NCBI RefSeq assembly: GCF_001194135.2
Contig: NC_068981.1
Coordinates: 175,503,253 to 175,563,508, forward strand
Origin: Octopus bimaculoides
Lineage: Eukaryota
Direction: 5' to 3'
Length of the DNA stretch: 60,256 bases
Positions 1-60,256 of this stretch are shown here, one piece after another. The stretch's first letter is position 1. The number at the start of each line of letters is the position of its first letter. The notes below the pieces were generated by a model. The model saw only the letters and a list, made by a program, of their open reading frames with translations, did no database searches and had not been told where the DNA came from. The translations under genes were made by a program, and so were the position numbers.

Positions 1-40
1 TTTTTTCCTTCCTTTCCCCCTCCCAAAAAGAAAAGCTCTA

Positions 41-91
41 CATTGTATTTGTCCCATCTTCGTTGAGCCCTGTGTGGCTAATAAAAGAAAT
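41..91 (+). mobile_element. 3' tail fragment of SINE family A (tail type 2)
   Basis: TTGTATTTGTCCCATCTTCGTTGAGCCCTGTGTGGCTAATAAAAGAAAT resembles the tail of the TSD-bounded SINE at about 5280-5327 (TTGTTTGTCCCCTCTATGTTTATCCCCTTGTGGGCAATAAAGAAAT). Confidence 0.5.
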
Positions 92-100
92 GTATCTATG

Positions 101-101
101 A

Positions 102-153
<52 letters not shown>

Positions 154-190
154 GTCTATCTGTCTATCTGTCTGTCTGTCTGTCTGTCTC
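101..190. repeat. (TCTA)n/(TCTG)n compound microsatellite
   Basis: Directly visible. Confidence 0.95.
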
Positions 191-584
191 TCCCTCCCTA
201 TTTCACCGTTTTCTATCTGTCTCTCTCTTTCTGTTTCTCTTTTTCTCTCTTACTGCTCATACGTGACCATCGTCCATCTTTCTTTTCTTCACGTGGCCAT
301 CTTTCTTTTCCTGCACGTCCAGTTCAAAAGACTGGACGTTTTCTTTTTCCCTCTTTTCTATCTTTTCTCTTTTCCAAGAAAATATTTCTCCCAGCGTTCA
401 TTATTTTCCCCTCGTTCTGGTCTAACGGCGGTCCATGTTTCTTTTTTCGTTCGGTTTCCTTGTATGCTTCCACTGTCCTGTTTTTGTTCCCAACCTCAAT
501 CTTCTATAAATCCTAAATTTTATTTTAGAATTTATGGGAGCAACTGTCTGGAAACTGCCAAAATTGATATGATCGATATACCTT

Positions 585-860
585 TTTAGCATGTTTATAT
601 CGAATTTTGTAGTGAAGACATAGATGGCAATAGAATTCCAGAGCTCGGGCCTAGAATATAAGTATCGGGAGAGCTCTTTCGTAAGAAACTGTGGCTGTCG
701 GAATAGTGGTCGAAGCAGAGACGGATATGTTATTTAGAAGAGGGTGAAAGTACAGTTGGCGTGGAATCGAGACGCGAATGTCTGTACCAAAGGTTACAGT
801 CTGACCGAAAGTCTTTCATAGATTTTGTTATGGATGTAATCGCGAATATTTGTATATCTA
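585..860 (-). mobile_element. Decayed CR1/L2-group LINE 3' end
   Basis: Minus strand translates ...LYSRPELWNSIAIYVFTTKFDINM..., resembling the 'FFPRT.RLWNSLP..VFP..YDL..FK' C-terminus of CR1/L2-group ORF2; stops and frameshifts present. Confidence 0.35.
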
Positions 861-1139
861 GAAGCAGCAGCATCAGAAATATGTACGTCGCATTTATATT
901 GTTTGTACATACTCAATCTCTCTTCCTCCCCGTCTCTCTCACACACATACACACACGCGCACAAACTCATGTTTATATAATTTCTGTCGCTCTCCAGTGG
1001 CTACGATTCGTCGGATATGCGCGCACGCTAGTTTTTCTCCTTTACTTTCTCTAGATTTATAACAGTTAGAGTCTATTTTTTTTTATCACACGGTAGAATA
1101 AATAGATCGAGAGAAGTAAACATCGCAATATTCAATGAA

Positions 1140-1162
1140 ATGTTGATGACGACATTGATGAC

Positions 1163-1197
<35 letters not shown>

Positions 1198-1271
1198 GGG
1201 GGAGGAGGAGGAGGAGGATGAGGATGAGGATGATGATGCGGATGAGGATGAGGATGAGGATGAGGATGAGG

Positions 1272-1302
<31 letters not shown>

Positions 1303-1750
1303 GGATGATGATGATGATGAGGAGGAGGAGGAGGAGGAGGATGAGGATGAGGATGATGAGGATGAGGATGAGGATGAGGATGATGATGCGGATGAGGATG
1401 AGGATGCGGATGAGGATGATGATGATGATGATGAGGGGGAGGAGGAGGAGGAGGATGAGGATGAGGATGATGAGGATGTGGATGAGGATGAGGATGATGA
1501 TGCGGATGAGGATGAGGATGAGGATGAGGATGATGATGATGATGATGAGGGGGAGGAGGAGGAGGAGGATGAGGATGATGANNNNNNNNNNTGATGATGA
1601 GGAGGAGGAGGAGGTGGATGATGATGATGATGACGACATTGATGACGATGATGATGATGATGAAGATGATGATGATGATGATGAGGAGGAGGAGGAGGGG
1701 GGATGAGGATGAGGATGATGATGAGGATGAGGATGAGGATGAGGATGAGG

Positions 1751-1781
<31 letters not shown>

Positions 1782-1990
1782 GGATGATGATGAGGAGGAG
1801 GAAGAGGAGGAGGTGGATGATGGTGATGATGATGATGATGATGATGTGGTTATGATGATGATGATGATGATGATGACGACGACGACGACAATCACGATGA
1901 CGGTGATGATGACAACGATGACGACGACGACGACGACGACGACGTTGATGATGACAGTGATGATGATGTCGTTGATGACGATGGCGACTA
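1140..1990. repeat. Compound (GAT)n/(GAG)n/(GAC)n trinucleotide array with higher-order units, spans a 10-N gap
   Basis: Directly visible; source of the poly-D/E, poly-M, poly-S and poly-H ORFs. Confidence 0.95.
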
Positions 1991-2387
1991 GAGCGAGGTG
2001 ACGATGCTACGAACAATGACATTGATGACGCAAAGAAGAATAAGGGCAGGGTGGATGAGAGCGATAGAAGGATGAAGTAATGAAATAAGGAAGGTTCACA
2101 CGATATAGGAAGTTAATGAGGGGGAGGGGGTCGTGATAACGACAAAACTTGCATAACGTGGCTGCCATACCGGTGAACTGTTCAGCCATCGCCCAGTGTT
2201 AAACATCTAGCAACCCACTTCGGATCAGTGTTAGGGATAGGTTATGATACACGAAGAGATTCTTGGGATTTTTTTTTTTCCTAGTAAGATCGATAAATTG
2301 ACAAAAGGCAGCCTTTGGATACAAGACTCAGGTACATAACATATATAGACAGACACACAACATATACGTATAGCACATGTGTAAGTA

Positions 2388-2678
2388 GTGGAGGCGCAAT
2401 GGCTCAGTGGTTAGGGCAGCGGACTCGCGGTCGGAGGATCGCGGTTTCGATTCCCAGACCGGGCGTTGTGAGTGATTATTGAGCGAAAACACCTAAAGCT
2501 CAGACGAGGCTCCGGCAGAGGGGTGTAATACTTTCACCCTAACTTTTTCTCACTCTTTCTTCCTGTTTCTTGAGTAACGCTGCGTTGGACTGGCGTCCCG
2601 TCTAGCTGGGGGGGGGGCACATATGCCATAGAAACCGGGAAACCGGGCGCATGAGCGTGGTTAGGCGTTGAAAGGGCG
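2388..2678 (+). mobile_element. tRNA-derived SINE family C (Meta-SINE-like domain), full length
   Basis: A box TGGCTCAGTGG and B box GGTTTCGATTCC; body GACTGGCGTCCCGTCTAGCTGG...ATGCCATAGAAACCGGG; matches the reverse complement of 49016-49316. Candidate 11-bp TSD with one mismatch (2375-2385 and 2679-2689). Domain name is from recalled consensus. Confidence 0.9.
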
Positions 2679-2889
2679 ACATATGTAAGACTGTTATATA
2701 TATATGTGTGTGTGTATGTGTGTGTGTTCGTGCGTGTTGTCTATGTGTGTGTGTAGACTGAAAGATGGACATACATGTATATGCATATGTATGTACAAAA
2801 TATATACGCACGTATACGTGTACTTGTACATGTATCTCTCTTTCACACACACACTCTCTCTGGCTCTCTTTCTCTCCCTGTATATATTC

Positions 2890-2997
2890 CTTTATTTGTT
2901 TCAATCATTTCACTGCGGCCACGCTGGAGCACTGCCTTTAGTTGAGCAAATCGACCACAGAACTTATTCTTTGTAAGCCCAGCACTTATTCTATCGG
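2890..2997 (-). mobile_element. SINE family B 3' end, truncated by gap
   Basis: Aligns to 48060-48165 and 56685-56785. Confidence 0.9.
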
Positions 2998-3393
2998 NNN
3001 NNNNNNNNNNNNNNNNNNNNNNNNNNNNNNNNNNNNNNNNNNNNNNNNNNNNNNNNNNNNNNNNNNNNNNNNNNNNNNNNNNNNNNNNNNNNNNNNNNNN
3101 NNNNNNNNNNNNNNNNNNNNNNNNNNNNNNNNNNNNNNNNNNNNNNNNNNNNNNNNNNNNNNNNNNNNNNNNNNNNNNNNNNNNNNNNNNNNNNNNNNNN
3201 NNNNNNNNNNNNNNNNNNNNNNNNNNNNNNNNNNNNNNNNNNNNNNNNNNNNNNNNNNNNNNNNNNNNNNNNNNNNNNNNNNNNNNNNNNNNNNNNNNNN
3301 NNNNNNNNNNNNNNNNNNNNNNNNNNNNNNNNNNNNNNNNNNNNNNNNNNNNNNNNNNNNNCACATATATATAACAGAAACGGTAAATAGCAG

Positions 3394-3605
3394 TGGGGGT
3401 GTGGCGTGGCTTAGTGATAAGCTGTTGTTCTTCCGATTCCTCGTCCAGGTGACGCGTTGTGTTCTTGAGCAAAACACTTCATTTCACGTTGCTCCAATCC
3501 CCTCAGCTGTCAAAAATGAATGATCCTGCGAGAAACCGCGTCCCGTCTATTTGCCACAGAATCCAGGAAACCGGCTTTATGATTTCTAGGATTGGGAAGG
3601 ACTTT
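3394..3605 (+). mobile_element. Decayed SINE with CORE-like and Meta-like segments
   Basis: GCGTTGTGTTCTTGAGCAAAACACTTCATTTCACGTTGCTCC (CORE-like) followed by GCGTCCCGTCTA...CCAGGAAACCGG as in family C. Confidence 0.6.
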
Positions 3606-3894
3606 TTGGGTGGTAGGGGAACGGTAACTTAAAATTAAGCAGTAATTGATTGCAATGTTTTTCTCAGCCTGGCCCAATCAAACAAAGCCTCTTATTCAAA
3701 GCAATATATATTTAACTTTAAAGAGTCATTCAAGTTTAATGTAATTTATATCCTTCTCATCGTCAAGTCCCGTCTTGTTATCAAACGTTGAAAGTAGCTT
3801 CTAGTTTATAACTAGCTTTTCAAGCACACATGCGTGTATGTCCTCCTGTATGAATGTGTGTGTATGCACGCGTGCGCTCGCGTGTGTGGTATAA

Positions 3895-4000
3895 AGAAAA
3901 ACGACTTCACAAATACGTCCTTAGGAGATTAAGAAAAGGAACCCAACTGACACTTGTGATAGACAGGAGTGGAAACGACTAATATGAGTAGAGGAGAGAC
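3895..4000 (+). mobile_element. Possible RTE LINE 3'-end fragment
   Basis: GATAGACAGGAGTGGAAACGACTA = DRQEWKRL, like the RTE ORF terminal 'A.DR..WR.L' motif; very short. Confidence 0.3.
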
Positions 4001-4191
4001 TGATGTTGCTTCAGTAGTTAACACTGGAAGAAAAATACAGAAGGAAAATATAGTCGTAGTAAGTATTATATGAACATACCACTGGATTAAAAACATCAGA
4101 CAGATGGATTTTAAAATACTCTACGGAATTTCTTCTAGGAAGAAATCATGTACAGATTTGAGATCATTGCATGATATTATCTGATACTGTT

Positions 4192-4407
4192 AAGGCGGTG
4201 AGCTGGCAGAAACGTTAGCACGCCGGGCAAAATGCTTAGCGGTATTTCGTCTGTCTTTATGTTCTGAGTTCAAATTCCGCCAAGGTCGACTTTGCCTTTC
4301 TTCATTTCGGGGTCGATAAATTAAGTACCAGTTACGTACTGGAGTCGATCTAATCGACTGGCCCTCTTCCCCAAAATTTCCGGCCTTGTGCCTGGAGTAG
4401 AAAAGAT
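4192..4407 (+). mobile_element. tRNA-derived SINE family A (Deu/Nin-like central domain), tail type 1
   Basis: Head AAGGCGGTGAGCTGGCAGAAACGTTAGCACGCCGGG, B-box-like GAGTTCAAATTCC, core TTGCCTTTC..C.TTTCGGGGTCGATAAATTAAGTACCAG; many copies in window. Confidence 0.92.
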
Positions 4408-5094
4408 TTCATGTATTTCAAGTTGAGCTCTGATGGAACAGATATATGTGATAAGGAAATATTTGGCCGAATAACTTGGTGAAACATGCGTATATATTGT
4501 TCAAAATATTCCATATCAATCATTTCAGATATGCTGTATTTATTATTCCAGATATAATCTGCTTAGCTGAAGACCTTGCTGCACACACTGGCAGCCAATT
4601 GTGAATATCATAAGGGCAGTAGTATTGGTGTATTATCCAGTGTACTTCCGCATTTCCGTAGATTCTGGTAAGATGGATTTAGTCAACATGTTTACAGTTG
4701 TTGTTTCTTGGCAATTGTCAAGCCAAACCTAGACAATGTTCGCATGCAATGTTCGCATGCACGTGTTCGCATGCATCCCACACAAATGTATTTACGTGTA
4801 TAATGGGAGTCCTTGGGAACAACTTTACGTTTCATCCCTTAGCCGTTGATGCAAACGTGTCGACATCTCCATGTAAACTATGGTATGAATGTGGTTCGAA
4901 TCCTGAGTAAAAAGTCCATCCATGCATTATTTATTCATTAATGTACTCGTAAAAACATGAAATCAGAAATTTCCATAATTGTTAATATGAGAGAATTTGG
5001 ACCCAGTGATCAATATTCTATAATAAAGAAGCAACACACCATGATAGTTATATACCAAGTATAACTGAAGTTGTTGGCAGAAATGCGCCATAAA

Positions 5095-5327
5095 AAGGAG
5101 GCGAGCTGGCAGAAACGTTAGCACGCTGGGCGAAATGCTTAGCGGTATTTCGTCTGCTGTTACGTTCTGAGTTCAAATTCCGCCGAGGTTGCCTTTGCCT
5201 TTCATCCTTTCGGGGTCGATAAATTAAGTACCAGTTAGGCACTGGGGTCGATGTAATCGACTTAATCCCTTTGTCTGTCCTTGTTTGTCCCCTCTATGTT
5301 TATCCCCTTGTGGGCAATAAAGAAATA
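5095..5327 (+). mobile_element. SINE family A, tail type 2, with perfect 16-bp TSD
   Basis: AGAAATGCGCCATAAA at 5079-5094 and 5328-5343 flanks the element. Confidence 0.97.
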
Positions 5328-6214
5328 AGAAATGCGCCATAAATAAATCTAAGAAGTTATACTTCAGTGTCAAAACAATAACAACAGTGAAGATGATGAT
5401 GGCCTTCCTCTAAAATCAATGTAATTTGATAGTCAATGTACTTATTATTGGTAGATAAGATAATAGCTGAGTCGACTTTGACAAGTTTCAAACATAAACA
5501 CTATGAATTACCTTATGCAAAGCACAAGACATACAGTCTCTTTTACTCTCTAAGCAACAGATTTAGTTTTGGTTACGTGATGTTTTAAATATATATATAT
5601 ATGTCTGTATGTGTAAATATGTATGTGTGTGTGTGCGCGTGTATGTATATATAGAAGCTTACTTGGTGTTACAATTTTCTGGTTTGCTTTACGTTTTTCT
5701 TTTCTACATTTGTTCGTTCGTTCGTTTTTTTTTTGTTTGTTTTTTTTCTTTTCACTGTTTTTATTTTGCCTTATTATTATTATATTTTCTCGACGTTGAC
5801 TGTCTGGCGGAAAAAAAATTGATGCATGAGATTAGTTCACAGTTGAATTGTGAGAACCGCGGTTGTATTACTGCAGCTCACCCGACTACTGTTTAGATTC
5901 TAGATTAGACAGGAAATACTGAAATATTATTGTCAGGAACTTAGAAATGCTTCAAGAGCAATGACACTGAACTGAAGTATGGAAAAGGTTAGCATTTATC
6001 ATAAAAGATTCCAATAAGTGATAATATTCGTTTGCTGAAAATTCCATTTCCGTTCTTTGCTGTTTCTCTCACTTTTTTCTTTCTCTTCTTTTTGTCTTTA
6101 TTCATAATTCTTACCTTCAAAATACTTGATATTATTGTTATGTGAAACTTTATACTCTTAATACGATCGTTGTTAATATTCATTACAGGAAAATAGTGTT
6201 TATCTTCTATCTTT

Positions 6215-6593
6215 TACCATTTACTTATTTTAGTCATTAGACTGCGAAGAATTTTTAGTCAAACGTATCGACCCTACTACTTATTTTTCTTTTAAAAGCC
6301 TGGTACTTATTCTATCGATCTCTTATACCAAACTCTTTGGTTACGGGGAGGGGGGGCATAAACAGACCAACACCAGTTGTGAAGTGGCGGTAGAGGACAA
6401 ACAGACACAAAGACACACACACACACATATATAACTTCATATATGATACGGGTTTCTTTCAATTTCCGTCGAACAAATCCACTCACAAGGCCCGAGGCTA
6501 TAATAGAAGACTTGCCCAAGGCGCTACGCAGTGGAACTGAACCCAGAACCATGTGTTTGGGAAGGAAGCATCTTACCACACAGTCACACCTGT
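6215..6593 (-). mobile_element. SINE family B (tRNA head, CORE-like domain, internal microsatellite, 3' module), full, diverged
   Basis: Colinear with 56663-57065 throughout. Confidence 0.88.
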
Positions 6594-7566
6594 TATGTAA
6601 AACTTCATAGTCTTAACACGATCGTTACAGTAATTTAGTGTTTAATCCAATTTTTCGAAAGCAACAAACAAAACACATATACAACGTTTAAAATGAGTTT
6701 TCAAATACTGTCTACGATGATGTTGCTATATGTTTGTTGATCCAGTTAGCCATTGAGCCAATTAACAATTTTCTTAAAACCTTCAAATTGATAGTTGCTG
6801 GTAAGAGTATAAATAATTACTGCATAAAAAACTATTTGCAATCTAATTTTTGTTGATGATAACTGAATTTGTAATTAGAGAGAGACAGAATTATATCGGA
6901 ATAAACTACTTTGAAGGTATTTACGCTGCTGATAAACTGTTGGACTTTGACGTCTAATCTTCTACACGCTCATACACACAGGCACGCACGCCTCCCCACC
7001 CCCGCACAGAAAAACATGTGCGTACACAAACGGGAGAAATGTTTTTCCATGCAGCTGTTTGACGCTTGGTGGATGTGTGCGTGTGTGCGTGTGTGTAGGC
7101 ATTTGTGCAGACACGTGCGCGCGTCATTGAATGTAAACGCAAAATGTTTTTCTTCATTACAATCTTTCCTTTTTCTATTGTTTTTTCTTTTCTTTTAGCC
7201 TCTCATATCATGTTACATCTTTCTAACGAAANNNNNNNNNNNNNNNNNNNNNNNNNNNNNNNNNNNNNNNNNNNNNNNNNNNNNNNNNNNNNNNNNNNNN
7301 NNNNNNNNNNNNNNNNNNNNNNNNNNNNNNNNNNNNNNNNNNNNNNNNNNNNNNNNNNNNNNNNNNNNNNNNNNNNNNNNNNNNNNNNNNNNNNNNNNNN
7401 NNNNNNNNNNNNNNNNNNNNNNNNNNNNNNNNNNNNNNNNNNNNNNNNNNNNNNNNNNNNNNNNNNNNNNNNNNNNNNNNNNNNNNNNNNNNNNNNNNNN
7501 NNNNNNNNNNNNNNNNNNNNNNNNNNNNNNNNNNNNNNNNNNNNNNNNNNNNNNNNNNNNNNNNNN

Positions 7567-7603
<37 letters not shown>

Positions 7604-8169
7604 ATATATATGTATCATATGTTTATATACATACATATATATATAAATGCACAGACACAGACACACACGCACACACACACACACACACACACAAACAAAT
7701 ATAGATATATATATTCAACTATACGAGTACATATTCATATATTAGATAATGCATTATCTCAATTCATGTGACTTACCACTTCTAGTCATTTACCTTAGTC
7801 TTCTTTTTGTAATTCTGCAAAATATGCCTTCCGAAATTCTTTGTGAATGATATTTATAGGTGTGAATATCTATAGCCACAAATCAAAGTAGACTTGAATA
7901 GACAACGCTTCACTGGTAAGATCTGGTTACAGCAAAGCATTTTCTTAACAGTCATCTTGCCGGCAGAGACCAGATTCCACCCCCAACTTAGGCGAGAAAA
8001 TGCATTTTGGTGTGGAATGAATTTTAACTTAATGAAATTACGTCCATTTTTGTTTCATAACACTGTTTAATAAGACTTTTATCTTTGAGTAGCAACGGTT
8101 ATTTTTTATTTGCTTACCCCTGGAAAACCTGAAAAATGACTAATATTTCCTTCAAACTTACCTTTTGTT

Positions 8170-8300
8170 ACATTTATTCAATCCCCGACACATGGCTATG
8201 ATGATCCCCCACTACAACTGCTTATGATCAGAGATGCACATATTGTCAGCCATTAAGGGACATGCTCAAGTGGTTAAGGTCAAGCAGCTGGCTTCAGCAA
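8170..8300 (-). repeat. Internal fragment of the unclassified 495-bp element
   Basis: AACTGCTTATGATCAGAGATGCACATATTGTCAGCCATTAAGGGACATGCTCAAGTGGTTAAGGTCAA matches the reverse complement of about 39860-39930. Confidence 0.85.
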
Positions 8301-9080
8301 TTCGGCGTTGAATCTGTCTGAAATATAATGGAAAATAGGTCAGTTTCAAAACAACGATGTCCGGGTCAGAAAAGCGAAGTTTGAAGGGAAGTGTAATAAT
8401 TTCTTTTGATTTCTAGTTAGAAGCAAATAGGAATTAACATTTACGGACAAACAAAAGACAAAAAAGATGAAAAGTAAAGAAAAAAGAAATGTTACACCGT
8501 GTAATTTCTACCAATATTAAATATTTGTTTTCTTTTACCGACTTTAAATTCATTTAGCCATTTTTTACGTACGTTATTCAGTACATCCCCATTCAACTAC
8601 ATTTAATTACCAACTTGTGTATGTGTGTACATGTGACGATATGCATGTGTGTGTACGTTTGTATGGTTGCGTTTATGCAAGTGCCTCGTTTTCAAACTGA
8701 ACTGTTAGTATTCGCTTAAGGAACATTTCCTACGGAGAGAAAATAGGTGTAAAATATTCACTAGATGTACGACTATGCTAACGTGTCATTAGAGAATACG
8801 AACGTCAGAATAAAAACTTGGATAACAAAAACACTAGAAGTAGATGTGTAAGCAGCAGAGTTTACAGCATCAAATCAATGTGTCTCTGTTGCAAATATGG
8901 AATACAATTCATGCCGGAGTTACTCATACAAAAAGCAAAAATGGTTTCAGTTCTTAAAATAAAATAAAAACATAAAATGGTATATTGACCGCTCTCAATA
9001 TCTTTAATAGTATGCATACAAACACTATAAAAATATACATATGGACACACACACATAGATAAGTGTATATGTGTGTGTAC

Positions 9081-9111
<31 letters not shown>

Positions 9112-10090
9112 CTTGCGTACATAAGTATACATGTGCAAATACATACGTATATTTTTATATCTGTATACTTACAAACACATATATGCGCACGCATACATAA
9201 GTATGCAGAAAGCTGCTCATTCTCTCTTTCTCACGAATATATACACCTATATATGCATATATACACACATTCACACGCATATACGTAATTTCATATACAC
9301 TACATGTCTTTACCCCTACCCCACTCTCTCTCTTTCCACACACAAACCACAAACGCATGTATATATATATATATNNNNNNNNNNNNNNNNNNNNNNNNNN
9401 NNNNNNNNNNNNNNNNNNNNNNNNNNNNNNNNNNNNNNNNNNNNNNNNNNNNNNNNNNNNNNNNNNNNNNNNNNNNNNNNNNNNNNNNNNNNNNNNNNNN
9501 NNNNNNNNNNNNNNNNNNNNNNNNNNNNNNNNNNNNNNNNNNNNNNNNNNNNNATATATATGATTATGTGCGCGGATTGTGTATGTGTGTGTGTGTGTTG
9601 TATGTCTGCTCGTGCTTGTACAGACAAAAATTTATACATAAGTACATAACACACATGTATATATATATATATATATATGTTCCATTCAGAATTCAACTTC
9701 CGCTCTTCATAATGCGGATCCATGATTGATTGTGATGAGACTTTCGCTATGAATAAGTCACAATCAAGAGAAGCATATCTTAAACTCCAACCGGCAACTG
9801 AACCATGAATCGAAAAGGGAAGATGCAAGTCAAAAAGAGAAACATATCAAAGGATATACCTTCGGTATTCGTACCTTAAATTAGGGGAATAATATGACTC
9901 ATCTTCTATATACATGTTTCTTTATCAACCATTGTTTACTCTGGGGAAGGGAATTTTAAAGTAAAAGAATTGCTGTGGGAGTGAATAACTATAATTACTA
10001 TTAGTATTTGTTATATTGCTTTATGATTCATCGGTTGAGTAAGGACGGAACTTAAGAAAACATTTTATGAATTACTGCAATATATGAAAG

Positions 10091-10147
<57 letters not shown>

Positions 10148-10215
10148 GTCTGTCTGTCTGTCTATGTAGGTAGGTAGTCGGTAGGTAAGTAGGAAGGTAG
10201 GTAGTTAGGTAGGTG
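10091..10215. repeat. (TCTA)n-(TCTG)n-(TAGG)n compound microsatellite
   Basis: Directly visible. Confidence 0.95.
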
Positions 10216-10559
10216 TATGCTTATATTTATGTATATATAATGTATGTATGTATATGTGTGTATATCTATGTATCTACGTGTATACAAATATAAATATATA
10301 TATAATATATGTGTGTGCGTGTGTGCGTGTGTGTGTATGTATGTGTACATATCTTCATTTATTGTTGTGTGAGTGGGGATGTTAGCTAATGTGCGTGTGT
10401 TTGTTGTGTGTGTGTCTGAAATGAAACGAATGAATGCAAATACTTCTGTAAAGTTACTGTTATGAACTCACGCCATATTAGTTTTCTGAGTCAACTGGAA
10501 TATCAGAGGCAGTCCCAGTCGTTTAATTTTGGGCTGGAGTCCAGTGCTTCTCAATAAAC

Positions 10560-10805
10560 TTATTAATGACGACAGTACGGCAGATAATTTGAAACCAGAA
10601 CCCCAAGAGATGGAACGGATAACGCAAAATATCTTGGTTAACACTTTAAAAATACCGCAAAACCACCGAGTCGGACCGATACTTATTTATTGACTATGAT
10701 GAGATAAAATGCAAAGTGAAACCCGGCAAGGTTTGAACTGAAAGCGCAGAAAGCCGAAAGAAATACTTCAGAATATTCTATCCAACACCCTATTGTATCC
10801 ACAAA
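10560..10805 (-). mobile_element. Highly decayed SINE family A fragments (one or two copies)
   Basis: GATACTTATTTATTGAC...AAATGCAAAGTGAAACCCGGCAAGGTTTGAACT resembles the reverse complement of the family A core and B box. Confidence 0.45.
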
Positions 10806-12165
10806 TTCGATTATATTTATTTATTTACTTCATCTTTCTCGCCCGACGGATTGTGTAACCCGTCATATTTAAATCAATTATGTATACTAACTGCGTAATT
10901 ATATAAATGATGATGTTTTTATTCCTTTGAAATAGCTGTCGAAAATAATTAAATTATTAATCATATGTTTAAGCTACGCTCTTCTGTTGTTTACTATTCC
11001 AAATATTGCGCATTCACCTATTGTTTTATCTGTGTATTAGAGTTTAATGATGCGTTAATAACTGAGCTCTTAAATACCCTGAATATATTTTTATGTTGTT
11101 TATCCAGCAAATCAGTGTATATAAAAATAGTAACTAAAGGGGAATTTGTGAAATTCGAGCAATTACCTCAGTCAGCACCCATGTGAACTCCAGCTAAAAA
11201 CACTCATAGAAAAACAATCCAGCAAATCCAAAGTATTCCACACAAATAGAAAAATCTAGCAAATTTTCATCTATTGCAGTGTATAATATAAAGCAAATAA
11301 AAGAATGAACAGTTTGGTATTGCATCTATTATCTGGTTACGATCGTTTCAATAACAGGTTGGCTAGATAAGCTGCTTAACATTTTGGAACAAATGTAAAC
11401 AATGATTATGCAACTTCATGAGTTATTAAATGCAACCTTTCTCAGTCGTTTTTATGATATTCCAACGGTGTAGTAGGTTCGCACACGGAGAAACAGGGTT
11501 ATAAATATGATCAGTGTGAGAATGCTTAAAATGTTAAAGAGAGTAGCCTCTTTAACAGGCGTAAGAAAAAGTATGAAGTAAAGGGATTAGAAAGACTTAA
11601 AGGTGTGTGTTACGAGATAGTATTGATTGCGATGTCAAAGTCGACTTACTCAAGCGAAACAAATGATCGGCACTGTTGTAGGCTGTCTGAACAGAGAGGT
11701 AGGTATTCAAATATGGGTACGACTCTGACACGAATGAATCAAAAGAACATTAGCTATAAGAAATCTAAGAACAAAAATGAACAACCAAACTGAAACACCT
11801 CGGACCTGATATTGTTAGATGATTCCACAAAATAATAAGTCGCTCTGCGTTGGAAGTGAGATGTCCACTTGAATGAATGTGGTGATAAATGTACAGGAAA
11901 AGGAAGAGGATTATGGAGCCTAAGGAGGTGCCTGAATATCAAGTATACAAAATACATTCTCAGCTTTTACACACTGAATATAGTCAAAATAACAGGATAC
12001 GTAGCAATCCCATTTCGATCAAAGTGTACCTTAGAATGTCTACTTGGTGACTAGACGCATCTCTATAATTCATAAGCTACAAATGATAATATCTGCATCA
12101 ATATAAATCTGAAGGATTCTAAAGAATTTGACGGAGGATTGGTTGTGCAATACGTGCGGAAAACA

Positions 12166-13000
12166 ATACATACATACATACATACACATCATGATGGCCG
12201 TCCACTCCTGACCGAGGAAGACTACTACTGACCTTCAGAGACGTTGTGCTCTTTTGGACTAACTTATATTCTGCATTTGCGGCTCCGTTGGTGGCTAATG
12301 AGTTCTGCTCTTGACAAGCATACATGACTGCAAACATTGCAGAACAAGCTTTCCCCATTCACTACACCAGCAGTGTGCTTTCGAGCAGCACGCTTAAGTT
12401 CTTCATGCAGAATACGTGCTCTCTCAAAAGTGTCAAACCCCTTCTTAACCTGCTACCTCCATCTGTGATGATGACGGGCATTGTCCTCCCAGTTAGTCTC
12501 CTGCATACCACAGGTCTTTAATGAGGACTCGACACAGTCCTTAAATTGCAGCCTTGGTTTCTGCCGGGGTCTCTTTCCGTTCACAAATTCTCCATATAGA
12601 ATCTGCTTATTGATCCTGCTATCCTTCATTCTAATAAGATGTTCAGTCTAACGTAACCGGTGCTTGTGCCTCATAGCCTCAATACTCAAAATATCAGCTG
12701 TCCTCAGGACCTGTGTGTCAGCAATTTTTAAGGTCCAGCCAACATTGAAAACGTGTCTGAGACATCTCTGATGGAAGCGTTCAAGGACCCTTACATGATG
12801 TTTGTAAAGGGTCCATGTCTCACATGAGTAGAGGAGCTATGTCAGTACACATGCACGGTACACAGCAATTTTTGTTTGCCTTCTGATATCATGCTGGGAC
12901 CAGACACGTGACTGAAGAGACCGGAAGGAATTAGTTGCTCCCTGCAGCCTGAAAAATATTTCCTCATCCAGGGAGCAAGAACGGCCGAGTGTGCTGCAAT
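12166..13000 (-). mobile_element. RTE (BovB-like) LINE 3' part: thumb, C-terminal zinc finger, 3' UTR and (TATG)n tail
   Basis: Minus translation STLGRSCSLDEEIFFRLQGATNSFRSLQSRVWSQHDIRRQTKIAVYRACVLT*LLYSCETWTLYKHHVRVLERFHQRCLRHV...LYGEFVNGKRPRQKPRLQFKDCVESSLK...CNVCSHVCLSRAELISHQRS; in-frame stops. Confidence 0.95.
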
Positions 13001-13029
13001 AAAGACCTATCATTGGTTCCTTAAACTTC

Positions 13030-13842
13030 ACGCCCTCATTAGATGAAGTAATGACATCAATAACTAAAATGAATTCTAGTAGGGCACCTGGAAATTATTG
13101 AATTTGTGATGAGGTCTTGCGGTGGTAGTGATTACATCATACAATCCCTTCATGAACTTATTAGTGCAGTCTGGATGGATGGTGCAATGCCTAAGGACTA
13201 GATGGATGCAATTATTCTTCCTCTATATAAAAGAACAGGAGCCAGAACAGTGTGTGGTAACTACAGAGGTATTTCTCTATTATTGGCTGCTGGCAAGGTT
13301 CTGGCAAATATTCTTCTTACTCGTCTGAATGGGTGTCTCGTAAATGATGTCCTATTTGAATCTCAATGTGGCTTCCGATCTGGTAGAGGGAAAATGGATA
13401 TGATTTTTACAGCAAGAGAGATGCAGAAGTGCTATGAGCAGAATATGGTCTTGTCCATGTAGTCATTGATTTAACGAAGGCCTTTGATATAGTAAATAGG
13501 CCTTTTCTATGGAAAATACTTCGCAATCTTGGCTGTCCGGATCACTTTGTATCTATAATTAAATCATATCATGATGGGATGGAGGTTTGGGTCAATGTTG
13601 GTAGTGGCAATGGCAGGACACATTCCTGTAGAGAATGGTGTCAAGCAGGGTGACATCCTTGCTTCAACTCTCTTTTCTTTGTGCTTTGCTGTTGCTTTTA
13701 CTCATTCTTTTGCTAATGTTAACTCTCTGGGAATATATGTCAGGTATCTATCTTCTGGCCGCCTCTTTAATCTGCGCCGATTTGCTGCCAATTTAAAAGT
13801 TCTCCAGTTTATTATTCGTGACCTCTTTCATGCAGATGACTG

Positions 13843-13843
<1 letters not shown>
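13030..13843 (+). mobile_element. RTE (BovB-like) LINE reverse transcriptase N-terminal part, inverted relative to the 3' part
   Basis: PSLDEVMTSITKMNSSRAPG...DAIILPLYKRTGARTVCGNYRGISLL...ESQCGFRSGR...IDLTKAFDIV...NGVKQGDILASTLFSL...LFHADDC; stops and frameshifts. Confidence 0.97.
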
Positions 13844-13927
<84 letters not shown>

Positions 13928-13935
13928 CATACATA
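13844..13935. repeat. (CA)n microsatellite abutting the RT ADDC codons
   Basis: Directly visible. Confidence 0.95.
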
Positions 13936-14865
13936 TATATATGAACAAATTCAAGAAAGAGTAGGACAAGCTGCTCACATTTTTCAAAAGTCGTTTGGAG
14001 GAACAGTGAATACTTCACAAATATTGCAGAGATATTTCATGAGATATTCCTGGAATGAAGATATAAACGTGATTGTATGTGCACAAAACACATACACAAA
14101 ATGAAAATAATCATACGCAAAATGAAAGCAAATAACACACACTTGTGTATTATGGTATGGTACTCTCAATGTCCCTAGTCCACCCAGCTTCACGATGTTG
14201 TTGCTACCGTTTTTTTTTGCTTTGTTTTGTGGTCATTTAGATCCAAGCCGGATCAAATTGGGCAAACATATAATCAAAAACAATCTAGCCATAGTTTCAC
14301 CATCTTATTCAAGATGGCAGTTTATCCAAGAATGTTGCAATTTGCGTTCGCTTTTTAGACTAATAAATGGGTAATTTCAACGATAAAGAACTAATGTTTG
14401 TAACGAGTAGAGTCACCTCCTAGAGCCTCATTCGTCAGTTCACTGTAAAACAAATTACCCTACTTCGCTGTTGTCCCAGACACCGTGACATTGATAATTC
14501 CATGCTTGATTTCAACTTACCTCTTTAATCTATCCAGAAGACATAGACTTTGGCTTTCTTGGTTTATTTTGTAGCCTCGACCGTTGCAATCTCCCAGAAG
14601 CTGGGGAGACTGATGCCAATCAGTCTTTTACATCTCATATTATTTTCAGGTACAGCGTATTTAGAACGATCTAAATTGAATATGTCGTTCTTCCTATTGC
14701 AAGGTGGTAGAGTGTGATCTGAAGGTGATTTGGTTGCCTGTTTCTAAGAATATTGAAAGAACAAGTGCTGGTTTCTCTGTTGGATCAGCTTCTGATGACG
14801 TGTGAAACCATGCTGATATATAGAGTGAGATAGACAAAGACAGAGACAGGATGAAGAAAAAGGAA

Positions 14866-14938
14866 CAGAAGAAGAAGAAGAAGAAGAAGAAGAAGAAGAA
14901 GAAGAAGAAGAAGAAGAAGAAGAAGAAGAAGAAGAAGA

Positions 14939-14975
<37 letters not shown>
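14866..14975. repeat. (AGA)n then (GA)n microsatellite
   Basis: Directly visible. Confidence 0.95.
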
Positions 14976-14979
<4 letters not shown>

Positions 14980-15136
14980 TAATGAAATTAATAAAGTAAA
15001 TAAATAAATAAATAACGCAGACTTCATTAATTTGTTTAAGGATTTAGCAAAGTTACTGTGACATCTTGACGGTAATAGAATTTAAGACAAGATGCCAAGA
15101 GATGGTATACGTACACACACACACGAGAATATGTGT

Positions 15137-15177
<41 letters not shown>

Positions 15178-16001
15178 TGCGTGTGTGTGCGTGTGTGTGT
15201 GTACGGGTTTGAGTGTATATGCTAGTTCACACGCCTGTTGGTTTGTATTGTGGTTTTGAGATTTACAACACTAACCAGAGTTTCGCATTTCGCATCTGAT
15301 CTCATATTTATACATATACACGAATACATACGCTCACAAGCACTTCCACACGCAAACACAGACACACGCACACACTCACACACACATATATATATATAAA
15401 CACAAACAGATATATAATCATAAATCATACATACACACATGTACACATACATACATAGACGCATACGCACATACCCACACACATGCACATACGCACAAAC
15501 ACACATATACAAAAATGGAGTATGTAAATATTTTCACGTCCACGCATTGTTTGGTTCTCCATAAAACTTATTAACCAACTTCGAGGACGATAGGTGGACG
15601 TATGGATAGATCTTAGAAAAGGAAAGAAAATATTCTACACTCGTATTCACACTCACATAGCATATATAATTTTATGCATGCATGTATGCATGTATATATG
15701 TATGTTTGTTTGTTTGTTTGTTTGTTTGTTTGTTTGTTTGTACTACGTATGTATGTGTAATCCTAAAATTTATACGCTCTTCTGTATATTAATGACTATT
15801 AGCTATAATCATATTGCAAGATTCGATTCACCATAAAACTGATCTAGTGGGAGGGATTCTGAAGCCTATTGCATTCTTTGAGTTAATCGACAGCAGGCAA
15901 GCATTCAAAAAATATCGTACATACATAACCAAGTTGTCTATATATGTGTGTGTGTGTGTGTGTGCGTGTGTGTACTTAGAGAGAAAGATACATGTATACA
16001 G

Positions 16002-16060
<59 letters not shown>

Positions 16061-17603
16061 TATTCGTCTTGTCTTCACTAGTATCAGTTCATTCTAGCTT
16101 ACTACTCCTGTAGTTTCCTATTTATTTATGTATCTCTTTCTATCTAACTTTTTAAACGTTTACTTTTTCCTCTTTTCGTTATGGAGCCATCTCCTCTTTC
16201 TTGCACTCTTTTACCTAGCAAAGTTTGGTCTCCGTATTTTCTCGGTATCTCTCTCTTTCCCTCTGTCTTTCTCCTTCTCACTCTTCCTCTTTCACGCAAA
16301 CACACACACACACGCACAAACACATTCTATCTATTACTTTCTATCTATTACTTTCTATCTTTCTCTGTAATTCAACAACTTACGCTTTCAGATGAGGATA
16401 TGAAACTCATACTACAGACTTACATATATAACCACATATATTGATATATATACACCAACATACATTAATATATATATATATGTATGTGTGTATGTGTGTG
16501 TATGTGTGTGTGTACGTATGGATGTAGAGAGAGAGATACATACAGACAGACAGACATACAAGCACATACACGCACGTTCGTGCTCGCAAACGCACATGGA
16601 CACAAACGCGCACACATATATAAACATACACATATACTCATATATATTCCCAGATGAAAGATGGGTATTTGAAATATACCTTGGATCTTCCAGAAAAGTC
16701 TTCAGTGGACATTTTTAGAAGTTAAGGAAAAAACTACGGCTAGCATTTTACATTAATATTAATTGTAACCTGTGCTCATCTTTTCCTTGATCGTAAATGA
16801 TTCAACTCAAATGAAAATGGTTCATGTCGGAATCAAATCAAGGCGCCGGAAATATATCCAATATATTTCCTGTTTGAAACTAATTGACTATAAAAAAAAA
16901 AATAATAGAATCATCGCAATGTAGAAAGAAGCCTAGAAACTGTTTGAAAACATTCTTGGTGCTGATGAAAATAAATATGCTTTCGTAACGTAACAAATTT
17001 GTAAGGAGATAGTGACTTGTATATGGTACAATTATAAAACGCAGATTCATCAGTCGCAGACGACCGATGAGAGATTAGCAATTCCTTGCTAAATAACTAA
17101 CGCTGGTGATGGTTTTATAGTGGTCAAATGCTTGTGTGGTTCATTAGCTCACTTTCTCCATCAAATCGACATTACCTGCACTGGAGTACGAAATGCTACA
17201 TGTCAGATGTCGAAGTGACCGCAATTATAAACAGTAACTAGTATGTGGTACAATTAAGTAGATATATGACTCCATCAGATCTATCATTTGCGAAACAACT
17301 ACTCCTTTTATAGGACTTCGTATAGAAAACAGTGCGAAATTAATACATGACTACTACCGACTGCAAGAAATATTACATTGTATACAGCATAAAGTTTCTT
17401 GATGAGAGCTATGCAAAGCTATATTTATAATTTCTCAGCATGTGAAGGATAAATATTTTAGGTCGTTCAGTAACTTCATTATGGATATCATACGAATGCG
17501 TGCAATAAAAAGTTACCAAGTATGAATCTACAGTTAACAATATCTCAGAGCTAAACAACTTCACGGTTATATCACTTCTGTAATTACGTAGTATACTATT
17601 TAT

Positions 17604-17820
17604 AAGGCAGGAAACTGACAGAATCGTTGCTGTGCCGGACAAAATGCGAAGCGGCATTTCTTCCGACTTTATGTCCTTAAGTCAAATACCGCTGAGGTCG
17701 ATTTTGCCTTGCATCCTTCGGGGTCGATAAATAAGTACGAGTTGAGCAATGGGGTCAATGTAATTGATTAAACCCCTACTTTGAAATTGCTGGCCTTGTG
17801 CCAAAATTTGAAATTATTAT
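17604..17820 (+). mobile_element. SINE family A, diverged (first of tandem pair)
   Basis: Head, core TTGCCTTGCATCCTTCGGGGTCGATAAATAAGTAC and tail GGCCTTGTGCCAAAATTTGAAA. Confidence 0.85.
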
Positions 17821-17834
17821 TAGTGTACTGTTTC

Positions 17835-18045
17835 AAGGCGGTGAGCTAGCAGAATCGTTACTGTACCGGATAAAATGCTTCTCGGCATTTTTTCTGGCTT
17901 AACGTTCTGAGTTCACATGACGACGAAGCTGACTTTGCTTTTCATCCTTTCGATAAAATAAGAACCAGTCAAGCTCTGAGATCGATGATATCGATTTCCT
18001 CCTTACCCCGAAATTACTGGGTTTGTGCCAAAATTTGAAACCAAT
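17835..18045 (+). mobile_element. SINE family A, diverged (second of tandem pair)
   Basis: AAGGCGGTGAGCTAGCAGAATCGTTA head; tail TTTGTGCCAAAATTTGAAACC. Confidence 0.85.
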
Positions 18046-18639
18046 TTTAGTACATCATTCTACTTTCAGAAAACAAGCTAAAAATTGCAGCCAATTCTTC
18101 TTCAATTTGTACCGAACTATCTTAGCATAAAAAAAAAAAAAAAAAAAAAAAGGAGAAAGGCTGCCTTAAATGATGTAGCCTTCAAAACATCGTACTGGAA
18201 GAAAAGACGCGGTTCGCACATATAATTTTGGCCTAGAGTTACAGTAACAATATCAACATTCACATTATTGATGCAGCTAAAATTCTTTTACAATGATGTA
18301 TGTTAAACTGATTTACTAGTTGTAACTGTTCAGCTATTATACACTGTATAAAGTTAAATTACAAATAAAAGAGAAAATAATAATTTACGGAATCTTTATG
18401 GCCTCAAATATCCGATTAACTATGGTAGTAACATTATTGGGAATATGTCCAACCTATAATAAATAGAATTCGATTATATGTAGATATCTAATCGCGAACA
18501 TAAATATATATAAACACATTAATATATAGCTGTCATACTATTTATAGTATGGAAAACACAAGTGAGAGGCAGACAGCCAATCTTATCAAATAAAATTTTA
18601 CACAAGAATGAAATACCGATATCGAAGACGATTTAAAAC

Positions 18640-18790
18640 AGCGGAGGGAGAGGGCTGGATGAAATGTCCATCGTTATCCATTGCCATCGAAACAAATATT
18701 ACTGCAAAGTACAGGATGTGAGACAATTGGGAAGTGCGAGAAAATATGAGAGCGCAAAGAAAACTTGAAATATACAAAATCATATGTATG
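18640..18790 (-). mobile_element. Possible CR1/L2-group LINE 3'-end fragment
   Basis: ORF 18598-18783 contains LIFSRTSQLSHIL, like 'FFPRTSQLWNIL'. Confidence 0.3.
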
Positions 18791-19018
18791 ATCGTGCCTT
18801 AAGGAAGTTTGGATTGCAACCAGTTGCTTCTGTGTTCGATCTGCATGAAGCATAGACGCCCCCCCCCACTATCCTGGTGAGTGTCATATGACTTCGGAAA
18901 ATGGTTACAAGGAAACTGCAACCTTTACTCCTATGAATAAATACACAAGAATATTTATCTGTCTATTTGTTTATCCACCCATCCATCCATCTATCTATCT
19001 ATCTATCTATCTATCTAC

Positions 19019-19065
<47 letters not shown>

Positions 19066-19628
19066 ACAGCCTCTCTGTCTCTCTAGCAATCCATTTGACC
19101 ATCTGCCTATCTATCTAACTATCTGTTTGAATGCCTGTATATCAGTCTGTCAGTTTGTCGGTCTGTCAGTCAGACTGTTTGTCTCTCCGTCTGTCAATCT
19201 GTCTGTATGTATGTGTGCATGCATGAATGTACGCGCACATTCTTTTCTGTTTTAATTATTTGTAATCTTCCTGTAAGAAAGTAGCTGGATTCTAACAAAG
19301 ATACAAAACTCCATCCTTTGAGTATAGGTAACAAACACAAATCCAGATTTGAACTGGAGAAAAGTCTTGCATATTTGCACTGTTCCACTTACAGATTGTA
19401 TTTGCAATGTGCGAATGCACTGGTTGATTTCTTTTCTGAAGAAATCAGCTTATCCAGATTGTCATTTAGTGGTGTATGTGTGTCTGATGTATGTCATTTG
19501 CATGTATGTATATGCATGCACGTATTAAATATTATGCATGCACGTATGTAATTATTTGTATATGTGAATGTATGTATGTTCATGTGTATTTTAGATATAT
19601 AAATATTGCTGGATATCCTTTTTCTCTT

Positions 19629-19830
19629 GGGCGCGAGTTGGCAGAATCATTAGCGCGCCGGGCGAAATGCTTAGCGGTATTTCGTCTGAGTTCAAATTCC
19701 ACCGAGGTCGACTTTGCCTTTCATCCTTTCATGGGGTCGATGAAATAAGTACCAGTTACGCACTGGGGTCGATTAAATCGACTCAAGCCCTCCCCCAAAT
19801 TTCAAGCTTTGTACCTATAGTAGAAAAGAT
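19629..19830 (+). mobile_element. SINE family A, tail type 1
   Basis: Near-consensus core TTGCCTTTCATCCTTTCATGGGGTCGATGAAATAAGTACCAGTTACGCACTGGGGTCGAT; short internal deletion. Confidence 0.93.
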
Positions 19831-20230
19831 ATACGTTTTCTCTGCCAGATAATCCTGTGCTTTCTTTAAAACCTATGGAACTTACAAAGAAATAACAAAG
19901 GATGCATTAACAATGAGATGAGCACCCCCACACACACAGAACGTGAGAGGAGGAGAGGGAGGAGGAGATTGATGGATGGATAAAAAGAGAGATAAGTAGA
20001 TAGACAGATAATAGACAGAAGATGAAAATGAGAAAGGAAGAAAACACAAAGTTACTCTTTACATGTATGCACAATACATAATGCATAACAGCATACATAT
20101 TCATGGTTACAAAATAGAATACACGTAGACTTGCTTGGGTGCATTCACATATATAAACATTTGTACACATACATAGAAATATAAATAAACTTATGCATAT
20201 GTACATACGTGTGTGTGTAAATATATATGC

Positions 20231-20267
<37 letters not shown>

Positions 20268-21014
20268 TATATGTATATATGTATTTGTATATATTATGCA
20301 TATATGTATATGTTTATACGTATATATGTATATATACTATATATATATATACGTATGTGCGTCTGCCTTTTACGTGTATTCATGTATTATTCAGCCAATA
20401 ACATAACATGCACTGGCTAATACAAACGCTCTAAACTCCGCAGTTTCTTTTAACATCAATGCAAAAACATGATAACAATAAATTACGAAGATGTATTACA
20501 TGGCGTGGCCATGTTGTAATATATACAACGTCTTGTACATCATATACATACATCCATCTATACTACCTTCAGACTTTTACTTCAATAGTTACGTGTAGCA
20601 TGGATGGTTAGCGTCTGTGTATGTGTATATGTGTGTGGGTGTATAACAATAAATCAGTTATAAATTCTAGTGGGAACTAAATGCAGCTCAAGGGATTTCA
20701 ATAAATCTTTCTTCAAATGAGATATTATTTAAAGTCATTAGAAACTGAAGATGATGTTCCAATGTTTAGAGTTTCAACTAATCTCATTGGGGTAATTCGT
20801 ATGCTGTGAAAACTACTTCCAGACTAAACTAAAAGCAGATTGTCTACATATGCTTTAAGTTTACAACTATTGTTTATTCTTTTTTATACTCACAAAAATA
20901 TGAATACATTATATACACACACACAAACACACACACTCATATGTAAATACACACACACATATATATATAAATACATATACATATATATATAAATACATAT
21001 ATATATGTATGAAT

Positions 21015-21152
<138 letters not shown>

Positions 21153-21929
21153 AAATACACACATACACTCACATGTTTGAATGTATGTATACGTATGCTT
21201 ATACATGCATACCCGCATATCTAGATGTGTTTATTTATGTATGAAATAAACAGGATTACACTCTGGTATTGCGGTTCCTTTAAATGTCGTTTCTACGGTC
21301 AATCGTAGTTTTCAACGTGCTAGGAAACAAAAGAAATATGGGAAACAGACATTGCAAGCATCGAAAACAATGTTTTATTGAACAAACATGATTGTGTTTT
21401 GGGAGCACAAATTGAATGAGATTGCGCGTTTATTACACATAAAAAATACCTAACACGTTTTCTGCGGTTTTTCTTTTATTATTGTACCTACATGAAGTGA
21501 CTCGACGAACTCCGTACACTCACATATCTTTCCACATAACAACTGGATTGAAGCCACATTGAATATAATTGTTCAGAGTAGTACTGGTTACTCGACTCAA
21601 GTTAACTAGTAACGAATCGTGCATTCCAGCAGACCGGTAATTATATGTAGGTGCATATATAGATTAAATTCTACGTTATTTTGAAAGATTTTTTTTTGCA
21701 TTTTGCTTTAATACAGACGATAGTAATTTATTTATCATTAAATATAATAATGTAAATTATTTACATGTTTTTAAGTTACGAAACAATTTGTCGTGATATT
21801 TGAATTTTCTCATCGTTAAATAAAATTTCAGTAAACTATTTCTGTCATTTATGACATACATACATACATACATACATACTTACATACATACGTGTGGTAT
21901 ATGTGTGTGTGTGTGGGGGGGGTGCTCTG

Positions 21930-22330
21930 TCAAGCCACACTTCGTGGTAATATGTATCCCAGTGCAACCTGTCGCATGGTCGCGCTGTCGCCGACTAAAC
22001 AGGTAATCCTGCGAAGCATGCTTGATAAGGTGTGTGGTTTTTGTTGGACACCCTGCAGGACGAAATACAAAACTTGTGAAAGGGCAGATAATCTGAAGTA
22101 TAACCAACAACGATTCAACAGCTGGGAATGAGAGACTACCTACTCTTTGTTCGGACACCTCGTTTGGACAACAAATTCCCCAAAAGCATCTGCCTCATTG
22201 CGATGCCGGAGATCGAGATCTTGATTGTTTCTAGAGTACTTGACTTCGTAGGAGTCTCAGATGTGCTCTGCAAGCTGTTGCTGACACAAAATTTTACCAC
22301 GGCTTTTGTCTTTAACATCAAGGATAAGAT
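21930..22330 (-). mobile_element. Possible very old mariner N-terminal remnant
   Basis: KAVVKFCVSNSLQSTSET (cf. QRAVIKFCVKLGKSATET) and MRQVALGYILPRS (cf. MRKVAARWVPR) in the correct order; weak. Confidence 0.3.
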
Positions 22331-22519
22331 AATTTGCTAGTGACAGTTATACCCGCTTATGAGTTGACAGCCATCGTGTGAGTGTGTGTGTGAGTGGGTG
22401 CGTGGATGTGCGCGCGTGCGCCCGTGTGTATTTGAAAAAGCTCAGTTATTCATGGTAAAAGCATTAAAGTTTACTATAAGCAATCAGTGAAGTTCTTTTC
22501 ATGTCATAGCGAAATATTT

Positions 22520-22737
22520 AAGGTGGCGAGCAGGCAGAATCGTTACTACACCTGGATAAAATGCTTAGCGGTATTTTGTCCGTCCTTACGTTCTGAGATA
22601 AAATCCAGCGATGTTGGCTTTGCCTTTTATCCTTTCGAAATCGATAAAATAAGTACCAGTTCAGTGCTGGGGTTGATGTAACTGATATAGCCCCTTCTCC
22701 GAATTTGCTGGGCATGAGTCGAAAATATGAAAGCAAT
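22520..22737 (+). mobile_element. SINE family A, diverged
   Basis: Head AAGGTGGCGAGCAGGCAGAATCGTTA; core TTTGCCTTTTATCCTTTCGAAATCGATAAAATAAGTACCAG. Confidence 0.88.
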
Positions 22738-22878
22738 GTTATAGCATAATCTGATTGCTTGATATATATGTACGGACTAAAACAGAATATTATTAAAAGC
22801 AGCCAAGAATTAAAACATTACAGTTGGTGACATTTTGAGTGGAAGCGACACACACACACACACAAACATATATACACG

Positions 22879-22937
<59 letters not shown>

Positions 22938-22938
<1 letters not shown>

Positions 22939-23093
22939 CGACGGGCTTCTTTCAGTTTCCGTCTACCAAATCCACTCACAACGCTTTGGTCGGCCCGAGG
23001 CTATAGTAGAAGACACTTGCCCAAGGTGCCGCGCAGTGGGATTAACCACGCGGTTAGTAAGCAGACTACTTAACACACAGTCACTCCTGTACC
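22938..23093 (-). mobile_element. SINE family B 5' half followed by (TA)n(CA)n
   Basis: CGACGGGCTTCTTTCAGTTTCCGTCTACCAAATCCACTCAC...GACACTTGCCCAAGGTGCC matches the other copies. Confidence 0.92.
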
Positions 23094-23182
23094 TATGTAG
23101 TAATGTATTTCTAGTGATGAGTACTGTATTTTCTTCCTCTTGTTTACAAGTAAATGTTTGTATTCTTTCTGTCTGTCTGTCC

Positions 23183-23248
<66 letters not shown>

Positions 23249-23424
23249 CAAGCATGCGCATACGAACACGCATAAACATGATGTGTATCTGCTAAAAGAA
23301 ACAAAATCAGTGCATCGTACAAAATACCATGTAGATTTTACTTATAATTTTCTTTTACGTTCTGTGGTTTAAATTATTTATTTATAACATAAACACAGGT
23401 CTTCAAATATGGAACGAAATCTAT

Positions 23425-23525
23425 AGCCATTTACATCGACTGCCAGTAATTTACTGGTGTGTTATTTAGCTTGGAAGTATTAAAGGAAAAATTGACATAG
23501 AAGTATTAAAGGAAAGATTGGCGTA
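23425..23525 (-). mobile_element. Decayed SINE family A core fragment with internal duplication of GAAGTATTAAAGGAAA
   Basis: TACATCGACTGCCAGTAATTTACTGGTG resembles the reverse complement of the core. Confidence 0.5.
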
Positions 23526-23531
23526 AATTTA

Positions 23532-24915
23532 AGAGGTGTATTCCAAAAAGTTTGAGTCATTGTTAATAACTATCATAGATTAATTTAATTATAGTATTTC
23601 ATTCCAATACTTCTACTAAACTGACATGTCAACTTTGAACACATCCTACTAAACATTGCTTACTACAGTTCAGTGCTTCGCAACTGGGATGCCGCGGCAC
23701 ACTGGTGGGCCACGGGACGATGCTTTTAGTTATATTTTTAATTCAGGTGTGCCACCGAATTTTGTAAAGAGTATGTGTATCTCAAGTGAGAAAAGGTTGC
23801 GGGACACTGCTGCAGCTGACTAGCTGGCACAATGCAGACGGGATGTTACGACAATTTGGAAACTCGCTATGTATTAAAAGTTGTGTGTTAAACTGCACCA
23901 CAACGCTACAGAAGCTTATGAATTGCTGGAAACTGCTTATCGATTAAATTGCATGAGCCGAGCCTTTATCTTTAGCTGGCGCAAGAGGTTTAAAGACGGT
24001 AGAGATAATGTGAATGACGATGAGAAATCTGGAAGAAGGACATCAGAGTTGCTTAGGAAAATATGCAACTTCCTGGATGAATTCATCCATGTGTCTATAA
24101 AGACAAGGGCATACAGTTTGTAGTTGGTGTGACAACTGCACACATAATTATTCGTGACGATCAAAACGTGCAAAATTTGTGGCAGGTTTATTTACAGGGT
24201 GCTCAGTGACAAAGAGAAGGAAAGACGCATCAATGAAAGCAGGAAGATGGTTGAGCTCATTACCACCAATCCAAGAGTAATTGAGTCCTTGGTGACGTGT
24301 GACGAAAGCTGGATCTACTATTATGATCCTGATACCAAAACACAGAGTTCTCAATGGAAGCATCCTAGCTCACCCAAACCCAAGAAGGCCAGGTAAATTA
24401 AGTCCACCGGAAAGCTCATGATGGCCCATTCTGCAATAGCAATCTACATCTACAGGGTTCTCTCTGGTCAGACAGGCAACAAAGAGTACTTTGTGAATGC
24501 CTTGAGGGAGTTCAGGAAGGGATTTCGCCGCAAAAGCTCGGGTCTGTGGCACCTGGGACAGGACAAAATACCAGTTCACAATTCCATCCTGGTAACTAGT
24601 TACTTGACAGAGATGAACATCAAGAATGTCCCTTACCCTCCCTACAATCCAGACCTTGCTTCTTATGACTTTTGATTATTCCCCAAGCTGAAGAAGCTCG
24701 GGTCCGTCGTTTTGAAGACATTAAGGTAAAGCAGACTGTGACAAGGGGTCTGAACACCTTCACCTTGGAGGACTTTCATTGGGCCTTCACAAAGTAACTG
24801 GAGGTGATATAACAAGTGCACTAAAGTCAGAGAATACTAGTTTGACAGTGATTAGAGTTTTTGTACTTCTTTGAAATAAATAAATGACTATCCTGAAAAA
24901 GTCTCAAAACTTCCC
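23532..24915 (+). mobile_element. Mariner DNA transposon, transposase pseudogene (about 23870-24830)
   Basis: CVKLHHNATEAYELL...WRKRFKDGRDNVNDDEKSGR; SLVTCDESWIYYYDPDTKTQSSQWKHPSSPKPKKAR; WHLGQDKIPVHNS...PYPPYNPDLASYDF. TIR remnants AAAAAGTTTGAGTC and GTCTCAAAACTT are degenerate. Confidence 0.95.
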
Positions 24916-24940
24916 GCATTCAAATTTTAGAGTGTCATAG

Positions 24941-25145
24941 AAGGCAGCAATATGACAGATTCGTTAACACATCGGACTAAATGCTTTGCGGCAATTCTTC
25001 TGCTTATGTTCTGAGTTTACATTTCATCGCAGTCGATTTTTACCTTTTAACATTCAGAAAACAAGTACCAGTTGAATACTGGGGTGTAATCGACTTCTCT
25101 ACCCACCTTCAAAATTACTGGCCTTGCGCCAAAATTAGAAAGAAT
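24941..25145 (+). mobile_element. SINE family A, strongly diverged
   Basis: AAGTACCAGTTGAATACTGGGGTGTAATCGACT and tail GGCCTTGCGCCAAAATTAGAAAG. Confidence 0.8.
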
Positions 25146-25688
25146 TTATAGTGTAGTTATTATTTTTCTTCCCCCGCACTCTCTCTCTCCCCTTCACTCT
25201 CTCTCTCTCTCTCTCGCTATCTCTTTCTCTCCTTAACATATGAATGATGTATATGGACAAACTACACCAACTTGTCGCGTAAGAAACATTAACTGAACTG
25301 AACTGAAACGCCAGTGCTTAACTTACAGCATCAATTCTCTTACGGAGGTCTCACTGAGGATAAACTGCATCTCGACACTAATCGATAGGTGTAGTTCTTA
25401 ATTATGCTAGACTAAAATTATGAACTTATGAATAAAACTGACTTATATGCCAATGGCAAATTAGTTTCTGAGTATAATTTAACTAACATGCTTTTATGTT
25501 AATTTGCATATAATTTCTTCTCTGAACATTAATATATATGAAGTGTCAAGTTGAAAATATAATCAAGTTTCAAATGATTACTTTTAGGAATTAAACAAGA
25601 AATTCGTGACGCTAAAATCAATCATATTTTTCCATTTACACTTTAGGGATTCCTATCTCAGTTAACATATAAGATATGTATCTAATTA

Positions 25689-27465
25689 CACTGATCAACA
25701 AGTATTCATCTTGAAAATTGTACGTGACAAGATGTGGTTTACTTTAAAGGTGTGTTTCCATGATGTAAATGAAATACATGCATACACGTCATTAATTGGA
25801 ATTTCTATATAAAGCATGCTTTATATAGAAATTCCAATTAATGACGTGTATGCATGTATTTCATTTACATCATGGAAACACACCTTTAAAGTAAACCACA
25901 TTATTCATTGCTGCATCGTTCAGATGCAATATTTCATCATCTTAATTTAGCCAATCAAATTTTGTCTGATGAAATAGATATTTCAACAACTCAAATTGTC
26001 CAGTCGTAATTGGTCTGATGAAATATTTCATCTCAAATCCAGTATAAGTATAACCGTTTGTATCTATTTCCTTACTTGTTTTACAGTGTTAACAATGTCA
26101 AGAAAGTATAGAAATCGCCCTGATTTTTTTATTTTTTATGTCTGTTGACAATATATTGCGAAAGCTCAAAAACATACAATAACTCCAGAGATCAAGAAGT
26201 TATACTTTGATTGTCCTCTTGGAGATCAGGACAAGTTATGGGCGTCACATTTTATCAACTCAGCTTGCTCAAATAGCTTGCATGACTGGTTCAATAATAA
26301 TAAGAAGTTCATGCTTTTTGCCATTTCAATGATATGGAGGGAGCTGAAAGAGCATTTTAATAACTGTTAATTTTCCAAAGTAAATATCACAGAATTTTCT
26401 ATGTAGAATAAACACAAAATTGTGTATCCCAATTTGGATTCTACAATGAAACCTGTGCATCACAATTAAAGTCTTCCAATTCCAGTTCCACCAGATGATG
26501 GTATTGAAACATCAGATGATGATGCTGACTGTCACGATAATGCTGCTGAGGAAGATTATGTGGCTGATGATGATAGCTTTGGACCTCAGAAATTTTCCCA
26601 AGCTGAACTGAATGACCTTGTCAGAGACTTAGCCCTCTCAAAAGGTAAAGCAGAACTGTTGGCATCAAGACTGAAAGAGAAGTATCTGCTAGAGCATGGT
26701 GTTCGTATAACTTATTTTCGACAGAGAAATGTGGTTCTACAAACGTGTTTTTATGTCGAAGGCCCACTTTGCTTTTTACAGTAATATCGGTGGACTTTTC
26801 GAATGTTTATCACAAAATCATGATCCTGCAGAGTGGCATTTGTTTATTGACTCTTCAAAAACGAAGTTTAAAAGTTGTACTTCTCCATAATGGAGAATCA
26901 TATGAGAATATGGAACTTTTACTTCATGACATATCCTATGAAAGATACTCATGGAAAATATGTGGAGATTTAAAAGTCATTGGAATGTTAATGGGAATGC
27001 AGTCAATTTTCACAAAATTCTCTTATTTCTTGTGTCAATGGGATTGTTGGTCAACTGACAGATATTATTCGGAATCAAACTGGTAGACAAGAACATCATA
27101 CCAGCCAGAACTGTCTAACGTCTACACCTCTTGTAGATCCATGTAATGTCCCGTTGCCTCATTTGCACATAAAGCTTGGACTGATGAAACAGTTTGTAAA
27201 GACACTAGGGAAGAGAAATGCCAGAGGGTTTGAATATATTGTGGATTTGAATATATTGTTTCCCAAAATCACACAGGTGAAGTTGAAAAAGGGTTTCTTT
27301 GTAGGACCCCAAATTAGAGAAGTACTCAAAGATGTCAACTTCAAGACAACGGTGGATGAACTGGAACTGCCAAACTGGAATGCTCTCAAATGAATCTGTG
27401 AGAATTTCTTGGGCAGCAAAAAGGCAATGGACAACAAGGAAGGCATCAAGATCGATAGATATGGA
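25689..27465 (+). mobile_element. Chapaev-3-like (CMC) DNA transposon remnant, 3' internally deleted
   Basis: ATG 26095: MSRKYRNRPD..YVC...YFDCPLGDQDKLWASH...MIWRE...IVYPNLDS; FSQAELNDLVRDLALSKGKAELLASRLKEK; WKICGDLKVIGML; LHIKLGLMKQFVKTL; GFFVGPQIR. Putative terminus TTA|CACTG at 25686-25693; acceptor-like TTGTTTTACAG just before the ATG. Transposase identity is strong; the Chapaev-3 label is recalled. Confidence 0.8.
25732..25901. repeat. Perfect 170-bp palindrome (85-bp arms, no spacer)
   Basis: Checked base by base: ATGTGGTTTAC...ATAAAGCA|TGCTTTAT...GTAAACCACAT, centre between 25816 and 25817. Confidence 0.98.
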
Positions 27466-27789
27466 TTCTATGTATTAACAGGCCTAGATACACTGATACC
27501 GACATAAGCCGCCACACATACGCGCGTACGTAACAGGTAAGCGCTTACAGGCATACATATATGCACGCACAAACATATAAATATGCATTACATACATATA
27601 CATATATATTAACATATGCAGCAAAGCAAGTGACACATGAGAAATACTTTATAAGGCAGATATCTAGTCCCATCATCTTACGTCAGTTTCATTCACACAA
27701 AGCGAATTTTATATCCTAAACTTATTGCCAAAATCTCCAGAGACATGTAATATTTGTATGTAACATTAAAGACAATGACTGTTTGGAAA

Positions 27790-27989
<200 letters not shown>

Positions 27990-28178
27990 TCGCACACATA
28001 CATATATTTATATATGCATGTATGTGTGTCTAACTATGTATATATATGTGTGTGTCTGTATGTGCATGTGTGTATGTATGTATGTATGTGTATGCGTATA
28101 CATAAATATATACATATGTATATGTGTATATATGTGTATGTGTGTGTATAGCTATACTATATATATATGTATATTTTA

Positions 28179-28220
<42 letters not shown>

Positions 28221-28230
28221 NNNNNNNNNN

Positions 28231-28269
<39 letters not shown>

Positions 28270-29007
28270 CTTATTGCACACACAACATACGTATATATGT
28301 CTCTCTCTATATATATACACACACATCATATGTATACAAGTCTCTCTCTATATATACGTAAATACATACATACATGCATACATTCAAACAATTGTAAACA
28401 TACGAGTTTATGTACACAGTCAGATACACACACTTTATATTATTTCTAGTCGAAAAGTCAACGTGGAAAACAACTGTACATGTATAATGCATATTAAATC
28501 ACTAGTATCACATTTCCTACCATTTTCAAAACAAAAAAGACAGCGTGATGAGAATTTTCAAGTGTACAGAGAGGGAAAAAAAATATCATCAACAATGTAT
28601 GATAAAGCAATATCGTGACACCAGAAATTTTCTATATACAAATACATACAAACAAACCCTGATACAAACGTACATGCTCGAATGCTCATCTCTTCATACA
28701 TACATGCATACATACATGCATACATACATAGCCATATATACATACACAACTTTACTTAAAAGTATATGTACATACAACCATAATCAAATACTAAATATGA
28801 TATACATAGCACCAAAGCTTGTCTGCAAGAAAGAGATTTACCAAAACTTTCCCATATTCTTTACAAATTCAATTCACAAAGGTCAAAAGACAAGATCAGG
28901 AAATGTTTTCATCCATAACAAGCTGATATTAAACCAACAAATCTTAATTTACTGTCACCCTACTTTCTATGTAAACACGAAATGTCAGCAATGTTCAGGG
29001 TCACGCT

Positions 29008-29045
<38 letters not shown>

Positions 29046-29535
29046 NNNNNNNNNNNNNNNNNNNNNNNNNNNNNNNNNNNNNNNNNNNNNNNNNNNNNNN
29101 NNNNNNNNNNNNNNNNNNNNNNNNNNNNNNNNNNNNNNNNNNNNNNNNNNNNNNNNNNNNNNNNNNNNNNNNNNNNNNNNNNNNNNNNNNNNNNNNNNNN
29201 NNNNNNNNNNNNNNNNNNNNNNNNNNNNNNNNNNNNNNNNNNNNNNNNNNNNNNNNNNNNNNNNNNNNNNNNNNNNNNNNNNNNNNNNNNNNNNNNNNNN
29301 NNNNNNNNNNNNNNNNNNNNNNNNNNNNNNNNNNNNNNNNNNNNNNNNNNNNNNNNNNNNNNNNNNNNNNNNNNNNNNNNNNNNNNNNNNNNNNNNNNNN
29401 NNNNNNNNNNNNNNNNNNNNNNNNNNNNNNNNNNNNNNNNNNNNNNNNNNNNNNNNNNNNNNNNNNNNNNNNNNNNNNNNNNNNNNNNNNNNNNNNNNNN
29501 NNNNNNATATATATATATATATATATACACACACG

Positions 29536-29575
<40 letters not shown>

Positions 29576-30289
29576 TGCACATATATATTTGTGTGAGTGT
29601 GTGTGTGTGTGTGTGTATGTGTGTATGTGGGATTTGGAATAAAAATTTTCTCCTATGTCAGTTATTTCTTTGTTGTTGATGAATTTATTTTCATTTTATT
29701 TCATACGTTTTGTATTTGTTTTATTATTTATTTCATTTTTTTCTGTCTAAATGTTAGAAGAGAGAAATAAAACTAAATAACACATAGATCACTTCGTAAC
29801 AGTAATTTTACTTTTGTTTAATGGATTTTGCTTTATATTTCTTCCTTTATGAAGAGGAAATGAACTTGGTGTAAATGTAACTTGAGTAGGTCAATTATTC
29901 ATTTATTCTTAGTCTGAAGTGCGAATATCAAGCTCGTACGATGAAACAAAACGAATCGTTTAGCAATATTATACCTTAGTGTTACTTAGTTGAGTGACCA
30001 AATTACCCAACCAGCAAAGCAACTATAAATTTTTTGTAGCAATTTTGCTTTGATTTTATGTAATGAATTCAAATTTTAGTCACAGTTTTTGCGCCTATTG
30101 AATAAGCTTATGAATTTTGGGGCGTATTCAACTAATTTAATATTTAAATCAAATGTAACAACTACAAGTCTAGTATTCTGCCTACAAGATCCTAGTAATT
30201 CTGAATTCACAATGTAAAACGTAAGTGCCATTTGTTTCGCAATAGGTTTCATTTGTACTTTCTCTTATGGAAGGGGTACTTCCCATGAC

Positions 30290-30900
30290 CTTCGTAGTCT
30301 CTTCGAAAAGGATGATCTGATGCTCTTAATGCTCTTCTTGAACCATTTCAAGTCAAATCCTGCTGGAAAGGCGGAACAGGAAAGACAGAATGGGTGATAT
30401 TCTGGGAAGGAAGGACTTAGCACAGTGGTTAGTATGCAGCCTAGGGAGTTTGAATGCTACAAGGATGGTTTGAATATTAAAGAAGTAACACCGTATTATG
30501 CACAAAGATTTATATTGAGCTTGACGAAGCCAGCTTTTGTGTAATTTTTGGAAGTGAGTTTTATTGGTCAAGATTTATAGAAGTTGAAGGAAATTTTCCG
30601 GGTATCAAGAGTTTTAAGATATTAGATTGTCTAATATGTTAGATTTCCTGCGCTACATGAGCATAGATTTTGAACTTCTTGTTTCTAATGGACATAAATT
30701 ATGATTCTTGAGTTGAGGGTAGTTGGTACGGTCGAATTGTTGAAAAGTTCTCTTTGCAGCCCCGAGATTCATGGTGCGATACCACTGCGTGGCATTTTGA
30801 GCAAATGTTATTTTCTATATCCGCGACTAGATCCATACCTTGTATATGAGATTGGATAGACGGAAACAGTATAGAATGTTGTTGAATAGATTGTACCAGC
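30290..30900 (-). mobile_element. Decayed CR1/L2-group LINE ORF2 C-terminal region
   Basis: Minus translation YKVWI*SRI...GAAKRTFQQFDR...KLPRLHTNHCAKSFLPRISP...FPAGFDLKWFKKSI follows the usual order of CR1/L2-group C-terminal motifs. Confidence 0.6.
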
Positions 30901-30958
30901 AATTCAAAAGTAAAAAACTTTTCACACAAATGTCACACTGATTTTGCCCCGAGAATTA

Positions 30959-32209
30959 CGAGGGTGGTTTGAAAAGTTCATAGGCTGTCTATAAAGGAAT
31001 GATGTTAGAGCTGTGAACACTTGCATGCATTAATTTCATCTATCCTTATTAATAATTGCATTGTTTCTTTCTAAGAAAACTGACATCTGACTGTTCAAAG
31101 AAGACTTCAAGTGTAATTGGTAGTGTCTTCTCTTGGAAATGGACCATATTTGGCATCGCGGTCTTATCAAGTATCTGACATGCTCAATTCAGTAGGGGAT
31201 GACGCTCCAGATTCATCAACAGTGTAAAAATGGGTAGCTGAATTTGGAAGAAGGAAGGAGAATCTTGTAAATGACCCAAGGTCTGGACGTCCTGCCATTG
31301 CCATCTCCAAAGAATACATTGATCGCGTTCAGCACATGATGATGGATGACAGGCGATTGGCTATAAATCAAATATCCAATGCTATTAGCATATCTCGTGA
31401 GGGAGCTAAGAATATTCTGCACAATGAATTTAGCATGACGAAGGTTTCTGCTCGGTGGGTACCACGTCTTCTGAGACTTGATCAAAAATGTATCAGGTTG
31501 ATCACATCACAGGAAAATCTGACATTGTTTGACGCAGATACAGCTGGTTTTGCTTGAACGTTTCCTAAGCCGGAATGAGTGTTAGGTTAAAAACGTTGAA
31601 CCAAAGACAAAGAGACAATCCATTTCAGTGGAAACAGCACTCCTCAACGGCTCCAAAGAAAGCCAGATATGTTTCATCTGCAGGGAAATTGATGACCTCA
31701 ATTTTCTGGGGGATACAAAAAGAATTGTGTTGATTGTCTATCTTAAAAAGGGCCACATCTTCGATGTAGAGTATTATGCCAACTTTCTGAGGCAGTTACG
31801 AAACGTTATCAAGATCACACACCCAGGAAAACTAACGAAAGGTGTCTTGTTTCATCAGAATAATGCTGCAACATACAATTCCTTGTTTTCATTGGCTGCT
31901 GTGCGTGACTTAGGCTCTGAATCCTCCCTTTTCTCTTAATTTGGCCCCATCTGGCTATCATCTGTTCCCCAACATGAAGAAACACTTCACTGGGAATCAG
32001 TATCGCAGTGATGATAACGTTATATCTGCTGCTGATGATATTTTTGACCAACAGGACGAAAGTTTCTTCACCAATGAGATCTAAGCACTGCAACACCAAT
32101 GGAATAAGCATGTGAACCGCAAAGGGAACTATGCTGTAAAATAAACCTCATTTCGTCAGATTCCATGAAAGTATTTTGGTCAGTCTATGAACTTATCAGC
32201 CGACCCTCG
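30959..32209 (+). mobile_element. Full-length mariner (1251 bp) with TIRs and TA TSDs; transposase pseudogene
   Basis: TA|CGAGGGTGGTTTGAAAAGTTCATAGGCTG ... CAGTCTATGAACTTATCAGCCGACCCTCG|TA; NDPRSGRP, MDDRRLAINQIS, KVSARWVPRLL, GVLFHQNNA, LAPSGYHLFPNMKK. Confidence 0.97.
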
Positions 32210-32320
32210 TAAGTGTTTGTATACGAAATGCTTAACTACTAACATGTTGACCTAGATTAGGTTATTTATTCGGTAACTTGATAGAAAAACTGAACCTCAT
32301 GTAGAACGGTGGAGAGCCAT

Positions 32321-32362
<42 letters not shown>

Positions 32363-32372
32363 NNNNNNNNNN

Positions 32373-32427
<55 letters not shown>

Positions 32428-33108
32428 GGAAAGAGACAGAGACAGAGAAGGATGAATAGAAATAGAAACGAGGAATCAAAAATGACTCAGTGACGAACGA
32501 TCATAATTAGAAACTGCAACGTAATTGGCTCTTTTATATTTCTGATTTCTTTTCTTGTCACAGACGAAAGAAAAGGTTACGGAGAATCGTGGTTTCTAGA
32601 TATATATTTAACCAAGCACATATGCCAATGAAGAAAGGTTTATTGCTATATGTATGGCATATACACAGTTCCAGAGCTTATTGAGCAATCTGAAGCGCAC
32701 AGAAGTATTGATTGTTTGAAGTTATATCTTCACCTATAATACTTAGTTGCTTCCATAGTTACAGAGAGACAAAAAGCCAATATAGGTATGACTTAAGTTG
32801 TTTCTACACATATGACACATGTGTGGTTCCATAATTTCCAAAGTTTCTAGAAGAACCTTCAATAACCAGAAATATCCAAAATGAGAATTTATTTTTACAC
32901 ATATGACACATAAATTGCTCCGTAGATTCAGAATATTCAGAAACAAACATTTATGTCAATGAGAAGTTCCATAGTTCCAAGAAGAATCAGAAACATTCTC
33001 TGCAGTCAAAGAAAAGAATTTATTTTCATGTATATACCAAATGAGTGGGTTCGTACTTTCTAGAAGAATTGTAAACAAACACCGATATGGAAGAAAAAAT
33101 AATTTCTA

Positions 33109-34123
33109 AGGAGTGGGTGTGTGGTAAGTAGCTTGCTTACCAACCACATGGTTGCGGGTTCAGTCCCACTACGTGGCATCTTGGGCAAGTGTCTTCTACT
33201 ATAGCCTCGGGCCGACCAAAGCCTTGTGAGTGGATTTGGTAGACGGAAACTGAAAGAAGCCCGTCGTTTCTCTTCCTAATTCTCTTCACTCCTACTTCTC
33301 TTCACTCCCACTTCTCTTAACCCCTACTCGTTCTCTCCTCTCTCTTACTCTCTCTCACTCTCTTCTCTCGTACTCCCCCCCCTCTCTCACTCTTACTCTC
33401 TACACTCTTACTCTCTTACTCTCTCACCCTTACTCTCTCACTCTCTTCTCTCTTTCCCTCTCTCTCACTCTCTTTCTCTTTCTCTCTTTCTCTCCCCCAT
33501 ACCCACCTTCCCCCTCTCTCAATCCACCTTCCCTCTCTTATACCCACCTTCTCTCCTCTCTTTCTCTCCCCTCCCATGCCCATCTTCCCNNNNNNNNNNN
33601 NNNNNNNNNNNNNNNNNNNNNNNNNNNNNNNNNNNNNNNNNNNNNNNNNNNNNNNNNNNNNNNNNNNNNNNNNNNNNNNNNNNNNNNNNNNNNNNNNNNN
33701 NNNNNNNNNNNNNNNNNNNNNNNNNNNNNNNNNNNNNNNNNNNNNNNNNNNNNNNNNNNNNNNNNNNNNNNNNNNNNNNNNNNNNNNNNNNNNNNNNNNN
33801 NNNNNNNNNNNNNNNNNNNNNNNNNNNNNNNNNNNNNNNNNNNNNNNNNNNNNNNNNNNNNNNNNNNNNNNNNNNNNNNNNNNNNNNNNNNNNNNNNNNN
33901 NNNNNNNNNNNNNNNNNNNNNNNNNNNNNNNNNNNNNNNNNNNNNNNNNNNNNNNNNNNNNNNNNNNNNNNNNNNNNNNNNNNNNNNNNNNNNNNNNNNN
34001 NNNNNNNNNNNNNNNNNNNNNNNNNNNNNNNNNNNNNNNNNNNNNNNNNNNNNNNNNNNNNNNNNNNNNNNNNNNNNNNNNNNNNNNNNNNNNNNNNNNN
34101 NNNNNNNNNNNNNNNNNNNNNNN

Positions 34124-34156
<33 letters not shown>

Positions 34157-34361
34157 TTGAGTGTCTGTGTTTGTCCCCCCAACATCGCTTGACAACCGAT
34201 GCTGGTGTGTTTACGTCCCCGTAACCTAGCGGTTCGGCAAAAGAGACCGATGGAATAAATACTAGGCTTCCAAAGAATAAGTCCTGGGGTCGATTTCCTC
34301 GACTAAAGGCGGTGCCCCAGCATGGCCACAGTCAAAAGACTGAAGCAAGTAAAAGAGTAAA
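33109..34361 (+). mobile_element. SINE family B whose internal microsatellite site holds a CT-rich tract and a gap
   Basis: 5' half 33109-33266 ending GAAGCCCGTCG, CT-rich tract 33267-33589, Ns, then (TA)n(TG)n and 3' half to AAGTAAAAGAGTAAA. Confidence 0.9.
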
Positions 34362-35119
34362 TATATAATACATACGTGGTTCCATAGTTTCTATAAAAAC
34401 GAGAAACCATGAGAAATATCTATGTCCGATATGTGATTTCATAGTTGCTAGAAGTATCAAAAAGAAGCATATATATATATCAAAGGAAAGAGTATGTTTC
34501 TATACAAGATACGTACATGGTTCCATTGTTTCTGGGAATCATATACAAATATCAAAGGAGACCAGTTATTTCTGTACACATCTCACATAGTAATAATTTT
34601 ATTTATTTATTTATTTATTTATTTCTTGTATATTTTAATATTTTTGCTTTATATTTCATTTTCACATATATTTTTGCTTCTGATTTTTTTTTTTTTTTTT
34701 TTGCCTCTGCGTATCTGCTTTATACGATTGAAAAGAAAACTTGGACAGCGTGGATGACGGACTGGCTAATCGAGAGACCGGACATCAAGGATGGAGTTAG
34801 CGTGTCAAGATGACGATGCCAGAAACGGCTTCAGATATAAACAAGGAAGAAGAGAAGCTTTCATGTTGGCATGCTATCCAAGCAAAAGACGAAACAGCGA
34901 AAAGCAGATGTTAAGAGTTGATATCGGCTGAAGAAAAATGATGACTGTCATTAATTTGATGGTGATGAGGACGGCAAAAATGATTTCAATAAAGTTCCTC
35001 TTGTGCTGGCTTTTTTTTGTTGTATTTATTTCGATACTTGCTATTCTCTCTTCCTGCTGGTGTAGTAGAATCTGTTATTGATACTGTTGATTGTATTAAG
35101 TCGATGCTACTTTTGATCA

Positions 35120-35128
35120 TCATCATCA

Positions 35129-35195
<67 letters not shown>

Positions 35196-35238
35196 TATTA
35201 CTATTATTATTGTTATTGTCATTGTTATTATGATTCTT

Positions 35239-35310
<72 letters not shown>
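35120..35310. repeat. (ATC)n-(ATT)n-(CTT)n-(ATT)n compound triplet microsatellite
   Basis: Directly visible. Confidence 0.95.
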
Positions 35311-35312
<2 letters not shown>

Positions 35313-35838
35313 AGAAGAAATAAGTCTNNNNNNNNNNNNNNNNNNNNNNNNNNNNNNNNNNNNNNNNNNNNNNNNNNNNNNNNNNNNNNNNNNNNNNNNN
35401 NNNNNNNNNNNNNNNNNNNNNNNNNNNNNNNNNNNNNNNNNNNNNNNNNNNNNNNNNNNNNNNNNNNNNNNNNNNNNNNNNNNNNNNNNNNNNNNNNNNN
35501 NNNNNNNNNNNNNNNNNNNNNNNNNNNNNNNNNNNNNNNNNNNNNNNNNNNNNNNNNNNNNNNNNNNNNNNNNNNNNNNNNNNNNGTGGTGGTGGTGGTG
35601 GTAGTGGTGGTGGTGGTGGTGGTGGTGGCTGTGATGGTGATGGACGATTACGCTATGCTTCTTCTGAAATAGGTTTTTGTAGTTAGAAAGGTCGTTTAAT
35701 GACGAATAATTTTCAACATATACAGTAACATGTTCCTGTGTATTTGTGTGTGCTTGTATGTGTGTATGTGTGTGCGCGTATTTTTATATGTGTGTATGTG
35801 TGCGTGCGTATGTTTACGTATTTGTATTTAAATATATG

Positions 35839-35913
<75 letters not shown>

Positions 35914-36151
35914 TTGCATACACACACTCATGTATATATACATATATATTTAAGCGACACGTACAAATATCACATATAAATGAATACATCCATATACACA
36001 ATATGTATGAATGCACATCCGCATTCATACCGATATATCACTACTTAGGTATACACACAGGCATGATCAAGCACACACATAGATATGTATATGTACGTAT
36101 GTATGGATGCATGCATATATGTATGTATATATGTGCGTATGTGTGCATACA

Positions 36152-36197
<46 letters not shown>

Positions 36198-36526
36198 TGT
36201 ATTTATGTATGCATGCATGCATGCATATATGTATGTGTTATGTATTTATGTATGTGTATATATACATGTATGTAGGTATGTGTGTATGCATGCATGCGTG
36301 TATGTATGTATGTATGTATGTATGTATGTATGTATGTATACTTGCATCTTTGACAAAAGATTTTCAGAAAAGAGTAATTAAACATTTTCCAATTTGCGTA
36401 TATCAAAGAGAGAGAGAGACAGTGAAAGAGAGAGGGAGACAGAGGGAGAGAGACCGAGTGAGAGAAAGAAAGAGATAGAGGGATGCAAACGCAGATAACT
36501 TATACATTGAAGTTTATATATAATGA

Positions 36527-36617
36527 CTAGCAGAAATACCCGGCGTTCCCCGGGTTAAAGAGAATAATGAAATCTAAAAACGCCGTCTAGACTACGCATC
36601 ATCTTTATATATAGAGA
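36527..36617 (-). mobile_element. Minimal non-autonomous Helitron, 91 bp
   Basis: Minus strand A|TCTCTATATATAAAG...ACCCGG-GGAACG-CCGGGT-ATTTCTG-CTAG|T: 5'-TC, subterminal GC hairpin, 3'-CTAG, A|T target. Confidence 0.85.
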
Positions 36618-37789
36618 TGTATATACACACACGCACCCAAACACACGTATATATATGTATATCAATATAAATATATGAAAGTCAATGAAGTTTCGTAAAA
36701 GAAGGTGATCATGTACATACTTTCTTGCTGCTGTGATTATAACACCTCATTGTAAACTATGTTCCTTGTTTTCCCTTGTGGAGCATATACAAATAGGTTT
36801 TTTGTTACTACCCACTCTTGAGCAGCCAACATACAGTTNNNNNNNNNNNNNNNNNNNNNNNNNNNNNNNNNNNNNNNNNNNNNNNNNNNNNNNNNNNNNN
36901 NNNNNNNNNNNNNNNNNNNNNNNNNNNNNNNNNNNNNNNNNNNNNNNNNNNNNNNNNNNNNNNNNNNNNNNNNNNNNNNNNNNNNNNNNNNNNNNNNNNN
37001 NNNNNNNNNNNNNNNNNNNNNNNNNNNNNNNNNNNNNNNNNNNNNNNNNNNNNNNNNNNNNNNNNNNNNNNNNNNNNNNNNNNNNNNNNNNNNNNNNNNN
37101 NNNNNNNNNNNNNNNNNNNNNNNNNNNNNNNNNNNNNNNNNNNNNNNNNNNNNNNNNNNNNNNNNNNNNNNNNNNNNNNNNNNNNNNNNNNNNNNNNNNN
37201 NNNNNNNNNNNNNNNNNNNNNNNNNNNNNNNNNNNNNNNNNNNNNNNNNNNNNNNNNNNNNNNNNNNNNNNNNNNNNNNNNNNNNNNNNNNNNNNNNNNN
37301 NNNNNNNNNNNNNNNNNNNNNNNNNNNNNNNNNNNNNNNNNNNNNNNNNNNNNNNNNNNNNNNNNNNNNNNNNNNNNNNNNNNNNNNNNNNNNNNNNNNN
37401 NNNNNNNNNNNNNNNNNNNNNNNNNNNNNNNNNNNNNNNNNNNNNNNNNNNNNNNNNNNNNNNNNNNNNNNNNNNNNNNNNNNNNNNNNNNNNNNNNNNN
37501 NNNNNNNNNNNNNNNNNNNNNNNNNNNNNNNNNNNNNNNNNNNNNNNNNNNNNNNNNNNNNNNNNNNNNNNNNNNNNNNNNNNNNNNNNNNNNNNNNNNN
37601 NNNNNNNNNNNNNNNNNNNNNNNNNNNNNNNNNNNNNNNNNNNNNNNNNNNNNNNNNNNNNNNNNNNNNNNNNNNNNNNNNNNNNNNNNNNNNNNNNNNN
37701 NNNNNNNNNNNNNNNNNNNNNNNNNTCTCTTTCTGTCTCTCTCTTTCTGTCTCTCTCTTTCTCTCTTTCTCTCTCTCTGTGAAAGTATC

Positions 37790-38112
37790 TGTCACTACAG
37801 TATCGAAATGTAATTGTTTCAGTTAGTGGAATAGTTTCATTTTTAAAGTGAAAGTATTTGACATGAGTGTTTTTGTTTCACTTTTGACACGTAATACTTA
37901 AATAGTGGAGGAGATATTATGTTGCCGTGTGCTCGAACTCTGCAAGAAGTTAATAATTTTTTTTTACTAAAACACAACTGGAACCCTAAGTAAGGCATGT
38001 GTAAAATTTGAATGAAATTGGTTGCGTAGTTCTCGAGTTTTAGGAATTCACACAGACAGACAGACCGACAGACAGACAGACAGACACACATTCTCATTTT
38101 TATATATAGAGA
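37790..38112 (-). mobile_element. 5' portion of a longer non-autonomous Helitron (Lep1-like, internal (TCTG)n)
   Basis: Minus strand starts A|TCTCTATATATAAAAATGAGAATGTGTGTCTGTCTG...CAACCAATTTCATTCAAATTTTACAC; same first 14 nt as the 91-bp element. 3' end not seen (gap). Confidence 0.75.
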
Positions 38113-38159
38113 TTTTAATATAATAGAAACAATTACTTCAGGCCGGTACGTCGAGACAT

Positions 38160-38242
38160 GACTGTCTATTTAAGAAACTCAGCTTGCAGCAACGACGTGG
38201 TTTTTGGGTCAGTCACACTACGTGGTACCTTCTGCTATAGCA
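38160..38242 (+). mobile_element. Decayed SINE family B head
   Basis: ACGTGGTTTTTGGGTCAGTCACACTACGTGGTACCTTCTGCTATAGC resembles the family B 5' half with a deletion. Confidence 0.5.
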
Positions 38243-50430: not shown

Positions 50431-52789
50431 GAGTAGAAACAAACAAGTTGGTCATTAGTTGGAGAGTATAATTCTCATGTTCTTCACAAAATTGGAGCAG
50501 AGAGAATAATTAAATAATTTCGGTACACATATACCCTTTACATATATGTTGGCAGTAAATCATATATCTGTTGGTTTTGTATAAGATACATCTGAGTAAC
50601 AATTTTGTTATTGATCAAATCCTTTCGGTCTGCAAGAAGTCTTTGGGGCACGAAGTCATTATTTAGCTTATTTATATATTAAGTTCATTCTCAAAAAAAA
50701 AAAAGTTCCTCTTTTATGTATTCAATGAACTTACATAATTTCATTTATTTTATGGTCTTTACATATCAAATTATAATACGTAAACGATAAATATTTAATT
50801 TATTTCCATTGAAGTGTCGTTCGAACAATTGTGCATCGATCTCAAGACAGAAAGGTGGCAAAACAAGATCGATAGTGTTGAGAAACGATATACTGGTTTG
50901 GGGGAGCCAACAAAGCGGGAACCTGTGGATTCTAGCAAGAAGGTGAGAAAAGATTCTATGAAGTGTTGACACGAAATGATCTGGTGAAATTTTAGACTAT
51001 GAATATCAGAAAAATCAGCGGTAGTATCAGCCAGATGATATACATACACACGCATACAAAAATTTTCAATCATACACTCACATACGCGCACACGCACTGA
51101 CACAGACATATTTATTAAAAGGTTTGACTCAACTCCCATGGCTTTGAGTCTCGTGGTTTCATAGGACGAATCCATCTCATCAAATATATAAAGAGGACAG
51201 GGAGAGAGAGAGAAAGAGAGAGAGGGAGAGAGAGAGAGATATAGCGAGAGAGAGAGAGAGAGAGGAGGGGAGAGACAAAGGGAGAGATAGGGAGATACAG
51301 AAAGAGGGGGAGTTAATTTCGGAGGATGTGGCGTAATTCACGGTGTGTTTGCGCGCGCGCACACTATATCACATCGTCTGAATTCAGTTAAAAAAACATG
51401 AATAATAGAAAGTAAATAGTAAAAAGCAAGTTGATATTTTTTTTTACTCTCTCACTTTTTTGCCTCTGTCTTCCAACCTTCGGCATTTCGTTAACATATT
51501 CTTCCCCACTTTTTTTTTTCAGATTACTTTAAACCTAGTAATAGACAAATACGCGTTTATCGCCACAGATGTCATCCAAATGCTTTTACTATTGATTTAA
51601 AAAAAAAAAAATCTTTAACAAACGTGTTTCAGATTTTTTTTTCCAAAATGTTATCGAAAATACTTGTTCATCGGCTTACAAAGATATTCACGTAACTAAA
51701 ACTAGGAAACTCGCTAATGATTATTAGCCACGTCAATAAAGACCTTTTGAAAGAAGCTGTTGGTTATTGGCTCGAGATTTATAGTGTAATAGGGATTAGT
51801 TATAAATCTCCATCAACAAAGAATAACTTTTGTCCCAGATAACAGTGCTGTGAGTTAGGCGTTTGCTACCCCTGATAACAAAGTGATGAGGATTAATGAA
51901 GGGGATTTTGCAATGAGCAGAGCTGTTCACAACACAACTGAATAACCTCGTTGTTTTGAACTTGTGACCAATTAGGGTACCAGTATCAATTAATATGCGA
52001 ACACACACACACGCATACATACATACAAATATATACATAGATATATATTATATAATATATGTATCATCTATATTATTTAATATATTTTTATACATATATG
52101 CATACGTATATGTATATATGTATGTATGTTTGTATGTATGTATGTATGTATGTATGTATGTATGTATGTATGTATTATGTATGTATGTATGTATGTATGT
52201 ATGTATGTATATATGTGGGGTTATTTCGTTCCTACAATAACTGCAATTCATTGGTTGCTGAAGTGTTACGAAAGATTTCCCCCAACTTACCAGTAGTTGC
52301 CATTAGTAGGCATTATATACCTTAAATTGTCACAAGTTGCCAAAAGCTGTCCAGCAGCTGTCAACTTAAAATCTAATTAACACTAATTGAATCATTTAAA
52401 ATATGGCAAAGGTTCAGATAAAGAGTATTTTAGAAATCAATTACACGTTTAGAGCACTTATTCACCATCACTACCACTACCACAACTACTACCGCCACCA
52501 GTTTCACTATAAACACTACCAACCATTTATAGTAACTAATACAACTATTATCCTCTCTGTAAGCATCACTATAAACATTTTCCTCATTATTTCAAATACG
52601 ATCGCCATTACAACTGGTACACAGTTATTATGATTCTGATGAACATCAGCATCATCAGTTCTTGGCAAAATAGACGACACACATTGATTACTGTCTGGTT
52701 CCGATACAGTCACACTTCAGAGTAAGCTAGATTACGTGGTTCCAGATAAGACTTTGGCAGAGTGTATTATCCGGTATTATTAGGACAAT

Positions 52790-52942
52790 GATTTCCTTTC
52801 TATGCTCAAAATTCTCGCAAGTTCAACTTTGTCTTTCATCCTTTCAGGGACAGTGGAAGTAAGTACCAGCTAATTACTGGGGGAGAGTAATCGACTTTCT
52901 GTTCCCCTAAAATGGTTAACCTTGTGCCAAAGTGTGAGACCT
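52790..52942 (+). mobile_element. Decayed SINE family A (first of tandem pair)
   Basis: CTTTGTCTTTCATCCTTTCAGGGA...AAGTACCAGC...AACCTTGTGCCAAAG. Confidence 0.75.
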
Positions 52943-52959
52943 TTATTAGAACCATGAAC

Positions 52960-53135
52960 AAGGCGGCGACCTGATAAAAATCCTTAGCATTGCCGGACAA
53001 AATATTTGGCAGCATTTCTTCCAGATTTAAAGACTCAGTATAAATGCTATCTATGTCAATTTGCCTTTCATCCCTTTGAAGGTCGATAAAATAAACACCA
53101 ATCAAATTCTGGGGCTAATGTAATTGATTTCTCTC
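52960..53135 (+). mobile_element. Decayed SINE family A (second of tandem pair)
   Basis: AAGGCGGCGAC head; TTTGCCTTTCATCCCTTTGAAGGTCGATAAAATAAACACC core. Confidence 0.8.
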
Positions 53136-53273
53136 TTCTTATTCATACATACATGCATTCATAATATATGTCATGGCACTCCGTTGGTTACGACGACGAG
53201 GGTTCTAGTTGATCCGATCAAGACAGTGCAGGCAAAATAGTTAAGAATAGCAGCAAACATTCCTGATCCATAC

Positions 53274-53274
<1 letters not shown>

Positions 53275-53336
<62 letters not shown>

Positions 53337-53360
53337 CCAACCGACCGACCGACCGACCTA
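53275..53360. repeat. (ATCT)n-(ACCG)n microsatellite
   Basis: Directly visible. Confidence 0.95.
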
Positions 53361-53624
53361 CCGACATACCTGTCTGTCTGTTTTTTTTGTTTGTCTGCAT
53401 GGTTTAAAACGCTTACGAAACTCAGCTATTGTATGTAACAACAAAAAGGTTATTCATTGTTGCTTATATATTCCCATGAACCAAAAATTTTAAAAAAAGT
53501 TAAAATAATCTCAACAATATTACAAAGGGCAGCCATAAAAAATGTAGTAGAGGCAGTCGGAATATCATCAACAGCAAACTGTTAGCCCTTATGAAAATAA
53601 CAATAATGATAATGCTGCATGTAA

Positions 53625-54640
<1,016 letters not shown>

Positions 54641-54872
54641 AACAAATGACACTGTATAAACTTAATACTACCAATTGTAATAATGATAATAATAAGGATA
54701 TCAACACCAACTACAGCAGCAGCAGTAATAGTAATAGTAGTAGTTGTGATAGAAAATCCGAAGCATGACACAGAAAACGTTGAAAATGGAGTGTGTTCGT
54801 GTGTGTGCTGCGTTTGAGTATTTTTATACATTCATGCATGTATGTATGTATGTATGTGTACTTGTTTACGGT

Positions 54873-54876
<4 letters not shown>

Positions 54877-54947
<71 letters not shown>
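54877..54947. repeat. (GT)n
   Basis: Directly visible. Confidence 0.95.
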
Positions 54948-54950
<3 letters not shown>

Positions 54951-55549
54951 AGGCACTTGCAGATATTTTTCGGATAATGCAACGGTCGATAAATGGTTTA
55001 CAGAAAGAAATACGATATCAAAAATCAGGTTAATAGTACAGAAAATTTAAATTATTAATGCTAAACTCCATTGTACGCATTAGAAAAATCGAATTTGGCT
55101 ATAATTTAATAAAAATGATTAATTATTATTATTTAACTTTATTAGTACCTTTCAGTAAGTTAGATGAAAATGTGCGTTGTTGCCCTTCTTCAAAGTTCAT
55201 TTCTGGTGTTGAAAAATCAAAGAAAACCGACGAATTCTATAGGAAGGACTTAATGTAATTTAACGCTTTGGAGACGAAACCTATTGATGCTTCTATAATA
55301 AACAATTTAGAACCATTTCTCTAAGCTACGAAAAATAATAAAGAATTTGTTATTTAAAATTATGTAAAAACTAATTGAGTTCAATCCTCAAAGAAAAGGG
55401 TCTTTCATAGAATACACACACACACACATACACAATATCCCTGTTCCATATAAACACATATATGCATTATATATATATATATAATGTGTGTGTATGTGTG
55501 TGTATATATATATATGCACATGTATATACATACATACATACAAACAAAC

Positions 55550-55618
<69 letters not shown>

Positions 55619-55834
55619 CGTATTTATATGCACATACACAAAGCACACAGATATACACATATATGGTGATATTAAAAGAAAGACTGAAATTTGTTGTATC
55701 TTTTAAATTCCTTACTCTCCCTTTTACACAATAATAGGTATATATGTATATGCACATGAACACGCACGCAGACATACAGGCGTTATTGTTTATAAACGAA
55801 CAAAAATAAAATGAACTCAATACAAGGTTTAGAA

Positions 55835-55887
<53 letters not shown>

Positions 55888-56131
55888 GCGTGTGGTGATT
55901 CATTCTTTGTGTTTCCTGCATAAATCTGGCGCGCCGGCAGTTTCCATGCAAGAAATAGTCTAGAAATAATAAATCGACGCCATGTTATTATGCTTACTGC
56001 TTTTGAAATGAAAGCAGGATTTTCTGTTGTTACTGCATTTTGTCTGCGATAGTGGGTCATTAGCAATAAAGTAATGTATTAGATGATAGACGTTCTTGTA
56101 TCCATCGCACGCTTTCTGTCAGGTGTAATAT

Positions 56132-56347
56132 CGGTTGCAAATTTTGTCACAAAGCCAGCGATTTCGTGGAAGGAATTAAGACGAATACATCAACCCCAGT
56201 AATCAACAGTCATTATTTTATAGACCGAGAAATGACGAAAAGCAAAGTAGACATAGGTGGTATTTGAACTCAGTATGTTAAGACGGATGAAATGCCGCTA
56301 AGCACTTTGCCCGGCGTGCAAACGCTTCTGTCATCTCACCGCTTTTA
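56132..56347 (-). mobile_element. SINE family A, diverged, perfect 13-bp TSD
   Basis: TCAGGTGTAATAT at 56119-56131 and 56348-56360. Confidence 0.93.
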
Positions 56348-56662
56348 TCAGGTGTAATATTGCCGGTCTTTATTGTCCATTCTGTATTTCCTTTATTAAG
56401 ATAACATGTAGTGATTGAGATAAATTACGTTGCTACTTCTTGCAGATCGAGTGAGGGCTGAGGGTTCCTTGTTGACGCTGTTGACGCTATTTCGCATTTT
56501 ATAGCACAATAGTGCAATATGCAGTTTCCTTATCTCACAAAACTTGACTCATACTCATAATTTTAGTCATAGATTATCATTGAGGAGACTTAGGTTTGAA
56601 CGTTATTCCAACTATGACCATCCCATCCTTATTTCTTTATATATTGTATCATATCTAATCTC

Positions 56663-57065
56663 TTTTCTTTTTACTCTTTTTTACTTGTTTCAATCATTTG
56701 ACTGCGGCCATGCTGGGGCACCGCTTTTAGTCGAGCAAATCGACCCCAGGACTTATTCTTTGTAAGCCTAGTACTTATTCTATCGGTCTATTTTGCCGAA
56801 CCGCTAAGTTACGGGGACGTAAACACACCAGCATCGGTTGTCAAGCAATGCTGGCGGGACAAACACAGACGCACAAACATATACACACACACATACATAT
56901 ATATATATACATATATACGACGGGATTCTTTCAGTTTCCGTCTACCAAATCCACTCACAATGCTTTGGTCGGCCCGAGACTATAGTAGAAGACACTTGAC
57001 CAAGGTGTCACGCAGTAGGAATGAACCCAGAACCATGTGGTTGGTAAGTAAGCCACTCCTGCGCC
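56663..57065 (-). mobile_element. SINE family B, full-length gap-free copy
   Basis: All modules visible; head lacks about 15 nt relative to the 48043-48750 copy. Confidence 0.96.
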
Positions 57066-59612
57066 TAATGTGTATTTCCTGTTTGAAGTTGGTATGTGTG
57101 TGAGTTAATCGAGATTTGGATGCCACTTCTCGTAAGTCGAGCGATAAAAGCATAGGTTTATTTGCTGTTTCATCCAATGTTTATGTGTTTCTCGGAGTCA
57201 TTATCAACAAATTTAGTTGCTCTGAGTCGTCTTCAACTGAGTTTAAAATTAGGTCACAAAACCAGGTCAACAGAAGCTTGATTAGCACCACTCCCTTTTT
57301 ATTGACTACTCAAACTTTATATTATTCTTATTTAATTACTTGCTTTCGATTTTCATTTTGATTTTCACCCCTTAGAAAAAAATAAAATAACATGAAATAA
57401 AGTTTAAATAAAATAGACAAAAAGAAAACACGGAATAGAAATGTAATTATTTAAAAAAAAATTCAATTTGTGATATTTTAGTTTTCTTATACTTTATTGC
57501 TTTGATTTTTCTTTTTTAATTTTCCTTTTTGGCAATGAAATGAGAAGAAATGAAGTAGGTGAGGATAAAGAAATACAAAGATGTAAACAACATTAAAAGA
57601 TGTAAAAAGAAAAGACAAAAAATGTGTAACTACTAGTGAATCTTTAAAAACTGGAACGAAGATTTTTTTTTTATCAATTTCTTCTTAACAATAAGCATTG
57701 TGTTTTCTATCAAACAAATGTCACAAGCAGAAAGGGGAGAAATGTGTATGGGTGAATGCGAAGCAAATGAGGAGTGAGAAAATGGTGAAATAGTATTTAT
57801 AGCAAGAGATAAAATTAAATGAAAATAAAAAAAAAAGAGCGAGATGTAATGAGGATATGAAGGTATAAAAATAAATACAAGAAAAATATAAAATGAAACA
57901 GTGTGTGGTAGAGTGAGAGAGTTGTAAATTGTGTTTTCGAATATTAAAGGTTTTTTTTTTTATCATTCTAGAAATAACATGAAGAACATTATTGAGTCTA
58001 GCCACAATAATAATGATCATAAAGATAATGATATTAAGAACAACAAAATCACCTGAAAAAAATGTGAGCACAACAATAATAACAAAAGGCCTATTACAAC
58101 AATGATATTTCTAATAATGATTATCATTATTGTTTACTTGCCACAAGGGCAGCAAATGATGGAATATTACGAAGAAAAATGAAAAACTGGTGTGGATTTA
58201 CGCAAAATCGTTTACAAAAAGCAAGAAAGTAACGCATCGTTTTACAAAATGAATCCTATGAAATATTTTGATATAGTGACAAATCGCTAGGTCCAATTAA
58301 GTAATAGCATATATTCATAATTACTTTGACCATTTGTGTTTCTGACTACGGGGGCATGTTGAGAGCAAATTCTCTGGAAGGTAGGACTTTTCCGTCTTTT
58401 CTCTCCTTCCTGTACAATTAGAAGTTAGAAGTATCGATGAATGCTTGCCCATTGTGTAGGTGTCTGTCTAAACGTATTCGTATATTATTTCTTTCACTAC
58501 AGCGAGGAGACAGGGAAACTGCTTGCGTTTTACGACTACAGAAAAACAGTTAAGTAATTTTCACGATGGAAATGGCTGATGGCAGGAACTGTCTTGTGCA
58601 CAATTACGGCTTGTGGCATACTTCTGAAGTCAGAAATACCCGGGCACTGAACGAGCGCATGTAGAAGAGTTACGTCGCTCTGCGTGCATCTCTGACTATT
58701 AATCAAAAATTAAGAAAGTAAAGATCTAAAGCAAAAACAATTTATTAAGTGCAGGAGGATGAAAAGCAAAATTCGCCTTGGCGGAACTTGAACAAAAAAA
58801 AACACAACAAACTCTATTTAGCACCCCTAAAAACTCAGCCAAATCGCCGATCCATCCTTATAAATTGAAAAAAAAATTGTCAAGCTGTAAAGTTACAATA
58901 AACATTGCACCTTATGTGCTCAATAATAAATATATAGAATGTAAAGGATATATGTATATGTGTCTGAGTGTGCGTACGTATGAGTGTGTGTGTGGTAATC
59001 TGTGCCTGCAAATGAATAATTTCAATTTATTGTATCTTATATCATTTATATATCGTAATGTTAGTATTCGAATAATTTTCCCCTTCTTCATTCACTCATT
59101 CACTCTATTTCTCACTTTCTTTCACTTACATACTTCCTTTGCTCTTATATATTCAATCTTTTCTTCTTTTGCTTTGTTCTGTTTCATTCTACATGTATAC
59201 GTATACTCACAAATACACACACACACATACACACACACACACATGCACAAAATTATGCACAGGTGCACGCACGCATAATCTTAAACCTACTTGTTTTCTC
59301 ATGCCTTCCTTTCTCCTACCTGTTCTCTCTATCAAACTCAATTTTTCCTTCTCACTCCCTCTCTCTCATGCCTTCTTTCCATTTTCTTGCATCCACTGTT
59401 TCGACCCCTCTTTCTAGTCATTCTCTCCCTATCAATCGCTTCACCTCTGTCCCTTTCTCTTCCTGTTTGTCTCTTTGATATTTTTCCTGTTTGCCTGAAA
59501 ACTGTCAAACTACAATTCTCTGCTAGTCTGAATCTTTATTTTTTCTTTCTCTTTCACTGCATTCTCTTTCTGTCGTTCTGTCTACCTGCCTGTCTGTCTG
59601 TCTCTCAGTCTC

Positions 59613-59616
<4 letters not shown>

Positions 59617-59665
<49 letters not shown>

Positions 59666-59709
59666 NNNNNNNNNNNNNNNNNNNNNNNNNNNNNNNNNNN
59701 NNNNNNNNN

Positions 59710-59800
<91 letters not shown>
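59617..59800. repeat. (CT)n spanning a gap
   Basis: Directly visible. Confidence 0.95.
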
Positions 59801-59801
<1 letters not shown>

Positions 59802-59931
59802 GCTCTGTTGTTATGTCCATCATGCTTTTCATCATCATCATGACCATACTTCTGTTACTACATTAATTATTTATCTTTGTTTTTCCTTTCAGTTATCTGT
59901 CTCCACTTCACAAATCCTCCACTAAGTACAG

Positions 59932-59994
<63 letters not shown>

Positions 59995-60256
59995 CTATCT
60001 CTCCCTCTCTCTCTCTCTCCTCTTCTTCGAAAATCTATCCAGCTTTTCTTTCAATTCCTCCTTAACACTTCCTCCCCCAATCTTCGTCATTTTTTTAATC
60101 CCTTGTCTCCCCCCACATTTCCGACACTAACCCATTCCCAACTGCTTTTTTTCCTTCCCTTGCCCTAAAGACACGGTTTGTCGAAGCAATCAGAACTAAA
60201 GACCAGAAAGAAGAAGAAAAAAAGTAACAGAAGACACTATTTTCTGTCGCGGTCAG

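What the first reader, a model, noticed from the sequence alone, without database searches (positions are those of the whole stretch)
25732..25901. Perfect spacerless 170-bp palindrome inside a heavily decayed transposon
Seen: 85-bp arms with zero mismatches and no loop, 43 bp inside the putative Chapaev-3 left end and about 195 bp upstream of the transposase ATG, while the transposase itself has many stops and frameshifts. Established: long spacerless palindromes extrude cruciforms, are unstable and normally gain central deletions. Inference: a recent fold-back or template-switch event, arm-to-arm repair, or an assembly or library chimera. If real and transcribed it would yield an 85-bp dsRNA hairpin that could supply endo-siRNA against this family or serve as an ADAR substrate (A-to-I editing is extensive in coleoids).
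Basis: partly seen in the sequence, partly recalled or inferred. Interest (0 to 1): 0.75.

Follow-up and report, generated by a model that had tools for sequence, protein, structure and literature searches.

The report
Perfect 170-bp palindrome in dead transposon
A flawless 170-base palindrome sits 43 bases inside the left end of a broken Chapaev3-type DNA transposon; it is most likely a recent local copying error (an inverted duplication) of no known function, but I had no raw reads and cannot exclude an assembly mistake.

Summary
Arms 25732-25816 and 25817-25901 are 85 nt, 100% complementary, with no spacer, and this is the only complex palindrome in the window. The host element is a Chapaev3-type (CMC) DNA transposon. 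Its left end at 25689 (A-TTA|CACTGATCAACA) matches the terminal repeat and TWA target site of 18 full-length relatives I recovered. The copy is dead: about 8 stops, at least 2 frameshifts, a 15-aa deletion, and a 3' truncation near 27450. 18 of 99 family-invariant residues have changed, roughly 9% neutral decay. If the arms were that old, about 15 differences between them would be expected; there are none. The palindrome is therefore at least 5 times younger than the decay, or it is homogenised, or it is not real. It is not a family feature, since none of the 18 relatives has one in that region. The best explanation is a recent template-switch (fold-back) inverted duplication. Which arm is native could not be resolved. 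A local assembly or gap-closing artefact remains a serious rival. The dsRNA, siRNA and ADAR ideas are untested. Interest is low to moderate.

The parts
25686..25688 (.). TTA target-site copy, preceded by A at 25685
   Evidence: One search shows the sequence ...ctaatta|CACTG. The relatives are flanked by TTA or TAA on both sides. Chapaev3 elements make TWA duplications between A and T (PMC4079192). The second copy cannot be checked because the right end is missing.
25689..25702 (+). Left terminal inverted repeat, CACTGATCAACAAG
   Evidence: It is an exact match to the family pattern CACTGRTCAACA. The same terminus is present in inverted orientation at both ends of 18 full-length relatives. Local alignment of 25689-25731 to the 5' end of L003 gives p = 0.01.
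25703..25731 (+). 29 nt of subterminal sequence between the terminal repeat and the palindrome
   Evidence: There is no significant match to the family profile beyond the terminal repeat.
25732..25816 (+). Left arm of the palindrome (85 nt)
   Evidence: There is no other copy in the window.
25817..25901 (+). Right arm of the palindrome (85 nt), the exact reverse complement of the left arm
25902..26096 (+). Rest of the transposon's 5' untranslated region. It holds three repeats of about 48 bp, each with a quasi-palindromic TCTGATGAAAT core: 25923-25938, about 25965-25985, and a perfect 16-bp palindrome at 26017-26032.
   Evidence: The core is conserved at the start of the closest relative's contig L001, which aligns from 25951 onward, and in L003.
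26097..27450 (+). Chapaev3-type transposase pseudogene. It covers residues 1-467 of about 555, with about 8 in-frame stops, at least 2 frameshifts and a 15-aa internal deletion. The C-terminal ~87 aa, the 3' UTR and the right terminal repeat are absent.
   Evidence: The copy is 64% identical to P0001, and 18 of 99 family-invariant residues are changed.

Best explanation
The palindrome is a real and evolutionarily recent inverted duplication, made in one step inside the 5' subterminal region of a long-dead, 3'-truncated Chapaev3 (CMC superfamily) DNA transposon.

Proposed mechanism (inferred). During replication or repair synthesis the growing strand left its template at what is now the centre (AAAGCA|TGCTTT). 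It copied 85 nt of the opposite strand backwards and then returned to the original template. Two outcomes fit: an 85-nt inverted copy was inserted next to its source, or an older imperfect inverted repeat was overwritten so that total length was kept. The surrounding array of short quasi-palindromic repeats offers sites for such a strand switch.

The structure has no demonstrated function. It is a by-product sitting in junk DNA, and it is young enough not to have acquired arm mismatches or a central deletion.

Shown: the palindrome in the assembly, the identity and boundaries of the transposon, the age contrast, and the absence of the palindrome from relatives. Inferred: that it exists in the animal's DNA, and the template-switch mechanism.
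For: (1) The palindrome is perfect and far beyond chance.
(2) Both flanks are collinear parts of one element in one orientation. The left flank is the genuine left terminus with its TWA target site. The right flank is the 5' UTR running into the transposase. So the contig is not a chimera of unrelated loci.
(3) The distance from left end to ATG is 408 nt with the palindrome and 323 nt without one arm. Both fall in the family range of 258-1542 nt, and the closest relative with known ends has 402 nt.
(4) The palindrome is not at a contig end or next to a gap. This differs from the clear assembler fold-back at L074:1-100.
(5) Age contrast: 18 of 99 invariant residues changed gives about 0.088 substitutions per site. 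About 15 arm differences would be expected if the arms were equally old. Zero are seen, which puts the arms at or below about 0.018 substitutions per site at 95%.
(6) None of the 18 full-length relatives has a comparable hairpin in the 5' region. It is therefore a secondary event in this copy or its sublineage.
(7) The local context is rich in short palindromes, including a perfect 16-mer at 26017.
(8) Template switching is documented to create perfect inverted copies and hairpins in a single event (PMC5453318, PMC10710096, PMC8794818).
Against: A six-frame protein search and a 23-mer scan of metagenome contigs also found nothing.

The window comes from a gap-rich draft with 14 N-gaps, where local errors are plausible. 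The ancestral state is unknown. Neither arm can be shown to be native. Microhomology at the outer junction is at most 2 nt (CA). The one documentation criterion I read required new stems of 30-55 bases (PMC10710096), so 85 nt would be long for this kind of event. A spacerless 170-bp palindrome is expected to be unstable.
Confidence: 0.5

Rival explanations
1. Local assembly, gap-closing or library artefact. The true sequence has one arm only, or two arms separated by a spacer that was collapsed at a short natural palindrome. The perfect spacerless palindrome would then exist only in the assembly.
For: The window is a scaffolded draft with 14 N-gaps of 10-887 nt. Perfect identity and zero spacer are what software fold-backs produce. 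A textbook case turned up in a short-read metagenome contig fetched here: L074:1-100 has 50-nt perfect arms and no spacer at the very end of the contig. Zero arm divergence in a roughly 9% decayed element is explained at no cost. No independent evidence for the junctions could be obtained.
Against: The palindrome is internal to an 18.7-kb gap-free stretch, 2.3 kb from the nearest gap. Both flanks are collinear pieces of one transposon at a family-typical spacing, so there is no chimera between loci. It is the only such structure in 60 kb, so it is not a systematic error. A graph-based assembler needs reads that contain the central junction in order to write it (established knowledge, not tested here).
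Confidence: 0.3
2. The 170 bp is a nested insertion of an unrelated fold-back (MITE-like) element, or of two inverted copies of a short repeat, into the transposon's 5' subterminal region. Neither arm would then be native to the Chapaev3 element.
For: Neither arm resembles the subterminal region of the closest relative or the adjacent repeats. Without the whole palindrome the 5' region would be 238 nt, just below the shortest relative at 258 nt. A precedent exists in the family. L044 carries a palindrome with 101-nt arms (96% complementary, 3-nt spacer) in its 3' UTR. That unit also occurs elsewhere, at L043:5192-5586, and is absent from L044's close relatives, so it is a nested foreign repeat.
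Against: There is no target-site duplication. The only possibility is a self-complementary AT hidden in the arm ends. There is no second copy of the arm in 60 kb of a repeat-rich window. Natural fold-back elements normally have a loop and some arm mismatches, as the L044 example does.
Confidence: 0.13
3. The hairpin is a maintained and functional feature. It would be either a structural element of this transposon subfamily kept perfect by selection or arm-to-arm correction, or a hairpin-RNA locus that yields endo-siRNAs or serves as an ADAR substrate.
For: A transcript of the 5' region would contain a perfect 83-85-bp stem. Rfam models of many long-stem miRNA families score it at E down to 1e-11 on both strands. 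Template-switch hairpins can evolve into miRNA genes (PMC10710096).
Against: All Rfam hits are far below their gathering scores and are symmetrical on both strands. They reflect structure only, with no family membership. No relative has the hairpin. The element is dead and truncated. The closest relative's contig starts downstream of the homologous position. No expression, small-RNA or editing data could be consulted.
Confidence: 0.05

Closest known systems
Chapaev3 group of the CMC (Chapaev-Mirage-CACTA) DNA transposon superfamily (e.g. Merrow, Garfield, Conan; PMC4079192)
   Same: The termini are 5'-CAC...GTG-3' (CACTGGTCAACA in the family, CACTGATCAACA in the window). The target duplication is TWA between A and T. 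The transposase is a single ORF of about 555 aa with the C(2)C, LH and H(4)H motifs. The family is spread widely across animals.
   Different: The window copy is a pseudogene that lacks its 3' third and right end. Placement relative to the named Repbase families was not tested, because no Repbase was available. No described Chapaev3 feature corresponds to a subterminal 170-bp palindrome.
Template-switch mutations that create perfect inverted copies or hairpins in one event (PMC5453318, PMC8794818, PMC10710096)
   Same: An exact reverse-complement copy of immediately adjacent sequence, with perfect pairing, and younger than its surroundings.
   Different: 85 nt is longer than the 30-55-base stem criterion used in PMC10710096. 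The loop is zero. The ancestral state needed to call such an event is not available here.
Fold-back artefacts at the ends of short-read contigs
   Same: A perfect, spacerless palindrome in a short-read assembly. Example: L074:1-100.
   Different: The window's palindrome is internal, has two different and biologically coherent flanks, and lies far from any gap.
Nested fold-back repeat in another family member (L044:2568-2772)
   Same: A long palindrome in a non-coding part of a Chapaev3-type element.
   Different: The L044 palindrome has 4% arm mismatches and a 3-nt spacer. Its unit recurs elsewhere (L043) and is clearly foreign to the element. None of this could be shown for the window.

Membership tests
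Chapaev3 group (CMC superfamily) transposon | Terminal inverted repeats with invariable 5'-CAC ... GTG-3' termini (PMC4079192) | tested here: met
   18 full-length relatives have CACTGGTCAACA... and ...TGTTGACCAGTG at their two ends. The window has CACTGATCAACA at 25689. The window's right end is missing.
Chapaev3 group (CMC superfamily) transposon | 3-bp TWA target-site duplication, inserted between A and T | tested here: met
   11 of 18 relatives have identical TTA or TAA on both sides. The window's left flank reads A-TTA|CAC. For the window copy itself the duplication cannot be verified, because there is no right end.
Chapaev3 group (CMC superfamily) transposon | Transposase motifs C(2)C, LH and H(4)H | tested here: met
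   The consensus of alignment A1 has CCFLCLWDSR, PPLHIKLGL and HFLHSHLDFF, with C326/C330 and L375/H376 invariant and H485/H490 in at least 90% of sequences. The window keeps LPHLHIKLGL, has a damaged C(2)C (SYFLCQW), and has lost H(4)H through truncation.
Chapaev3 group (CMC superfamily) transposon | DDE catalytic triad, and phylogenetic placement with Repbase Chapaev3 transposases | not tested
   There are no Pfam or PDB sequence matches. No Repbase library was available, and no structure prediction was run.
Template-switch (fold-back) inverted duplication | Exact reverse-complement copy of adjacent sequence | tested here: met
Template-switch (fold-back) inverted duplication | Ancestral or sister sequence that lacks the inverted copy | not testable with these tools
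   No second copy from the same species was reachable. Distant relatives lack it, but their non-coding regions do not align.
Template-switch (fold-back) inverted duplication | Microhomology at the switch points | tested here: inconclusive
   At most CA (2 nt) at the outer junction. The centre is necessarily self-complementary.
Mobile fold-back / MITE-like element | Target-site duplication and multiple genomic copies | tested here: not met
   There are no direct repeats at the borders except a possible hidden AT. There is no other copy in the window. Genome-wide copy number is not testable here.
Described miRNA / hairpin RNA families (Rfam 15) | Score at or above the family's gathering threshold | tested here: not met
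   The best hit is 68.7 bits against a threshold of 119 (MIR7996). All hits are sub-threshold and most occur on both strands.
Assembler fold-back artefact | Palindrome at a contig end or gap edge, and absent from raw reads | tested here: inconclusive
   The position criterion is not met: the palindrome is internal and 2.3 kb from the nearest gap.

The most novel reading that the evidence does not exclude
A single template-switch event in a dead Chapaev3 transposon has just created an 85-bp perfect hairpin, larger than the 30-55-base stems screened for in the one study I read. If it lies in a transcribed region it would be a newborn hairpin-RNA locus, able to feed endo-siRNAs against the remaining family copies or to be hyper-edited. 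That would catch the birth of a small-RNA gene before any decay has set in.
Probability: 0.07. Interest if true: 0.55.

Novelty: new member of a known kind. Interest (0 to 1): 0.25.

Why it matters
If the palindrome is real, it is a clean, datable example of a one-step inverted duplication in an animal genome. It has a perfect 85-bp stem and is much younger than the dead transposon that carries it. It would be useful as a case study of template switching and of how long a spacerless palindrome survives, and as possible raw material for a hairpin RNA. If it is an artefact, it flags a local error class in this draft assembly.

Independent of the palindrome, the work pins down the ends of a widespread and unannotated transposase family that has no Pfam match. 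The ends are CACTGGTCAACA terminal repeats with a TWA target duplication.

Tried and rejected

Independent assemblies. Exact look-ups of five window ORFs around the palindrome found nothing on record.

Other copies:
- A six-frame translation of 25300-26100, searched as a protein, gave no hit at E <= 10.
- A 23-mer from the arm had no match in metagenome contigs.
- There is no second copy in the window.

Which arm is native:
- A profile HMM of 34 family end sequences matched nothing significant beyond the terminal repeat.
- Local alignments of each arm to L003's two ends gave p = 0.18-0.54, and to the adjacent repeats p = 0.58-0.64.
- I first saw a CACGTCA motif in the left arm at the same offset (~96) as a family-conserved motif. 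I rejected it as evidence after these tests.

A candidate right end at 40188-40199 has one mismatch, but 0.88 such matches are expected by chance. It has no TWA flank and no transposase C-terminus nearby, so I rejected it.

Rfam membership was rejected. Pfam and PDB sequence searches of the transposase found nothing.

Organism identification with a composite query of window ORFs returned only unnamed hits of 50-79% identity.

The central GCATGC (an SphI site) is not informative, because every spacerless palindrome has a palindromic hexamer at its centre.

Full report
**Observation.** The window contains a perfect, spacerless palindrome. The arms are 25732-25816 and 25817-25901, each 85 nt and 100% complementary, with centre AAAGCA|TGCTTT. 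I scanned every centre in the window for perfect hairpins with loops up to 40 nt. This was the only complex one; all others were (AT)n runs. As single-stranded DNA it folds at -93.8 kcal/mol, against -14.3 +/- 2.7 for shuffles. At 29% GC, chance would give on the order of 1e-44 such structures in 60 kb (my arithmetic). The window is a scaffolded draft with 14 N-gaps. The palindrome lies inside an 18.7-kb gap-free stretch, 2.3 kb from the nearest gap.

**The host element.**
- Downstream of the palindrome, an ORF series starting at ATG 26097 is 64% identical to a 554-aa protein (P0001). It has more than 1,000 homologues of about 555 aa in many animals, none with a Pfam domain.
- The window copy covers residues 1-467 only. 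It has about 8 in-frame stops, at least 2 frameshifts and a 15-aa deletion, and it ends near 27450.
- An intact relative in the Oratosquilla oratoria genome (L003) shows the element's ends. These are CACTGGTCAACA... on the left and ...GTTGACTAGTG on the right, each flanked by TTA.
- Among 80 further loci fetched from metagenome contigs, 17 more full-length elements show the same structure. They have terminal repeats CACTGGTCAACAAA/TTTGTTGACCAGTG and are 2.1-4.6 kb long, mostly 2.1-3.1 kb. Across all 18 full-length elements, 11 have identical TTA or TAA on both sides.
- These are the published hallmarks of the Chapaev3 group: CAC...GTG termini, a TWA duplication between A and T, and the transposase motifs C(2)C, LH and H(4)H (PMC4079192). 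All three motifs appear in the family alignment.
- The window has A-TTA|CACTGATCAACA at 25689, an exact match to the family pattern.

**Is the palindrome a family feature?** It is not, at the level I could test. In the 18 full-length relatives the longest perfect hairpin in the 5' region has 14-nt arms. The distance from left end to ATG is 258-1542 nt in relatives and 402 nt in the closest one with known ends. In the window it is 408 nt, or 323 nt without one arm, or 238 nt without both. All of these are compatible with the family range or nearly so. The non-coding regions of these distant relatives do not align with the window beyond the terminal repeat. The test therefore says nothing about sister copies in the same genome, which I could not reach.

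**Age contrast.** At 99 alignment columns that are invariant in 30 family members, the window copy differs at 18. Treating those changes as neutral since inactivation gives about 0.088 substitutions per site. Arms of that age would differ at about 15 positions, and they differ at none. This bounds the arms' age at about 0.018 substitutions per site (95%). That is at least five times younger than the decay, unless the arms are being homogenised or the structure is not real.

**Origin.**
- Both flanks are parts of one transposon in one orientation. The junction is therefore local and is not a join of unrelated loci.
- The 5' region next to the palindrome is an array of repeats of about 48 bp. 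Each has a quasi-palindromic TCTGATGAAAT core, and one contains a perfect 16-bp palindrome at 26017. The core is conserved in the closest relatives.
- This context favours strand switching. Template switching is documented to write perfect inverted copies in one event (PMC5453318, PMC8794818, PMC10710096).
- I therefore favour a single template-switch inverted duplication. It either inserted 85 nt or overwrote an older imperfect repeat.
- I could not decide which arm is native. Neither arm is significantly similar to L003's subterminal regions (p = 0.18-0.54), to the adjacent repeats (p about 0.6), or to a profile of family ends. Outer-junction microhomology is at most 2 nt.

**Rivals.**
1. 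*Local assembly artefact.* The draft nature of the assembly and the perfection of the structure fit this reading. A short-read contig fetched here shows a textbook fold-back at its very end (L074:1-100). Against it, the window's palindrome is internal, has coherent flanks, and is unique in 60 kb.
2. *Nested fold-back element.* Another family member, L044, carries a palindrome with 101-nt arms, 96% complementary and with a 3-nt spacer. Its unit recurs in L043 and is absent from L044's relatives. In the window there is no target duplication and no second copy.
3. *Functional hairpin.* Rfam gives only sub-threshold, two-stranded hits to many long-stem miRNA families, which reflect structure alone. 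The closest relative's contig begins downstream of the homologous position. No expression data could be consulted.

**Limits.**
- Exact-ORF look-ups, a six-frame protein search and a metagenome scan found no independent copy of the locus.
- The organism was not identified, so the coleoid and ADAR context is unverified.

**Verdict.** The choice between a real inverted duplication (about 0.5), an artefact (about 0.3) and a nested fold-back element (about 0.13) needs reads or sister copies. This is an instance of a known kind of event in junk DNA, so interest is low to moderate.

Noticed in passing
window 23881-24800 (+): Decayed mariner-type transposase remnants just upstream of the Chapaev3 element. 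They have a Mos1 HTH_48 match, and homologues with Transposase_1 at about 50% identity.
   Followed up: partly
window 13559-14101 (+): A fragment of a non-LTR retrotransposon reverse transcriptase. It is 79% identical to P0138, which carries RVT_1 and endonuclease domains. It is interrupted by a (CA)n run.
   Followed up: no
L044:2568-2772 (and L044:2844-2978, L043:5192-5586): Another Chapaev3-type element carries a palindrome with 101-nt arms (96% complementary, 3-nt spacer) in its 3' UTR, plus a direct copy of one arm. The unit recurs outside the element in L043 and is absent from L044's close relatives. It is therefore a nested foreign repeat.
   Followed up: partly
L074:1-100: A perfect spacerless palindrome with 50-nt arms at the very start of a metagenome contig. 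It looks like an assembler fold-back artefact and serves as a yardstick for that class.
   Followed up: no
L003-L064, both ends of 18 full-length elements, offsets ~55-105: Beyond the 12-14-bp terminal repeat, the family shares conserved subterminal motifs at both ends in inverted orientation. They read roughly GTGCTGAWTYCRAAWMTG ... TTTCTATCASGTCAGGTTTT. They are candidate transposase-binding sites. L031 has nearly identical terminal repeats of about 140 bp.
   Followed up: partly
window 26017-26032 (also 25923-25938, 25965-25985): Three spaced copies of a quasi-palindromic motif (GATGAAATATTTCATC, perfect at 26017) lie in the transposon's 5' UTR. The TCTGATGAAAT core is conserved in L001 and L003.
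   Followed up: partly
window 1582-1591, 28221-28230, 32363-32372: Three of the 14 N-gaps are exactly 10 nt and the others are 44-887 nt. This suggests two different gap conventions or scaffolding stages in the assembly.
   Followed up: no
window 1074-1830: A long imperfect (GAT/GAG)n trinucleotide array that would encode an Asp/Glu-rich tract. I did not examine whether it is an exon or a microsatellite.
   Followed up: no
L003 (Oratosquilla oratoria) vs window: The closest genomic relative of this element is in a mantis shrimp, at 55% amino-acid identity. Homologues occur in a frog, an aphid and a sea slug. This patchy spread fits the horizontal transfer reported for Chapaev3 elements.
   Followed up: no
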